A DNA stretch of 64,000 bases from a bacterium (GTDB lineage: Bacteria; Zhuqueibacterota; Zhuqueibacteria; Oceanimicrobiales; Oceanimicrobiaceae): contig JBBIIG010000005.1 in NCBI GenBank assembly GCA_037446635.1, forward strand, positions 64,880 through 128,879, read 5' to 3'. Under the pieces are notes generated by a model. The model was given only the letters and a program-made list of their open reading frames with translations, made no database searches and had not been told where the DNA came from. Of this stretch, positions 1 to 64,000 are shown piece after piece (positions within the stretch are counted from its first letter, which is position 1; the number at the start of each line of letters is the position of its first letter). Position numbers and translations under genes: made by a program.

Positions 1-2
1 GG

Positions 3-737
3 CGTCAGGGCGTCAAACATGACAATAGCAAGATTTTCGAGTTGGAAAAAGTTGGCGGTAAAACGTACAACGGGTTTGACGAGGAAGTCTGTGTTGAAGA
101 AGAAAGAATCTTCGGGATTGTCAAAAGTTCGGACATAAAAGGTCAAATCATAAGCAGGCCAAGAAAGTACGTTATCATAACTCAAACTTATCTTGGGGAA
201 GACACGTCAAGGTTGTCTGAAAAATTTCCGATGCTTTTCAACTACTTGAATTCTAAGCGAGAATTTCTGGAAAATAGAAAATCGTCGATTTACGCTGGCA
301 AACCGGAATTTTCGATTTTTGGAATCGGAGAATATTCTTTCAAGCCGTTTAAGGTAGCCATTTCTGGATTATATAAAACCCCATCCTTTACTTTGATATT
401 GCCCGAAAACAATAAACCTTTGATGCTCGATGATACTTGTTATTTTTTGAGCTTTGACCAGCTTTCCGATGCGGTGTTCACGTGGTTGCTGCTGAAGGAT
501 AGACGAACCCTCGATCTTTTGAAGTGCATCATTTTCGAGGATGCCAAACGTCCCTACACGAAAGAGATTTTGATGCGGATCGCTCTTGATGAAATCGCCT
601 CCGATGCTGGCTATGATATGATTGCAACTCAGCTTGAGGAATTGCAAAAGCAATTTGAGATTGGATTGGACTATGAGGTTTGGGAGAAGTTTCTGGATAA
701 AATGAAGCGCCATCAGGAGCAGCTTGCTTTGTTTTAA
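3..737 (+). CDS. DNA methyltransferase (restriction-modification type), C-terminal part; 5'-partial
   Basis: The frame is open from the window start (RQGVKHDNSKIFELEK...). RQGVKHD, RKSSIY, FSIFGIGEYSF..KVAISGLYK and LDDTCYF resemble the C-terminal region of adenine methyltransferases. More AT-rich than neighbours. Catalytic motifs would lie upstream of the window. Confidence 0.65.
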   Translation, partial: RQGVKHDNSKIFELEKVGGKTYNGFDEEVCVEEERIFGIVKSSDIKGQIISRPRKYVIITQTYLGEDTSRLSEKFPMLFNYLNSKREFLENRKSSIYAGKPEFSIFGIGEYSFKPFKVAISGLYKTPSFTLILPENNKPLMLDDTCYFLSFDQLSDAVFTWLLLKDRRTLDLLKCIIFEDAKRPYTKEILMRIALDEIASDAGYDMIATQLEELQKQFEIGLDYEVWEKFLDKMKRHQEQLALF

Positions 738-782
738 AAAATTGCAAGTCTAAATTTGGGAAAAGAAAATTCTCAGTGACTT

Positions 783-884
783 GTCATTCCGAACGCCGAC
801 GCCCTTTGTCGGCGGAGGAATCTGGCGGCGCACAGATCGTGCTCAACCAGATTTCTCGCTTCGCTACGCTCAGCTCGAAATGAC
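783..884. repeat. GTCATT...AATGAC palindromic repeat element (REP/MITE-like), copy 1
   Basis: Terminal inverted repeat GTCATT/AATGAC, internal GGAATCTGG/CCAGATTTC stem and a nested GCCGAC..GTCGGC hairpin. Shares GGAATCTGGCGGCGCAC with the copy at 4571. Confidence 0.75.
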
Positions 885-941
885 ACTTCAAAGAGATTGG
901 CTATTAATGAAGAATATTTTTTGAGGACTTGTTCGGAAAAG

Positions 942-1055
942 ATGAAACTTGCAATCATGGGCATTCGGGGTATCCCGGCCAACTACGGTGGATTTGAAAC
1001 CTTCGCGGAGCAGCTCGTGTCACGGCTGGTTTCGGCAAAGTCACAAAAAAAGTAA
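942..1055 (+). pseudogene. Duplicated 5' fragment of the downstream glycosyltransferase gene (37 aa)
   Basis: Translates MKLAIMGIRGIPANYGGFETFAEQLVSRLVSAKSQKK*; the first 25 aa are identical to ORF 1673..2767. Confidence 0.85.
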
Positions 1056-1075
1056 ACTGAAAATGAGGTGATAAA

Positions 1076-1306
1076 ATGCACGAACGTATTTCAATCGACC
1101 CAAAAGTCTGCCACGGCGAAGCCTGCATAAAAGGTACGCGCATTCCCGTGCACCAAATCGTTCGTATGTTGGCCAATGGCGACACAATCGAGGGGCTGCT
1201 GAAAGCCTATCCCTCAATTGAGCGCGAAGATATTCTCGCGTGTTTGGAGTATGCAGCAACTCTTGCAGAAGAACAAGTCGCGCCTATTGAATCGTTGGCA
1301 GAGTGA
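1076..1306 (+). CDS. DUF433 family antitoxin
   Basis: 76 aa with the signature RISIDPKVCHGEACIKGTRIPV...LLKAYPSIEREDILACLEYAA; directly upstream of a PIN-like gene. Confidence 0.92.
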   Translation: MHERISIDPKVCHGEACIKGTRIPVHQIVRMLANGDTIEGLLKAYPSIEREDILACLEYAATLAEEQVAPIESLAE

Positions 1307-1308
1307 AC

Positions 1309-1656
1309 ATGAAAATTTTTGTTGACGAAAACATACCGTCAATAACCGTCGCCGCCCTTCGCCACATGAAACACGATGTGACGGATATTCGCGGAACGCC
1401 GGACGAAGGCATGTCCGATGAGGACTTGTGGAAAAAGGTTCAGAAAGAAGGACGGCTACTCATTACGACAGACAAAGGCTTTTCGCATCATCGCAAAGAA
1501 TCCCATCATGGAATTTTGATTGTTCGTTTGAGGAAACCGAACGAGATCAAAATTCATCAACGGGTGATGCGAGCGATGAACCAATTTAAAGAAAAAGAAT
1601 GGTGCGGGTTGTTAGTTGTGATGCGCGATTCGCTGCAAAGTACTTGGAAGAAGTGA
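1309..1656 (+). CDS. DUF5615 family PIN-like toxin (VapC45-like)
   Basis: MKIFVDENIP...SDEDLW...EGRLLITTDKGF...HHGILIVR pattern; coupled to DUF433. ATG at 1309 preferred over GTG at 1303. Confidence 0.88.
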   Translation: MKIFVDENIPSITVAALRHMKHDVTDIRGTPDEGMSDEDLWKKVQKEGRLLITTDKGFSHHRKESHHGILIVRLRKPNEIKIHQRVMRAMNQFKEKEWCGLLVVMRDSLQSTWKK

Positions 1657-1672
1657 GGAATTAAATCCAACT

Positions 1673-2767
1673 ATGAAACTTGCAATCATGGGCATCCGGG
1701 GCATTCCGGCAAACTACGGTGGATTCGAAACTTTCGCGGAGCAGCTTGCGCCGCGGCTGGTGGAGCGCGGGCACGAGGTGACGGTGTACGGCCGCTCCAA
1801 CACCATCCAATACGACGGCGAATTTTACAAAGGCGTGCGTCTGGTGATTTTGCCGACCATCGCGCATAAGTATTTGGACACCGTCGCGCACACCTTCCTC
1901 TGCGTGCTGCACGCGCTTAAAGAACGCTACGACGCCATCCTCATCTGCAACAGCGCCAACGCCTATTGCGCCTTCATCCCGCGACTGGTGGGCACGCCCG
2001 TGGCCATCAACGTTGATGGCCTCGAGTGGAAGCGCGCCAAGTGGAACAAGTTAGGTCGCTGGTTCTATCTCATCTCTGAGCGGCTGGCCACCTTCACCGC
2101 CAACGAGATCGTCACCGATGCCCGCGAGATCGAAAAGTACTATCTCGAAAAATTCAACAAGCGCTCGACCTTCATTCCCTACGGCACACCCATCGGCAAA
2201 GTGGAAACGAAGGACGCGCTCGACAAATTTGGCCTACAGCCGAATGGCTACGTGCTGTACGTGAGCCGGTTGGAGCCGGAGAACAACGCCCATCTCGTGG
2301 TGAAGGCGTTCGAGCAGGTGAAGACCAATTTGAAGTGCGTCATCGTCGGCGACGCGCCCTACAACGGCGAGTACATTCAGAATTTGAAAAAGACCAGAGA
2401 TCCGCGCATCATTTTTACGGGTTACGTGTTTGGACAGGGCTACCGCGAGCTGCAGTCCAACGCCTATTTTTATGTGCAAGCCACAGAAGTGGGCGGCACC
2501 CATCCCGCGCTTTTGGAGGGCATGGGACACGGCAACTGTGTGTTGGCCAACGATGTCCCCGAGCACCGCGAAGTTTTGGGCGACGCCGGCGTCTATTTCA
2601 ATAGCAAAAAAAATGGCGAACTGGCAGAGAGGATGCAGCATCTGCTGGATCGTCCCCACGAAGTGGCGAAGTACGGTGAGAAAGCCGTGGCGCGCATCCG
2701 CGAGTTTTACACGTGGGAGAAGGTGACGGAGGCGTACGAGTCGTTATTCTCTAAACTGAGTCGGTAG
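1673..2767 (+). CDS. Glycosyltransferase family 4 (DUF1972-type, rhamnosyltransferase-like)
   Basis: N-terminal GIRGIPANYGGFETFAE, NVDGLEWKRAKW, SRLEPENN and EVGGTHPALLE motifs of this GT-B subfamily. Confidence 0.9.
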   Translation: MKLAIMGIRGIPANYGGFETFAEQLAPRLVERGHEVTVYGRSNTIQYDGEFYKGVRLVILPTIAHKYLDTVAHTFLCVLHALKERYDAILICNSANAYCAFIPRLVGTPVAINVDGLEWKRAKWNKLGRWFYLISERLATFTANEIVTDAREIEKYYLEKFNKRSTFIPYGTPIGKVETKDALDKFGLQPNGYVLYVSRLEPENNAHLVVKAFEQVKTNLKCVIVGDAPYNGEYIQNLKKTRDPRIIFTGYVFGQGYRELQSNAYFYVQATEVGGTHPALLEGMGHGNCVLANDVPEHREVLGDAGVYFNSKKNGELAERMQHLLDRPHEVAKYGEKAVARIREFYTWEKVTEAYESLFSKLSR

Positions 2768-2790
2768 GCGATTGCGGCGATTTTCACAAC

Positions 2791-3005
2791 GTGGAGTAAT
2801 GGAGCTTGGAGTGGTGGAGTAATGGATTGATGGATCAATGGATCAATGAAATGAAAATGCAAAGGGCAGATTTCAAAATTCAAAATTTGGTTTCACGTCT
2901 CACGTCTCACAGTTCACGTTCCAAAACTCCATCACTCCATCGCCCCGTCGCTATGCGCCATGCACATTCATCCATTGATCCAGTAATCCATTAATCCATT
3001 AATCC
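2791..3005. repeat. Array of short tandem 7-8-mer repeats in inverted arrangement
   Basis: Left arm (TGGAGTAA/TGGATCAA)n, right arm (TCACTCCA/TTAATCCA)n, with TCACGTC and CAAAATT heptamers between them. Confidence 0.8.
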
Positions 3006-3024
3006 AACCAGAAAGAGGGAGGCC

Positions 3025-4458
3025 ATGCAGAGAACCATTCTAATTTTGCTTACACTTTTCATCCCGCTAAGTTTTGGCTTGTTGACCGCGCAGCCGGCGA
3101 CAAATCAGCAAAGCCTTGTGTTGATTCTCGATGCTTCCGGTTCGATGTGGGAGCAAATTCAGGGCCGGCATAAAATTACCATCGCGCGGCAGGTGTTGAA
3201 AGATTTGGTTGCGGGACTGCCGGACGATTCGGAAATTGGGCTGGTCACGTACGGCCATCGCAGCAAAAGCGATTGCGCCGATATCGAGACGCTAGCGCCG
3301 CTCGCCAAAATCAACAAAGCCGATCTCATCTCCAAAGTGGAGGCGATCAACCCCCTTGGCAAAACTCCCATCACCGATGCCATCAAGCAAGCGTTTGAGC
3401 TGGTAAAAAGCCGGGCTGATGAAACCACCATCGTGTTGCTCAGCGACGGCCTCGAAACCTGCGGCGGCGATCCGTGTCAAACCGTGACCGCGGCGAAGAA
3501 AGCTGGCGCGAATTTTATCATGCACGTCATCGGGTTTGATGTCGGCAAAGTTGACGCCTCGCAGCTCGAGTGCACTGCGCAGGCTGGCGGCGGACTCTAC
3601 CTCAGGGCCAGCAACGCCGATGAGTTGTCCGCTGCATTGAATCAAACGGTCGAAGCGCCAGCGATTCCGAACAGCCGCATCTCGGTGAAAGCCGTTGCCG
3701 ACGGCCAGCTCACCGATGTTTCCGTGCACGTTTACAAAGCCGGCACCAAAGAAGAAGTCGCCGGGGGGCGCACTTACAAATCCCCCGACACCAACCCGCG
3801 GCTGTTGCCAGTGGCGGCCGGGGCGTACGACATCGAAGCGATCGCCATTGGCTTTCGCGGCAACGTGTCGCGCACATTCAAAGGCGTGCAGGTTGGCGAA
3901 AATGCGACCGTCGAAAAGGTGGTGGATTTCAGCACCGGCGAGCTTTCGATTCTGGTGACGCGCAATGGCCAGCTTTCCGACGCCACCGTTGGCGTTTACG
4001 TTGCCGGTACGAATGAAAATGTTGCCAGCGGCCGGACCTATAGATCTGCCAACTCCAATCCCAAAGTGATAAAAATCACTCCGGGCGAATATGACGTTAC
4101 GCTCGGCTCGGTTGAAATCGAGGGCAAGCCGGAGCGGAAAATCACCGGCGTTGTGGTCGAACCGGGAACGCGCGTCGAGCACAAAATTGAATTCGACAGC
4201 GGCACGTTGCGAGTTGGCGCGGTGCAGGGCAGCACATTAGTAGATGCCACGGTCACAGTTTACGACAAAGCGAAACGCCAGCAAATCGCGGCGGGCCGAA
4301 CTTACACCAATGCCAACTCCAACCCGAAGACTTTTGAAATGCCCACCGGCGAATTTGTAGTGGTGGTGAAGCCGGTAAAGCCGGCGGGCAAATCGGCGCG
4401 GGAGATCAGCGTTGTTGTTCGCAAGGGAGAAACGGTGGAGCAGAAGGTGGAGTTTTAG
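3025..4458 (+). CDS. Secreted VWA domain protein with three C-terminal beta-rich repeats
   Basis: Signal peptide, MIDAS motif LILDASGSM, SDGLETCGGDPC; three repeats carrying V..GRTY....NP; RBS GGAGG upstream. Confidence 0.88.
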   Translation: MQRTILILLTLFIPLSFGLLTAQPATNQQSLVLILDASGSMWEQIQGRHKITIARQVLKDLVAGLPDDSEIGLVTYGHRSKSDCADIETLAPLAKINKADLISKVEAINPLGKTPITDAIKQAFELVKSRADETTIVLLSDGLETCGGDPCQTVTAAKKAGANFIMHVIGFDVGKVDASQLECTAQAGGGLYLRASNADELSAALNQTVEAPAIPNSRISVKAVADGQLTDVSVHVYKAGTKEEVAGGRTYKSPDTNPRLLPVAAGAYDIEAIAIGFRGNVSRTFKGVQVGENATVEKVVDFSTGELSILVTRNGQLSDATVGVYVAGTNENVASGRTYRSANSNPKVIKITPGEYDVTLGSVEIEGKPERKITGVVVEPGTRVEHKIEFDSGTLRVGAVQGSTLVDATVTVYDKAKRQQIAAGRTYTNANSNPKTFEMPTGEFVVVVKPVKPAGKSAREISVVVRKGETVEQKVEF

Positions 4459-4466
4459 TGCAGACC

Positions 4467-4510
4467 GCACGGCGCATAGTGCACAGCGCATAGTGCATAG
4501 CGCAGAGTGT
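4467..4510. repeat. Tandem heptamer repeat (GCATAGT/GCACAGC type)
   Basis: GCACGGC GCATAGT GCACAGC GCATAGT GCATAGC GCAGAGT directly after the VWA stop codon. Confidence 0.75.
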
Positions 4511-4570
4511 AAAAGCGCAATCCAGAAATTCAATGATACTTTGATTACGTTTAATCAGCTCTAGCGAATT

Positions 4571-4736
4571 GTCATTCCGAATCCCGACGCTTTTCCGCAA
4601 AGCGGATCGGCTCCGCCGATTGCCGGGTGAGGAATCTGGCGGCGCACGGAAACGTCATTACACACAATCCGTTTTGAGCGAATCGCTGAATTCATTCTGC
4701 GTCGGATTTCTCGACTCCGCGGCGCTAGCAAATGAC
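4571..4736. repeat. GTCATT...AATGAC palindromic repeat element, copy 2, with nested hairpins
   Basis: AATTGTCATT...AATGACAATT termini, GAGGAATCTGGCGGCGCAC core shared with copy 1, and an extra CCCG...CGGG insert. Confidence 0.75.
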
Positions 4737-4786
4737 AATTATTTCGATCTGCGTTAATCTGCGTCATCTGCGTCTGAAGGAGGGAA

Positions 4787-5863
4787 ATGTTAGCCAAACT
4801 AATTTTAGAAGACGGCTCCGTATTTCACGGTGAGGCGTTCGGCAGTCCGACCTCCGTTGCCGGCGAAGTGATTTTCAACACCGGCATGGTAGGGTATCCG
4901 GAGTCGTTCACCGACCCGTCGTACGCGGGGCAGATCCTGATTTTGACCTATCCTTTGATCGGCAACTACGGCGTGCCGTGCCCCCTGCCTGCGCAGGCAG
5001 GCGAAAATAATCTTGACATTCTGAAAACCGACTTCGAGTCCGAGCGCATTCACATTGCGGGACTGGTGGTGTCGGAATACTCGCGCGATTTCAGCCACTG
5101 GAGCGGCCACTCCAACCTCGACGCGTGGCTGAAGGCCAATCACATTCCCGCCATCAGCGGCCTCGACACCCGTTTGCTCACGCAGAAACTGCGCGAGCGC
5201 GGCAGCATGTTGGGCAAGATTGTGGTGCACGAAAAGGATTTGCCGTTTTACGACCCCAATCTCGAAAACTTGGTGGCGCGCGTGGCGCAGAAAAAGTCGG
5301 CGGAATACGGCACAGGCAAGAAACGTGTGCTGCTCATCGACTGCGGCTGCAAGTACAACATCGTGCGCTCGCTGCTGCGGCGCAATGTCGCGGTGCGCAC
5401 GGTGCCGTGGGACTGGGACATCTCCAAAGAGCAGTACGACGGCATCGTCATCTCCAACGGGCCGGGCGATCCGAAAACGGTGGCGGCCACGGTGCGCAGG
5501 GTTCGCGAGGCGTATCAGCAGGACAAGCCGATGTTCGGAATTTGTCTCGGCAGTCAGATCATGGCGCTGGCGGCCGGCGCGGATACCTACAAACTCAAGT
5601 ACGGACATCACAGTCAGAATCAGCCGTGCGTGCTGGTGGGCAGCAAACGCTGTTTCATCACCTCGCAAAATCACGGTTACGCCGTAGACGAACGCTCGCT
5701 GCCGCCGGACTGGGAGCCGTGGTTTTTCAACGCTAATGACGGGAGCAACGAGGGCATTCGCCACCGCACGAAGCCGTTCCGCGCGGTGCAGTTTCATCCG
5801 GAGGCCTCGCCGGGTCCGCTGGATACGGGGTTTCTGTTTGATGAATTTGTAGAAAAGCTTTAA
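4787..5863 (+). CDS. carA: Carbamoyl-phosphate synthase small subunit
   Basis: LILEDG, GEVIFNTGMVGYPESFTDPSY, SNGPGDP, GICLG (catalytic Cys), TSQNHGYAV and QFHPE; RBS AAGGAGG. Confidence 0.97.
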   Translation: MLAKLILEDGSVFHGEAFGSPTSVAGEVIFNTGMVGYPESFTDPSYAGQILILTYPLIGNYGVPCPLPAQAGENNLDILKTDFESERIHIAGLVVSEYSRDFSHWSGHSNLDAWLKANHIPAISGLDTRLLTQKLRERGSMLGKIVVHEKDLPFYDPNLENLVARVAQKKSAEYGTGKKRVLLIDCGCKYNIVRSLLRRNVAVRTVPWDWDISKEQYDGIVISNGPGDPKTVAATVRRVREAYQQDKPMFGICLGSQIMALAAGADTYKLKYGHHSQNQPCVLVGSKRCFITSQNHGYAVDERSLPPDWEPWFFNANDGSNEGIRHRTKPFRAVQFHPEASPGPLDTGFLFDEFVEKL

Positions 5864-6049
5864 TCACGAATGACACAGATGGGCACGAATTTTTTGGTGA
5901 ATCTTGCATGAATGGATCCAACACAGTCTCTGACTGTGTTTAAAATTTCCTGTGGAAGGCTTGAACCACGAATGTCTCGAATTTTTTTAGAAGTGAGCTT
6001 GCAACTGACAAGATATTTGCTACCTTGAGTACGCTTTAGCAAAGGAGGG

Positions 6050-7228
6050 TTAAGCCGCGGCTAATTCATATTCAAATTTTTCCGTCAACCGACTTCTGAA
6101 TTTGTAAAAGCATTCCGCCTGATTTTTGATAAGCTTCTCCAATACGCCTTCCGCCTCCGCCGATTCCTTCAACAAGGTCATCAGCCGTCCAGTATAAAGC
6201 GATTCCAACCCCTTGATCAGCTCGTCCTTGCTTTCGATTTTTTCATAATGATAGAAAATTTCATAAAGAATTTGCATCCACATTTGCGAATCGATGGCAA
6301 CGCTTTGGCGATCATACATCTCGCAAAGTGCGGGCATGAGCTCTGGGCTGAGCGCCGTTTTTAGAAACGGGCGACTGCGGTGAAATTCTCTCAGCGCCGC
6401 CTCCGCCCGGCCGTTGACATGAAGCGCGCTGGCGAAGTTTCTGGAGGGCGATTCGCCAAAGATTTTAAACTCATTGACATCCACCGGCGACAACCAACGT
6501 GCTTTATGAGCGAGCAGCTCATCAAACAGAACGCTCACGACTTGTTTGAAGAGGTTAAAATGTTCAGCAGAATACTTTTTGTGTTTCGGCCCCAGCGCCG
6601 TCTGGCAGCATTCGAAATTTCCTAACAAAGCGTGCAGCGTCATAAAAATATCCACGCCGTCTTGTTGGGCGGCTGCGCTCCAGTTCAGGGAAAGATAATA
6701 TTGCGCCAGCTCCGACGAGATCGCCATCTCGCCGCCGATGGGGTAGCGAATGCGCTTGCCCAATAGGCCATAAATGAACGGGTAACAAATATGACTGCCC
6801 AGGTTTTCATCGCCATCGATGCGGGAGTAAAGCGGAGCGACGAAATCGTAGCCGTAAAGAATGGGCGCGGCGAGGTCGCGGATCCATTCCGGCGTGACGC
6901 TTGCATGATTTGGATCGATAACCACCGCAGCGCGCGCATTCAGCCGAACCATTTCCTGCAACAAAAAATAAATCGCTTGCCCGCGGCCGGCGAGCGCGGG
7001 TTTGGAAATAGTTATGACGGGAACGCCATCGGCTGTTTGTAGATTGGGTCGTCCATTTTGAGAGGGGGATTCGATTTTTACAATCGCGGCTATGAAATCC
7101 GGGAAGTGGTCCCGCAATCCTTTGCTAATCTGACTGATGATCTCGGGCAATATCTTCGCCTCGCGTTGGGGCGGAATTCCGACAATGAGATCGGCGTTTA
7201 TTAAACCTGCTGGATTAAATCGGTACAT
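6050..7228 (-). CDS. GT-A fold glycosyltransferase family 2-like protein (glucosylglycerate synthase-like), motifs degenerate
   Basis: DLIVGIP, TPEWI..L..PIL.GYDFVAPLYSR, IRYPIGGE, GVDIFMT and LGPKHK follow this family. Start placed at ATG 7228 because GAGGAGG precedes it. Confidence 0.7.
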   Translation of the reverse strand: MYRFNPAGLINADLIVGIPPQREAKILPEIISQISKGLRDHFPDFIAAIVKIESPSQNGRPNLQTADGVPVITISKPALAGRGQAIYFLLQEMVRLNARAAVVIDPNHASVTPEWIRDLAAPILYGYDFVAPLYSRIDGDENLGSHICYPFIYGLLGKRIRYPIGGEMAISSELAQYYLSLNWSAAAQQDGVDIFMTLHALLGNFECCQTALGPKHKKYSAEHFNLFKQVVSVLFDELLAHKARWLSPVDVNEFKIFGESPSRNFASALHVNGRAEAALREFHRSRPFLKTALSPELMPALCEMYDRQSVAIDSQMWMQILYEIFYHYEKIESKDELIKGLESLYTGRLMTLLKESAEAEGVLEKLIKNQAECFYKFRSRLTEKFEYELAAA

Positions 7229-7285
7229 CCAGGCCTCCTCGAGGTGCGTGTTCATACGTAGCGATTTTTGACAATCCCGATATTA

Positions 7286-7300
7286 ACAATTCCTGTGCCA
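7286..7300 (-). promoter_or_regulatory. Putative sigma54 -24/-12 promoter
   Basis: Minus strand reads TGGCAC-AGGAA-TTGT about 60 bp upstream of the GT2-like start; one mismatch to TGGCAC-N5-TTGC. Confidence 0.45.
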
Positions 7301-7520
7301 GCCAGTCTTTTCATCAACCCGAATCCGGCGCGAAATAAGTAGTTGTTTTCAAAGCAATTTTTTTTCCAACGAGTTTGTTGATTTTTGTTGAAGGCGCTCA
7401 ACTGCGTTTTCCCGCGAACAGGTGTTTCACAGCGAGGCAAGGGAATCGACACCGGAAATTTTTCTTGGAATTCTCACGGTAATTGGATATTTTGAATAGC
7501 ATTTTACTCGAGGTAATTTC

Positions 7521-7862
7521 ATGTCGAAAGAAGTAGTTATATTCATTACCGCCGGTTCGCAGGCAGAAGCTGAAAAAATTGCACGCCGCCTGGTGGAAGA
7601 AAAATTCGCGGCCTGTGTGAATATCATCCCCGGCGCTGTTTCAGTGTTTCGCTGGGAGGGGAAAGTGAATCAGGAAAATGAAGTTTTGCTTATTGTCAAG
7701 TCGGTGGCGGAGTTGTTGGAAAAGGTGGTTGATCGGGTGAAGCAGCTCCACAGTTATCAGGTTCCGGAGGTTATCGCGCTGCCCATCATTGGCGGCGCGC
7801 CGGATTATCTAAAATGGCTGCGGGAAGAATCCAGCGTTGGCCGCGCTGGCAATCAGGAATAA
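7521..7862 (+). CDS. cutA: Divalent-cation tolerance protein CutA
   Basis: EAEKIARRLVEEKFAACVNIIPG..SVFRWEG...E..LIVK...LHSYQVPEVIALPI. Confidence 0.95.
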   Translation: MSKEVVIFITAGSQAEAEKIARRLVEEKFAACVNIIPGAVSVFRWEGKVNQENEVLLIVKSVAELLEKVVDRVKQLHSYQVPEVIALPIIGGAPDYLKWLREESSVGRAGNQE

Positions 7863-7934
7863 CCCGAGAGGCGTACTGTATATTTTTGGAATGAAAAGAC
7901 GACGAAACTGGTCAAACGTTGGAGAAGTAGTTTT

Positions 7935-8687
7935 TTGGAACTGATCATCCTTGGCAGCGGGGTTGCGGTCATTCAGGCGCGGCGGGGGCCCTCCGGTTAT
8001 ATTTTGAGAAACCAAGACGAGTTATATCTACTCGACGGCGGCAGCGGCGCCTTGCGCCAAGCTGCTGAGGTTGGAATTTCTTATCGGGAGATCGACAAAA
8101 TTTTTTACACGCATTTGCACCCCGATCACACCATTGATTTGGTGCCGTTTTTATTTGCCACCAAGCACACCCCTGGTTTTATTCGGACTGCGCCGCTGGA
8201 AATTTACGGGCCACTGGGATTTACGGAATTTTACCAGCGCTTCACGGAGTTGTTCAGCCGCCGCATGTTGGAAGCGGAATACCAAATCACCGTAATTGAA
8301 TTGGGCGCGCGGCACGTGCCGTTTCCCAATTGGCAGTTGCGGAGCGAGCGGATGCTGCACAGCCACAATGCCATCGGTTATCGATTCGAATCCGGCGGAA
8401 AAATTTTTGTCTATTCTGGCGACACCGACTACTGCGATGGCATTATCCAACTCGCAAACCATGCCGACGTTTTGCTATTGGAATGTTCGTTCCCGGATCG
8501 CCTGAAAGTGAAAGGCCATTTGACGCCGAGCGAAAGCGGGAAGATCGCTGCGGCCGCCGGCGTTAAAAAATTAATTCTGACGCATTTTTATCCGCCCTGC
8601 GATGAGGAAGATATGATATCTCCTTGCCGCAAATTTTTTGATGGCGAGATCGTGTTGGCTGAAGATTTGATGAAAATAAAAATTTAG
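7935..8687 (+). CDS. MBL-fold metallo-hydrolase, RNase Z/BN-like
   Basis: ILGSG, LLDGGSG, THLHPDH (HxHxDH), YSGDT, LECS, GHLTP and LTHFY motifs; TTG start. Confidence 0.88.
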   Translation: MELIILGSGVAVIQARRGPSGYILRNQDELYLLDGGSGALRQAAEVGISYREIDKIFYTHLHPDHTIDLVPFLFATKHTPGFIRTAPLEIYGPLGFTEFYQRFTELFSRRMLEAEYQITVIELGARHVPFPNWQLRSERMLHSHNAIGYRFESGGKIFVYSGDTDYCDGIIQLANHADVLLLECSFPDRLKVKGHLTPSESGKIAAAAGVKKLILTHFYPPCDEEDMISPCRKFFDGEIVLAEDLMKIKI

Positions 8688-8688
8688 C

Positions 8689-9594
8689 GTGGCGATGCTT
8701 TTAAAAATGAAAAATACCGCCTACAGAAATTCCGTTGTGGTTTCATTTGTCCTGCATCTGCTGTTGCTGGCAATTTGGGCCAGCGCCATTGATTTGAAAT
8801 TTTTGGCGAGGGAAGCGCCGCCAGCGAAACCGCCGGAACCGCCGCTGGTGTTCGATTTGCAAGAACAAAAGCGCCCGCGTGAAGTAATCGAAACGCCGGA
8901 AGACGCCAAAGTGGATGAGCTGCAAAGGGACGCCGAGCTGGCGTCGGATAAAAACGCCCTCGCGCGCAACCACGAAAACCATTCCCAACTGCCGATCGGC
9001 GATCCCTTTTCACGGGGCGAGGTTGAGTTTCGCGAGCTGCCGCAAAATCCAGTTCCGCCCGGAGAACCGGGCGCGCCGGCGCGCGAACAAAAAGAGCGTG
9101 AGCAGGAAAACCGCCATTCCGAAACCGAGCCCTTTGCCAGCCAGCAGTTTGAGAAATTCACCCGCGAGTATCTTACTCAGCCAAAGACGACCGCCAACCC
9201 CGGCGCCCAGGCCAGCCCGCCGCGCCCGCGGTACGACAACTCCGATACCCAGGCCTTGGAAAAAGGCGCGATTTCTTTTAACACCTACGAGTGGAATTTT
9301 GCGCCCTATATGCTGGCGCTGAAGAAGAGGGTGGAGGGGAATATTTTTCCGCCGCCGGCGTTCACTTACATGGGCATCATCAGCGGGGAGACGCTGCTGA
9401 GATTTAAAATTTATCCCAACGGCGAGCTGCGCGATTTAACCCTGTTAACGTACGAGGGCCATGAAACGTTGATGCAAACCAGCCTGCGCGCCATCGAAAT
9501 CTCGGCGCCGTTTCCGCCGCTGCCGGCAGATTTTCCGGAAGCCTATTTAGAGGTTACGGCCAAGTTCCATTATAGCGTTTTAAATCGCCATTAA
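8689..9594 (+). CDS. TonB-like energy transducer
   Basis: N-terminal TM helix with SxxxH (SFVLH), Pro-rich linker, C-terminal TonB_C-like domain (APFPPLP); upstream of exbB/exbD. Confidence 0.8.
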   Translation: MAMLLKMKNTAYRNSVVVSFVLHLLLLAIWASAIDLKFLAREAPPAKPPEPPLVFDLQEQKRPREVIETPEDAKVDELQRDAELASDKNALARNHENHSQLPIGDPFSRGEVEFRELPQNPVPPGEPGAPAREQKEREQENRHSETEPFASQQFEKFTREYLTQPKTTANPGAQASPPRPRYDNSDTQALEKGAISFNTYEWNFAPYMLALKKRVEGNIFPPPAFTYMGIISGETLLRFKIYPNGELRDLTLLTYEGHETLMQTSLRAIEISAPFPPLPADFPEAYLEVTAKFHYSVLNRH

Positions 9595-9608
9595 AGGAAA
9601 GGATAGAC

Positions 9609-10250
9609 ATGCAAGAAGTTTGGCAATTTTTAGTAAAAGGCGGCATCACCATGATCCCGCTGGGGCTGTGCTCGATTTTGGGGCTGGCGGTGGTTATCGA
9701 AAAATCGTTTTCTCTGCGGCGCAAAAAGGTGATTGTGCCGGAGATCGTCAATGTTTTGGAAAATATTCGCGGCCCGCAGGACGTTGGCCTGGCGTTATCC
9801 ATTTGTGAAAAACACGAAGGCCCGTTTGCGAATATTATCCGCGCGGGACTTGAAAACCGCAATCTCCCAAAGGATGAGATCAAAGAAGCGTTGGTGGATC
9901 AAGGCCGCCAGGAAGTGCGCACATTGGAGCGCGGTCTGGTGATGTTGGAGACCATCGCCGGCATTGGGCCGTTGCTGGGGTTGTTCGGCACGGTGCTGGG
10001 AATTTTCAAAGTGTTCAATGTCATCAGCGCGTTGGGCGTGGGCCAAGCGCAGGCGTTCTCCGCCGGACTTTCAGAGGCGATCATCACCACCATCGTGGGT
10101 TTAGCCATCGGCATTCCCGCGGTGGTGTTTTTCAACTATTTCACCAACAAGGCCGAGAATCTTATTTTGGAAATTGAAAAGTATTCATCGGCGCTGGTGA
10201 AGAAAGTGGCTGCGTTCAAAGCCAATTACGAGGCAGCCGATGCAATTTAA
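9609..10250 (+). CDS. exbB: MotA/TolQ/ExbB proton channel family protein
   Basis: LETIAGIGPLLGLFGTVLG and GLSEAIITTIVGLAIGIP motifs. Confidence 0.9.
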   Translation: MQEVWQFLVKGGITMIPLGLCSILGLAVVIEKSFSLRRKKVIVPEIVNVLENIRGPQDVGLALSICEKHEGPFANIIRAGLENRNLPKDEIKEALVDQGRQEVRTLERGLVMLETIAGIGPLLGLFGTVLGIFKVFNVISALGVGQAQAFSAGLSEAIITTIVGLAIGIPAVVFFNYFTNKAENLILEIEKYSSALVKKVAAFKANYEAADAI

Positions 10251-10647
10251 GACGACTCAAAAGCGCAAGGTTCTGCTCAACATCACCTCGATGATCGACG
10301 TGCTGTTTTTGCTGCTGATTTTTTTTATGGTTTCCACGACGTTTTTGGAGCAACCCGGCATAAAATTAGAACTGCCGCACGCCAAGAGCGCGGTGGTCTC
10401 GGAACAGAAGGACTACACCTTGTTCGTTGCAAAAGACGGCAAGATGTTTCTCAATGAGAACGAAGTGGTGATGGAAAATTTAGGCGAAAGGCTCAAAGCC
10501 GCGCTGCCCAATATGAAGGAAGCCTCACTGATTTTGAAAGCGGATCAGGACGTGGCGCACGGCATCGTGGTGCGGGTGATGGATATCGCCAAACAGAGCG
10601 GCGTGAAAAAGTTGATTATCGGCACCAAGCTGGAGGAATCGCCATGA
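10240..10647 (+). CDS. exbD: Biopolymer transporter ExbD/TolR
   Basis: LNITSMIDVLFLLLIFFMV and LKADQDVAHGIVVRVMD motifs. Confidence 0.93.
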   Translation: MQFKTTQKRKVLLNITSMIDVLFLLLIFFMVSTTFLEQPGIKLELPHAKSAVVSEQKDYTLFVAKDGKMFLNENEVVMENLGERLKAALPNMKEASLILKADQDVAHGIVVRVMDIAKQSGVKKLIIGTKLEESP

Positions 10648-10713
10648 AATTTTATTTGACAATCTTTGATAAATCGAGTATTTTGGGCTGTAGTTAATCA
10701 CTGGAAAAGATTC

Positions 10714-11058
10714 ATGGCAAACATCACAGTAGATGAATCCCGTCTCGAAGAGCTCATCGAAAAGGCGGTCGAAAAGCATCTCAAGTTGAAATTTGAGGAT
10801 ATGGAAGAGGTGCGTCGATCTCCAGCTGCCGCAATTGTCCGCTTAGAAACACGTCTGGATGACATTGAAAAGGTTATGGCAACTAAGGCAGATATAGGTA
10901 ATTTAAGGTCTGAACTTAATGACCGTATTGGCAATGTCGAGAAGACGCTTGTTGAACGCATCAGCCGCTTAGAGTCGAGCAATAAATTCATTATAGCCAT
11001 GCCTCTGTCTATCTTTGGCGCGGTGGTGGCGACTCTTGTAAAACTCTTTTTTCTGTAG
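10714..11058 (+). CDS. Hypothetical coiled-coil protein with C-terminal TM helix (DUF1640/Bdr-like)
   Basis: Heptad-rich RLETRLDDIEKVMATKADIGNLRSEL and hydrophobic C-terminus; a TTGACA-N17-TATTTT promoter-like motif lies upstream, so ATG 10714 is preferred. Confidence 0.6.
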   Translation: MANITVDESRLEELIEKAVEKHLKLKFEDMEEVRRSPAAAIVRLETRLDDIEKVMATKADIGNLRSELNDRIGNVEKTLVERISRLESSNKFIIAMPLSIFGAVVATLVKLFFL

Positions 11059-11172
11059 ATCTTCATAATCTGGCGAAATTAATTTCTTGTATTTTGATCT
11101 TTTTGTTTGTATAATGGCGTCGCCAATTTTTGAAAATAACCATTAAAGAGAAGAATAGAAGGGAGCTTGTAA

Positions 11173-11364
11173 ATGGCGAAGCGATGTGATATTTGCGGCA
11201 AAGGCCCGATGTGGGGTCACCGCGTCAGCCACGCGCACAATCTCAGCAAGCGTCGCTGGCTGCCAAATCTGAAGCAAATCCGCGCCAAAATTGACGGGCA
11301 AGTCCGCAGAATTAAAGTTTGCACCCAATGCCTCAAATCGGGAAAGGTGGTCAAGGCGATTTAG
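11173..11364 (+). CDS. rpmB: 50S ribosomal protein L28 (zinc-ribbon form)
   Basis: MAKRCDICGKGPMWGHRVSHAHNLSKRRWLPNL...VCTQCLKSGKV. Confidence 0.97.
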   Translation: MAKRCDICGKGPMWGHRVSHAHNLSKRRWLPNLKQIRAKIDGQVRRIKVCTQCLKSGKVVKAI

Positions 11365-11383
11365 AGTGCGTAGAATGGCAAGC

Positions 11384-11413
11384 AAAAAAGCCCCAGATAA
11401 CTGGGGCTTTTTT
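11384..11413. terminator. Bidirectional intrinsic terminator between rpmB and ftsZ
   Basis: AAAAAAGCCCCAG-ATAA-CTGGGGCTTTTTT perfect hairpin with A and T tracts. Confidence 0.9.
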
Positions 11414-11440
11414 GTTGTTAGGCGGAGTTCTTTTCGCCTT

Positions 11441-12604
11441 TTAGTCCACCCGTCTTCTCAAATAAGCTGGCACTTCCAGATCTTCATTTTTTATTGTTTC
11501 GATTTTTTCTGGTTTAACTTCTTTGGCGGCGCCATTTCCGCTCAAGCGTTTAAAAGTCGGCACCTCCAGGTCGGACATGTATAAATCCGCGGTCTCGAGG
11601 TAGCGCTTGCGGTTGCCGTTGAGGGCGCTGAATTTGCCGTTGCGGTTGAAGCCGGTGGCGATCACCGTCACCTGCAGCTCTTTTTCCATGTGAGGATCGA
11701 TGACCGCGCCAAAAATAATATTGGCTTCGCCGCCGGCCGCCTCGGAGATAACCGAGGTGGCGTCGTTCACTTCGTGCAGCGTCATGTTGTCGCCGCCGGT
11801 GACATTCACCAGCACCCCTAGCGCGCCTTCGATGGACACATCCTCCAGCAGGGGGCTGGAGATGGCCTGGTGCGCTGCTTCCGTGGCGCGGTTTTCGCCG
11901 GAGGCCATTCCCGAGCCCATGAGCGCGTCACCCATCTCCGACATCACGGTGCGCACGTCCGCAAAATCTAAATTGATCAACCCCGGAATGCCGATGAGAT
12001 CGGAGATGCCTTTGGTGGCCTGCAGCAAAACGTCGTCGGCAATTTTGAAGGCAGCGTTGAGCGGCGTATCTTTTGGAACCACCGAGAGCAGCCGTTGATT
12101 GGGAATAATGATCAACGTGTCCACGCGATCTTTCAATTCCAGGATGCCTTCTTCCGCGCGCTTGATTCGTTTTTGTCCTTCGAATAAAAACGGCTTGGTC
12201 ACAATGCCCACCGTCAACGCGCCGATGTCTTTGGCGATCTCCGCGACAATCGGCGCGGCGCCGGTGCCGGTGCCGCCGCCCATGCCGGCGGTGACGAAAA
12301 TCATATCGGCATCGGAGAGCGCCTCCCACACCGCCTCGCGATCTTCCTCAATGGCTTTGCGGCCAATTTCCGGATTGGCGCCAGCGCCTAACCCTTTGGT
12401 GAGCGACCGCCCGATTTGAATGCGGTTAGCGGCCTTGCAAACTTCCAGCGCCTGCAAGTCGGTGTTCACCGCCAAAAACTCTACGCCGCTGAGCTTCGCC
12501 GCGATCATGCGGTTGATGGCGTTGCAGCCCGCGCCGCCCACACCCACCACTTTCATTTTTGCGGTTGGGATGTAGTTTTCGTCAAAAGCAAATCTGAGGT
12601 TCAT
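11441..12604 (-). CDS. ftsZ: Cell division protein FtsZ
   Basis: [32 protein letters not shown] and C-terminal LEVPAYLRR. Confidence 0.99.
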
Positions 12605-12625
12605 GGTTGTGCTCCTGAATTTGTT

Positions 12626-13885
12626 TTACATGATCACGTTATGGTGATTATAGCGGTGAATCCCGCTGAACCAACGCCGCATACGCCCTATCACCCAGTG
12701 GAACATGCCCTGTTCGTCGTTGCCAAAAAGATCGCCCACATCGTATTTGTGATTGATGCCGTAATGTACCAGGCCGACGCCGGTGGCGTGAATGGGGCTT
12801 TTCACGAGATCGGTCAGGCCATTGAAGCCATCGGGCACCCCTAACCGCACCGGCATATCAAAAATTTCTTCGGCTAATTCCACGGTGCCTTTCAAAAGCG
12901 AGCCGCCGCCGGTCAACACCAATCCGGAAGTCATCAAATGAATGTAATTTGATTTTTTGATTTCGCGGTGCGCCAGGCTGAGAATTTCCTCCATGCGCGG
13001 CTGGATGATGTCCACCAGATACGCCTTTGAAACTCGGCGCGGCGAACGCCCGCTGATATCCGGCACCTCGATGTTCTCTTCGCGATCGTTCGGGGTGTGA
13101 ATCGCCCAACCGTGTTGGATTTTAATCTGCTCGGCCTGATCCACCGGCGTGCGCAGCCCGATGGCGATATCATTGGTGACATTGCGGCCGCCGAGGCCAA
13201 TTACTGCGGTGTGGCGAATGCAGCCCTCAAAAAACATCGCGATGTCGGTGGTGCCGCCGCCGAGATCCATCACGATCACACCCAGCTCCTTTTCATCATC
13301 TGAAAGCACCGCGTAGCTGGAGGCCAGCGGCTCCAGCACCAGGTCCATCACGTTGATGTTGGCGCGGCCGATGCTGCGGTAAATGTTTTGCGCCGACGTG
13401 ATGGCCCCGGTGACGATGTGCACCTCCGCCTCCAGCCGCACGCCGGACATGCCCACCGGGTCTTTGATGCCGTGTTGATCATCGACGGTGAATTCCTGCG
13501 GCAGGATGTGCAAAATTTCCCGGTCGATGGGCAGCGCCACCGCCTTGGCAGCGTCGATCACGCGCCGCACGTCGCCCTGCGAAATTTCATTGGTCTGGCC
13601 GGCCACTGCCACCACGCCGCGGCCGTTGATGCTGCGAATGTGATCGCCGGCGATGCCGGCAAACACCTCGTTCACTTGCACGCCCGCCATGCGTTCGGCG
13701 TTTTCCACCGCGGTCTGAATCGAGCGCACGGTTTTGTCGAGATTGACCACCACCCCGCGCCGCAGCCCGTCCGAGGGCGACGTGCCCACGCCGATGATGG
13801 TCGGCGGCAGCCCGTCGTTGACTTCGGCAATGATGGCGCCAATCTTGGTGGTTCCAATATCAAGTCCGGTTATGTATTCTGGCAT
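12626..13885 (-). CDS. ftsA: Cell division protein FtsA
   Basis: GLDIGTTKI, DLGGGTTD and VLTGGGS actin-fold motifs; upstream of ftsZ. Confidence 0.98.
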   Translation of the reverse strand: MPEYITGLDIGTTKIGAIIAEVNDGLPPTIIGVGTSPSDGLRRGVVVNLDKTVRSIQTAVENAERMAGVQVNEVFAGIAGDHIRSINGRGVVAVAGQTNEISQGDVRRVIDAAKAVALPIDREILHILPQEFTVDDQHGIKDPVGMSGVRLEAEVHIVTGAITSAQNIYRSIGRANINVMDLVLEPLASSYAVLSDDEKELGVIVMDLGGGTTDIAMFFEGCIRHTAVIGLGGRNVTNDIAIGLRTPVDQAEQIKIQHGWAIHTPNDREENIEVPDISGRSPRRVSKAYLVDIIQPRMEEILSLAHREIKKSNYIHLMTSGLVLTGGGSLLKGTVELAEEIFDMPVRLGVPDGFNGLTDLVKSPIHATGVGLVHYGINHKYDVGDLFGNDEQGMFHWVIGRMRRWFSGIHRYNHHNVIM

Positions 13886-13918
13886 GTGCTTTCCTCCTCG
13901 GGAGGTTTGACTTCAAAA

Positions 13919-14695
13919 TTACGACTTCCCAGTTGCTTTGACGACCACTTGTTGATTGAATCGCAAATCGCAATATTCGATATTGTCAATTTCGACGCGT
14001 GTTTCCAGGTAACTCCAAGTCTTCAAAAAGTTTTCGAGCCGATCCTCAAAGTCCTCGTTACCCACGACTATCTTTGTGTTGGTTGGCGATAAATAAAAAT
14101 AGACTCCCTGATTTTGCGAGTACGAGATTTTTGAAATGCGATCGTACAAGCTTGTGTGCCGGCTTTTCATAAAACCCAGAAAAACTAAAATGTTTTTTAG
14201 TTTCGGATTGGCATCGAGCGCGCCGGAATACTCCAGGTCGAAAATCCGCGGCAGGGTGGCGAAGGTTTTTGCTCTTAATTTAGTCAGCCGTTTCCCTTCG
14301 CCATCGATGGCCACACCGTCCAGCACGCCCAGCGGCTGCCGCTCAAAAATTGCGATGACGATGGAACCCGGCAAGCGGCGGCTCACCGTCGCGGCTTTGA
14401 CGAGTTGATGCTGCTCGATTCGCGACTCCACCGCGCGGAGGTCGATATCAAACAGATGTTTTTCCGATTCAATTTTCGCCAGTTGCAAGATTTCCTTTGA
14501 GCCGACAAAATGATTGCCCAGGACTAAAATATTTTCGAGCACAAAGATCGGTTGACTTTTCGCCCAGTCCAGGCCAAACAAAAGCATGAGCACGCCGCTG
14601 GTCAGCCCGAAGAAAATGAAGCCAGCGCGGCGAAGCGAAAACGTTCTGGCGCCGCTGTCGGCAAAAGCCGCATTGTATTTTGAGTAGGTGAACAT
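13919..14695 (-). CDS. ftsQ: Cell division protein FtsQ/DivIB
   Basis: Single TM helix, POTRA-like region (V.GN..V...EI, VSRRLPGSIVI.I.ER), C-terminal YCDLRF; position before ftsA. Confidence 0.88.
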   Translation of the reverse strand: MFTYSKYNAAFADSGARTFSLRRAGFIFFGLTSGVLMLLFGLDWAKSQPIFVLENILVLGNHFVGSKEILQLAKIESEKHLFDIDLRAVESRIEQHQLVKAATVSRRLPGSIVIAIFERQPLGVLDGVAIDGEGKRLTKLRAKTFATLPRIFDLEYSGALDANPKLKNILVFLGFMKSRHTSLYDRISKISYSQNQGVYFYLSPTNTKIVVGNEDFEDRLENFLKTWSYLETRVEIDNIEYCDLRFNQQVVVKATGKS

Positions 14696-14704
14696 GCGAA
14701 TTCT

Positions 14705-15805
14705 CTATTGAATGATTTCGAAAATGTTATCCACGATGGTTTGCGCGGCCTCCGGCCGTCCCAATCGCCGCGCCGCCGCTGCCATGCGGGCGCGTTTTTC
14801 GCTGTTGCGGATCAACTCGCTGACGTTTTCCACCAGCGTTTCTGCCGTAAAATCGCGCTCAAAAATCACGACCGCGGCGCCCTCGGCTGCCATTGTTTTG
14901 GCATTGAAATCCTGATGTCCTGCCGCAGCGTAGGGGTAGGGCACTAAAATCGCCGGGATTCCGCAGATAGCGATCTCCGCCAGCGTCGTGGCGCCGGCGC
15001 GGCAAAGCGCGATGTCTGCGAGGGCGTAGGCCGCGGCCATGTCGTCGATGTACGGCAGAATGGTGGCTCGCCCGCCGCCTTTGCATTTTTCAACGATTGC
15101 GTCATATTGGTTCGGCCCGGTCGCCCAGAGAATTTGCAGATCATTGAACTGCAACAATTGTTGGAAACTGCTCAGCACGCGCTGGTTGATGGCGCGCGCG
15201 CCCTGGCTGCCTCCGAAAACCAGCAGCGTCATTTTGTTTTCGTCGAGGTTGAATTTTTTGGCCGCCTGGCCGCGCGCGATTTTGTTGAATTCGCCGCGCA
15301 CGGGGTTGCCGCTCACCAGCGTGTTCGGATTTTTGAAATAGGGGAGGGAAGCTTCGTAGGTCACGTGCACCTGCTTCACCCATTTCCCCAAAAAACGATT
15401 CACGAGTCCGGGGCAACTGTTCTGTTCCTGAATCACTGTGGGCACGCCCAGGATCAGCGCGGCCATCAACGCCGGCGCACTGACGTAGCCGCCGGTGCCA
15501 ATGACCACCTGCGGCCGAAACGAGATCATCGCCGCCGCGCATTGAAAGAGGCTGGTCAGCAACCGCAGCGGGAAAAGCAAATTTCCCGGCGACAGCCGCC
15601 GCTGCCATCCCCGCATCCAGATTTTTTTCAAACGATAATTCATTTTTGGCAGTACTTTATTTTCGATGCCGTACGACGTGCCGATGAACATAATCTCGGC
15701 CGGCCCGCGTCGCTGAAATTCCTGCGCCAGCGCGATGCCCGGGTAAAGATGGCCGCCGGTGCCGCCGCCGGCGATGATCACCTTAACGCCTTGCGGTTCG
15801 GCCAT
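14705..15805 (-). CDS. murG: Lipid II GlcNAc transferase MurG
   Basis: AGGGTGGHLYPG, GTGGYVS, EQN, GNPVR, GGSQGA and CRAGATT motifs. Confidence 0.98.
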   Translation of the reverse strand: MAEPQGVKVIIAGGGTGGHLYPGIALAQEFQRRGPAEIMFIGTSYGIENKVLPKMNYRLKKIWMRGWQRRLSPGNLLFPLRLLTSLFQCAAAMISFRPQVVIGTGGYVSAPALMAALILGVPTVIQEQNSCPGLVNRFLGKWVKQVHVTYEASLPYFKNPNTLVSGNPVRGEFNKIARGQAAKKFNLDENKMTLLVFGGSQGARAINQRVLSSFQQLLQFNDLQILWATGPNQYDAIVEKCKGGGRATILPYIDDMAAAYALADIALCRAGATTLAEIAICGIPAILVPYPYAAAGHQDFNAKTMAAEGAAVVIFERDFTAETLVENVSELIRNSEKRARMAAAARRLGRPEAAQTIVDNIFEIIQ

Positions 15806-16958
15806 AGTTTCTAAACACTTTCCGAGGGCGGTTAAACGTTCGCAGCGGCGCGAGCCGGCTGCCGCGCCGGTTCTGCAGATCGATATTCAACAATAAGCCA
15901 ATGGCAAACATGTTCACAAACAACGCGGAGCCGCCGTAGCTCAAAAACGGCATCGGAATGCCGGTGGTGGGCAGCAGGTTGACCACCACGCCGGCGTTGA
16001 TGAACGCATAAACCGCAATGTTGATGACGATGCCGCTCGCCAGCAATTTTCCAGACAGATCATTGGTTTTCATGGCGATTTTAAACCCCCGCCAGATGAG
16101 CAGCGTGAACAACACCATGACGCCAATCGTACCCCACATGCCCAATTCTTCGCCGACGATGGCGTAAATGAAATCCGTAAACGGGTCGGGCAGAAAATGG
16201 AATTTTTGCCGGCTGTCGCCGAGACCGAGACCCCAAACTCCGCCGTTGCCCAGCGCGATCAGCGACTGCTTGGTTTGCCAGCTGATGTGTTCGCCGTTGA
16301 GCGCGGCAAAATAATTCACGATGCGCTCGCGCTGGTAATCTTCTTTCATGATGTAAATTCCCAACACCGGGATGACCGCCGCGCCGGTCATCAACAGGTA
16401 GCGCACGGGCGCGCCCGCCAAAAAAATCAGCGCCGTGGCAACGAAAACCGTGAGCAGAGTGCTGCCGACGTCCGGTTGAAAGAAAATCGGCAGCGCCACC
16501 ACGCCGGCAATGGCGAGATTTTTAAACAGCTTGTTTCTGCGATCTCTAAGATCGGCGGCCGGCTGGGCCAGCCGTCCGCTTAAAAACAAGATCAAAGACA
16601 AACGCGCAAAATCCGCCGGCTGAAGTTGAATCGGGCCGAAACTAAGCCAGCGCTTGCTGCCGCGAATGGCTTCCACGCCCGGGCCGGCCAATAAATAAAT
16701 CAACGCGCAGAAACTAAGAAACAGCAAGATCGGCGAAAGCTTCAGCCAGATTTTATAATCGATCTTCGCGCCCATCAAAAGCACCGCCAATCCCACTAAA
16801 ACTTTTAAAAGATGATTTCGAAAATAGTACTGGCTGTTTTCAAAGCGTTCCTGCGCTTTGAATGAGCTGGCGCTGTAAACCATCACGGCGCCTAACACCG
16901 ACAGGATGACCACGATTAAAATAATCGTGGCGTCAAATTTTGATTCTAAACGCAGCAT
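15783..16958 (-). CDS. ftsW: SEDS family peptidoglycan polymerase FtsW
   Basis: MVYSAS, GSKRW, QPD.G, LPDPFTDFIYAIVGEELG and PTTGIPMPFLSYGGS motifs. Confidence 0.96.
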   Translation of the reverse strand: MLRLESKFDATIILIVVILSVLGAVMVYSASSFKAQERFENSQYYFRNHLLKVLVGLAVLLMGAKIDYKIWLKLSPILLFLSFCALIYLLAGPGVEAIRGSKRWLSFGPIQLQPADFARLSLILFLSGRLAQPAADLRDRRNKLFKNLAIAGVVALPIFFQPDVGSTLLTVFVATALIFLAGAPVRYLLMTGAAVIPVLGIYIMKEDYQRERIVNYFAALNGEHISWQTKQSLIALGNGGVWGLGLGDSRQKFHFLPDPFTDFIYAIVGEELGMWGTIGVMVLFTLLIWRGFKIAMKTNDLSGKLLASGIVINIAVYAFINAGVVVNLLPTTGIPMPFLSYGGSALFVNMFAIGLLLNIDLQNRRGSRLAPLRTFNRPRKVFRNYGRTARR

Positions 16959-16963
16959 CGGTT

Positions 16964-18049
<1,086 letters not shown>

Positions 18050-18172
18050 TCGCGCCTTCTATGTTGTGAGTGGATTGATGGATTATTGGATTAAGGCTTT
18101 ACTCCGCGTTTGTCAACACTGGGACTTTTTCGTCATAGAACCGCTCGAATTCAAAAGTTGTGGAAATACAGG

Positions 18173-19552
18173 CTAACCGAGCGCCTCCACAACTTCTTCC
18201 ATTTTCATGCCGCGCGAGCCTTTCACCAGCAGCGCATCTCCGTCGGAAAGAGATTTTTTCAGTTCGGCAATCAGAGTCTGTTTGTCAGAAAAATGCTGCG
18301 CGAAAATTTTGCTTTTCGATTTTTTTGCGGCGGAAACCGCCTCTGCCGCCAACGACCCGTAAGCTAAAAAAAGATCGATTCCAAAGCTGCTCAACGCGAC
18401 GCCGATTTTGGCGTGCTCCGCCGCCGCGGCCTCGCCTAATTCCAGCATGTCGCCGAGCACGAAAATTTTTTTGCCGGTGACTTTCAGGTCCTTCAAAATC
18501 GCCAGCGCCGCCAGCGTCGAATCCGGATTGGCGTTGTAACTGTCATTGAGAATGAGAACATTGTTGCGCCGGATGATTTCGAGACGCTTGCCGGGCACCG
18601 CGACGTTTTCCAGCGCCGCCTTAATTTTTTTCAGGCTGATTCCAAACTCCAAACCCACGGCCGCCGCCGCCAGCGCGTTCAGCAAGTTGTGATTTCCCAA
18701 AAGATTCAAAGTGAAAATTTCGTTTTCAACCTGCATTCTGGGAAAGCCAAATTCATCCGGCTCGAGGCGGCGACCGCGCACCTTGGCTGCATCCGCGAAG
18801 CCGAAGGTGATTTTGTTTTGCAATTTTGCGGCATGTTTTGCAATCAGCGGATCGTCTAAATTTACAAACGCGACGCCGTCCGCTGGCAGCGAATTGAGCA
18901 GCTCCATTTTCATCCGCGCCACGCCCTCGAGGTCTCCCAAAAACTCCAGGTGGCCGCGGCCGATGTTGGTGATGAGCCCGAGCTGCGGCGCGGCGATCTC
19001 GCACAAGCGCGCAATTTCTCCAAAATGATTGCCGCCCATTTCTACCACCGCGGCTTGATGTTCTTTTTGAAGATGAAACAGCGTCAACGGCACGCCGATG
19101 TGATTGTTCAAATTGCCGGTGGTTTTGCACACGCTGCCCATTTGCGCGAGCACCGCGGCGATCATCTCTTTAGTGGTGGTTTTGCCGTTGGTGCCGGTGA
19201 GACCCAGTACCGGCAGCGAAAATTTCAGACGATAAAAATGGCTCGCTTCCTGCAAAGCCCGCAACGTATCTTCCACAACAAAAACAGCGCGGTTTTCAAG
19301 CCGACTTTTATTTTTCTCCCACCACGATTTTTCCACCACCGCCGCCAGCGCGCCCTTTTGAAAAACCTCGGTTACAAAATCATGGCCGTCATGGTTTTCG
19401 CCGCGCAGCGCAAAATAGACTTCCTCTTTTTTAAGAAGGCGCGAATCGGTCGAAACGCCGGCGAGCGCGTGCGACAGGGTTTTTTCATCGCCAAAATAAG
19501 CGAAGCGGTGGGTTCCGACTTCTAAAAATTCATGAAGAGTTAAATCGATCAT
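18173..19552 (-). CDS. murF: UDP-MurNAc-tripeptide--D-Ala-D-Ala ligase
   Basis: STDSR, TGTNGKTTTKE, GNLNNHIGVP, NDSYNANP, LGDMLELG and LVKGSRGM motifs. Confidence 0.97.
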   Translation of the reverse strand: MIDLTLHEFLEVGTHRFAYFGDEKTLSHALAGVSTDSRLLKKEEVYFALRGENHDGHDFVTEVFQKGALAAVVEKSWWEKNKSRLENRAVFVVEDTLRALQEASHFYRLKFSLPVLGLTGTNGKTTTKEMIAAVLAQMGSVCKTTGNLNNHIGVPLTLFHLQKEHQAAVVEMGGNHFGEIARLCEIAAPQLGLITNIGRGHLEFLGDLEGVARMKMELLNSLPADGVAFVNLDDPLIAKHAAKLQNKITFGFADAAKVRGRRLEPDEFGFPRMQVENEIFTLNLLGNHNLLNALAAAAVGLEFGISLKKIKAALENVAVPGKRLEIIRRNNVLILNDSYNANPDSTLAALAILKDLKVTGKKIFVLGDMLELGEAAAAEHAKIGVALSSFGIDLFLAYGSLAAEAVSAAKKSKSKIFAQHFSDKQTLIAELKKSLSDGDALLVKGSRGMKMEEVVEALG

Positions 19553-19567
19553 ATTTGCTCGCGAAAG

Positions 19568-21256
19568 CTAACTGTCATGTTCGACGGCCGGCCGAGTTTC
19601 CAGTTTATCGTACAAGTGCAAAATGCGTTCGAGGATGCTGCGGAACACCGGCGCTGCCACGTGCCCGCCGGAATGCACCGGCTTGGGTTCATCGAGGGCG
19701 ACGTAAATCAGAATTTTTGCGCCGCGCGCCGGATAGAATCCCACAAACGACGCGAAGAAATCGGAATCCGAGTACGAGCCGGCGCGCGGTTTTTGCGCGG
19801 TGCCGGTTTTGCCGGCGATGCTGCGTCCTTTGATTTGCGCCTGCTGCCCCGTGCCTTTTTCTACTACCTGCTCCAAAATCGCGATCATTTTTTGAGACGT
19901 GGAATCGTCGAGAACCGTGCGGATGACTTGCCGGCGAGAACGGCTGACGGTTTTATTTTCTTTGGTGCGAATTTCTTTCAAAATGATTGGCTTCAGCAAA
20001 TCGCCGCCGTTGGCGATGGCGGCGTAGGCCATGGCAATTTGCAGCGGCGTGGCCGCGACTTCGTGGCCGTACGAAATCGCCGCTACCGAAAACGCGGACC
20101 AATTGGTAGGGTTTTTCAACATGCCCGAGACTTCGCCCGGCAGCTCAACGCCGGTTTTGTTGCCGAAGCCGAAACTGCGCGACGCCACGAACAGCCGATC
20201 TTTTCCCAGCTCGCGGGCAATTTTCGCCGCGCCAATGTTGCTCGATTTCACAAAAACATTTTTGAACGATTGCCAGCCCATTTTTTCGGGGTCGTTGATT
20301 TCGTGGCCGTAGAGCCGGTATTTGCCGTTTTCACAAAAAATGATATCGTCTAACTTTTTTTTGCCGTTGGCCAGCGCCGCCGCCATGGTGACGATTTTGA
20401 AGGTCGAGCCGGGCTCGTACAAATCGGTGATGGGGCGAATGCGCCAGGCGTCGGCGTCGTAGCGCGTGGCGTGGTTGGCGTCGAAGCTGGGCGCCGACGC
20501 CATCGCCAGAATTTCGCCGGTATTGGGATCGAGAATCACCACGTTGCCGCCGGCCGCGTTGAATTTCCCGATGCCTTTGGCCAGTTCTTCCTCGGCGATG
20601 ATTTGTAAATTATGATCCACGGTTAAAATGAGATCGTGGCCGCTCTTGCCCTCGAGGGTGCGGCTGGCGATGGGCATCACGGTTTTACCGCTGGCGTCGC
20701 GCTGCAAGATGCTCAGCCCATCCACTCCGCAGAGATAATGATCGTACGCAAATTCCAGCCCGCTCAGGCCGTGGCCATCCACGTCCACGAAGCCGATCAC
20801 CGGCGCCAATTTTTCATTGAGCGGGTACACGCGCTGGCTCAGTTCCGTGACTTTGACGCCCGGGAGATTCAGCATTTGAAGTTCGAGGGCGGTTTTTTCG
20901 TCCACTTTGCGCTCCAGCATCACGAAGCCTTTGCTGCGGCGAATTTTGTCGGCAATCTCTTTCTGGCCGAGACTCAAAAACTTCGCCAATTTGCGGCTGG
21001 TGATTTCGAGATTTTTTACAAAATGCTTATCGACGCCCACGTCGTAGCTGATTTTGTTCAGGGCAAGTGGAGTCAGATTGCGATCGTAAATCAAGCCGCG
21101 GTTGGCGCGCAGAACATATTTTTGCATGTACTGCTGGCGGCCCAATTCAACGTAACTTCGACTGTTGAACACTTGAAACTGCACCAGACGCAAAATCAGC
21201 ACAGCGGCGATCAGCAGCAGGGCGGCGCGCGCCAGTTGGAATCGCCATGATTTCAC
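19568..21256 (-). CDS. ftsI: Class B penicillin-binding protein (FtsI); start approximate
   Basis: RGLIYDRN, GLSGLE, EPGSTFK (SxxK), SSN (SxN) and KTGT motifs; no PASTA domain visible. Start placed at a GTG just before the TM helix. Confidence 0.92.
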   Translation of the reverse strand: MKSWRFQLARAALLLIAAVLILRLVQFQVFNSRSYVELGRQQYMQKYVLRANRGLIYDRNLTPLALNKISYDVGVDKHFVKNLEITSRKLAKFLSLGQKEIADKIRRSKGFVMLERKVDEKTALELQMLNLPGVKVTELSQRVYPLNEKLAPVIGFVDVDGHGLSGLEFAYDHYLCGVDGLSILQRDASGKTVMPIASRTLEGKSGHDLILTVDHNLQIIAEEELAKGIGKFNAAGGNVVILDPNTGEILAMASAPSFDANHATRYDADAWRIRPITDLYEPGSTFKIVTMAAALANGKKKLDDIIFCENGKYRLYGHEINDPEKMGWQSFKNVFVKSSNIGAAKIARELGKDRLFVASRSFGFGNKTGVELPGEVSGMLKNPTNWSAFSVAAISYGHEVAATPLQIAMAYAAIANGGDLLKPIILKEIRTKENKTVSRSRRQVIRTVLDDSTSQKMIAILEQVVEKGTGQQAQIKGRSIAGKTGTAQKPRAGSYSDSDFFASFVGFYPARGAKILIYVALDEPKPVHSGGHVAAPVFRSILERILHLYDKLETRPAVEHDS

Positions 21257-21308
21257 GGCTGGGTTGAGCAGACCCGGCCGCAAAGTTGTTTCGCGGCGGC
21301 GGAACGCC

Positions 21309-21635
21309 CTACTGCTCTGGAATTTCGATGACGTTTTCATTGGTCGCGAACACCAATCCCAATTCTTCCTGGGCAATTTTCTGGATGCGGCCGATATTGG
21401 CCAGCCGAATGCGTTCGGCTTCCAGTTTGTTGATTTCAATTTCATAGCGGCGATTCAAATCTTCCAGCCGCTGAATCTCCGCCAATTGCAGGTTGATCTG
21501 CACCTTCATCCAAACATAACCCACCATCAGCGCGAAGGCGCAGAGTATCCACCAAACGAGTCGATGGCTGGTTCTGGATTTTTTAGGGGAAGCGGCGCGC
21601 CGTTCCGAGAAAAGTTTTTTTTGTGAGCGAATCAT
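21309..21635 (-). CDS. ftsL: Cell division protein FtsL
   Basis: Basic N-terminus, one TM helix, coiled coil ending RIQKIAQEELGL; lies between rsmH and ftsI. Confidence 0.85.
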   Translation of the reverse strand: MIRSQKKLFSERRAASPKKSRTSHRLVWWILCAFALMVGYVWMKVQINLQLAEIQRLEDLNRRYEIEINKLEAERIRLANIGRIQKIAQEELGLVFATNENVIEIPEQ

Positions 21636-21657
21636 CCACGTCCTCCCGCGACGAAGG

Positions 21658-22578
21658 TCACAGAATTTCCGCCGCGCGCAACCGTGCGCTGCGGCTTCGG
21701 GGATTTCGTTGAACCTCCGGCTGAGCCGGTCGAATCGGGCGCTTGGTGATGATTTTTAACCGCCCGGGGCGGCCGCAGACGCACTGCGGCAGCTCTGGCG
21801 GACAAATGCAGCGGCTCGTTTCATTTTTAAAAAATTCTTTCACGATGCGATCTTCCAGCGAATGATAACTGATGACCACCAGCCGGCCGCCGGCCGCGAT
21901 GAGCTCGCGGCTTTCGCTCAACGCGCCGCGCAGATTTTCCAACTCAGCGTTGACCGCGATGCGCAGCGCCTGAAAGATGCGCGCCAGCGATTTGACGCGC
22001 TGTTCGTATCGCAAAACCGCGCTGACCGTTTCCGCTAATTCCGACGTTGTCAGAATCGGCGAACGCATCCGGCGTTTGACGATAGCGGCGGCAACCGCGC
22101 GGTGGCGCCGTTCTTCGCCGAACTTTTTAAACAACTCGCTCAGCTCGCGCTCCGAATAAGTGTTGATGATGTTATATGCCGAAAGAGCTTGTTCGCGGCT
22201 CATGCGCATATCGAGTTGGCCATCGGCGCTGAAACTAAAACCCCGTTCCGCGGTGTCGATTTGATGGGACGAGACGCCTAAATCGAGCAACAGGCCGTCA
22301 ATTTTTTTTATTTGTAAATTTTGCAAAGCCTGGCCAAGATTTTTAAAGTTCGCTTCTTTTAAAGTAACTCGCTTTCCGAACCGCTCCAGCCGCGCGGCGG
22401 CGTGATTTAGCGCGTCGCGATCCAAATCCAGTCCGATCAGCCGCCCGTGTTGATCGAGGCGATCGAGAATGGCTTCGGCGTGCCCGCCTCCACCCAACGT
22501 GCCATCCACATAAACGCCCGCTGGATTATGAACCAAAAGTTCGACCGCTTCTTTTAACAGCACCGGTTCATGAAACAC
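21658..22578 (-). CDS. rsmH: 16S rRNA m4C1402 methyltransferase
   Basis: HEPVLL, DGTLGGGGH, DLGVSS.Q.D..ERGFSF, SYHSLEDR and NPRSRSARLR motifs. Confidence 0.98.
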   Translation of the reverse strand: MFHEPVLLKEAVELLVHNPAGVYVDGTLGGGGHAEAILDRLDQHGRLIGLDLDRDALNHAAARLERFGKRVTLKEANFKNLGQALQNLQIKKIDGLLLDLGVSSHQIDTAERGFSFSADGQLDMRMSREQALSAYNIINTYSERELSELFKKFGEERRHRAVAAAIVKRRMRSPILTTSELAETVSAVLRYEQRVKSLARIFQALRIAVNAELENLRGALSESRELIAAGGRLVVISYHSLEDRIVKEFFKNETSRCICPPELPQCVCGRPGRLKIITKRPIRPAQPEVQRNPRSRSARLRAAEIL

Positions 22579-22592
22579 GGCCTCGTCTCGGG

Positions 22593-23045
22593 TTAAATTT
22601 TGAACAGCTTTAATTCTTCTTTAACGGACTTTTGATCCTGCGACTGGGAAAATTTCTCGTAGGTTTCCGGATTCCAGAGCTCGATTTTGTTGGTGCAGCC
22701 GATGACTTTAACTTTGTGATCGATGCCCGCGTACTGGCAGTAGTTGGCGGGGATCATGATACGGCCCTGGTTATCCAGGCCGGCATCGATGCTTTTCGAG
22801 CCGAACTTGCGGCGCAGCTCGTTGGCGTTGTCATCGAACTGCGGCAGCTCATTTAATTTTTTGCCGACGGTTTCGCTGTATGTGCAATAGGGGTAAAGGG
22901 TCAATCGGGTATCTTCAATCGCACAAATGATGAAAGTATTTTCTTTCAAATTCGACATGACTTTGCGGTACTTGGCCGGGATGCTCAAACGATTTTTTTC
23001 GTCGAGGGCGTAATCGTATTCGCCCAAAAAGTCTTTTAGTTCCAT
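22593..23045 (-). CDS. mraZ: Transcriptional regulator MraZ
   Basis: FLGEY...LDEKNRLSIPAKYR and LDNQGRIMIP...IELW repeats; first gene of the dcw cluster. Confidence 0.93.
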   Translation of the reverse strand: MELKDFLGEYDYALDEKNRLSIPAKYRKVMSNLKENTFIICAIEDTRLTLYPYCTYSETVGKKLNELPQFDDNANELRRKFGSKSIDAGLDNQGRIMIPANYCQYAGIDHKVKVIGCTNKIELWNPETYEKFSQSQDQKSVKEELKLFKI

Positions 23046-23065
23046 AAGAGAGGTTTGGGAATATT

Positions 23066-23122
23066 CCCCATTTTCTCCCATTTTTCACCACCGAAAATAT
23101 AAAAAAAAGCCGCTAATGTCAA
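23066..23122 (-). promoter_or_regulatory. dcw promoter with three MraZ-binding repeats
   Basis: Minus strand TTGACA-N17-TATTTT followed by TGGTG, TGGGA and TGGGG at a 10-bp period, matching the known MraZ box arrangement. Confidence 0.8.
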
Positions 23123-23229
23123 GAAAAATTTTGCTCTTAATAGAATTTTTTTTGGTAGTGAATGTTGGACGATTTTGTGAAAAATTAGAGAGAGATCGAA
23201 AAGGGCGGTGTGACTTAAAGTCGGAGGCT

Positions 23230-23922
23230 TTATTTTTGACCCGAAAACCACCCGGCGGTGGTTTGTGCCAACTCTGCAATCACGTCATCATCCGCGCGGC
23301 CGCTGCTTTTGAGAACGTGAAAGCCGTGGTCGGCGCCTTCAAAAATGTGCAGCGTGGCTTGCTTGCCAAGCCCCTCACAAACGGGGCGCAGCAAGTCGAG
23401 TTGGGCCAACTGGTCGCGGTCGCCCTGCAGAAACAGCAGCGGTAGGTTGACGTTGGCAAGATGCGCGGCGCGTTCGGCGCTAGGCTGCCCCGGCGCGTGC
23501 AGGGGAAAACCAAAGAACACCAGCCCCTTTACGTTGAGCAGCGGCTCGTTGGCGGCGGCCATCGAGGTCATGCGGCCGCCAAGCGATTTCCCGCCGGCGA
23601 ACAACGGCAAATTGCCCGCGTAATCTTGTGCGCAGGTCACCGCCGCGCGCACGGTTTTCAAAAGAATAGGCTGCGGGTCGGGCGTCTTCTTCCCCTTTTC
23701 AATGTATGGAAATTGATAGCGCAGGGTGGCGATTTCGTTCGCCGCTAATTCCTGGGCTAACTTTTCCATAAAACGATGTCTCATGCCGGCGCCCGCGCCG
23801 TGGCCTAAAACCAAAAACCATTTCGGGTTTGGCGGACGCAACATGAGGGCGCTCACCTCGCCAGCGCTTTGGCTGGCTGTGAAGCGCAATTCGTGAGTTG
23901 CCAGCGGAATTTCGGTTTTCAT
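23230..23922 (-). CDS. Alpha/beta hydrolase (KANL3/Tex30-like)
   Basis: HGAGAGM, GGKSLGGR nucleophile elbow, FPLH.PG, QGDRD and GADHGF. Confidence 0.88.
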   Translation of the reverse strand: MKTEIPLATHELRFTASQSAGEVSALMLRPPNPKWFLVLGHGAGAGMRHRFMEKLAQELAANEIATLRYQFPYIEKGKKTPDPQPILLKTVRAAVTCAQDYAGNLPLFAGGKSLGGRMTSMAAANEPLLNVKGLVFFGFPLHAPGQPSAERAAHLANVNLPLLFLQGDRDQLAQLDLLRPVCEGLGKQATLHIFEGADHGFHVLKSSGRADDDVIAELAQTTAGWFSGQK

Positions 23923-23924
23923 AT

Positions 23925-24629
23925 TTAGGCCTTTTGCGCCAGCGCGATAAAGTCCGCCGCCAGGCGCGGACCGGCGCCCTCGTCTTCGTGTTTAAAAAAG
24001 ATGAATGCCTCCTGCCATTTTTGATCGCGGATGCGTTTCGCCCAGTTGGCGAGATCGGCCTGGTTGTAATTTTGACGCCGCAGCCGAAGGTATCCCCAAT
24101 TCGTGGTGGCGGCGAACGGCGTCTCCGGTTCTTCGTCGGTTTCGGAGACGCAGAGGGCGCAGCCGAATTTTTTTAGCAGATCGTACACGTCGTCCGCGAA
24201 CCAGCTTTGGTGGCGAAACTCAAAGGCGGCACGAGAGTCCGCGGACAGCAACTTCAAAAACTCTTCGAGCCGCGTCAGGTCTTTGCGCAAATAGGGTGGG
24301 AGTTGAAAGAGGATCACGCCTAGTTTCTCTTCCATCGCCTGCGCCGTTTTGAGCAGATAAGCAGTTTCCTCTCCGGCCTCTTTGAGGCGTTTTTGATGGG
24401 TGATCTTTTGCGAAGCTTTGATGGCGAAGCGAAAGTCGGGCGGCGTCTGGTCGGCCCAATTTTCCAGCACGCTGGTTTTGGGCATGCGATAAAAGGTGTT
24501 GTTGATTTCCACGGCCGGCAGCCGGCTGGCGTAAAATGCCAGCATGTCTTTATCGGGCAGATCTTCGGGATAGAAGACGCCCTTCCATTCTTTATAGCTG
24601 TAGCCGCTGGTTCCGACCCACAGTTTCAT
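23925..24629 (-). CDS. DUF72 domain protein
   Basis: VGTSGYSYKEWKG.FYP, VEINNTFY, LFQLPP and FEFRH motifs. Confidence 0.93.
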   Translation of the reverse strand: MKLWVGTSGYSYKEWKGVFYPEDLPDKDMLAFYASRLPAVEINNTFYRMPKTSVLENWADQTPPDFRFAIKASQKITHQKRLKEAGEETAYLLKTAQAMEEKLGVILFQLPPYLRKDLTRLEEFLKLLSADSRAAFEFRHQSWFADDVYDLLKKFGCALCVSETDEEPETPFAATTNWGYLRLRRQNYNQADLANWAKRIRDQKWQEAFIFFKHEDEGAGPRLAADFIALAQKA

Positions 24630-24732
24630 CGCGCCTCTCCTTTTTTGTTTGTTTGAGCCGTCCGCAATTTAAATCAAATTGAAGTGGATTTCAATTTTAA
24701 TTTTCGGCGATTCGATTTTGAATGCTATTTTT

Positions 24733-24823
24733 AACCGCAAAGAACGCCAAGCTGGCGCAAAGGCCGCTAAAAAAATTTTTTTCTCCTGCGCTCTTGCATT
24801 TTCTTAGCGAACGTTGCGGTTGA
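24733..24823. repeat. AACCGCAAAG...TTGCGGTT palindromic repeat
   Basis: AACCGCAA/TTGCGGTT termini with internal CGCAAAG-type repeats; a related element lies at about 37066-37179. Confidence 0.55.
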
Positions 24824-24855
24824 GTTTGGTTGCCCGCCCGTTCAGACAGGTCTGC

Positions 24856-26271
24856 TCAAAATGAACTGGCGGAATCGCTAAGCTGCAAACATTCGGAACA
24901 GCGCAGCGGCCGGCAGTAGAGCTTGTGCAAATGAATCGCGCCCTGCTGCGTCAGCGCCGAAGGCTTGGCGCCTCCACGTTCGCGGCTATTCTTGAACAGT
25001 TGCTGCTTCATGACTCGGGTGATGACATTTTCGGACAATTTTGGAAAACGCGCGTAAATCTCTTGCAGAGTGTTTCGCAGGCCGCCGGCGCTCGCTTCAA
25101 AACTATAGAGGAAAAGCGCTGGCAGCACAATGTTGACGACGATGTCCCGCGCCCGCTCTTTTCCAATCAGGGCTTCAGTGGCCTCCGCGGTGCCTTCTTC
25201 AAAACGGTAGTGTTCTTTCCAATATCCGTCGGCCTTGATGGTCAAAACCTTTTCCAACTCGGCGATGATGCGAGTGTAAGCCCGGGCGTGGCCCTCGAAA
25301 ATTTTTAGAAAGCCCTCGAGAAATCCCTGCCGATAAAATCTAAACAGCAGTTGCACCATGCCCGCCAGACGGCGAGTTGGAAAATTTTGCGGCCGCAGCC
25401 GGAAGAACTGCCAGGCGTGCGATTTCATGGCTTTGATTTCCAGGCGATGGGAGATTTGCCCCCACAGCCGCTCCAACGGCGCCACGTAAGTCAACGTTGG
25501 CGTGTCTAAAATCTCGCCGCCAGGTTGAGTTTGCGAAGGCAAAAGTCCGGCGGCGCCGAACAACAGCGCGGCGCATTTTTGCAGGGCCATCTCTTCCTCC
25601 ACCCACTGCATTTCCGCGCGCACCATTTCGTACGGCGCCAACTCTGCTAATTTTTCAAAAGGGCGCCGGTTTTTCGAGTATCCCAGCGCCGACATCATTT
25701 TTTTATAAAGAAGCTGATCCCACGACGCCCCGCGCAAATCTTCGCGGAATTGTTCCGCCCGCGTCAACAAGCGCTCGCGGCCGGCCGCAGCCAGCGTTGC
25801 TAGAATTTTGTCGCCAGCGGTGTGGCTGAGTGGGCAGTTCTCTATGATCGTTATCTCGGGTTCAGGCTCTGATTCGTCTGATTTGCTTTTCCAAAGTGCG
25901 GATTTCTGTTCACCGGGATCGATGTACAATTGGTAGATCGAAGCGCCGTCTTCCCGTTGAACGGCGCTCGCGCCTTTCGGCTTTTGAGAAATCAAATGCA
26001 GGATGACATTGTTATAGCGCGGATCCGTGTGGTGCCCGTGCTCGTACCAGCCCATTTCAGTGAGATGAACTTCGACGTCGCCTTTGAGAAGCCGGCCGGC
26101 GATTTTAACGACGGCGTCTTTGAAATCCGGTCCGGCGTCGAGGTTTTCGACGCCGGCAAAAATCACTTCGAGGCTTTCACCGTTCGTGGTCTGCAAATCC
26201 TGTTTGAACAGCTTGCGGCTTTTCCACAGCTTTTGCAAGAGCACTTCCTGATCGTGGATTTTGAGTTCCAT
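24856..26271 (-). CDS. DUF2851 family protein
   Basis: N.DAGPDF..A, GDVEVH....W..HGH..DP.YNNVILH, LGYSKN and RLRPQNFPTRRLA motifs; C-terminal YC...C..C. Confidence 0.88.
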   Translation of the reverse strand: MELKIHDQEVLLQKLWKSRKLFKQDLQTTNGESLEVIFAGVENLDAGPDFKDAVVKIAGRLLKGDVEVHLTEMGWYEHGHHTDPRYNNVILHLISQKPKGASAVQREDGASIYQLYIDPGEQKSALWKSKSDESEPEPEITIIENCPLSHTAGDKILATLAAAGRERLLTRAEQFREDLRGASWDQLLYKKMMSALGYSKNRRPFEKLAELAPYEMVRAEMQWVEEEMALQKCAALLFGAAGLLPSQTQPGGEILDTPTLTYVAPLERLWGQISHRLEIKAMKSHAWQFFRLRPQNFPTRRLAGMVQLLFRFYRQGFLEGFLKIFEGHARAYTRIIAELEKVLTIKADGYWKEHYRFEEGTAEATEALIGKERARDIVVNIVLPALFLYSFEASAGGLRNTLQEIYARFPKLSENVITRVMKQQLFKNSRERGGAKPSALTQQGAIHLHKLYCRPLRCSECLQLSDSASSF

Positions 26272-26303
26272 TTCTTCTTCCCGAAATTAACAATTGAATC
26301 AGC

Positions 26304-27815
26304 TTACTTCGGCGGCCGCAGCCGCAGCCGTTTGATTTTGTACCGCATCACCCGTTCGGAAATATTGAGCGCGGCCGCCGCGGCGCTCTGGTTCCAGCCG
26401 TGATGGCGCAGCACTTTGATGAGAATCTCGCGCTCGTAGTCGGCGAGCAGATGGTTCAAGTCGCCGGCAAGCGGGACCTCGAACGCTTCGCGCTGGGTTT
26501 CGGGAAACGAAATTTCGTAGGGGAGATGTTCGGGGAGAAGCTGCGCGTCGCCGTCGTCCGCTAAAATCACCGCGCGCTCCATCATGTTTTCCAATTCACG
26601 GACGTTGCCGGGCCAGGAGTAGCGTTCGAGAATTTCAATGGTTTTTGGCGCGATTGTATTGAGCGACTTTTTGTGCTGGCTGGCGAAGCGTTTTAGAAAA
26701 TGCGCGGCCAGCGCCGGAATATCTTCCACCCGCTCGCGCAGAGAAGGCAGCCGCACCGGCACAACATTCAAGCGATAAAACAGATCCGAGCGGAATTCGC
26801 CCGCCGCTACTTTCGTTTTCAAATCCTGCGCCGCCGCGACGATGATGCGCACGTCAACTTTGCGCGGCTGGTTGGAGCCAAGTGGGCGCACTTCTTCTTC
26901 CTGAAGAACCCGCAGCAACTTGGCCTGCGTGTCCAGGCTCATGTTGGCGATTTCATCGAGGAAAAGCGTGCCGCCGTTCGCTTCTTCAAACAAGCCGGGG
27001 CGATCGCGGTCAGCGCCGGTGAACGCGCCGCGCACGTAACCGAACAGCTCGCTTTCGAGGAGATTGGCCGGCAGGGCACCGCAGTCCACCGCCACAAACG
27101 GACGGCTCTTTCGCGGCCCGGAATAATGAATGAATTTCGCAATTACCTCTTTGCCGCTGCCGCTTTCGCCCTGAATCATCACCCGGCCGTCGGTGCGGAT
27201 GACCCGTTCGAGAATCGCAAACACTTCTTTCATCGCGGGGCTGCCGCCGATGATGCCGTGGCTGTCGAAGCGCGCTGCGACTTGCTGGCGCAGGCGCTCG
27301 TTCTCGCTGAAAAGCTGCTCGCGCAGTTGCGCCTCTTCGATGAATTCGGAAATTTCGGCGGCGAGGGCGCAGACGAGCTGCTGGTCTTCAACGGCGAAGC
27401 GTTTTTGTGAGCGCGCCAAAATCACCACGCCGATGATGGCATCGCCGATTGTCAGCGGTGCGCCCAGCGCTGACGAAATTTCAGTGAAGCGATCTTTGAA
27501 ATTGAACAGCGCCGCCACGTCGTGGCTAAGGAGCGGCTGCTTGTTGGTCACCACCCAGCCGGTGACAAGATCGTCGAGCGGGGTTTTCAGCAATCCTTCG
27601 GTGGATTTTCCTCGACGAATCAACGTCCGCCGCGAGCGCTCGGAAGTTGGGCGCAGCAGTTGAATGCAGCCCTCGTCGGCCGCGGCCAAATCCAGAAACT
27701 CGCGCATCAATTCTTCGATGGCTTCCTCCACCCGCTGCGCTTTGCTGAGGCGATGGGCAATGCGATTGGCGGCTTGCAGGACGAGGATTTGTTGGTTGGG
27801 TTCGGTTGTTTTCAT
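26304..27815 (-). CDS. GAF-domain sigma54-dependent transcriptional activator
   Basis: GESGSGKE, ESELFG...GAFTGA, FLDEI, FRSDLFYRLN, WPGNVREL and Fis-type HTH; N-terminal GAF-like region. Confidence 0.93.
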   Translation of the reverse strand: MKTTEPNQQILVLQAANRIAHRLSKAQRVEEAIEELMREFLDLAAADEGCIQLLRPTSERSRRTLIRRGKSTEGLLKTPLDDLVTGWVVTNKQPLLSHDVAALFNFKDRFTEISSALGAPLTIGDAIIGVVILARSQKRFAVEDQQLVCALAAEISEFIEEAQLREQLFSENERLRQQVAARFDSHGIIGGSPAMKEVFAILERVIRTDGRVMIQGESGSGKEVIAKFIHYSGPRKSRPFVAVDCGALPANLLESELFGYVRGAFTGADRDRPGLFEEANGGTLFLDEIANMSLDTQAKLLRVLQEEEVRPLGSNQPRKVDVRIIVAAAQDLKTKVAAGEFRSDLFYRLNVVPVRLPSLRERVEDIPALAAHFLKRFASQHKKSLNTIAPKTIEILERYSWPGNVRELENMMERAVILADDGDAQLLPEHLPYEISFPETQREAFEVPLAGDLNHLLADYEREILIKVLRHHGWNQSAAAAALNISERVMRYKIKRLRLRPPK

Positions 27816-28011
27816 CGCCCGAAACTACTGTAATTTTTTTGATCTACAACTTTAATTTCTAAGCCAGCTTGTGTTTCGACAGACGGATAAACGGCCATCC
27901 TCGCAAGTGAAAGTCTTGCTTTCCCAACTTAACAAAATAGAAAATGAATTAGCCTCTGGAAGTGTGGTAGTATTCGAGGATAACCGGATTCGCATTAGAA
28001 ATCTGCCAATT

Positions 28012-31000
28012 TTAAAATCCTGAAGTGGTCATTGCACTCTTGTTTATAGCCTCGCTTGCCTTTCTCGCAATCAACCCAAAACCCTGCGCCTCGGCTTCTT
28101 TTCTCAAAAAATTCAACGTGGAACGGCCGGTTTCGGCGATGCCGTGCTTCAACTCGGTCAACCCAATCGCGAGCTGCGCTTCGATTTTCACGGTGAACAA
28201 TCCGGTGCGCGCGGCTTCATCTGCGATTTGCAGCAGGCTCTTTTTCGCCTCCGCGAAACGCCCATTTTCCGCCACCACGCGCGCCGCCGCAATGTTGACC
28301 CACAAGCGATCACGGAGATACTGGCTGTTGGCAATCAGCTCGGCGGCGCGGCCGGCCGCTTGCTGAGCCTCGCGCAGCTTGCCGGTTTCCAACAACGCCA
28401 GCGCCAGCAACGCCGTGGAGCGCGCTTCCTGGGTGTCGATCATCTTGCCCCGATATTCTTTTTGCAATTGGCGGATTTTTGCGGCGGCTTCATCGGCGCG
28501 ATTTTCCGCCATCAAAATTTCCGCCAACGTGAGGTGCGCTTCAAAAGCCGACTCCGCGGCCGCTTCCTCGCGCAACGCCAGCGCGCTGTCCAATTTCGCG
28601 CGGGCGCCGGCGAGGTCGCCCTCCGCCAGCAGCAGCTCGCCGAGGTGATGCAAGCCGTCGGACGTGAGCAGCTTCTGGTTCATCTCACGGGAAATTTTCA
28701 GCGAAGCGGAGATGGTTTGCTTGGCGGCGGCCAAATCGCCGGAGTCAAAGTAAACGTGTTCTAAATTGCTGAGCGCCAGCGCCTGGTTATACTTGTTGCC
28801 AAACTCGGCGCCGATGGCCGCGCTTTCCTCGTACATTTTTTTCGCGCCGGGCAAATCGCCCTGCAAGCGCAGCACGTTGCCGAGATTGTTCAGCGGGCTT
28901 GCCAGCCGCGAGCGGTTGCCCAGCTTGCGGCGCATAGCCAGCGATTCTTCGTAAAGTTCTTTGGCGCGTTTGAGGTTGCCCTCATTTTTTTCCACAATCG
29001 CGATGTTGTTGAGCAGCACGGCCACGTTGAGCTCATTGCCGGTGGCGCGTTTGATCGCCAGCGCTTCGTCGTAAATTTGGCGGGCGGTTTGCAATTCTCC
29101 GCGCGTCTTGTGAACGATGCCGATCAAATTGAGCGCATCGGCAACGAGACTGCGATTGCCGGTGAGCGTGAACAGGCGTTTGGCCTCGTCGTAAGCGGCA
29201 AGCGCTTTGTCCAATTCGCCCAAATTATACAGCGCCCAACCCTCGTCGTACCATGATTTGCCCACCAACACCAGCGCGCCCTGCGTCGTCGCTTTGATGC
29301 GCGCCTGCTTGCACGCGGCCTGCTGGCGCTTGAAATCGGAGATGGCTTCCGCGGCCGCGGACTCCGCAAGATCGATGCGGGCGTCGGCGGAGGCTGGCGG
29401 CGGCAAACGGCGCAAGCGCTCGAGAATCTCGAACGCCTCGTTGGCTTTACCGGCGTCGGTTTTTATTTTTGCTAATTGCAAACCGTATTCGATGTTGTCC
29501 GGATACGTTTGCAGCAACGTCTGGTAAAGCTCGATCGCTTTGTCCCACTCGCGCTTGGCCGTTCGATAGCGCGCTTCCACGGCCAGCCGATCTTCCGATG
29601 AAAGATTTTTCGAAAGCGTGAAAGCTTTCTCCGCCGCGTTGAGCGCCTCCTGCTCATACCCTAATTGCCTCCAGGTTTCGGAAAGGGCGAAATGAGTGAG
29701 GGGATAGTTGGGGTCGCTGGCCGCGGCCTGCTGCAACAAATCGCGCGCCGCCACGGCATCGTGGACGCGCAGCTTATCGAGCCCTTGCGCATAAAGCTTG
29801 ACCGACTCGACGTCTTTTGGACGAGCGGCCACCACGGCAATTTGTTCTTTTTCCGGCAGCGCGGAAATTCCCAACTTCTCCCGGATGCGATTGCCGGCGC
29901 GAGCGATGAGATCGAACAACTGGCTTTCGGCGCCGGTCTCAGCAATCGCGGCGATGGTCTCGCCGGCCACTGCGTCCTGCATGCGGATGTCGAGGCGAAT
30001 CTGGCTGTTAGCGCGGCTGCCGAGCGCTAAATACGAGCCAAACACAATCAAATCCGAACCGAGGTTGCTGCGAATTTGCTGAAGCGTCTCTTTGGCGAAA
30101 CTCTCGCTCTCGGCCAGCGCCAGCTCGCTTTTCATGCGGCTCACCACCTCGCCGGGAATCGTGCGCAATTCTTCGCCGGCGCCCAATTCGGTGGCCAGCA
30201 TTTCCGCAAGCGCGGTGGAGAGCCACGCCATCTCCTCACGCCCGGAAAGATTTTTGAACCCAAGAAGGGCCACGGATCTGCGCGCGTGAATGGTGGTGTC
30301 GAAAGCGGCAGTGGCCGCGTCGCCGGCGATTTTTTGTTTTTGGTCTGAAACTCGAATCAAAATCGTTGCCAGCGCCGCGCTCACCACCGCCATGAAGACG
30401 AACAGCGCCGGCCAAAGCCAGCTTTTTGTTCGCGCCGCGCTCACCGTTCGCCGGGGTTTCTTTTTGGCGCCGGCTGTGGCCGACGAAGCGGGCAGAATTT
30501 CATTCACATTGTGTAAATCCGCCAGCATGTCGCTGATATGCTGGTAGCGCTGGCCGGCGTCTTTCATCAGCGCGGTGAAAACGATGTCCTGCAGTTGCGC
30601 CGGCGCATCTTTGCGAAATTTTGTAATGGGCTCCGGCTCTTGGGTGAGAATCGAATAAATGGCAACTTGATCGAAATCCTGTTTGAAAGGTAACTGCCCG
30701 GTGAGCATTTCATAGAGCACAACGCCCAGCGACCAGATGTCGCTGCGGGGATCGACTTCGTCGCCGCGGATTTGTTCCGGCGACATATACGCCAGCGTGC
30801 CGACGGTGGCGCCGGACTGGGTGAGCCGGCTGCCGCCGCGAATTTTCGCCAGCCCGAAGTCCATGATTTTGGCGACGCCATTTTCGGTGATCATGACGTT
30901 AGCGCTTTTGATATCGCGATGGATGATGCCTTTTTCGTGCGCGGCTTTCAAGCCTTCGGCAATTTGGAGGGCCATTTTGATGATGTCAGCGATCGGTAGA

Positions 31001-31314
31001 GGCGGATCGCGATACGCCCCTACGATGCTGCGCAACTCCTTCCCCTCGATAAACTCCATCACGATAAAAATTTCGCCCTCCTTTTCCTCGATGGCGTAAA
31101 TGTGCGCGATGTTGGGATGGTTGAGCGCCGCCGCGGCCTGCGCCTCGATCATAAAACGCCGGCGCTGCTCGTCATCCACGGCCAATTGCCGCGGCAAAAA
31201 TTTGATGGCCACCTCGCGCTTGAGCCGGGTGTCTTCGGCTTTGTACACCACGCCCATACCGCCTTCGCCTAACTTTTCGAGGATTTTGTATTGGAGAATG
31301 GTTTTACCGATCAT
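28012..31314 (-). CDS. Membrane-anchored Ser/Thr protein kinase with TPR repeats
   Basis: [25 protein letters not shown] and [11 protein letters not shown] helix near residues 300-320; many TPR-like helices. Confidence 0.93.
30996..31023. repeat. GTAG-family REP palindrome inside the kinase CDS
   Basis: GTAGAGGCGGATCGCGATACGCCCCTAC; similar to the intergenic REP at 31387; encodes VGAYRDPPL on the minus strand. Confidence 0.75.
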
Positions 31315-31386
31315 GGCTGATATTGTGACTGATTATGCGATTTATGGCGCGGTGCAAATAATTCGCGACCGTCCGTTGAGATCAAG

Positions 31387-31414
31387 GTAGGGGCGATTCA
31401 TGAATCGCCCCTAC
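31387..31414. repeat. GTAG-family REP palindrome
   Basis: Perfect palindrome GTAGGGGCGATTCATGAATCGCCCCTAC. Confidence 0.88.
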
Positions 31415-31460
31415 CTAACAAAACATTAATGTTGTGTTGTGGTTGCATAATATGCGACCG

Positions 31461-32666
31461 CTATCTTTTGGTAATCTTGTACAGCGCATTGGAACGATAG
31501 CCATCGGCTGCGGCCGCAAAAAATTCGACCCAACATTCGTTCGCAGTAACGTCGAAGCGAGCAAAGCCAAACGCTTGGTGCGAAAAAATGGTATCGTCAT
31601 TGTGCGTCACCGGCGACAATTTGCCGGCGCTGCCGGAGATAATTTGAAAATGCTCGGCATCGATTTCCAGAAATTGCAAATTGTGCTCGTGGCCGGCGAG
31701 GTAAAATGCCGCGCCGTGTTTTTTCATCAACGCGATCAAATCTTTGCGAAAGCGCCGGTAGTGGGGGTTGTCTAAATCCTGCAGCCGTTTGATGAACAGC
31801 TTATCCACGATGGTGAATAGCGTAAGCGGCGGCACCCACCAAATCGCGGTGCGGAAGCCGCCGTGCTTGCCGTGGCTTTTCACCGGGTGGTGCCCAATGA
31901 TGATTTTCCACTCAGCGTTTTCGTTCAACAACGATTCGAGAGTTTGCCAGTGTTTTTGCAACAGCTCGGTGTCGTTCTTTTGATAGATTTCCAACATCAC
32001 CTGCGTGTCGAGCGCATAAACGCCGACCAGGTTTTCGGCCGGTGTTGAAACCTTTTCCGGAATCGTCAGCGCAAAAATGTTTTCTGCTTTCAGTTGCGCG
32101 TAATTGGTGGAATCGTTGGCGTCGGAATTCTTTGCGGGATCGATGGGATAGTAGCGCCAATTGGGATAGAGCGCCTCGGCGGTGGTTTCCTGGTGGATGA
32201 CGTCGCCCCAGCCGAGTTTGCCGCCGGCGCGTCCGGCGTGATCGTGGTTGCCCGCAACCAGGTGGTAAATCAATTCGCGACCGTTGTATTTCACGTCGGA
32301 GTAAATCTCACCAAAAGTTTTTTGCAGAAGTCTGGCGGTCACCGGCTCGTTCCAGCCGGCTTTGAGCCCGACTTCGTAAATGTTATCTCCCAATTCCAGC
32401 ACAAACGGCGGCTGTGCGCGATCTCCCGGCAGCTCCGCAACATTTTTTTTCAGCGCCTGCGCCACCGCGCGCTGATTGCCGTCGCCGGTACCCCAATCGC
32501 CCAGCACATAAAACGTCACCACTTCTTTGTGATTCGGGCGCTGCGCCGGATCGCCGGGCTGAACAAAATCGCGATCGCTCAGTTTCCGCAAAAAGGGTTG
32601 GGTGTCGCTGCAGCTAATCAGCAGAATCAGCGGCAGCGCCCAGCAAAGTTTAAATCGGATTCTCAT
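31461..32666 (-). CDS. Calcineurin-like metallophosphoesterase, probable lipoprotein
   Basis: Lipobox-like LLISC; GDWG, GDNIY, GNHD, GHHP and AGHEH motifs of the purple acid phosphatase type. Confidence 0.9.
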   Translation of the reverse strand: MRIRFKLCWALPLILLISCSDTQPFLRKLSDRDFVQPGDPAQRPNHKEVVTFYVLGDWGTGDGNQRAVAQALKKNVAELPGDRAQPPFVLELGDNIYEVGLKAGWNEPVTARLLQKTFGEIYSDVKYNGRELIYHLVAGNHDHAGRAGGKLGWGDVIHQETTAEALYPNWRYYPIDPAKNSDANDSTNYAQLKAENIFALTIPEKVSTPAENLVGVYALDTQVMLEIYQKNDTELLQKHWQTLESLLNENAEWKIIIGHHPVKSHGKHGGFRTAIWWVPPLTLFTIVDKLFIKRLQDLDNPHYRRFRKDLIALMKKHGAAFYLAGHEHNLQFLEIDAEHFQIISGSAGKLSPVTHNDDTIFSHQAFGFARFDVTANECWVEFFAAAADGYRSNALYKITKR

Positions 32667-32835
32667 TCACGCCTCAAAAAATTTGAAAAAAGTAGGGATA
32701 ATAAAAACCAAAATCAAGGCGCGGCGCCTTGGATCGAAAAATGTTTTGCTTGCATTTTAGATTCGCAGAGCGTATTATAACCGAAATTTTTTCGGCAGCG
32801 TTTGATCACACCCCATCACGGAAGGAGGAACAAAA

Positions 32836-33912
32836 ATGAGATCGCCGATTCTCAATATTGTTTTCATTATTTTTGGTTTTTTGATTTTAGCCAGCTCCGC
32901 AATTGGTCAGGACAAAATCATCACCATTCCCAAACAGGTGCCCGGCGCGCCGTTTCAAGTGGAAGACACGACGGATTTGTTTGGCAAAGCCTTTCGTTGG
33001 TTTTTAGATGGCGAAGTAGAATGGGCCGCGGACAGTCTGCGCAAGCTGCTGAGTCTGTCCAATTTTGAGATGGACGAACGCAACAACTATTACATCGTGG
33101 CGGCAAATTTCAATGACCGGCTCACGCCCATCGGAATGTTTCACCAAGGCTCTGCGTTCAACGACACCCGGCTGTACGGACTCACCAGCGACTCGCTCTA
33201 TTATGTTTTCATTTCCAAAACCGACAGCGCGCGCTCGTTTTTGTCCACCGTGCTCACCGCCAAAGCCTCGCCGTTTGAAGCCAACTTGTTCGATTTTCTT
33301 TCGCTGTTTTTAGATTTTCCGCTTTCCGCGCTGCAGATGGAGGCCGCTGAAAGCCCGACGGTTTGGATCGACGTGCGCAAATATGAGATTCCGAAAAAAT
33401 TTCAGAAGAATTCCGACATCTCGATTATTGTGAGAGATTCTTTGCGCGCGAAGGAAAACTTAGCCGCCGCGGTTTTTGACAACACCGCTCTGGAGCGCTG
33501 GAGCTACGGCCTCGCCACCGCCATCACCACCATCGATGACGTCGATTTCATCATCGGCGAAGACGGCCGCATCATTGTGCGCCCCAAACCCAAAGGCGAT
33601 CTCGCGGTGTTCGGCGTCATCAATTATCATTTCTCGCCGGTCGATACCAAAGCGCCCACGCTCGCCAGCTCGCTGCATTTGCTGGGCGGGCTGCGCATCG
33701 ATAACTCCATCGAGCCGATTCTCGGGTTGGGAATGGGCCTTCCGATTGGGATTCCCGTTGAAGTGCATCTCTTTGCCGGCGGCAGCGTGCAGTTCGCCAA
33801 CGAGCTGAAATCCGGTTTTGCGATTGGCGATTTCGTCGGCGAGGACGTCAACCCGTTTAAGTTGAAGGTGCGCGCGCGAACCCGTTTTGGCATCGAATTG
33901 AAGTTTCCGTGA
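32836..33912 (+). CDS. Exported hypothetical protein, possibly with a C-terminal beta-barrel
   Basis: RBS AGGAGG, signal peptide, amphipathic beta-strand C-terminus (RTRFGIELKFP). Confidence 0.7.
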   Translation: MRSPILNIVFIIFGFLILASSAIGQDKIITIPKQVPGAPFQVEDTTDLFGKAFRWFLDGEVEWAADSLRKLLSLSNFEMDERNNYYIVAANFNDRLTPIGMFHQGSAFNDTRLYGLTSDSLYYVFISKTDSARSFLSTVLTAKASPFEANLFDFLSLFLDFPLSALQMEAAESPTVWIDVRKYEIPKKFQKNSDISIIVRDSLRAKENLAAAVFDNTALERWSYGLATAITTIDDVDFIIGEDGRIIVRPKPKGDLAVFGVINYHFSPVDTKAPTLASSLHLLGGLRIDNSIEPILGLGMGLPIGIPVEVHLFAGGSVQFANELKSGFAIGDFVGEDVNPFKLKVRARTRFGIELKFP

Positions 33913-33920
33913 GAAGCAAA

Positions 33921-34066
33921 GGGGCTGTCCAAAAAGGTACTTGTCATTGCCTGCCTGTGGCAGACAGGCGAGCAAAGCGAAGCAATCTCATGATTCTGTG
34001 CTCAAAATGATGAGATTCGTCGCTGTCGCTCCTCACAATGACATTTTCACCCTTTTTGGACAACCC
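33921..34066. repeat. Three-level nested palindromic repeat
   Basis: Outer inverted repeat GGCTGTCCAAAAAGG/CCTTTTTGGACAACC; inner GTCATT(33943)...AATGAC(34042); innermost GCCTGCCTGTGGCAGACAGGC (33949-33969). Confidence 0.8.
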
Positions 34067-34092
34067 GTTAAATTGCATTTGAATTCACCACC

Positions 34093-34998
34093 ATGGCCAT
34101 CGTTTACCTCATCGACGCCAGCCCGTACATTTTCCGCGCCTACTTTTCGCTGCCGGCCGCCATCCAATCCGCCGACGGCCGGCAGGTCAACGCGGTGTAC
34201 GGCTTCACCGAGTTTCTCATCCAAGTTCTCACGAAAGCGCGGCCAACCCATCTCGCTGTGGCATTTGACGGCAGCCTCACCACCTCGTTTCGCAACGAAA
34301 TTTATCCGGAGTACAAAGCCCAGCGCGCGCTGCCGCCAGCGGAATTGCAGGCGCAGTTAGACTGGTGTTTTCAAGTAACGAAAGCGATGGGCATGGCGGC
34401 GTTCATCGACGAGCGCTACGAGGCCGACGACATCATCGGGACGCTGGCGACGCAGGTCGCCGCCGCTGGCCAGGCCGCGGTGGTGGTTTCCAGCGATAAA
34501 GATTTGGCGCAGTTGGTCAACGAGCACATAAGCTATTGGGATTTTGCCCGCAACCAGCGTTATGACCCCGCGGCGGTGCGAAAAAAATTTGGCGTCTCCC
34601 CGCAGCAAATCCCCGATTTGCTGGCGCTCATGGGCGACGCCGTCGATAATATCCCCGGCGTGAAAGGCGTGGGGCGCAAAACCGCCGCGGCGCTGCTGAA
34701 TCATTTTGCTCATATCGAGGAGTTGTATGAAAATATCGATGCGCTGGGGCAACTGCCGCTGCGCGCCGGCGCCGCTTTGAAGGCCGCGCTGCTGGCGCAA
34801 AAAGAACAGGCGCGGCTATCGAAAAAGTTGGCCGCCATCGCCACAGATATGCCGGTGGAATATGAAGCCAACGCATTGAAATATTCCGGCGCGAAAAGGA
34901 AGTTGGTGGAGCCGCTGTTCTCGCGCTTGAGTTTTGAGCGGCTCAAAAACCGCATCCCAATTTGGGAAGCGCCCCCGAAAAATGATTTGACTTTTTAA
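34093..34998 (+). CDS. Stand-alone 5'-3' exonuclease / flap endonuclease (Xni/ExoIX-like)
   Basis: YLIDAS.YIFRAYF, FR.EIYPEYKAQR, EADDIIGTLA, SSDKDL.QL and GDAVDNIPGVKGVG.KTA; no polymerase domain. Confidence 0.92.
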   Translation: MAIVYLIDASPYIFRAYFSLPAAIQSADGRQVNAVYGFTEFLIQVLTKARPTHLAVAFDGSLTTSFRNEIYPEYKAQRALPPAELQAQLDWCFQVTKAMGMAAFIDERYEADDIIGTLATQVAAAGQAAVVVSSDKDLAQLVNEHISYWDFARNQRYDPAAVRKKFGVSPQQIPDLLALMGDAVDNIPGVKGVGRKTAAALLNHFAHIEELYENIDALGQLPLRAGAALKAALLAQKEQARLSKKLAAIATDMPVEYEANALKYSGAKRKLVEPLFSRLSFERLKNRIPIWEAPPKNDLTF

Positions 34999-35128
34999 TC
35001 CATATCGGTTATATTCCCCACGCATCAAAATCCCCCGGACTTTTGCAATCTCATCGCGACCAATTGAATCATCGATGAAGTATTTTTTTGGGAACTAACG
35101 TATCGAACGAACTGAGAGGAGGGGGTAT

Positions 35129-35620
35129 ATGAAGGAAGACGAAATTCGCAGATTAGTTAAAATCGTTGAGGAGAGCAACATTGGGGAGTTGGAAATTTCG
35201 CGGTGGGGACGGACCATCAAGATTTCCAAGTTTCCTCAAAACTCCAAGGCCTATGCTAATTCCAACGCTCATGCCAGCCCGACCTATACTATTCCCGCTG
35301 CGCCGCCGGTTGCTGTCGCGCCGTCGGTGCCGGTTGAACCCCAACCAGTAGAAACCCCGCCCAAAGCCGCCGATAAAAAGATTGTCGAAATCAAGGCGCC
35401 GATGGTGGGAACGTTTTATCGATCGCCGGCGCCCGACGCGGACCCGTATGTTGAGCTGAACGATACCATCAAAAAGGGGCAGGTGGTGTGCATCATCGAG
35501 GCGATGAAGTTGATGAACGAAATCGAGTCGGAATTCGATGGGCGGATCATCGAGGCTTTGGTAGAAAATGGCCAGCCCGTGGAATACAATCAGCCGCTGT
35601 TTAAGCTTGAGCAATTTTGA
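35129..35620 (+). CDS. accB: Acetyl-CoA carboxylase biotin carboxyl carrier protein
   Basis: APMVGTFYRSP and EAMKLMNEI biotinylation motif. Confidence 0.97.
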   Translation: MKEDEIRRLVKIVEESNIGELEISRWGRTIKISKFPQNSKAYANSNAHASPTYTIPAAPPVAVAPSVPVEPQPVETPPKAADKKIVEIKAPMVGTFYRSPAPDADPYVELNDTIKKGQVVCIIEAMKLMNEIESEFDGRIIEALVENGQPVEYNQPLFKLEQF

Positions 35621-35651
35621 ATTTGAACCCTTCCAGTTTTGAGATCAATCC

Positions 35652-37007
<1,356 letters not shown>

Positions 37008-37065
37008 AATATTGGCCGGCGGGTTTGACCAAGGCTGTTGTAGAATGTTTATATGATTGATCCTA

Positions 37066-37179
37066 AACCGCGGATTTTTTTTATATTTGAGTTGACTCAG
37101 TTGATTTTCATATCAAAACCTTTGCGTTCTCAGCCTGCACGCCGCTGCGCTTTGGCAGGCGGTCGACCTCTGCGGTGAA
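37066..37179. repeat. ACCGC...GCGGT repeat element with nested GCCTG...CAGGC insert
   Basis: CTTTGCGTTCTCAGC[CTGCACGCCGCTGCGCTTTGGCAGGC]GGTCGACCTCTGCGGTG. Confidence 0.55.
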
Positions 37180-37216
37180 TCATTCAAGTTAGAGAGCAAT
37201 CAGGAAAGGAGATCTC

Positions 37217-37594
37217 ATGCAAATTCCGGAAGAACTGAGCTACACATCAGAACACGAGTGGGTGGCTTTAGAAGGGGACCTGGCCACCATCGGCATCACC
37301 GATTATGCCCAGGGCGAATTAGGCGACATCGTGTTTGTGGATTTGCCCAAACCCGGCGCCGCCACCACGCAAATGCAGCCCTTCGGCGCCATCGAAGCGG
37401 TGAAGGCGGTCTCGGATCTTTACGCCCCGCTCAGCGGCGAAGTGGTAGAGATCAATGAGAAGCTCGCGGATCAACCGGAGCTGATTAATCAATCGCCCTA
37501 CGGCGACGGCTGGCTGATCAAGCTAAAAATTAAAGACCGCGCCGAGCTCAAGAAGCTGCTTTCCGCGGAAGATTACCGCGCCCAGATTGCTTGA
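37217..37594 (+). CDS. gcvH: Glycine cleavage system H protein
   Basis: HEWV, GITDYAQGELGDIVFV, EAVKAVSD (lipoyl-Lys) and INQSPYGDGW motifs. Confidence 0.97.
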   Translation: MQIPEELSYTSEHEWVALEGDLATIGITDYAQGELGDIVFVDLPKPGAATTQMQPFGAIEAVKAVSDLYAPLSGEVVEINEKLADQPELINQSPYGDGWLIKLKIKDRAELKKLLSAEDYRAQIA

Positions 37595-37818
37595 AACAGG
37601 TGTAATAGTATGATACAGTTTTATGGGAGAATTTCGCCTGTGGCGCCAGCGGCCCCAAGCGCCAATTCACCGTGAAACCAATGAGTTATTGCCATTGAGT
37701 TTTTTAGGATTGATCTGGCATAATAGTTGTTTCACGAGTTTTCGATTCAGCACTTTCTTACTAAAGTTGTGACGCCGTCTGCCGATGATGAGACAAAGGC
37801 CAGCGGCTAAAAAACATC

Positions 37819-37847
37819 TTGACAAAAAAGTTTTTATTCTATATATT
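37819..37847 (+). promoter_or_regulatory. Sigma70-type promoter upstream of the porV leader
   Basis: TTGACA-N17-TATATT. Confidence 0.7.
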
Positions 37848-37858
37848 CGCCTAAAATT

Positions 37859-38040
37859 TCAGGAGTCGCCTATACAGTTTCGTTAAAGGTTTTGTTTGAT
37901 TGTTTAAAAATTAATTGGTTGAAAATCAGGTTATCTTAACCTTTAACGAATCATGTATGTATGGGCGCTGAGCCCGAATGTTTAGAGGATTCTATCGCGA
38001 GATAGAATCGAGTCGTCTTTGGCATTCGGTTTTTTATTTT
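37859..38040 (+). ncRNA. Candidate structured RNA (leader or sRNA)
   Basis: Long hairpin (CGCCTATAC/GTATGGGCG, TTCGTTAAAGGTT/AACCTTTAACGAA), then a CCGAATG..GATTCTATC-GCGA-GATAGAATC..CATTCGG hairpin and a T tract. Confidence 0.45.
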
Positions 38041-38118
38041 GTGCCCGCCTGTGATTCAAGCAAAGCATATAAATTAAAGCATATAAAATTTGAGTAACCC
38101 TAAGTGGAGGTACGTATC

Positions 38119-39153
38119 ATGAAGAAACTAATCACGTCGGTACTGGCGCTGCTGCTGGTGACCTTCGCGGCGTCGAACGTGTTCGCGGTGAGCGAAGCCG
38201 CGGTGCTCTTTCTCCTCATTTCTCCCAATGCCCGCGCCGGCGGAATGGGAGAAGCCTTTGCCGGCGTCGCCGATGATGTTTCAGCAGTTTACTGGAATCC
38301 CGCTGGATTGGCCTTTCAACAGGGCAAGCAGTTTACGTCGATGTACTCGCGTTGGCTGCCGCAGTTCAATTTGGATGATCTTTATTTTCTGTTTGGCGCT
38401 TACCGGCAATCCATCGAGGGTTTGGGCACGATTGGCATCAACGTGACCTACATCAATTTGGGCGAACAAATCCGCACCGGTGAATCCCCTGATGACATTC
38501 TGGGCACGTTCAACAGCAACGAGTGGGCGCTCACGCTTTCCTATGGCACGCTGCTGTCGGAGAATTTGGGCGTCGGCGTGAATGTGCGCTACATCCGCAG
38601 CAATCTTTCCGACGTGGGAATCGGCAGCGACCCTAATGACGGCCGCGCCAACGCATTTGCCGTCGATTTAGGGGTTCTTAAGAAAAACTTTTTGATCAAC
38701 CGTTTGAATTTAGGCGTGAATGTTTCCAACATCGGCCCAAAAGTCACCTACGTCGATGCCGATCAGGCCGATCCACTTCCTACCAACTTCCGGCTGGGTT
38801 TTGCTTATCGCGCCGTGGAGCAGGAATTCAACCGCCTCACGTTCGTATTTGACGTCAACAAGCTTTTGGTGAACAAACACACCGACGGCACCTCCGATTC
38901 GGTTATCAAAGCTTTTGCGACCGCCTGGGGCAACGACAACTACATTTTCAACCTTGGCGCCGAATACTGGTACGCCAATCTCATCGCCCTGCGCGCCGGC
39001 TACAACCACGACGAGGCCGGCAAGAACAAATATTTGACCGTGGGCGCGGGCTTGCGTTACGCTATTTACCAATTTGATTTTGGTTACATCTCCGCCGGCC
39101 AGAATCACCCGCTTCAAGATACCATGCGCTTTTCACTAACGGTTGGAAAGTAA
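38119..39153 (+). CDS. porV: PorV/PorQ family T9SS outer-membrane protein
   Basis: Signal peptide, FLLISPNARAGGMGEA..GVADD..A.YWNPAGLAF, WLPQF and ADPLPTN.RLG motifs; RBS GGAGG. Confidence 0.85.
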   Translation: MKKLITSVLALLLVTFAASNVFAVSEAAVLFLLISPNARAGGMGEAFAGVADDVSAVYWNPAGLAFQQGKQFTSMYSRWLPQFNLDDLYFLFGAYRQSIEGLGTIGINVTYINLGEQIRTGESPDDILGTFNSNEWALTLSYGTLLSENLGVGVNVRYIRSNLSDVGIGSDPNDGRANAFAVDLGVLKKNFLINRLNLGVNVSNIGPKVTYVDADQADPLPTNFRLGFAYRAVEQEFNRLTFVFDVNKLLVNKHTDGTSDSVIKAFATAWGNDNYIFNLGAEYWYANLIALRAGYNHDEAGKNKYLTVGAGLRYAIYQFDFGYISAGQNHPLQDTMRFSLTVGK

Positions 39154-39162
39154 ATTTCTGAA

Positions 39163-39205
39163 AGAGCGCCGCGCAATTTAAAAGCCGGCGCTCTTCTATT
39201 TTTTC
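39163..39205 (+). terminator. Hairpin, possible terminator after porV
   Basis: AGAGCGCCG...CGGCGCTCT followed by a T-rich tract. Confidence 0.5.
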
Positions 39206-39260
39206 TGCACAGAAAAAAAACCTTTGGCGGTTTTTAGCCGATTCGAGCATTTCTTAATTT

Positions 39261-42200
39261 ATGCCGGTAAAAAGTCTTACATTTTTTTTGGGGCTGCTTA
39301 CACTATTGCTGTGCCAAACCGCTTTTTCGCAAACTCCGAATTTGAAGTTGCGACCCGGCGGGATTTCCGACCGCCCGTTATTAAAAATCGGCTCGCCCGC
39401 TGAGCGCTTGCGCGCCGGCGCGATTTTGAAAGCCGCCGCGGCAGACACCGTAAGAATCCTTGCCATCCGCGTCGATTTTCCGGCGGACGACAATCCACTC
39501 ACCACCGGCAACGGCAAATTTATTTTGACGGCCGCAGACGAAGCCACCATCGATCCGCCACCGCACAATCGTGCCTATTTCGAGCACCAACTGCTGGCGC
39601 TCGCCAATTATTTTCGTACGGTTTCAAATGGGCAGCTCGTTATCGAATTTGAAGTCTTTCCCGAAGACCTCAACGGCGCCTTCACCGTTTCGCAACAAAT
39701 GAGTTTTTATTCGCCTACCCGCGACGAAGAATTGCTCGACCAAAGGCTCAGCGAATTATTTGCCGAAGGATTTCAATTAGCCGACGCCAGCGGCGCCATC
39801 GATTTCTCCCGATTCGACAGTTTTATTCTCTTTCACGCTGGCGTCGGTTTGGATTTTGCGTTGGATTTCGATCCCACCCCGCAGGACATCCCCTCGGTGT
39901 TTTTGGATTTCGCCACCCTGCAGGAGAAGCTCGGCAACAACGATCCCAATTATCCCGGCATTCCCGTCAACGGCGGCGCCGCGTTCATTCGCGACGGCAT
40001 CATCCTGCCGGAAACTCAAAGCCAGGAAGGTTTTGAGATCGGCCTGCTGGGCACCGCCGCCATCATGTTCGGCCACCAATTAGGGTTACCCAATTTGTTC
40101 AACACCGACACCGGCCGCTCCGGCATCGGCGTGTTTGGTTTGATGGATCAGGGTTCCGGAAATTTTTTCGGGCTGCTGCCCGCCGAACCCTGCGCCTGGT
40201 CCAAAGTCTTTTTAGGATGGGAGACCCCCATTGAAATTCGCAATGGTGAAAATTTGCCGGCGGCGGCGCCGCGCTCGCCAGCGCCTCAAAAAATTTATAA
40301 AATTCCCATCAACAGCAACGAATATTTTCTGATTGAAAATCGCCTCCGCGACGCTAACAACGATAACGTCGCCATTGGCCGCGACGCCGCCGGTACCCGC
40401 GTGGAATTCCACTGGGACCAACAGGGGCAGCGGCTGATCGCAGCGGCGCCCCTCGGTGTGATCACGCAAGTCAACGAGTACGATTTCGGATTGCCCGGCT
40501 CCGGCATTTTGATCTGGCACATCGATGAAGCTGTGATTCGCGAAACGTTTGCGGAAAATCGTGTGAACGCCGATCCCAATCGCCGCGGCGTCGATCTCGA
40601 GGAAGCCGACGGCGCGCAGGATATCGGGCAACTTTATGGATTTTTGAGCGCGGGCGCCGGCTCGGAAAACGGCGTCACCGAAGATATGTTCTGGGCTTCG
40701 AATGACATCAACACGTTGGTCAACAACTCGCAGGTGGTGGAATTCACCCCTAACACCAAACCCAACAGCCGCTCGAATTCCGGCGCAAACACCCATATTG
40801 AAATCAACCATTTCAGCGAGCCGGGCGAAGTGATGACGTTCAGTGTGCGCGAGGAGATTTCTAAAGCCGGCTTTCCGCAATTTGTCGGCGAGTCTGGGAC
40901 GCTCACCAATTCGCCCATCGCGGCAGACTTGGACGGCGACGGCGCCCGTGAAATTATCTGGAGTTCCAACCTCTCGGCGCGGGTTTTGGTTTGGAAATCC
41001 GACGGCTCGAAATTCATCCCTAATTCGGAGGTTGCTTCCCGCCAAAAAATTAACGGCGGAATCGAGTCGCTGCCGTTAGCTCTTTTTGCCGAACCCGCCG
41101 GGACGTTTTGTTTTTCGCCCGCCGTCGCGGAGCTGAACCAGCAGCGCTTTGTGGTCGTGGCCACCGACCAGGCGGCGGCGGTGTATTCCCCTGAAGATTT
41201 GGACGGCAACGGCCGCGCCGATCAATTATTTTCGTTTCAAAACGGCGAGACTTTCTCCACTCATCCGATGGTCATTCAAAAATCGGGCGAATTTAAAATC
41301 ATTATCGGCGCAGCGAGCGGCCGGATTTTTTCTATCAATCACAGCGGCAGCAGTTTGGAGTTAGCTCAAATTATCTCGCACACCATCTCCGGTTTTGCGT
41401 GGTATTTTCCCGATGGCATTGTTTTTAACACCAAACAAGGCGCCGTGGGTCTGCTGGCCGAGGACGGCCTGCTCTGGCAAACCTCCACCAACCGCGCCAG
41501 TTCAAAAACGCCGGTGGTCGGCGATCTTGACAAAGACGGGACGCTCGATATCATTCATATCAGCGACGACGGCACGATCCACGTTTTCGATCAAAACGGC
41601 GGCGCGCTGGCCGGGTTCCCCCGGGCCACCAACGTTTCGCCGGCTTCGCACATTGGTCTGGCCGATTTGAACGGCGACGTGTTCCTGGAAATGGTGCTGA
41701 TCGCGGATAACAAAATTTACGCATTCAACCGCTTTGGCTTTCTCGCCGAGGGTTTTCCAATTGCGATCTCGTCCTCCCCGTCGTCGATTCTTTCTTCGCC
41801 GGTGTTGGCGGATATCAACCGCGACGGCCGAGCAGAGCTGTTTTCCGGAGCGAACGAAAACCAGATTGCTGCGGTGCAGGCCACGGGCGCGAGGCTGCCT
41901 GAGTTTCCTCTCTCCACCGGCGCAGCGGTTAACTCCACAATCGTTCTTTCCGATATTGAAAATGACGGCGCGCTGGATCTCGCCGCGGCGGCCGATGACG
42001 GCTTCCTCTACGTTTGGGGCTTGCAGCGCGATTTTAACCCGGACGATATTTTCTGGGGCGAGTTTTTGGCCAATTCGCAGCATATTAATTTTTATGTTGA
42101 TGAACGTACCCCGCCGGCGCCGGCCGGTGACCTGCTGCCGGCAAATTCGGTTTATAATTACCCCAATCCCACGGAGGGCGATCGCACCACCATTCGGTAC

Positions 42201-42413
42201 CGTTTGAATTTTCCAGCGCAGGTGCGGATCAAAATTTTCGATCTCGCTGGCGCTTTGGTGGACGAGTTGGCGGGCCCCGGTTTCTCGCAAACCGAAAATG
42301 AAGTGACGTGGCCGCTGCAAAACATTCAAAGCGGCGTCTATCTGGCGCGCGTGCAGGCCGAAGGCGAGGGCCGGAAAGGAGTTGCCGTGATTAAAATCGC
42401 TGTTGTTAAATGA
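39261..42413 (+). CDS. T9SS cargo protein: M6 (immune inhibitor A)-like domain with degenerate zinc motif, FG-GAP repeats and C-terminal sorting domain
   Basis: RILAIRVDF, FHAG.G, FGHQLGLPNLF, GLMDQG, EYFLIENR, GSGILIWHIDE; DLDGDG-type repeats; YNYPNP...SGVYLARV..IAVVK C-terminal domain. Confidence 0.85.
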   Translation: MPVKSLTFFLGLLTLLLCQTAFSQTPNLKLRPGGISDRPLLKIGSPAERLRAGAILKAAAADTVRILAIRVDFPADDNPLTTGNGKFILTAADEATIDPPPHNRAYFEHQLLALANYFRTVSNGQLVIEFEVFPEDLNGAFTVSQQMSFYSPTRDEELLDQRLSELFAEGFQLADASGAIDFSRFDSFILFHAGVGLDFALDFDPTPQDIPSVFLDFATLQEKLGNNDPNYPGIPVNGGAAFIRDGIILPETQSQEGFEIGLLGTAAIMFGHQLGLPNLFNTDTGRSGIGVFGLMDQGSGNFFGLLPAEPCAWSKVFLGWETPIEIRNGENLPAAAPRSPAPQKIYKIPINSNEYFLIENRLRDANNDNVAIGRDAAGTRVEFHWDQQGQRLIAAAPLGVITQVNEYDFGLPGSGILIWHIDEAVIRETFAENRVNADPNRRGVDLEEADGAQDIGQLYGFLSAGAGSENGVTEDMFWASNDINTLVNNSQVVEFTPNTKPNSRSNSGANTHIEINHFSEPGEVMTFSVREEISKAGFPQFVGESGTLTNSPIAADLDGDGAREIIWSSNLSARVLVWKSDGSKFIPNSEVASRQKINGGIESLPLALFAEPAGTFCFSPAVAELNQQRFVVVATDQAAAVYSPEDLDGNGRADQLFSFQNGETFSTHPMVIQKSGEFKIIIGAASGRIFSINHSGSSLELAQIISHTISGFAWYFPDGIVFNTKQGAVGLLAEDGLLWQTSTNRASSKTPVVGDLDKDGTLDIIHISDDGTIHVFDQNGGALAGFPRATNVSPASHIGLADLNGDVFLEMVLIADNKIYAFNRFGFLAEGFPIAISSSPSSILSSPVLADINRDGRAELFSGANENQIAAVQATGARLPEFPLSTGAAVNSTIVLSDIENDGALDLAAAADDGFLYVWGLQRDFNPDDIFWGEFLANSQHINFYVDERTPPAPAGDLLPANSVYNYPNPTEGDRTTIRYRLNFPAQVRIKIFDLAGALVDELAGPGFSQTENEVTWPLQNIQSGVYLARVQAEGEGRKGVAVIKIAVVK

Positions 42414-42421
42414 GGGAACCT

Positions 42422-43057
42422 ATGAAAAAATGTTTGCTGGTCTTCATCTGCTGCGCGGGATCGACCTTGCCTTGTGAAAAGGTCAAGGCGCAGGAACGGG
42501 AAAAAGTCGTCTTTGGGCTCGCCAGCGGTTTTATGAGCGCCACCTCCGCGACGGATCCGAACGCGTCGCTGGGACTTTTTTTGAATTATGCCACCTCAAA
42601 CCGTTCATTTATCAATGTCGAACTAAAAAAGCGCAGCCCCTTCGGCTTGGATTTTAACTCCGACGATGCGTTCAATTCCCTCAATAAATTTTTGCTGCGC
42701 GATTGGTCGGCCAGCTTGTCATTTAATTATTGTTTAAAGCCGGTGAGCCATCATCTGATGCCGTATGTCAGTATTGGCGCGGGCCAATATTATGTTCAAG
42801 ACAGCAAGGGCAACATCAAACGCGCAAAAGAAAATCCGGAGGAAGTCAACTTGGATTACGACATGCGGGACTATTTTCGCAATCCGGGCCTGTTTGGCGC
42901 CGCTGGTTTGCAATTTCAGGCCGGAGCGCGCACCAATTTTTTCTTGCAAACGCGCTGCTCGATTATTTTCGACGACGATCGCAGTCTTATCATTCCTTCG
43001 ACTAAATTTACCGACCTGTTCAACATCACCGCCGGCTTTCGCCTGACTTTAAATTGA
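42422..43057 (+). CDS. Probable small outer-membrane beta-barrel protein
   Basis: Signal-like N-terminus, amphipathic strands, PYVSIGAG, terminal ITAGFRLTLN. Confidence 0.65.
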   Translation: MKKCLLVFICCAGSTLPCEKVKAQEREKVVFGLASGFMSATSATDPNASLGLFLNYATSNRSFINVELKKRSPFGLDFNSDDAFNSLNKFLLRDWSASLSFNYCLKPVSHHLMPYVSIGAGQYYVQDSKGNIKRAKENPEEVNLDYDMRDYFRNPGLFGAAGLQFQAGARTNFFLQTRCSIIFDDDRSLIIPSTKFTDLFNITAGFRLTLN

Positions 43058-43067
43058 CGGCCGTTCG

Positions 43068-46000
43068 ATGACGACTTCAAAAATCATTCTGCTGTCGCTG
43101 GCTCTGGTGTTGACGATTTCATCGACGCTGCTGGCGCAGATCGAAAGCGATAATCATCCGGAGCTGCAGTGGCGTTCCATTGAAACCGAACACTTTTTCG
43201 TCCACTTTCATGAAGGCGCCGAGCGCACCGCCAAAGTCGTCGCCAAGATCGCCGAAGAAGTTTACGGCCCGATTACCGAACTTTACCAATATCAGCCCGG
43301 CGGCAAGTATCATTTCATCATCCGCGCCCACGACGATTTTTCCAACGGCGCGGCTTTTTTCTACGATAATAAATTAGAAATCTGGGCCACGGCTCTCGAC
43401 TTCGAGCTGCGGGGATCGCACAACTGGCTGCGCAACGTGGTCGCCCACGAATTCACCCACATGATTCAATTGCAGTCGGCGCGCAAAATCACCCAGCGCA
43501 TTCCGGCGTTTTATCTGCAGGCAATCGGTTATGAAGACGATCGCCGCGAGGACGTTTTGCACGGCGGCCCCAACGTCATCGCGTCCTACCCGTTTGCGAT
43601 GACAGTGATGCCCAGTTGGTTCGCGGAGGGCGTGGCGCAGTACCAGATTCCCGGCCTCGATTACGACACCTGGGATTCCCACCGCGACATGATTTTGCGC
43701 ACTGCCGCCCTGGATAACCGGCTGCTCTCTTATAATGAAATGGGCGTGTTCGGTAAGAACAGTCTCGGCAACGAGAAAGTTTACAATCACGGCTACGCGT
43801 TTGTGTCGTATCTCGCGGGCAAGTACGGCATCGAAACTTTGCGCGCCGCCACCCGCAAGATGAAAGGCTTCTTGCGCTGGAATTTCGACGGCGCCCTCAA
43901 ACCAGCCACCGGCAAAAGCGTTCGGCAATTGTACGAAGATTGGGTGCGCGATCTCAAATCCCACTACTCCGCGGCGATGAAAGATATTTTGGCCGACCAG
44001 GTTGCGGGGAAGATTATCGAAGCCGACGGCTTGGCAAATTTCAACCCTACCTGGTCGCCCGACGGCTCGGCCTTCGCTTACCTCACCAGCGGCGGCAGCG
44101 ACTATCTTTCGCGCACGACGTTGCTAACGAAGGATATCAAAACCGGCAAAACCAAAAGCATCAGCGGCGGGGTTCACTATTCAATTAGCTGGTCGCCGGA
44201 CGGCAGCCGGCTGGCGTATGCCAATCAGTCCGCGCGCGGCAAAGGCGGCTCCCGCTTTTACGATATTTACATTTATGATTTGCGGCGCAATAAAGAACAG
44301 CGCGTAACCCGCGGCCTGCGGGCGCACAGCCCCGCTTGGTCGCCCGACGGCGAGACGCTGATTTTTATTGTGAACCAGGACGGCACGGAAAATCTCTCGG
44401 CGCTGGATTTGACGACTGGAAAAATAGCCGCCCTCACTGATTTCAAAAACGGCGAGCAGCTTTCTCATCCGCGCTGGTCGCCGGACGGCAAGCAGGTGGT
44501 TTTGGGTCTGGCAAAAAATAGCGGCCAGGATTTATTTTTGTTGAATCTCGAATCGCGTGAGCTTTCGCCGCTGCTGGAGGATCCCGCCGATTCCCGCGAC
44601 CCCGTCTTCAGCCCGGACGGCCGCCGCATCTATTTTAGTTGGGACAAAAGCGGCATCTTCAACATTTACTCGGTGGATTTGGAGACGAGAGAATTCACTC
44701 AGTGGACCAATGTGGTGGGCGGCGCGTTTATGCCCTCCATCGCGCGCGACGGTCAACTGCTTTATTCCAGTTTCACTTCCAATGGTTATAAAATTGCGCT
44801 CATCGAACAGCCGCGGCCGGTGGATTCCTCGCAGGCGCAATATTTGGCCTACGGCAACGGGGTGAAGGCGTCGCCGCAGAACGGCGCCTCCGAATTTTCA
44901 CTGGAGGAAATTAGCATCCGCAAAATTGATGATTCGCAACTGCCCGACTATCCCATCAAACCGTACGGCAGCCATTATTCCCCCATCGCGTTTTTGCCGC
45001 GCGTGATGATCGACTACGGCACGGTGAAGCTCGGCTCGTATTTTTATTCGTCGGACGTACTCGAGAAATACGGTTTCCTCGCTGGCTTCGACGTCAATCG
45101 CCACGGCGATTACGATCTGTTCGCGCTGCTCGATTACCGCAAATTCGGCCCCACGCTATTTCTCGAGCTTTACAATCAGGTGCAGAACACCAGCGTGGAA
45201 GTCGATTCTTTTGAAATCATTCGCCGTGGCTTGCTGGTGGATCGCGCTTCGGATAAATTTCGCTACAACCTCATCGAAGCCGATTTGGGCGTGCGGTTCA
45301 AAATTGGCGGTTCCAACGTGCTGCGCACGGCTTTCGTTTTCAGCCGTTACAGCGCGCGCGCCAAATTTCAGGAACGAAACAACGTCGAGACCTCGTTGAG
45401 TTACAACTATTTCATCGGCCGCGATATCTCCATTCGTTTCACCCACCACGGCATCAAGCCGGCGGTGGATGCGGAGAGCAATCCCCGCGGCCGGGTGATC
45501 ACTCTCGGTTATGATCGCGAGTTCAATAAATTTTTGACCGGCTTCGAAGTGAACGATGCGTTTTTGGACGAGGTGTTTGACAACTACAATTACAACAAAT
45601 TTACCCTCGAGTGGCAGGAGCACTGGGGTCTGCCGATAAAAGATCACACGCTGAATTTCGACATTCAGGCCGGCATCATCGACGCCGAAGTGGATAGCTT
45701 TTTCCACTTTTTCGGCGGCGGGATTTTGGGCAATCGCGGTTATCCCTATTTCAGCATTGAAGGGCGCAAGCTGCTGCTCGGACGCGCCACCTATCGCTTT
45801 CCGTTGATCCGCAACATCGATTGGCGTCTCGGCCATCTCTACTTTGACAAAATTTTTCTCGGCCTATTTTACGATTACGGCAACGCTTTCAATGAAAACA
45901 AGATCGATTTCGATCGTTTTAAGTCCAGCGTCGGCGGCCAGTTGCGGCTCGACATGTTTTCATTCTATTCCTACCCGACGCGCTTTTTCTTCAACGCCGC

Positions 46001-46091
46001 TTACGGACTGGATGAATTTCAAGTCGCCAATCAAACCTACGGCAAAGAATGGCGATTCTATTTTGGCTTATCGTTCGGTTATCTCGATTGA
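43068..46091 (+). CDS. Exported protein: zinc peptidase-like domain, PD40/TolB-like propeller and BamA-like C-terminal region
   Basis: VAHEFTH and WFAEGVA gluzincin motifs, repeated P.WSPDG, C-terminal LGLFYDYGNAF...KSSVGGQLR...FYFGLSF. Confidence 0.85.
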   Translation: MTTSKIILLSLALVLTISSTLLAQIESDNHPELQWRSIETEHFFVHFHEGAERTAKVVAKIAEEVYGPITELYQYQPGGKYHFIIRAHDDFSNGAAFFYDNKLEIWATALDFELRGSHNWLRNVVAHEFTHMIQLQSARKITQRIPAFYLQAIGYEDDRREDVLHGGPNVIASYPFAMTVMPSWFAEGVAQYQIPGLDYDTWDSHRDMILRTAALDNRLLSYNEMGVFGKNSLGNEKVYNHGYAFVSYLAGKYGIETLRAATRKMKGFLRWNFDGALKPATGKSVRQLYEDWVRDLKSHYSAAMKDILADQVAGKIIEADGLANFNPTWSPDGSAFAYLTSGGSDYLSRTTLLTKDIKTGKTKSISGGVHYSISWSPDGSRLAYANQSARGKGGSRFYDIYIYDLRRNKEQRVTRGLRAHSPAWSPDGETLIFIVNQDGTENLSALDLTTGKIAALTDFKNGEQLSHPRWSPDGKQVVLGLAKNSGQDLFLLNLESRELSPLLEDPADSRDPVFSPDGRRIYFSWDKSGIFNIYSVDLETREFTQWTNVVGGAFMPSIARDGQLLYSSFTSNGYKIALIEQPRPVDSSQAQYLAYGNGVKASPQNGASEFSLEEISIRKIDDSQLPDYPIKPYGSHYSPIAFLPRVMIDYGTVKLGSYFYSSDVLEKYGFLAGFDVNRHGDYDLFALLDYRKFGPTLFLELYNQVQNTSVEVDSFEIIRRGLLVDRASDKFRYNLIEADLGVRFKIGGSNVLRTAFVFSRYSARAKFQERNNVETSLSYNYFIGRDISIRFTHHGIKPAVDAESNPRGRVITLGYDREFNKFLTGFEVNDAFLDEVFDNYNYNKFTLEWQEHWGLPIKDHTLNFDIQAGIIDAEVDSFFHFFGGGILGNRGYPYFSIEGRKLLLGRATYRFPLIRNIDWRLGHLYFDKIFLGLFYDYGNAFNENKIDFDRFKSSVGGQLRLDMFSFYSYPTRFFFNAAYGLDEFQVANQTYGKEWRFYFGLSFGYLD

Positions 46092-46109
46092 AATTTTTGA
46101 GGAAAGGTT

Positions 46110-46928
46110 ATGACTAAGTCGCTAACTTTTGTCGCGCTTTTTCTAATTGGCAGCGCGCCGCTCAATTACGCTGCCGAAACCGCCAAAGAGGTGATTGCCG
46201 CCACCTGGGGCAAGGTAGATTTTCAATTGGCGTTTAACCAACGTTCTGCAGAGCGGCAGATCGGCCCATCGAATTCGCCCAATAAAACTGGCGCGCGCTC
46301 CATCGCCAAAGCTGCGCTCTTTTCCGCCGTGATCCCGGGCGCGGGCCAAATTTACAACGGCTCGATTTTAAAAAGTATTTTTTTTATCGCGGTGGAAGCC
46401 GGCGCACTCACCGGCCATTTCATCAATCAAAACCGCGGCCACGAGTTGGAGGATGTATTCGAGGCGTTTGCCGATCAGCACTGGAGCGAGCAGCAGTATT
46501 GGCGTTCTCTTGCCATCGATGCCGGTATGGATCCGGACAACTTGGATTTAGACGCCTTGCGTGCATATGAACGCGAACAGTTCAGTCACTTTTTGCCGCA
46601 ACAAAAAAATCAAACCTATTATGAAAATATCGGTAAGTATGATCAGTTCAACGGCGGCTGGGATGACAGCATCAGCAAAATGGCGCGGCAGCGCGACTCC
46701 GAGAATCGCCGGCAATATACCCTGAAACGCAAAGACGCCAACGACCATTTCAAGCGCGCCACCAATTTCGCCGCCGCGGCGCTGCTCAATCACGTCTTCA
46801 GCGCTTTCGACGCCGGCTGGAGCGCCAAGCGCCACAATCAGAAAATCTTGAGAGCGGATATCGAAATGCAGGGGCGTTTGTATGGCGCGGAGATGATCCC
46901 GACGTTGGTTTTGGGGCTGTCATGGTAA
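46110..46928 (+). CDS. DUF5683-like protein
   Basis: KAALFSAVIPGAGQIYNG motif, QTYYENIGKYDQF and NHVFSAFDA. Confidence 0.72.
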   Translation: MTKSLTFVALFLIGSAPLNYAAETAKEVIAATWGKVDFQLAFNQRSAERQIGPSNSPNKTGARSIAKAALFSAVIPGAGQIYNGSILKSIFFIAVEAGALTGHFINQNRGHELEDVFEAFADQHWSEQQYWRSLAIDAGMDPDNLDLDALRAYEREQFSHFLPQQKNQTYYENIGKYDQFNGGWDDSISKMARQRDSENRRQYTLKRKDANDHFKRATNFAAAALLNHVFSAFDAGWSAKRHNQKILRADIEMQGRLYGAEMIPTLVLGLSW

Positions 46929-47728
46929 GATTCAATTTAAAATTATTTGTGGGGTTGATGATCATTTTTGGAGCCGCCTCCCATTCTCCAGCGGCGCCTC
47001 CGGATGACGCGGTAAAATTGCTGCGGCCGGCGCTCGGTCATTTTCAAGCCAAACAAGTTTTGTTGAACGCGCGTTCGCCCCGCGTTGGTTTGCCGCGGCG
47101 CGCGGCGGTGGAAATCGCGCCGGCTGCTTTTGCACAAGCTGGCGGCGGCGAGAAGTCGAAAGGCCGGGCGTTCTTGCAATCGCTGATTTTACCGGGGTGG
47201 GGCCAGCATTATGCGCGATCTCACACCATGCTCAAAGTATTCGCGGCGTCGGAAGTGCTTTTGTGGGGAACGTTTGCCGGCTTCAATTTGTGGAGCAACT
47301 GGCTGGAGAACGACTATCGTGCGTTTGCGGTCAGCCACGCCGGCGTCGATCTGGAGGGCAAGTCCGGGCGGTATTTTGTGGACATCGGTAATTTCAACGA
47401 TATTTTTGAATACAATCAGGATCAGCTTCGCAACCGCGACGTGAGCGCGCTCTACCCGGAGACGGATGAATTTTTTTGGCGCTGGGACAGCGAAGCCAAC
47501 CGCCGCCGCTTCGAGGATTTACGAATTCGCAGCGACCGCGCCGCCAATCGCGCCGAGCTCACGCTGGCGGTGATTTTCGTCAACCATTTGGTAAGCGCGC
47601 TGCAGGCGACGCTGGCGGTGCACAAGTACAATCAGCGCTTACAAAAAAACGATGTTGGAATGGATCTCGAAGTGGACGCGCTGGCGGAAAATCTTGGCGT
47701 GCGATTGAGATTGGTTAAACACTTTTAA
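46922..47728 (+). CDS. DUF5683-like protein (paralogue of the upstream gene)
   Basis: RAFLQSLILPGWGQHY motif, WRWDSEANR and NHLVSALQA. Confidence 0.7.
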   Translation: MVRFNLKLFVGLMIIFGAASHSPAAPPDDAVKLLRPALGHFQAKQVLLNARSPRVGLPRRAAVEIAPAAFAQAGGGEKSKGRAFLQSLILPGWGQHYARSHTMLKVFAASEVLLWGTFAGFNLWSNWLENDYRAFAVSHAGVDLEGKSGRYFVDIGNFNDIFEYNQDQLRNRDVSALYPETDEFFWRWDSEANRRRFEDLRIRSDRAANRAELTLAVIFVNHLVSALQATLAVHKYNQRLQKNDVGMDLEVDALAENLGVRLRLVKHF

Positions 47729-47741
47729 AATAGTCTGAAAA

Positions 47742-48440
47742 TTGAACACCGAAGTCCACCGAAAGATCGATCTTTTGCAAACGGCAAAACGCGCCGCGGC
47801 TGAACGGGCGGTCACGTATGTTGAGGAAGGAATGATCGTGGGTTTGGGGACCGGATCGACCGCCGCGTTGGCCATCGAACTCATTGGCCAGCGAGTGGCG
47901 ACGGGATTGCAGATTCAGGGTGTGCCCACCTCGATCGCGACTGAAAATTTAGCGCGTGCGAAAAACATTCCGCTGCTGCTCGATTTTGAAGAGATCGATT
48001 TGGTGATCGATGGCGCGGACGAAGTGGATCGACAGGGTAATCTCATCAAAGGCGGCGGCGGCGCGTTGACGCGCGAAAAGATCGTGGCCGCGGCCAGCCG
48101 CCAACGAATTATCATCGTCGATGAAACGAAACTGGTTCTGCAATTAGGAAGGGTGCCGCTGCCAGTGGAAGTTTTGCCTTTTGGCTGGCGCGGCGCGGCG
48201 AAGCAGTTGCAGGCGTTGGGCTGCGGCGTTAGTTTGAGAAAAAAGGACCGGGAGGCTTTTTTGACGGACAATCAAAATTTTATTCTCGATTGTGCCTTTA
48301 CAAAAATAAGCGCGCCCGAGCGGTTGGCGAAAGAAATCAACGCCATTCCGGGGGTGGTTGAAAACGGTTTGTTTGTGGGTTTGGTCAGTATAGTCGTAGT
48401 TGGGCAAATGGATGGAACGGCGCGCGAAATACGATTTTAG
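47742..48440 (+). CDS. rpiA: Ribose-5-phosphate isomerase A
   Basis: GLGTGST, DGADEVD, IKGGGGALTREKIV and GVVENGLF motifs. Confidence 0.97.
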   Translation: MNTEVHRKIDLLQTAKRAAAERAVTYVEEGMIVGLGTGSTAALAIELIGQRVATGLQIQGVPTSIATENLARAKNIPLLLDFEEIDLVIDGADEVDRQGNLIKGGGGALTREKIVAAASRQRIIIVDETKLVLQLGRVPLPVEVLPFGWRGAAKQLQALGCGVSLRKKDREAFLTDNQNFILDCAFTKISAPERLAKEINAIPGVVENGLFVGLVSIVVVGQMDGTAREIRF

Positions 48441-48467
48441 TCTCCCGACGACAGAGAGTCCGGCTTT

Positions 48468-48496
48468 CCCTCACTCGTCCTGAGTGAGGGTTTTTC
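48468..48496. terminator. Intrinsic terminator between convergent genes
   Basis: CCCTCACTC-GTCCT-GAGTGAGGG-TTTTT. Confidence 0.75.
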
Positions 48497-48500
48497 ATTA

Positions 48501-49463
48501 TCAATCCTTTGGAATAGCGTATTTTTTCATTTTAAAGCGCAAAGTTGCTTCGGGGATGCCCAGCAGCTTGGCGGCCTTCACCTGGTTGCCGGCGAATTTC
48601 ACCAACGCCTTTTTGATCAAATAGGTTTCGACCTCTGAAATCACGCCCTTCAAATTTTTCACTTCCAGGAAGTCGAGTGGATGGCGCTTGATTTCAAACG
48701 GCAGAAATTCCGTGGAGAGCTCGCCGTCCGGCGACATCATCACTAAATTTTCCACGCAGTTTTTGAGCTCGCGCACGTTGCCTTTCCATTCGTATTCGAG
48801 GATGGATTCGAAGATTTCGGCCGGCACCGCTGGGATTTCCAAGCCATTTTCTCGGCAATAATTTTTGAGGAAGAAAATGAACAGCTCCGGAATATCCTGA
48901 CGCCGTTCCTTGAGCGGCGGCACATTGATGGAGAGGGTGTTCAGCAGGTAGTATAAATCCTTGCGGAATTTACCGCTCTCGATTTCTTTCGAAAGATCCC
49001 GAATACTTGAAGACATGATTCGAACGTTGAGCGGGAGGGTTTCGCGGCCGCCGATGCGGCGAAACTTTTGCTCGCGAAAAACTTGCAGCAACTCGAACTG
49101 AAAGGTAGCGGGCATCTCTTCGATGTTCTTTAAGTAAAGGGTGCCGCGGTTGGCGCGCTCCAAAATGCCGATGGTGCGCTGGATGGAGCCGTCCTTTTCG
49201 GTTTCTTCTCCGAAAAGCTCTTTTTTGTCGATGGTGAGGCCCAACGCCGAACAATTCAACACAACAAAGGGACGATTTTTGCTGGAGGAGAGCCCGTGAA
49301 TTTGGCGCGCGATGAATTCTTTGCCGCTGCCGGTGTCGCCAGCGATGAAAACGTTGCTCTCAACTTTTGAGAATTTTTTGATGGCGCGATTTATTTTTTT
49401 GGATTCCGGACTGTTGCCTATAAACCTCGCCTCCTCGAACTGAACATCACTTATGTTAACCAT
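48501..49463 (-). CDS. Atypical NtrC/Fis-family regulator: AAA+ domain plus HTH, no sensor domain, no GAFTGA
   Basis: GDTGSGKE Walker A, ELFG, WKGNVRELKN and GNQVKAAKLLGI HTH; Walker B position reads YLKNI. Confidence 0.88.
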   Translation of the reverse strand: MVNISDVQFEEARFIGNSPESKKINRAIKKFSKVESNVFIAGDTGSGKEFIARQIHGLSSSKNRPFVVLNCSALGLTIDKKELFGEETEKDGSIQRTIGILERANRGTLYLKNIEEMPATFQFELLQVFREQKFRRIGGRETLPLNVRIMSSSIRDLSKEIESGKFRKDLYYLLNTLSINVPPLKERRQDIPELFIFFLKNYCRENGLEIPAVPAEIFESILEYEWKGNVRELKNCVENLVMMSPDGELSTEFLPFEIKRHPLDFLEVKNLKGVISEVETYLIKKALVKFAGNQVKAAKLLGIPEATLRFKMKKYAIPKD

Positions 49464-49486
49464 GTTAAACCTCTTTTTAGGTTAGA

Positions 49487-50563
49487 TTAATTTTTTCGCT
49501 TTATAGAAAGCAGATTGTTATTTTTTAATCTTTTTTCATAGAGCGCGGTTAAGTAATAGAATACGATTAACGCGCCAGTAGAAAGTACCGCTAAATTAAG
49601 TTTCATGAACAAGGAGACGTTGAAATAATTTATGGCGCAGATGAAAACCAGCGTCAAGAACACGATGGTGTTGCGGCGGTGGTGAAAATAGGCTTTCGCT
49701 AAATCGAGCATAGAAAAAGAAAGGCTTTTTTTCCTTTTGATGGGCACCCCGAGGTCGTTGCCGGCGGTCACGATGGCGTTGTAAAATTGCCCAAATTCCG
49801 AGTAGGCGTAGTTCAACAGCCGAAACATGGTGATCAAAAAGAACGAGAGGTTGACCAGCAGCACATATTGACTGAGAGAAAAAATGGTGATTTTGTAAAT
49901 ATAGCCGAGGATATTGGTAATATCCATGATGGTGATGATGAAAAAGCAAACCATAATGGTATTGATGTGTTCGCCCAGCGAGCGGTCGTAGCGATAGAGC
50001 AGGACACCGTAGAGAAAAATGAAAAACAGCGGTAGCAGATTGAAGTACATTTCGTGTTTAAATAACACAGCGTCCTCGATTTCGAGAATATATTGCTTGT
50101 CTAACAGAAAGGGATGATAGTGCCAAAAAAAGATCGGCAGGATGATGGTCAAAGTGATAAGGTAAATCGCCCACGGACTCAGACTATTGAGCATGTATTT
50201 CATGCAGAGGTAAACCACGCAAAGCACTAAAAGAAAGCTCAGGATGATAATGCGATATTCGAAGAGATAGTAGGCTAAGAAATCGCTGCCAAACAAAAAC
50301 TGATCGCCGATGAATATGTTTATAAATGTGAGGCTGTGAAAGACAGAAAAGAGCCCGATGTTAAAAAAGATAAAGCGGTTGTTTTCGTCTTTTTTAAAAA
50401 GAAAAAGGCACTGTAAAAAAAGCAGAAAATAAATAGAGCAATTTATCCAGGAGAGAACCGGGACGGGTTCGTGGGGCAGATTAGAAATAAGAATGAGGAA
50501 TAGAACAAAAAACAACCAGTAGTTGATAATTTTGAAATGAATATGGAGATTTCTGGTAAACAT
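49487..50563 (-). CDS. Polytopic membrane protein (about 10 TM helices), unknown function
   Basis: 358-aa ORF dominated by F/I/L/Y hydrophobic segments with a basic cytoplasmic-looking loop near the C-terminus; ends 23 bp before the regulator start. Confidence 0.8.
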   Translation of the reverse strand: MFTRNLHIHFKIINYWLFFVLFLILISNLPHEPVPVLSWINCSIYFLLFLQCLFLFKKDENNRFIFFNIGLFSVFHSLTFINIFIGDQFLFGSDFLAYYLFEYRIIILSFLLVLCVVYLCMKYMLNSLSPWAIYLITLTIILPIFFWHYHPFLLDKQYILEIEDAVLFKHEMYFNLLPLFFIFLYGVLLYRYDRSLGEHINTIMVCFFIITIMDITNILGYIYKITIFSLSQYVLLVNLSFFLITMFRLLNYAYSEFGQFYNAIVTAGNDLGVPIKRKKSLSFSMLDLAKAYFHHRRNTIVFLTLVFICAINYFNVSLFMKLNLAVLSTGALIVFYYLTALYEKRLKNNNLLSIKRKN

Positions 50564-50621
50564 AGGACCCGAACAGCCAAATTAAAAATTAAGAACTCGA
50601 TGAACGATACAACACATATAG

Positions 50622-50864
50622 TTAATTCACATCCGGCGGAGCTGGTTTTCTCGAGGGCGGCGGCATAGGGTCTCGATAACTTGCAAACGGATTGGTGTCG
50701 GCAGTCAGATTCGTTTCCGGGAATGCTAGAGTTGAGATGTTGGATTCTCCGATATCCGATAGAAGCCCTGTTATTCTACCCTGATTTTCGGCCCCTATTA
50801 GAACGACAACAAAAAGAACATAAATCGCTACAACCGTAGCGGCGGCGAACAGCGTCTTCTTCAT
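50622..50864 (-). CDS. Small exported or membrane-anchored peptide (80 aa) with Pro-rich C-terminus
   Basis: Strong RBS AAGGAGG, MKK plus a hydrophobic helix, C-terminus YRDPMPPPSRKPAPPDVN; promoter directly upstream. Confidence 0.75.
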   Translation of the reverse strand: MKKTLFAAATVVAIYVLFVVVLIGAENQGRITGLLSDIGESNISTLAFPETNLTADTNPFASYRDPMPPPSRKPAPPDVN

Positions 50865-50910
50865 TTGAACCCTCCTTTTGGTTTGAAGAGATGGCTGTTC
50901 GGGTCACCAC

Positions 50911-50939
50911 AATATAACGCGGCATCCCTTAAATGTCAA
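50911..50939 (-). promoter_or_regulatory. Sigma70-type promoter of the peptide operon
   Basis: Minus strand TTGACA-N17-TATATT; predicted transcription start about 50905. Confidence 0.75.
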
Positions 50940-51179
50940 GTCCGACGTATAAAGTTGCGATTTTTTAAGACAATCTTCTTTTTAGCCGCAGAGCCGCCAC
51001 TCGATCTGAATTTTCTTTTTCCTTAAAGAAAAGGGCCGGTTTTTTCTCCCCCATAATCTTTTAAAGGCACCTTGTGGTTTTTCGAGTTGGAATTTTTCGG
51101 ACAACTGCTAAGCAAAATAAAAAACTTTTCGCGATTTGTCAACAACTTTTTCGTTTTTCTGAATCAGCAAATAATTTTA

Positions 51180-51207
51180 TTGACATTCTTGCAAAAAAAT
51201 GTATATT
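51180..51207 (+). promoter_or_regulatory. Putative promoter of tRNA-Phe
   Basis: TTGACA-N16-TATATT with an AT-rich upstream region. Confidence 0.6.
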
Positions 51208-51263
51208 TGCATGTCGATTTTTCTAAAGAAAGGGAGACAGATATACAAGTAATAGTCTGAGCC

Positions 51264-51339
<76 letters not shown>

Positions 51340-51352
51340 CAATGGCGTTATT

Positions 51353-51386
51353 AGAAAGCACCGGATTCGGTGCTTTCTTTATTTTT
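51353..51386 (+). terminator. tRNA terminator
   Basis: AGAAAGCACCG-GATT-CGGTGCTTTCT followed by a T-rich tract. Confidence 0.85.
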
Positions 51387-51525
51387 AGATTCACCCCTCA
51401 CGCAAAATAAGTTTTTCAAAATAAATTAAACCTTTTGCGCATTTGGATTGTCTAATAGATAAGTATTTCCAAGCGTCGCTAACTTTTGAATCCGGCCTTT
51501 CACCGTATCGTAATTGTTTTTGGTA

Positions 51526-51723
51526 ATGAACAACATGATATCTCAGTCGCGTGATGAGTTTTTAGAAGAAAAGATTCCCGTCGCTGCCTATAGCTCATCG
51601 CAGGCGCTCAAAGATGAGATTTTAAAAATCATCCACAGCCGTGCCGCCGGCAACTGGGATTTCGTGCGGTTGAATAGCGAGGGCCCTTTCCTGTTTCTCG
51701 TCTTCAAGAATCGGCAGAATTAA
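51526..51723 (+). CDS. Small hypothetical protein
   Basis: Short ORF with globular-looking composition (WDFVRL...FLFLVFK); start uncertain. Confidence 0.45.
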   Translation: MNNMISQSRDEFLEEKIPVAAYSSSQALKDEILKIIHSRAAGNWDFVRLNSEGPFLFLVFKNRQN

Positions 51724-51734
51724 AATTTTCACCG

Positions 51735-52073
51735 CTATTCCACTTCGCCGATAATCATAAACGCGATCTCATTGATCGCCGACCCGCCTGAAGACGTCCA
51801 CTTCAGAACCAGCGTGTTGTTGTTAGCAAAATGGTCATCGATATGAAACAAGTCCTGCTCACTACCGCCGAAGAAGGTGTTTTTGTCGGAAATCGTGAAT
51901 TTGCGCAGTGATAAAATTTTCGTTGGAAAGCCTTTGTAGTTGACGGGTCCGCCGAGGGTTTTGGCTTCGCTGACTTCAGCGTCGCCTGTAACCCCAAATG
52001 GATTGAAGCTGATGGTGGCCACGCCATCAGCTAATTTGGGAATCAAAACTCCACTCAGAATTCTTAAGTTCAT
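51735..52073 (-). CDS. Hypothetical protein (112 aa)
   Basis: Strong RBS CAGGAGG before ATG; no recognised motif. Confidence 0.7.
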   Translation of the reverse strand: MNLRILSGVLIPKLADGVATISFNPFGVTGDAEVSEAKTLGGPVNYKGFPTKILSLRKFTISDKNTFFGGSEQDLFHIDDHFANNNTLVLKWTSSGGSAINEIAFMIIGEVE

Positions 52074-52241
52074 CGCATTAACCTCCTGTTAACGGTAAAT
52101 TCAAACTGTAATTATATACCAGCAGGAGTTTTTAAATGCAAAGTTTCCTGTAATTTGTTATGATAAAGTTTTTGCTTGTGCTACTGTGGTGAATTTTTTA
52201 TAATCAGTCCAAATACGAACACAAAAATATTCGGGGGGAAA

Positions 52242-53852
52242 ATGACGCCATTCAAAATTATCGTTGACGCCGCCGATGTCCTGGGGCCACTGCCGGCCAT
52301 CTGGCGATCATTCGGCTACGACGAAATCAATTGGACGTACACGCCGCGCGGCAAGCGTATTTTTCGCGAGATCGCGGGGTTGTCACCGGCGCCCTATTAC
52401 ATCCGCTGCCACAACCCGTTGACCAGCGGCAACGGACTTTCCACGCCCACCAAAGGCTCGTGCGACGTTTGTAGAATCAACGCCGACGGCAAAATCGAAT
52501 ACAATTTCACTCTGCTGGATCAGGTCATCGAGACCTTTTTGGAAAACAACTGCAAGCCCATTATCGAGTTGGGGTTCATGCCGGACGCCTTGTCCAAAGG
52601 CCCGCGACCCAAACCGACGTATGATTACCGCGGCAACGATTTGTGGAAATATCCGCCGCGAGATTATCGCCAGTGGCAGCAGTTGGTTTTTGAAACCGTG
52701 AAACACTACCTCGAAAAATACGGCGCGGAAGAAGTGGGGGAGTGGTACTGGGAAGTCTGGAACGAGCCTGATACTCCCGGCTTTTTCGCAGGCTCGCTCA
52801 AAGATTATTTGAAGCTTTACGATTTTGCCGCGGCTGGCGCGGCGCAAGCGTTCGCCAATATCAAAATTGGCGGAGCGGCGCTGGCGCACCAAAACAAGTT
52901 TCTCAATAAATTTTTAAAGCACTGCCTCGAAGGAAAAAATTTTGCGACTGGCGCACGCGGCAGCCGGCTGGATTTTATTTCGCTGCACGCCAAAGGCACG
53001 GGCTGGCCGCTGCCGGGGCAGCCCTTTGCGATGCCATCGTTGAAAAAGATCATGGCGCAACTTGAAGGCTATTGCGACGTGATACAAAAATATCCCGCGC
53101 TTCGCCAAATCGAAATTTTGCTCGACGAATGCGACATGGCGGTGGGAACCAATTTCGGCGTGTACGACTTCCCGGAGTACGAATTTCACAACAGCGAATA
53201 TTATCCGGCCTTCGTCATTAGAATGGCCAAACGCTTGTTCGATTTCATCCGGGACAACGATTGGCGCGTTCGCCTGTTCACCACCTGGGCGTTTTATTTT
53301 GAAGGCAAACGATTCTTTGAAGGCAATCGCGCGCTGTTCGATAATGAAAATATCAAGCGGCCGATCTTCAACGCGTTTCAAATGTTCGAAATGTTGGGGG
53401 AAACGCGCTTGAATTTGCAAACACTGCCAGCAAAGGGAGAGGCTTCAGCGCAATCTGATTTCCCGCAAATCGACGGCATCGCCAGCCGCGATGCGGCCGG
53501 CAACCTCGCGATTTGCATCTGGAATTTTGCGGAGAATCCGCCGCAAACGGCGCCACGACTTATTGAATTGGAAATTAACTGGAACGGCCCACATCTGTTT
53601 TCAAAGGAGAACGTCGTGATCGAGCGCTTTCAAATTGACGGTGAGCACAGCAACTCGTACTCGGCGTGGAAGAAGGTGGGCGCGCCTCAGGATCCGACGC
53701 CGGAGCAGCTCGAGCAAATTAAAACGATCGCCGGCCTGCAACTGGTGGAGTCGTCCGCTGATGCTTTTGTTTCAAAGGGAAAGATTCGTTACAAATTCGA
53801 GCTGCCGATGCCGGGGGTTAGCCTGATAAAAATCCGGCGCAAAAAAAAGTGA
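52242..53852 (+). CDS. Glycoside hydrolase family 39 (beta-xylosidase-like)
   Basis: FGYDE, ELGFMP, WEVWNEPD (acid/base), RLDFISLHAKG and TWAFYFE; no signal peptide; ATG after a G-rich RBS. Confidence 0.88.
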   Translation: MTPFKIIVDAADVLGPLPAIWRSFGYDEINWTYTPRGKRIFREIAGLSPAPYYIRCHNPLTSGNGLSTPTKGSCDVCRINADGKIEYNFTLLDQVIETFLENNCKPIIELGFMPDALSKGPRPKPTYDYRGNDLWKYPPRDYRQWQQLVFETVKHYLEKYGAEEVGEWYWEVWNEPDTPGFFAGSLKDYLKLYDFAAAGAAQAFANIKIGGAALAHQNKFLNKFLKHCLEGKNFATGARGSRLDFISLHAKGTGWPLPGQPFAMPSLKKIMAQLEGYCDVIQKYPALRQIEILLDECDMAVGTNFGVYDFPEYEFHNSEYYPAFVIRMAKRLFDFIRDNDWRVRLFTTWAFYFEGKRFFEGNRALFDNENIKRPIFNAFQMFEMLGETRLNLQTLPAKGEASAQSDFPQIDGIASRDAAGNLAICIWNFAENPPQTAPRLIELEINWNGPHLFSKENVVIERFQIDGEHSNSYSAWKKVGAPQDPTPEQLEQIKTIAGLQLVESSADAFVSKGKIRYKFELPMPGVSLIKIRRKKK

Positions 53853-54016
53853 TCTCTTAGCCCGAATTATTCACCACGAAACACACGAGGTTTTAAAGTT
53901 TTTCGAGTTCGATTTGGAATCCCGTTACAATAACTGATTTTGCCGTATCGGTGTTTTCCAGCCGTTGGAGCAATTTAATTTGCCGCCCTCGTTCACCGTT
54001 TTCCATTCATCTTTCC

Positions 54017-55393
54017 CTACGAGCTCTTCTCTTTTTTCTTTAATAGGTCTTTGCGGGTTACGTGCAGTTTATCAAAACTGTTTTGCGAGATCACATAATA
54101 CCAGCGCGCAAATCGCCTGTTGAGATCGTCGTTGAGTTTTTGACCGTTATCGACTTTCTGTTTCCACTCATCATATTTTCTTTGCAATTCTTTGTTCTGT
54201 TTGTCGGCGTCGGTCAGCAGGCTGTCGGGTTTGTTTTGGAAATCGGTGTTCTTGGGTTTCGGCGGTTCGGGACCAAATTCTTTGGGGTCGAATTCGGTGG
54301 TGATGAACAAGTAGCGGTTTTCTCCGGAGCCTTCCTCATCCGATTCGCTAGTGTCGATGCCGGCGGTCACCGCCAGGCCGCTGCCATAAACAATTTCACC
54401 AAAACGCAAAGTATAAGTCACGCCGTCTTTGGTGCGCACTTGCATTTCGCCTTCGTTGGAGACGAGCTGGCCGTCGCGCGTGAAGTAATAGCCTTTGCTT
54501 TGCAGGGAAAGCACATCGGATTGCGAAATGGCGACGCCGTCGCTGACTCTTTCTAAACTTTGCGACAACCCTTGCGGTTTGGGGCGCACGCCGACGATGG
54601 AGAGCTCGTCGATGGCGCGCAGCAGGTCGTTCATTTTGGTGGTATTGACCTCCTGATCCGCCGGCTGCTTGTTGGCGTTCCAGGTGTCGTCTTTTTTGTC
54701 GAGGACCAGCACGTCGCGCTGATCGATCATCCCGGTGCGTTCGTTGATGGAATAGTCTCGCAGCGTCACCTGCTTGATGTTGTCTTTATTCACTTGCAGC
54801 AGATCGGCTTCGATCCAGTCGCTGAATTTGGTGGAGATATCGATATCGATGCGCGAGGCGTAAACCCGCTTCTGGCCGGGGATTCTCACAAAGCGAAATT
54901 TGTCGCGGCCTTCCACTTCCTTGCCGATGATTAAGTCGGCAAGGATTTTGTCGTTTTCTCCTTTGATGGTTACGCGTTGCCCGCGCCCTTTGAGGGCGAC
55001 GGCGGTTTCATCCAGCGGGTCGATGACTTTGCAGGCCTCGTGATCGGCGATGTTGTCGGAGCGGAAATCATCTTTTTTAATTCCAATCACGCCGGCCGCG
55101 GTTTTAGCGAGCCGGTCTTTGCCGTCGGCAGGATAATCGTGGTGCGAGGGGATCGTCCACACGCCATTTTTAAACGTCACTTTAAAAGGGATCGCCGTTC
55201 CGGTTTCCTCGTCATAGTTGATGACTTCCAATGTGGTGGCGGCGTTGGGATCGGTGAATTCCGGGAAAAACTCCTGTCCTCTATCAAAGAACTCATCGGG
55301 CGCGCTGCTGCCCGGCAAATTAAACAAAAACGCCAGCAGGGCCAGCCCGAGGGCCACCCCGCCGTAGGTTAACGTTTTTTTGGTTTCACTCAT
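54017..55393 (-). CDS. DUF4340 domain protein (Gld-type ABC transporter accessory)
   Basis: N-terminal TM helix, W.IPSHHDYPAD, LIIGK, FVR..GQKRVY; follows the GldF/G fusion gene. Confidence 0.8.
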   Translation of the reverse strand: MSETKKTLTYGGVALGLALLAFLFNLPGSSAPDEFFDRGQEFFPEFTDPNAATTLEVINYDEETGTAIPFKVTFKNGVWTIPSHHDYPADGKDRLAKTAAGVIGIKKDDFRSDNIADHEACKVIDPLDETAVALKGRGQRVTIKGENDKILADLIIGKEVEGRDKFRFVRIPGQKRVYASRIDIDISTKFSDWIEADLLQVNKDNIKQVTLRDYSINERTGMIDQRDVLVLDKKDDTWNANKQPADQEVNTTKMNDLLRAIDELSIVGVRPKPQGLSQSLERVSDGVAISQSDVLSLQSKGYYFTRDGQLVSNEGEMQVRTKDGVTYTLRFGEIVYGSGLAVTAGIDTSESDEEGSGENRYLFITTEFDPKEFGPEPPKPKNTDFQNKPDSLLTDADKQNKELQRKYDEWKQKVDNGQKLNDDLNRRFARWYYVISQNSFDKLHVTRKDLLKKKEKSS

Positions 55394-55439
55394 AATTCAC
55401 TCCTTCATTCTGTGAAAGATTTTACTCATTTTTGAGCAA

Positions 55440-55487
55440 GTAACTCAAAGCTCCGCTTTGAGAAAGCAAACCAGAGGTTTGCTTTAC
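55440..55487. repeat. REP-like hairpin doublet
   Basis: GTAACTCAAAGC-TCC-GCTTTGAG next to AAAGCAAAC-CAGAG-GTTTGCTTTAC, with GTAA/TTAC ends. Confidence 0.5.
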
Positions 55488-55494
55488 GTCCAAT

Positions 55495-58188
55495 TTAGCT
55501 GCGCAACCGGTGCGCCGCCGCGGCGCCTTCTTTTTCCCGTTTTTGACGGCGGAGAAAAATCAGCACGCCCATCACAAAAACTGGAATCGGCGGCCCGATG
55601 ACCGCAAAGGTTTTGATGTTGCTTTGAATGTTGCGGATTTGCCGCTCCATTTTTTCTTTGCTGGCCTCAATTTTGGCTTCCTTCTGCGCCTCAATGTTGG
55701 CTTTGAGGGTCTCGAACTTGCGGTTTTCCACCTCTTGCAGATTTCTCGCCATGATTTGTTTGGTCTGTTCATCGAGGTCGGTGCGCTGGCGCACCTCGGC
55801 AACTTTTTCGTTCAAGCGCTGCTGTGCTTCGGAAAGCGCCCGGGAGGCTTCGCGCTCGGCCTCCTGTTCTTCTTTGGCGCGCTGTTCTTTGTATTCGCTG
55901 ATCTGCTTTTCGAGGGTTGTGAGGGTGCGGTGTTTAATCCGCTTTTTTCTCAACGCGACAAACGATTCATCGCCGACCAAGACATCCATACAGTTCAGAA
56001 AGAAGCTGACGTTATCGAAGTTGAGGTTGGCGATGGCGCGTTTGCGCAGCTCGAAAAATTCTTCGGAAATGAAGTCAAGATCCGAAATGAAAATGACGTT
56101 GAGGCTGTCGGCGCCATTCGTGGAATCATTGGCGGCCAGTTGCCCTTTGATGTGAGCCGCAATGGTGAGATCTTGGTTGCCAGGCCGGCGGCCAAATCCC
56201 GGCGGCACCAGTTGAATGCCGAAAAAGCTGCGCTGCACCAATTGATTGTAAAACACCGTCCCGGAGGCGAGACTGGTTTTCACCAGCGGCGTGAATTCAA
56301 GATTAGGGCTGGGAGATTTGCGAACGCTTCCCGGAAACAGGAACACCAATTCCTGCAAACCAGCGCTGCTGGCGTGCTGAGGATTGAAGCTTTCGGGATT
56401 TTGGTTGCCGTTTCCCACGAAGACGATTTCCGGCTGCAATTGCGCCAAATCCGGGTGCGGGTTGTAGGTGTCCCATGAAATCTGCGCTTTGTTCCAGGTT
56501 AAACCGATGTCGTTGAGGAAGCCCTGGATGTCGCCTTTGGGTTTCGGCGGCGGCCCCTGGTTTCGCATAAACGGGTTCATCGCCGCGCCGCTCTCTTCCG
56601 ACGGCGACAGCGCGACATTGATAATGGTCAGCGGGTCGTCAAGGATTAATGTGGGATGGCCTTGCTTGATGTACGCCAGCAAGTTGTCCAACTCTGGTTG
56701 CGGCAGCGCCGACGGCAGTGCCGCCAAAAGCGCATCGTAGGTTCCGGTGATGGGGTTGCTGGCCGATACCGGCTCAACCTCGTACTGTTTTCTCAACTCC
56801 TCTACCACCGGCCAGGGAGGATTGGTGCGCATGTTCTGGAAGTCAAAGCCGCCGAAGAGCTTGGCTTCTGTATTCAAAACGCCAATTTTTTTGCGGCTGG
56901 TTTTGGCGACCACCCGGATGCTGCGCGTCAACTCATATTCCACCGGTAAGCCGCGATCGAAAAACGGGATGACCTGTTCCTCGGCGCCGCAGGTGAAGGC
57001 CACGCCTAAAAACACTGGCGTGGTGCTGGCGCGCGGCGCGTCGGTGCTGGGAATGTCCTGCGGCGTGATGCCGAATTTTTCCCGGGCGTCGCGCGCTTCC
57101 TGAGTATAGGGCTCGGTGTCATGAATCAGCACTTCCACGCGGTTGCCGCCGGCGGCGTCGATTTCCCTGAGCGTGCTCAGCAAGTTGGCGCGCGTCTGCA
57201 CGTAGTGCTGCGGCACGTCTTTGCTGATAAACGCTTGAATAAAAACCTGGCGGTCTTTTGGAAGCTCATCCAAAAGTTTATGAGTCTCGCCGGTCAGCGA
57301 ATGCAATCCCTCGGCGGTAACATCCAAACGCACATTGGCGTGGCTCAGAATGGCGTTGAAGCTGATTAGTCCAATGACAATCGCTGCCGAGCGCGCCGCG
57401 TGATGCACCCACATTTTATAGCCATCAGCCTCGGCCGGCCAGTGGCGTTTTCCAATCAGCAAAACATTCAAATAAATCATCACCGCGGCAATTGAGATGA
57501 AATAGATCAAAGCGGTAAAGGAGATCACACCGCGGGCAAAATCCTCGAAGTAGCCGCTTACACTTAGCGGCTCAAACAGCTTGCGTAGCCACAGGCCAAA
57601 GATGCCGGCTACGGTATCGATGTAAACAAAGAAGGCGCAGAACAGCGCGCCCAGAATAAAAGCGATGGTGACGTTGGCAGTGAGCAGCGAAGCTAACATA
57701 CCAACCGCGATGAGCGCTGCGCCGATAAACCAGTAACCCAGGTAGTTGCCAAACATCAAACCCAGATCCGGGCTTCCCAAAAAAATCAACACCAGCACGT
57801 GGCTCAATGACAAAATCAATGAAGCTGTGTAAATGCCGAGGGCGGCAAGATATTTTCCCAGCGCTACTTCCAGATCGGTGGCCGGCAGGGTGAGCAGCAG
57901 CTCGTCGGTGCCCTGCTTGCGTTCTTCCGCCCAAATGCCCATCGTCAGCGCCGGAATAAAAAACAACAGCAGCAGCGGGAAAAGATTATTAAGCTGGTCG
58001 AGGTTGGCTAGGTTGTTTAGGAAGAAGCGTTCCTGCCAGAAGGCAGCCATGGCGCTGAGGAAGATGAACAGGGTGATGAAAACGTAGCCGGTGGGATTGG
58101 AAAAATAAATTCGTAAATCTCGTTTTATAATTGCAAGCACCGTTTTGTAGTTGATAGCCATTTTGAAGTTTTTGAAATCGATCTTCAT
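55495..58188 (-). CDS. GldF-GldG-like fused ABC transporter permease/auxiliary protein
   Basis: [46 protein letters not shown] and EYELTRSI; C-terminal coiled coil plus TM helix. Confidence 0.88.
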
Positions 58189-58955
58189 GCCCGCGCCTCC
58201 TTTCCAGCTTCCACTTCTTTGGGCGGTTTGCCAAAATTGGTCAAACGATAGAATTGGGTTTCCAGCGAGCCGTTCTCTTTCAAGTCTTTGGGCGCGCCGT
58301 CGAAAATCAATTTTCCATTATGAACAAACAAGACGCGATTGGCCGTCGCCTCCACTTCCTGCAAAATGTGGGTGGAGAGCAGAATGGTTTTGGTTTTGCC
58401 TAACTTTTTGATGTTTTCACGAAATTCGCGAATCTGATTGGGATCGAGGCCGGCGGTGGGTTCATCCATGATCAAAACCTCCGGATCGTGCAGCAGCGCC
58501 TGCGCCACTCCCACGCGCTGTTTGTAGCCGCGCGAAAGCTTGTCGATGGGTTTTTCCAGCACCAGTTCCAGCGCGCACTGTTCCACCACAAAATCCAAGC
58601 GTTTTTTCAGGAAGCCGGGCTCGAGTCCGCGCACTTCGCCAAAAAAGAGCAGCAGCTCCAGCGGCGTCATGTTTTGATATAGCGGGCCGTTTTCGGGGAG
58701 ATATCCCAGACGCTTAACGGCCTCCAGCCGCTGCGATTGAATATCCAGCCCGGCAATGGCTGCCGAGCCGGCGCTGGGCGCCAAAAATCCGCTGAGAATT
58801 TTCATGGTAGTGGATTTGCCGGCGCCGTTGGGGCCGAGGAAGGCGACAATCTGCCCCTCCGCAATCGAAAACGAGATGTCCTGAATGGCCACGAACGGGC
58901 CGTAATACTTGCTCAGCCCGCGGGCTTCAATCATAACTTTTTCGGTTTGACTCAT
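58185..58955 (-). CDS. ABC transporter ATP-binding protein (GldA-like)
   Basis: [32 protein letters not shown] and STHIL motifs. Confidence 0.95.
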
Positions 58956-59155
58956 AACACTCCCTTTTAGATAGTTTGACTAAGTGGATAAACGCTTATT
59001 ATCAAAGAGAATGAGTGTTGAACATTAGGTATGAAAATTACGTTTGTAAAAACGCAGGAAGGGCAAAAGTGGTTCCCATCAAAATCAATTTTTTCTTCCA
59101 CAAACAACAAAATTTACTTGATGACAAAAGTTTATATTTTTCTTACATTTTAACT

Positions 59156-60325
59156 ATGAAAATTATCGCCGACGAAAACATCCCCTTCGTGCGCGAAGCC
59201 TTTTCGACGTTGGGAGACGTCACCACCCTTGCCGGGCGCGCCATGACTCCCGCCGCCATTCACGACGCCGACTGGCTGCTAGTGCGCTCTGTCACGCGCG
59301 TCGGAAAAGAATTGCTGGCGGGAAGCAAAGTCAAATTTGTAGCCACCGCCACCATTGGCTTCGATCACATTGACCTTGAATATTTGAAAAAAGCGGGAAT
59401 CGCTTTTGCCAGCGCGCCCGGCAGCAACAGCAATTCGGTGGCGGAGTATGTGCTCAGCGCGCTGGTGGCTTTGACGGCAAGAAAGAATTTTGTGCTGCCG
59501 GAGAAAACGGTGGGCATTGTGGGCTGCGGCAACGTGGGATCAAAAGTACAAGCCAAATTACAGGCGCTGGAGGTTTCGTGTCTGGTGAACGATCCGCTGC
59601 TCAAAGATCAAACGGGCGATTCCAACTTTGTTGAGTTGGAGGAGATTTTTTCTGCCGATATCATCACCCTGCACGTGCCGCTGGAACGGGGCGGCAAATA
59701 TCGCACCTTCCAAATGGTGGACGAGAAGTTTCTCGCGAAGATGAAACCGGGCGCGGTGCTCATCAATACCTCGCGCGGCGAGGTAGTGGAGGAGCGAGCG
59801 CTGTTGAAAGCGCTGCAAACCGGCCGTGTTTCAGCGGCGCTGGATGTGTGGCAAAACGAACCCAACATCGACTGGTGTTTACTCGAAAAAGTCGAATTAG
59901 CCACGCCGCATATTGCCGGCTATTCCTTCGATGGCAAGGTGCGCGGCACCGAGATGATTTACGAAGCCGCCTGCCGGTTTTTGGGCGCGACGCCAACGTG
60001 GCGGCCTGCCCGCCAGAGGCCTCAGGCAGGCGGGCTGGCGGATCATCTGCCCTCCAATCCGATTCAACGGCTGGAATTTTCCGACTCGATTTCAGATAAC
60101 GAAGTGATCCACGACAGCATCCTGCGCAGCTACGACATCCGCGCAGACGATGCCCGGCTGCGAGAAGTTTTGAAATTGCCGGAACCGCAACGGGGCGCCT
60201 ACTTCGACCGGCTCCGCAAAACCTATCCAGTGCGGCGCGAGTTTCCGTGCACGGAAGTGATCATTTCAAAGCAACGGCGGGAGCTGGCGGAGAAGCTGAG
60301 GGCGATTGGGTTTCGGGTTGGGTGA
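59156..60325 (+). CDS. pdxB: Erythronate-4-phosphate dehydrogenase
   Basis: MKIIADENIP, LLVRSVT, TATIGFDH, APGSN..SVAEY, G.GNVG, TPHIAGYS.DGK.RGT and FDRLRKTYPVRREF. Confidence 0.95.
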   Translation: MKIIADENIPFVREAFSTLGDVTTLAGRAMTPAAIHDADWLLVRSVTRVGKELLAGSKVKFVATATIGFDHIDLEYLKKAGIAFASAPGSNSNSVAEYVLSALVALTARKNFVLPEKTVGIVGCGNVGSKVQAKLQALEVSCLVNDPLLKDQTGDSNFVELEEIFSADIITLHVPLERGGKYRTFQMVDEKFLAKMKPGAVLINTSRGEVVEERALLKALQTGRVSAALDVWQNEPNIDWCLLEKVELATPHIAGYSFDGKVRGTEMIYEAACRFLGATPTWRPARQRPQAGGLADHLPSNPIQRLEFSDSISDNEVIHDSILRSYDIRADDARLREVLKLPEPQRGAYFDRLRKTYPVRREFPCTEVIISKQRRELAEKLRAIGFRVG

Positions 60326-60331
60326 GCAATT

Positions 60332-60365
60332 AAGTGCCAGGCACGTTTAAAAGTGCCTGGCACTT
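60332..60365. repeat. Palindromic repeat / possible terminator between convergent genes
   Basis: AAGTGCCAGGCAC-GTTTAAAA-GTGCCTGGCACTT, 13-bp perfect stem. Confidence 0.75.
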
Positions 60366-60376
60366 GCTTCTTTATT

Positions 60377-63300
60377 TTATTTCAACAGCGTCAGTGTGCG
60401 GGAAGCCTGCCACTCGCCGATTCGAATTTTATAAATGTACAGGCCGGACGACGCCACTTCGCCGTTTTCATTCAAGCCATCCCAGAACGCGGTGTAGCGC
60501 CCGGGATTCATCTCCCCAGAATGAAGCGTGCGTATTCTTTCACCTTTAATATTGAAAATCGTCAGAACTACGTGTGAATTTTTCGGCACCGCAAAATCGA
60601 TTTTCGTTCCCAGATTAAATGGGTTGGGATAATTCTGCGACAGCTCAAATTCTGTCGGAATCGCGCCGCCGTGTTCCGTCACCGAGGTGGGATTCGCCTG
60701 GATGGTGAAGAAGCCGTCGCTCATGTCCGAGGGCGCGCCGCCGTTGTTGGCGTTGGAGACGCGGATGCGGCCGCTTTGCGTCGGTGTGTTGGGGACGTTC
60801 CATAAATAGCTGCCGACATTCACAATGTTTGCCGCAATGACGTTCCACGAATTTCCCATATCCGAGGTGTACTCCAGTTTCACGCTTGTCACGCCGTTGG
60901 AATTCCAGAGAAGGAACACGTTCGTCCCGCCTTCGAGTATTTCCCCGCCGTTAGGCGCAACTATGGTGAGGCCGGCGCTTTGCTGGATTTTAAACACGCC
61001 GTTGCTGATATCGAAGCGGCTGCTGTTGTTGACGTCGGAGATGCGCACCAGCGCGCTGTCCGTCTGCACATTGGGAACTGGCCAGGCGAAATTGCTGTTG
61101 TTGGGCGCGGCGGCGGCGATGGTTGTCCAACTCCTGCCGTTGTTGATGGAATATTCTAACTTGACCGCGGTGATCACCCCCGTTGAATTCCAGAGAATGG
61201 AGCGGGTGGAGCCGGCGCTCCAGATTTCGCCGCCATTGGGAGATGTGAGCGTTAAGCTTGAGGCGACAATGGTGAAGACGCCGTCGCTGACATCCGCGGG
61301 CGAGCCGTCGCTGGCGTCGGAAATTCTCACCAGCGCCGTGGTGGTATTAAAATCAGGAACAACCCACGAATAGCTGCCGTTGTTGGGAATGCTGTTGGCG
61401 ATGGTGGTCCAACTCGCGCCATTGTTCAACGAATATTCCAACTTGACCGCGGCGATGGAACCGTTGGAATTCCAGATGATGTTGCGGGTAGCGCCGCCGA
61501 TCCAGCTTTCGCCGCCGTTGGGAGATGTGAGGGTTAAAACTTGCGAAGGGAGAATCGAAAACACGCCGTCGCTGACGTCGAACACAGCAGGGTTATTGAA
61601 ATCAGAAATTCGCACCAGCGCCTGGTTGGTTTCGACTTCCGGAATCGTCCAGCCAAAAACGCCGTCGTTGGGGGTGATGTCTTTGACGAGATTCCAACTG
61701 CCGCCGTTGTTCAACGAGTACTCCAATTTCACGTCGATAATCGTGGGCGGCGCCACCCAGCGAATTTCTTGCTCGGCGCCGGCGCTCCAAATTTCTCCGC
61801 CATTCGGAAGATTAACTTTCAACTCCGGGTTCGCGGTGATGATGAAGACGCCGTTGCTGACATCAAAAATGGCGCTGTTGCTGGCGTCGGAAATTCTTAC
61901 GCGAGCGGAGGCGCTTTCTACTTGGGGAAGATTCCAGGTGTAACTCCCGTCGTTATTCGTGCTGGCGGTGATGGTCGCCCAACTGCCGCCATCATTTAAT
62001 GAGTACTCCAATTTCACATTGACGATGACGCCGGTGGAACTCCAGTCGATTTGGTGAAAAGCGCCGGCGCGCCAGGTCTCGCCGCCGTTGGGTTTCATCA
62101 GGGTGAGGCTGGCCGGCGCTTGAATGGTGAACACCCCGTCGCTGACATCGGAGGGGTGGCCGTCGCTGGCGTCGGAGATGCGCACGAGCACGGTAGTAGA
62201 GTTGACGGATGGCACGTTCCAGTTGTAGCTGCCGTTGTTGCTGGCGGCGCCGACAATCGTCGTCCAGCTCACGCCGCCGTTCAACGAATATTCTAATTTG
62301 ATGGCGGTCACTTCGCCGGTGGAATTCCAACTGATAATTTGATTGCTGCCCGCCATCCACACCTCGCCGCCGTTCGGAGCCAGCAGCGCCAGGGTTTGCG
62401 AAATGATACTGAACGTGGAATTGCTCACGTCCGCAGGAACGCCATCGCTGGCGTCGGAGATGCGCACCAGCGCGGTGGTGGTGTTGACTTCCGGCAGCGT
62501 CCACTGGAACGCGCCGTCGTTTTCCGTGCTGTTAATTATGGGCGACCAGCTTTGGCCGTTGTTAAGCGAGTACTCCAGTTTGATGGTAGAAATAGCACCG
62601 CTGGAACTCCAGGTAATTGGCTGCTGACTGCCGCCGTTCCAGCTTTCGCCGCCGTTGGGAGAAAGCAGGGTGAGGCTCGATGCGGTGATGGTGAAGGCCG
62701 CGTTGCTGGCATCGAAAATAGCGGTGTTGTCGGCTTTTGAAACGCGTACCAGGGCGGACGATGTCGGCACATCCGGCACGTTCCAGGTGAAGCTGCCGGA
62801 GTTGGCGGCGCTGGCCGTGATGGTGGTCCAGTTGGCGCCGCCGTCGAGAGAATATTCCAGCTTAACGTTGTCGATGGTTCCGGTTGAATTCCATTGCAGG
62901 GTAAAGCTGGCGCCGCCGGCGAGATTTTCACCGCCGTTGGGGGCAAGCAGGGTGAGGGTGGGCAAGATGACGCTTTTTTGAAGCTCGTACCAAACAACGC
63001 CGGTATTGGTGGCGGCGGCAATGTCGTTGTCGCCGTCGCGGTCAAAGTCGCCGACGGCCACGCTGCGCGGCCCCTTCACCAGCGAGTCCACCACAAATTC
63101 CGTGAACTGCTGATTGCCGTCGTTTAACCAGGCGTACACGTAGCCGTTGGAATTGGGGTTGAATTTCGGATAAAGAGCCGCCACCACGTCTTTGTCGCCG
63201 TCGCCGTCGAGATCGCCGGCTGCCACCGACCAGATCTCTGTGGTGTCCGGCGAGGGGGAGATGCCAGCGGCAAACTCGTTGTCAATCACGATCGCCGCGG

Positions 63301-64000
63301 TAAAATTGCCGTCGCCCTTGTTGCGGAACCATTCGATGCCGCGGGTGATGCGGTTGGAGCGCACCACGTCAATTTTGCCGTCGCTGTTTAAATCAACTGG
63401 GAAAATGCTCCAGGCGCCGATGTTATCGAACGTGCGCTTGGTGAACGTGCCGTTGCCGTTGTTGGTCCAGTAAAGCGTTTTGTTGGAGCCGCTGGCGACG
63501 ATGTCCATCCGGCCGTTGTTATTCAAATCAGCGGCCCAAACGGAGTGGACGTTTTTGAAGGAGGCGTCGAGGACGCGGCGGACAAAAACCGTATCCTGGT
63601 TTTCCACCCAAACCAACTCGTTGCTTTCCCAGCCGCCTACCAGAAAATCGCCGTCGCCGTCGCTATCCAGATCGGTAACAAAAAAGCTTTCCGGATCCAG
63701 GCTGAGGTTGTCGGCCACGTGTTTGATATACCCGCTGTTGGTTTTTTCCCACCAGGCCACCACGTCCAGCGCCGTGGATGAGGCGGCGATATCCACGTCG
63801 CCGTCACCGTCGATATCGAACGCGGAGACGGTCCACACTCCGAAGAAATCGCCGTCCACGCCGTTCATGGTGAAGCTCTTATTGTCATTGTTGCGATACC
63901 AGCGCACACCCTTTGACCCCGAGCCGGCTACCAAATCAAGGCGGTTGTCTTTGTTGATATCGTAAGTATAGACCCAGTACCCGCCGGTGAAACCGGTATC
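60377..64000 (-). CDS. Large T9SS cargo protein: FG-GAP/VCBS repeats, eight PNGGE Ig-like repeats and C-terminal sorting domain; 5'-partial
   Basis: The frame stays open to the window end (DTGFTGGYWVYTYDINKDNRLDLVAG...). DxDGDGDxD repeats; eight L....PNGGE...W......VKLEYS..G.SW units; LSQNYPNPFN...WDG......SSGLYIY tail. Confidence 0.9.
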   Translation of the reverse strand, partial: DTGFTGGYWVYTYDINKDNRLDLVAGSGSKGVRWYRNNDNKSFTMNGVDGDFFGVWTVSAFDIDGDGDVDIAASSTALDVVAWWEKTNSGYIKHVADNLSLDPESFFVTDLDSDGDGDFLVGGWESNELVWVENQDTVFVRRVLDASFKNVHSVWAADLNNNGRMDIVASGSNKTLYWTNNGNGTFTKRTFDNIGAWSIFPVDLNSDGKIDVVRSNRITRGIEWFRNKGDGNFTAAIVIDNEFAAGISPSPDTTEIWSVAAGDLDGDGDKDVVAALYPKFNPNSNGYVYAWLNDGNQQFTEFVVDSLVKGPRSVAVGDFDRDGDNDIAAATNTGVVWYELQKSVILPTLTLLAPNGGENLAGGASFTLQWNSTGTIDNVKLEYSLDGGANWTTITASAANSGSFTWNVPDVPTSSALVRVSKADNTAIFDASNAAFTITASSLTLLSPNGGESWNGGSQQPITWSSSGAISTIKLEYSLNNGQSWSPIINSTENDGAFQWTLPEVNTTTALVRISDASDGVPADVSNSTFSIISQTLALLAPNGGEVWMAGSNQIISWNSTGEVTAIKLEYSLNGGVSWTTIVGAASNNGSYNWNVPSVNSTTVLVRISDASDGHPSDVSDGVFTIQAPASLTLMKPNGGETWRAGAFHQIDWSSTGVIVNVKLEYSLNDGGSWATITASTNNDGSYTWNLPQVESASARVRISDASNSAIFDVSNGVFIITANPELKVNLPNGGEIWSAGAEQEIRWVAPPTIIDVKLEYSLNNGGSWNLVKDITPNDGVFGWTIPEVETNQALVRISDFNNPAVFDVSDGVFSILPSQVLTLTSPNGGESWIGGATRNIIWNSNGSIAAVKLEYSLNNGASWTTIANSIPNNGSYSWVVPDFNTTTALVRISDASDGSPADVSDGVFTIVASSLTLTSPNGGEIWSAGSTRSILWNSTGVITAVKLEYSINNGRSWTTIAAAAPNNSNFAWPVPNVQTDSALVRISDVNNSSRFDISNGVFKIQQSAGLTIVAPNGGEILEGGTNVFLLWNSNGVTSVKLEYTSDMGNSWNVIAANIVNVGSYLWNVPNTPTQSGRIRVSNANNGGAPSDMSDGFFTIQANPTSVTEHGGAIPTEFELSQNYPNPFNLGTKIDFAVPKNSHVVLTIFNIKGERIRTLHSGEMNPGRYTAFWDGLNENGEVASSGLYIYKIRIGEWQASRTLTLLK

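Follow-up and report, generated by a model that had tools for sequence, protein, structure and literature searches.

A conserved, covarying long-range helix predicted in the mRNA of a peptide, membrane protein and sigma-54 activator cassette

The stretch of DNA analysed here (the window, 64,000 nucleotides of contig JBBIIG010000005.1 from a bacterium of the Zhuqueibacterota) contains a predicted minus-strand operon of three genes, which encode a short peptide, a multi-pass membrane protein and a sigma-54-dependent activator (Table 1). The peptide has an N-terminal hydrophobic segment and a C-terminal proline motif of the DPMPPPxxKP type; the alignment of 26 homologues has a mean column identity of 47%. 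Across loci, the peptides range from 63 to 186 aa and carry conserved proline-rich C-terminal motifs, often in tandem. No family was found for the peptide in Pfam and NCBIfam, nor for the membrane protein in Pfam, NCBIfam and the ESM Atlas (the best ESM Atlas score in the searches with both proteins, 0.78, is under the level at which a match was counted). The structure model of the membrane protein (pLDDT 77.9, pTM 0.75) comprises at least seven transmembrane helices and C-terminal helices. A Foldseek comparison of this model with the PDB gave no match at E <= 0.001; the top rows were 7-TM bundles of GPCRs, with E-values of 0.046 or worse and TM-scores of about 0.3-0.4. These weak matches are a generic likeness of helical bundles and no evidence of kinship with GPCRs, and to call the membrane protein a receptor is a guess. 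The activator lacks a receiver or any other N-terminal sensory domain. The cassette of these three genes recurs in genomes labelled as candidate division KSB1 or Calditrichaceae.

Table 1. Features of the operon and its upstream region, in window coordinates.
Feature	Coordinates	Strand	Basis	Remark
Promoter-like site P1, TTGACA-17-TATTTT	51114..51142	-	Consensus scan	Upstream site, about 200 nt before arm A
Promoter-like site P2, TTGACA-17-TATATT	50911..50939	-	Consensus scan	11/12 matches
5' arm A, GACCCGAACAGCCA	50892..50905	-	Repeat search, comparative alignment, folding	
Leader pyrimidine tract, UCUCUUCA	50884..50891	-	Repeat I2, folding	Complementary to the peptide start AUGAAGA
Peptide Shine-Dalgarno (SD) sequence, AAGGAGGG	50870..50877	-	GGAGG conserved	Strong; predicted to sit in the local hairpin's loop
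Peptide ORF, 80 aa	50622..50864	-	ORF list, homologue alignment	Enclosed by the predicted helix
Element B, direct third copy of the 3' arm core (CUGUUCG + GCCGCC)	50841..50852	-		Peptide codons 5-8
3' arm C, UGGCUGUUCGGGUC	50566..50579	-	Repeat search, comparative alignment, folding	
Membrane protein gene, 358 aa	49487..50563	-	ORF list, structure model	Initiation region predicted to lie under the helix
Sigma-54-dependent activator gene	48501..49463	-	AAA+ domain, lid, Fis-type HTH	Last of the three cassette genes

Two promoter-like sites precede the peptide gene. In the window, arm A begins at the sixth nucleotide past the -10 box of P2, which is predicted to start the transcript at, or about 1 nt from, the first base of the arm. 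An earlier note on this DNA, made from the sequence by itself, had placed the arm at the predicted +1, 6 nt after the -10 box, and the spacing conserved across loci agrees with this, a -10-like hexamer (at least 4/6 matches) ending 3-6 nt ahead of arm A in every one of the 38 loci but L011. P1 is conserved in most loci, 118-201 nt upstream of arm A, and transcripts started there would hold the arm internally. In about 20 loci, an anti-SD motif resembling CCCTCC lies in the segment between P1 and the arm. On the plus strand, the consensus scan revealed no promoter-like site within 50566-50905. A sigma-54 (-24/-12) promoter over the 3' arm, which calls for conserved GG and GC elements spaced by 10 nt, was considered and rejected: TGG precedes CUG only in the window and in L028, and the flanks are unrelated elsewhere; the window has 31 matches to the sigma-54 consensus, compared with 39.9 expected.

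Arms A and C are 14 nt long, 100% complementary and separated by 312 nt, and they bracket the peptide ORF, so that the perfect 14-bp inverted repeat described in the earlier note is correct. Arm A can be split into a conserved 11-nt core (50895-50905) and a lineage-specific 3-nt extension (50892-50894); arm C ends at 50566, 2 nt ahead of the ATG of the membrane ORF (50563-50561). The window contains no other perfect 14-nt inverted repeat at an arm-start distance of 50-400 nt. Judged from the window by itself, the repeat is only marginally beyond chance: block-shuffling of the window produced at least one perfect 14-nt inverted repeat in 5 of 100 cases (mean 0.05). The helix is present in the minus-strand fold proposed in that note (366 nt), yet the fold as a whole is unremarkable in energy (z -0.20), with 42 shuffles in 100 folding as well. 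In the window MFE, the 14-bp helix runs straight on into the stem between the leader and the start codon. The 11-mer core is no dispersed repeat, its frequency in the genome being at chance level (4 copies in 4.64 Mb, two of which are the arms; 5 copies of the reversed control). A permissive Rfam scan of 50300-51400 on both strands with 4227 families returned only the neighbouring tRNA above the gathering score, the remaining rows being far under it. We take the repeat as real because homologous loci conserve it with compensatory change.

The membrane start region is covered in 42 of the 48 unique loci, and the 3' arm is present in 40 of these; the two loci that lack it are class-level homologues at 30% identity. 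A 5' arm with 11/11 complementarity was found in all 34 loci with at least 480 nt of upstream sequence, where it lies 313-670 nt upstream. The arms keep a fixed position in every locus and paralogue. In nearly all loci, 0-8 nt separate the end of the 3' arm from the AUG of the membrane gene, and the spacer between the peptide stop codon and the 3' arm is 25-117 nt long. Contiguous pairing in the window's lineage extends over 11-17 pairs. The full-length MFE contains the helix in 37 of 38 loci, and RNAalifold recovers it unaided. Certain peptide ORFs hold additional 11/11 partners of the 3' arm, rich in G·U (at 162-193 nt upstream, for instance), which were rejected as wobble-only coincidences in conserved GLS codons.

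Across the alignment of 38 loci, all 418 cells of the 11 core pairs hold a standard pair, including 12 cells compensated on both sides (spread over 5 pairs), 7 G·U cells and no A·C cells, and 5 of the 11 pairs never vary. The 36 unique arm pairs together comprise 389 Watson-Crick cells and 7 G·U cells, and again not a single A·C. The occurrence of G·U without A·C points to RNA of the sense strand rather than to a DNA site. When all 17 pairs of the structure are taken together, covariation scores 0.196 compared with 0.106 in shuffles (0/500 reach 0.196) and 10 pairs are changed on both sides compared with 6.5 in shuffles (1/500), although the loci are related, so that these statistics overstate independence. 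When the partner was shifted by 1-3 columns, pairing fell to 24-44%. Beyond the core, cognate arms extend the helix by 2.4 bp, compared with 0.99 bp for non-cognate arms, and the cognate value was reached in 0 of 10000 permutations. In a blind test, the 5' arm of L039 was predicted from its variant 3' arm and then found, with 17/17 positions paired; three positions are changed in both arms of this locus, and the third copy, element B, is unchanged. RNA pairing of both arms on the minus-strand transcript, as the earlier note had envisaged, is thus conserved and covarying in homologous loci, a property whose absence that note had named as a refutation, and we infer from these alignments that the 14-nt repeat is a conserved long-range helix in the operon mRNA.

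The same architecture with other helix sequences was detected in three further families (v2, v3 and v4), which account for 12 of the 29 class-level loci; the helix signal is absent in 16 of the 29, and L110 is ambiguous. In shuffle controls, 0/100 was obtained for 7 of the 11 class-level loci tested, and 2 of the 11 that were folded, L088 and L093, lack the helix in the MFE. The v3 helix comprises 20-26 bp, and those of v2 and v4 13-15 contiguous pairs. In v3, the 5' arm sits after a terminator-like hairpin and again has a local partner, which overlaps the peptide AUG. Such a decoy is weak in v2, and none is clear in v4.

Upstream of the membrane ATG, where the earlier note had seen no clear SD sequence, there is indeed no GGAG-type motif, but a weak purine motif (GGG/GAG) lies in the 3' arm, the GGG in the window's arm being the sole purine-rich SD-like triplet at the membrane start region. 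In the reading that we favour, with a probability of roughly 55%, the conserved helix ties the predicted 5' end of the mRNA to the 11-14 nt that abut the membrane start codon and likely occludes its ribosome-binding region, so that the peptide is translated far more than the membrane protein. A permanently paired 5' end would also shield the mRNA from decay that depends on the 5' end. Capping of the 5' end is not the universal role of the helix, given the transcripts expected from P1 and the v3 arm behind its terminator-like hairpin. It also speaks against occlusion that the analysis came upon nothing that opens the helix, although both the membrane protein and the activator have to be produced.

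The 5' arm has a second potential partner in element B, of which CUGUUCG forms peptide codons 5-7. By comparison of the 38 aligned rows, element B is fixed at synonymous sites: CTGTT is invariant in 38/38 and the following C in 36/38, whereas in the adjacent membrane ORFs CTG makes up 22% of the Leu codons and TTC 38% of the Phe codons. The nascent MFE has A:B in 37 of 38 loci. The predicted local hairpin, in which the leader tract forms the upper stem (RNAalifold alternatively pairs this tract with the SD), has z-scores of -2.8 to -4.7, with 0/200 shuffles equally stable in the four loci analysed. Element B being invariant, it offers no compensatory change and the covariation shuffles are uninformative (500/500); RNAalifold on nascent leaders gives a 6-bp stem only, with zero covariation. 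Because element B is without covariation, the A:B switch rests on synonymous-site conservation and energy models, according to which the nascent A:B hairpin is predicted to hide the peptide start.

The folding predictions suggest an order of events during transcription. Arm A would pair with B, and the leader tract with AUGAAGA, in a local hairpin that would bury the peptide start codon. Arm C, made about 330 nt later, would then compete for arm A, the longer A:C helix being predicted to win by about 6 kcal/mol; the unpaired 5' GACC could act as a toehold. Formation of A:C would free B and close the membrane start region. Since arm A presumably pairs with B or with C, never with both, the membrane gene would be repressed more strongly when ribosomes keep the peptide start open, and vice versa, a relationship amounting to antagonistic coupling or a toggle.

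Partition-function calculations agree with this direction of coupling, within the scope of nearest-neighbour energies, which ignore ribosomes, proteins and kinetics. With the peptide start region held open, the energy of opening the membrane start rises from 16.6 to 21.1 kcal/mol; all but one of 37 loci show positive coupling, with a mean of +4.4. In three loci in which the opened segment was moved along the transcript, the coupling was -6 to -11 over arm A, +6 to +12 over the peptide start and element B, and about 0 elsewhere in the ORF. The thermodynamic coupling is predicted to be antagonistic, not cooperative. An extended version of the proposal, which we put forward tentatively and hold to be considerably less probable than occlusion, is that one mRNA constitutes a self-contained two-state toggle. 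With the 5' end on the decoy in the peptide gene, the peptide would be off and the membrane protein and the activator on; with the 5' end on the membrane start, the peptide would be on and the membrane protein off. Each transcript would thus yield either a secreted, proline-rich peptide or the 7-TM partner of that peptide together with the sigma-54 activator, and this logic would have been kept across the KSB1 class while the helix sequence was replaced several times. With no clear decoy in v4 and a weak one in v2, the toggle is not universal.

The alternative that survives best, although we consider it unlikely, is that the helix is mainly a processing or stability element: cleavage of the RNase III type, or end protection, would excise or stabilise a peptide-only mRNA, and the genes of the membrane protein and the activator would remain on an RNA of their own whose leader is very short, so that a high ratio of peptide to membrane protein would arise through RNA levels and not through initiation. 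A helix that brackets exactly one cistron, begins at the predicted 5' end and, in the window MFE, continues directly into the stem between leader and start codon fits such a role, and for a membrane gene without a canonical SD a near-leaderless product is conceivable. RNase III usually needs about 20 bp or more (two helical turns) of near-continuous duplex. This length, the usual one for the enzyme, is reached in v3 only; the 11-17 pairs of the window's lineage and the 13-15 of v2 and v4 are short for it. Moreover, the 3' arm lies constantly against the AUG and not anywhere in the spacer, which occlusion explains better.

Rather improbable, in our estimate, is a role of the helix as an operator for a trans-acting protein or small RNA (for example, one originating from P1) that would stabilise or open it, as L20 does with its pseudoknot. 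Production of the membrane protein requires that something opens the helix, and the core is conserved far beyond the needs of pairing, as the five invariant pairs attest; the conserved P1 and the anti-SD motif between it and the arm also suit this explanation. However, the three-way constraint among A, C and the coding element B accounts for the sequence conservation as well, the unrelated helix sequences of the three other families speak against a sequence-specific binder, and the analysis yielded no candidate factor.

We assign a very low probability to a repeat acting at the DNA level, whether as two or three transcription-factor sites, as the sites at which an invertible segment recombines or as the terminal repeats of a mobile element around the peptide gene. 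The strong conservation of the 11-mer core in both orientations and the DNA-binding HTH of the encoded activator are what such an explanation can draw on. Against it, every one of the seven mismatched cells is a sense-strand G·U and none an A·C, L011 by itself would carry 3 DNA mismatches in 11, the variable flanks covary, and in L039 both arms changed while element B did not. The promoter lies outside the repeat, the repeat keeps its position in every locus, and the genome contains no more copies of the 11-mer than chance would give. No recombinase was found among the neighbouring ORFs scanned on either side of the operon, over about 4.5 kb downstream and 7 kb upstream (RpiA, GH39, DUF4340, DUF5683 and an ABC auxiliary protein). 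The protein-binding site in two orientations, which the earlier note had offered as an alternative, is disfavoured by the G·U-only mismatches, the covariation of the flanks and L039. Chance complementarity without function, for which the shuffled windows and the ordinary total fold energy could be cited, is a negligible prospect given conservation of the helix in 34/34 informative loci, the compensatory changes, the successful blind prediction and the analogous helices of other sequence.

The arrangement in which the helix would occlude the membrane start resembles several known systems. In the hok/Sok and Helicobacter pylori aapA/IsoA mRNAs, an early metastable local hairpin is followed by a more stable long-distance helix (PMC6733600). 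The hairpin formed first hides the start of a small membrane-peptide ORF before its replacement by the long-distance helix, as is predicted here, and compensatory changes support the pairing there too (PMC6733600). In contrast to the internal arm found here, which covers the start of the next gene, their distal arm lies at the 3' end of a monocistronic mRNA and sequesters the SD of the toxin itself; they are activated by 3' trimming and controlled by antisense RNA (PMC6733600). In the operon described here, formation of the long-range helix is predicted to release the peptide start and not to block it, the peptide SD lies in the loop, outside the long-range helix, and the peptides, with their proline-rich tail, exceed the size of type I toxins (under about 60 aa). 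The comparison with hok made in the earlier note thus holds for the design, that is, 5' pairing combined with a metastable hairpin, but not for membership of that group, given the distal arm within an operon, the SD outside the helix and the peptide size.

In the infC-rpmI-rplT operon of E. coli, where L20 acts in autoregulation, mRNA from far upstream pairs beside the initiation site of the downstream cistron, and stabilised pairing is proposed to inhibit translation (PMC1888825). A distant upstream strand that pairs next to the initiation site of the regulated cistron is likewise found in the operon described here (compare PMC1888825). The L20 helix belongs to a pseudoknot bound by ribosomal protein L20, and neither a pseudoknot nor a protein partner is evident here, with folding tools that do not model pseudoknots (PMC1888825). 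The cassette mRNA also differs in that the upstream strand lies at the predicted 5' terminus and the whole translated cistron is inside the loop.

Long-range pairing closes a ribosome-binding site in the Min Jou interaction of phage MS2 and in the fold-back of IS10 transposase mRNA, and in both, opening of the helix depends on translation or on transcript context at another place on the RNA. In MS2, ribosomes on the upstream gene melt the helix and thereby activate the downstream gene, which is positive coupling; in the cassette mRNA, neither arm is translated and the coupling is predicted to be negative.

To our knowledge, long-range helices backed by covariation are few in bacterial mRNAs and come mostly from type I toxin mRNAs, phage RNAs and ribosomal-protein operons. 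Word searches of the literature found no paper naming both KSB1 and sigma-54, although such searches do not show that a system is unpublished, and those on long-range, intercistronic or mutually exclusive translation structures returned nothing on this system. The helix described here spans an entire translated cistron (310-670 nt), and its architecture has persisted through turnover of its sequence. It is linked with a new cassette of three genes, for a proline-rich peptide, a multi-pass membrane protein and a receiver-less sigma-54 activator in an uncultivated phylum, and would represent a compact natural design to set or switch the ratio of two proteins made from one transcript. The cassette itself is a candidate peptide-sensing system, and the toggle, if true, would be a post-transcriptional flip-flop inside a previously undescribed peptide-signalling cassette.

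The peptide, membrane protein and sigma-54 activator genes form a minus-strand cassette in which the peptide ORF is bracketed by two arms, each of 14 nt, 100% complementary and separated by 312 nt. The repeat search and a minus-strand reading of the locus confirmed the coordinates and distances in the earlier note, which had placed one arm at the predicted transcript 5' end and the other directly before the membrane gene. No other perfect inverted repeat of 14 nt with a separation of 50-400 nt exists in the window, and 5 of 100 block-shuffled windows contain one; by itself, without relatives, the repeat is weak evidence. The helix also appears when the 366-nt RNA is folded, a check that the earlier note had proposed, with an ordinary total energy, no better than that of shuffles (z -0.20).

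Features of the cassette and of its upstream region, in window coordinates
Feature	Position	Strand	Sequence or remark
tRNA-Phe terminator-like hairpin	51353-51378	plus	
tRNA-Phe	51264-51339	plus	upstream of and divergent from the operon
tRNA-Phe promoter-like site	51180-51207	plus	
P1, upstream promoter-like site	51114-51142	minus	TTGACA-17-TATTTT; ~200 nt upstream of arm A
P1-P2 segment	50940-51107		
Inverted repeat	~50944-50960	minus	TCGCA-N6-TGCGA type; just upstream of the -35 box
P2, promoter-like site	50939..50911	minus	TTGACA-17-TATATT; five bases before arm A
Arm A, 5' strand of helix	50892-50905	minus	GACCCGAACAGCCA
Pyrimidine tract		minus	UCUCUUCA; after arm A
Strong peptide SD		minus	AAGGAGGG; after the pyrimidine tract
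Peptide ORF	50864..50622	minus	80 aa; followed by a 42-nt spacer
B, third copy of the arm C core	50852-50846	minus	CUGUUCG; peptide codons 5-7 (Leu-Phe-Ala)
Arm C, 3' strand of helix	50566-50579	minus	UGGCUGUUCGGGUC; after the spacer; followed by CU and the membrane gene AUG
Membrane protein gene	50563..49487	minus	358 aa
Sigma-54 activator gene	48501-49463	minus	320 aa; 23 nt after the membrane gene

Relatives of the membrane protein were detected in 25 of 41 related genomes and in 18 of the 23 genomes of the order. Contig scans added 24 metagenome loci and 15 genome loci, the latter all duplicates of loci from the genome search; the record titles name MAGs of candidate division KSB1, 'uncultured Calditrichaceae' and Caldithrix sp. 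The gene order peptide, membrane protein, activator is kept in the homologous loci (tblastn). Among the 48 unique loci, 42 include the membrane gene start region, and arm C is present in 40 of these; the two exceptions are class-level homologues (~30% identity), in which tblastn found no peptide gene. Upstream sequence reaches 480 nt or more in 34 loci, and each of them contains, 313-670 nt upstream, a partner able to pair with arm C at 11/11 core positions, the core being the 11 conserved pairs of the helix. Where a genome holds a further copy of the cassette, that copy also carries both arms.

In an alignment of 38 loci, all 418 core cells are standard pairs, 7 of them G·U, and in five of the 11 core pairs both bases have changed (two G-C to U-A changes, three A-U to G-C, five C-G to U-A and, in two further pairs, one A-U to G-C and one G-C to A-U), so that the A/C pairing put forward in the earlier note is conserved and covarying in homologous loci. 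The covariation score of the core plus six flank pairs is 0.196 versus 0.106 for shuffled alignments (reached by 0 of 500 shuffles), and cognate arms extend into the flanks by 2.4 bp on average versus 0.99 bp for non-cognate arms (reached by 0 of 10000 permutations), shuffle statistics that overstate independence because the loci are akin and about a dozen of those from metagenomes cluster tightly together; the compensated pairs are spread over several distinct lineages. The lineage-varying flanks remain complementary (CCA/UGG in the window, AGAGUU/AACUUU in L002, UAAUU/AAUUA in L008), and sliding the 3' partner by 1-3 columns reduces pairing from 83.8% to 24-44%. For locus L039, which has a variant arm C, the 5' arm was predicted beforehand and then found, with 17/17 positions paired. 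RNAalifold finds the helix unaided, and the minimum free energy (MFE) structure holds it in 37 of 38 full-length leaders. In a separate count over 36 unique arm pairs, the core comprises 389 Watson-Crick, 7 G·U and no A·C cells; a DNA-level repeat or an RNA of the other strand would give A·C as often as G·U, which places the pairing in the sense-strand RNA. This comparative evidence demonstrates a conserved helix in the sense-strand RNA.

A class-level search with a divergent paralogue as the query yielded matches in 46 of 125 genomes. In 12 of the 29 loci of other families analysed, the architecture is the same and the helix sequences differ. Variant v2 (L090, L094) pairs CCCAGRCAGUUU with AAACUGYCUGGG over 13 bp, its 5' arm following a TATATT box; v3 (L088, L089, L093, L095, L100, L101) has a 20-26-bp helix with CCUC in the 5' strand and GAGG in the 3' strand, five to six bases before the AUG; and v4 (L104, L107, L108, L109) pairs GGCUCRRGCUGGUCC with GGACCAGCCGAGCY over 14-15 bp, its 5' arm following a -10-like box. 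In all 11 loci printed (all but L101), the helix encloses a small ORF whose product is hydrophobic at the N-terminus and proline-rich at the C-terminus. The full-length MFE structure includes the helix in 9 of 11 v2-v4 loci folded, the exceptions being L088 and L093, and shuffling of the upstream sequence reproduced the signal in 0 of 100 cases for 7 of the 11 loci tested and in 1, 3, 5 and 13 of 100 for the rest. Among the other 17 class-level loci, 16 gave no helix signal and L110 was ambiguous. Every version shares a leader strand paired with the bases adjoining the membrane gene start. In four v3 loci (L088, L093, L095, L100), a terminator-like hairpin, ACCUGAUA...UAUCAGGU plus a U-rich run, precedes the 5' arm, and a promoter-like site and a GGAGG motif lie farther upstream, which is suggestive of either a separate small RNA or a leader of the attenuator type.

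Neither the peptide nor the membrane protein matched a family in Pfam, NCBIfam or Atlas. The earlier note had called the membrane protein a receptor; its model has at least 7 transmembrane helices and only weak, generic matches to 7-TM receptors, so 'receptor' is a guess. The peptides share a C-terminal motif, (I/R)DP(M/T/V/I)PxPxxKP, which in several paralogues and relatives (among L007, L014, L021-L025, L046, L048 and L089) occurs in 2-8 tandem repeats, for example five LIDPMPRPPK in L021 and five NIPVPPPPYPEP in L089; by sequence, these resemble a putative multi-core precursor of a processed proline-rich peptide. In the metagenome locus L039 (871-1068 and downstream), an in-frame TGA interrupts the peptide ORF directly ahead of the conserved DPMPPP motif, and the motif follows in the same frame; recoding, a sequencing error or a pseudogene could each account for this, and both RNA arms of the locus are intact and perfectly complementary. 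The activator consists of AAA+ (from residue 15), lid and Fis-type HTH domains only, with no receiver or other N-terminal sensory domain, the layout of PspF-type activators, which partner proteins control in trans. The window yielded no outstanding candidate for a sigma-54 promoter.

Most related loci also have P1, at a distance of 118-201 nt from arm A on its upstream side. The segment between P1 and P2 carries a CCCTCC-like motif complementary to the peptide SD in about 20 loci, and only a weaker CCCUUUUCUUU in the window; a small RNA is one possibility for it, a longer leader carrying an anti-SD another. The conserved TCGCA-N6-TGCGA repeat, which adjoins the -35 box in most loci, is perfect in L028 and L029 and imperfect in the window; it is a candidate operator, and the HTH-bearing activator of the operon itself is a possible ligand. 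The related loci that were printed have a protein-coding gene on this side in place of the tRNA-Phe.

The 5' strand of the helix lies at a fixed distance from the conserved -10 box. The gap from the peptide stop to arm C is 25-117 nt, while that from arm C to the AUG is 0-8 nt in almost every locus; by these distances, arm C tracks the membrane gene start codon, not the spacer. SD-like motifs were detected at 20 of 42 crude gene starts in the window, and both the peptide gene and the activator gene have one. No GGAG-type SD precedes the membrane gene, whose sole purine triplet, GGG or GAG, falls within arm C. Because arm C tracks the AUG and contains this triplet, we read the helix as an occluder that would cover the initiation region of the membrane gene. 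Any model likely needs a trans-acting factor that opens or binds the helix, but no candidate was identified. A processing or stability role, a less likely alternative, would fit the length of the v3 helix (20-26 bp) but not the 11-17 bp of the window's lineage. 5'-terminal stem-loops protect against 5'-end-dependent decay, and a permanently paired 5' end would also resist it; this would not be a universal role, because P1 lies upstream and the v3 arm follows a terminator-like hairpin. Four observations speak against DNA-level readings of the repeat: the G·U pattern, copy B being unchanged in L039 despite variant arms, the chance frequency of the 11-mer in the genome, and the scan of neighbouring ORFs, which turned up no recombinase.

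Rfam has no family at the helix locus. The closest design is that of the hok and aapA toxin mRNAs, with a 5'-3' long-distance interaction and metastable hairpins (PMC6733600), but here the distal arm is internal, over the start of another gene, and a consensus scan showed no antisense promoter. The L20 operator likewise has long-range pairing beside a start, that of rpmI (PMC1888825), but neither a pseudoknot nor a binding protein is evident here. The locus belongs to neither group.

The third copy, B, is a predicted alternative partner of arm A. All 38 rows have its CTGTT without change, and the following base is C in 36, both U variants being still able to pair with G. CTG accounts for just 22% of the Leu codons in the adjacent membrane ORFs, and TTC for 38% of the Phe codons there, which indicates that the synonymous sites of B are held by something other than the protein. 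Arm A (CGAACAG) can pair with B in 97.4% of cells, and its changes are mostly A-to-G or C-to-U, which retain wobble with B, except in the divergent L025 and L027. A:B covariation is absent, as B never varies (the shuffle control was empty), and RNAalifold on nascent leaders (33 of 38, five near-duplicates omitted) returned only a 6-bp stem. When the RNA is folded to 12 nt past B, a hairpin is predicted in 37 of 38 loci, with A:B as the lower stem, the leader tract paired with AUGAAGA as the upper stem and the SD in the loop; it is much more stable than shuffles in the four loci tested (z -3.0, -4.7, -4.6 and -2.8; 0 of 200 each). In the full RNA, forcing A:C instead of A:B is 6.1 kcal/mol better on average. 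The 5' arm of v3 pairs locally, through its 3' half, with AAUUGACAUG, the peptide's own start codon, so the decoy idea appears to recur there with another sequence; a decoy is weak in v2 and none is evident in v4.

By partition function calculations, opening the peptide start region costs 12.4 kcal/mol on average and opening the membrane start region 16.6 kcal/mol, the latter rising to 21.1 kcal/mol with the peptide start held open. The predicted coupling has a positive sign in 36 of 37 loci, with a mean of +4.4; along sliding windows in three loci, it is -6 to -11 at arm A, +6 to +12 at the peptide start and B, and near zero in the rest of the peptide ORF. Ribosomes at the peptide start would occupy B and leave A for C, so that the membrane gene would be held shut; in the reverse case, initiation at the membrane gene would free A, and the peptide start would be closed.
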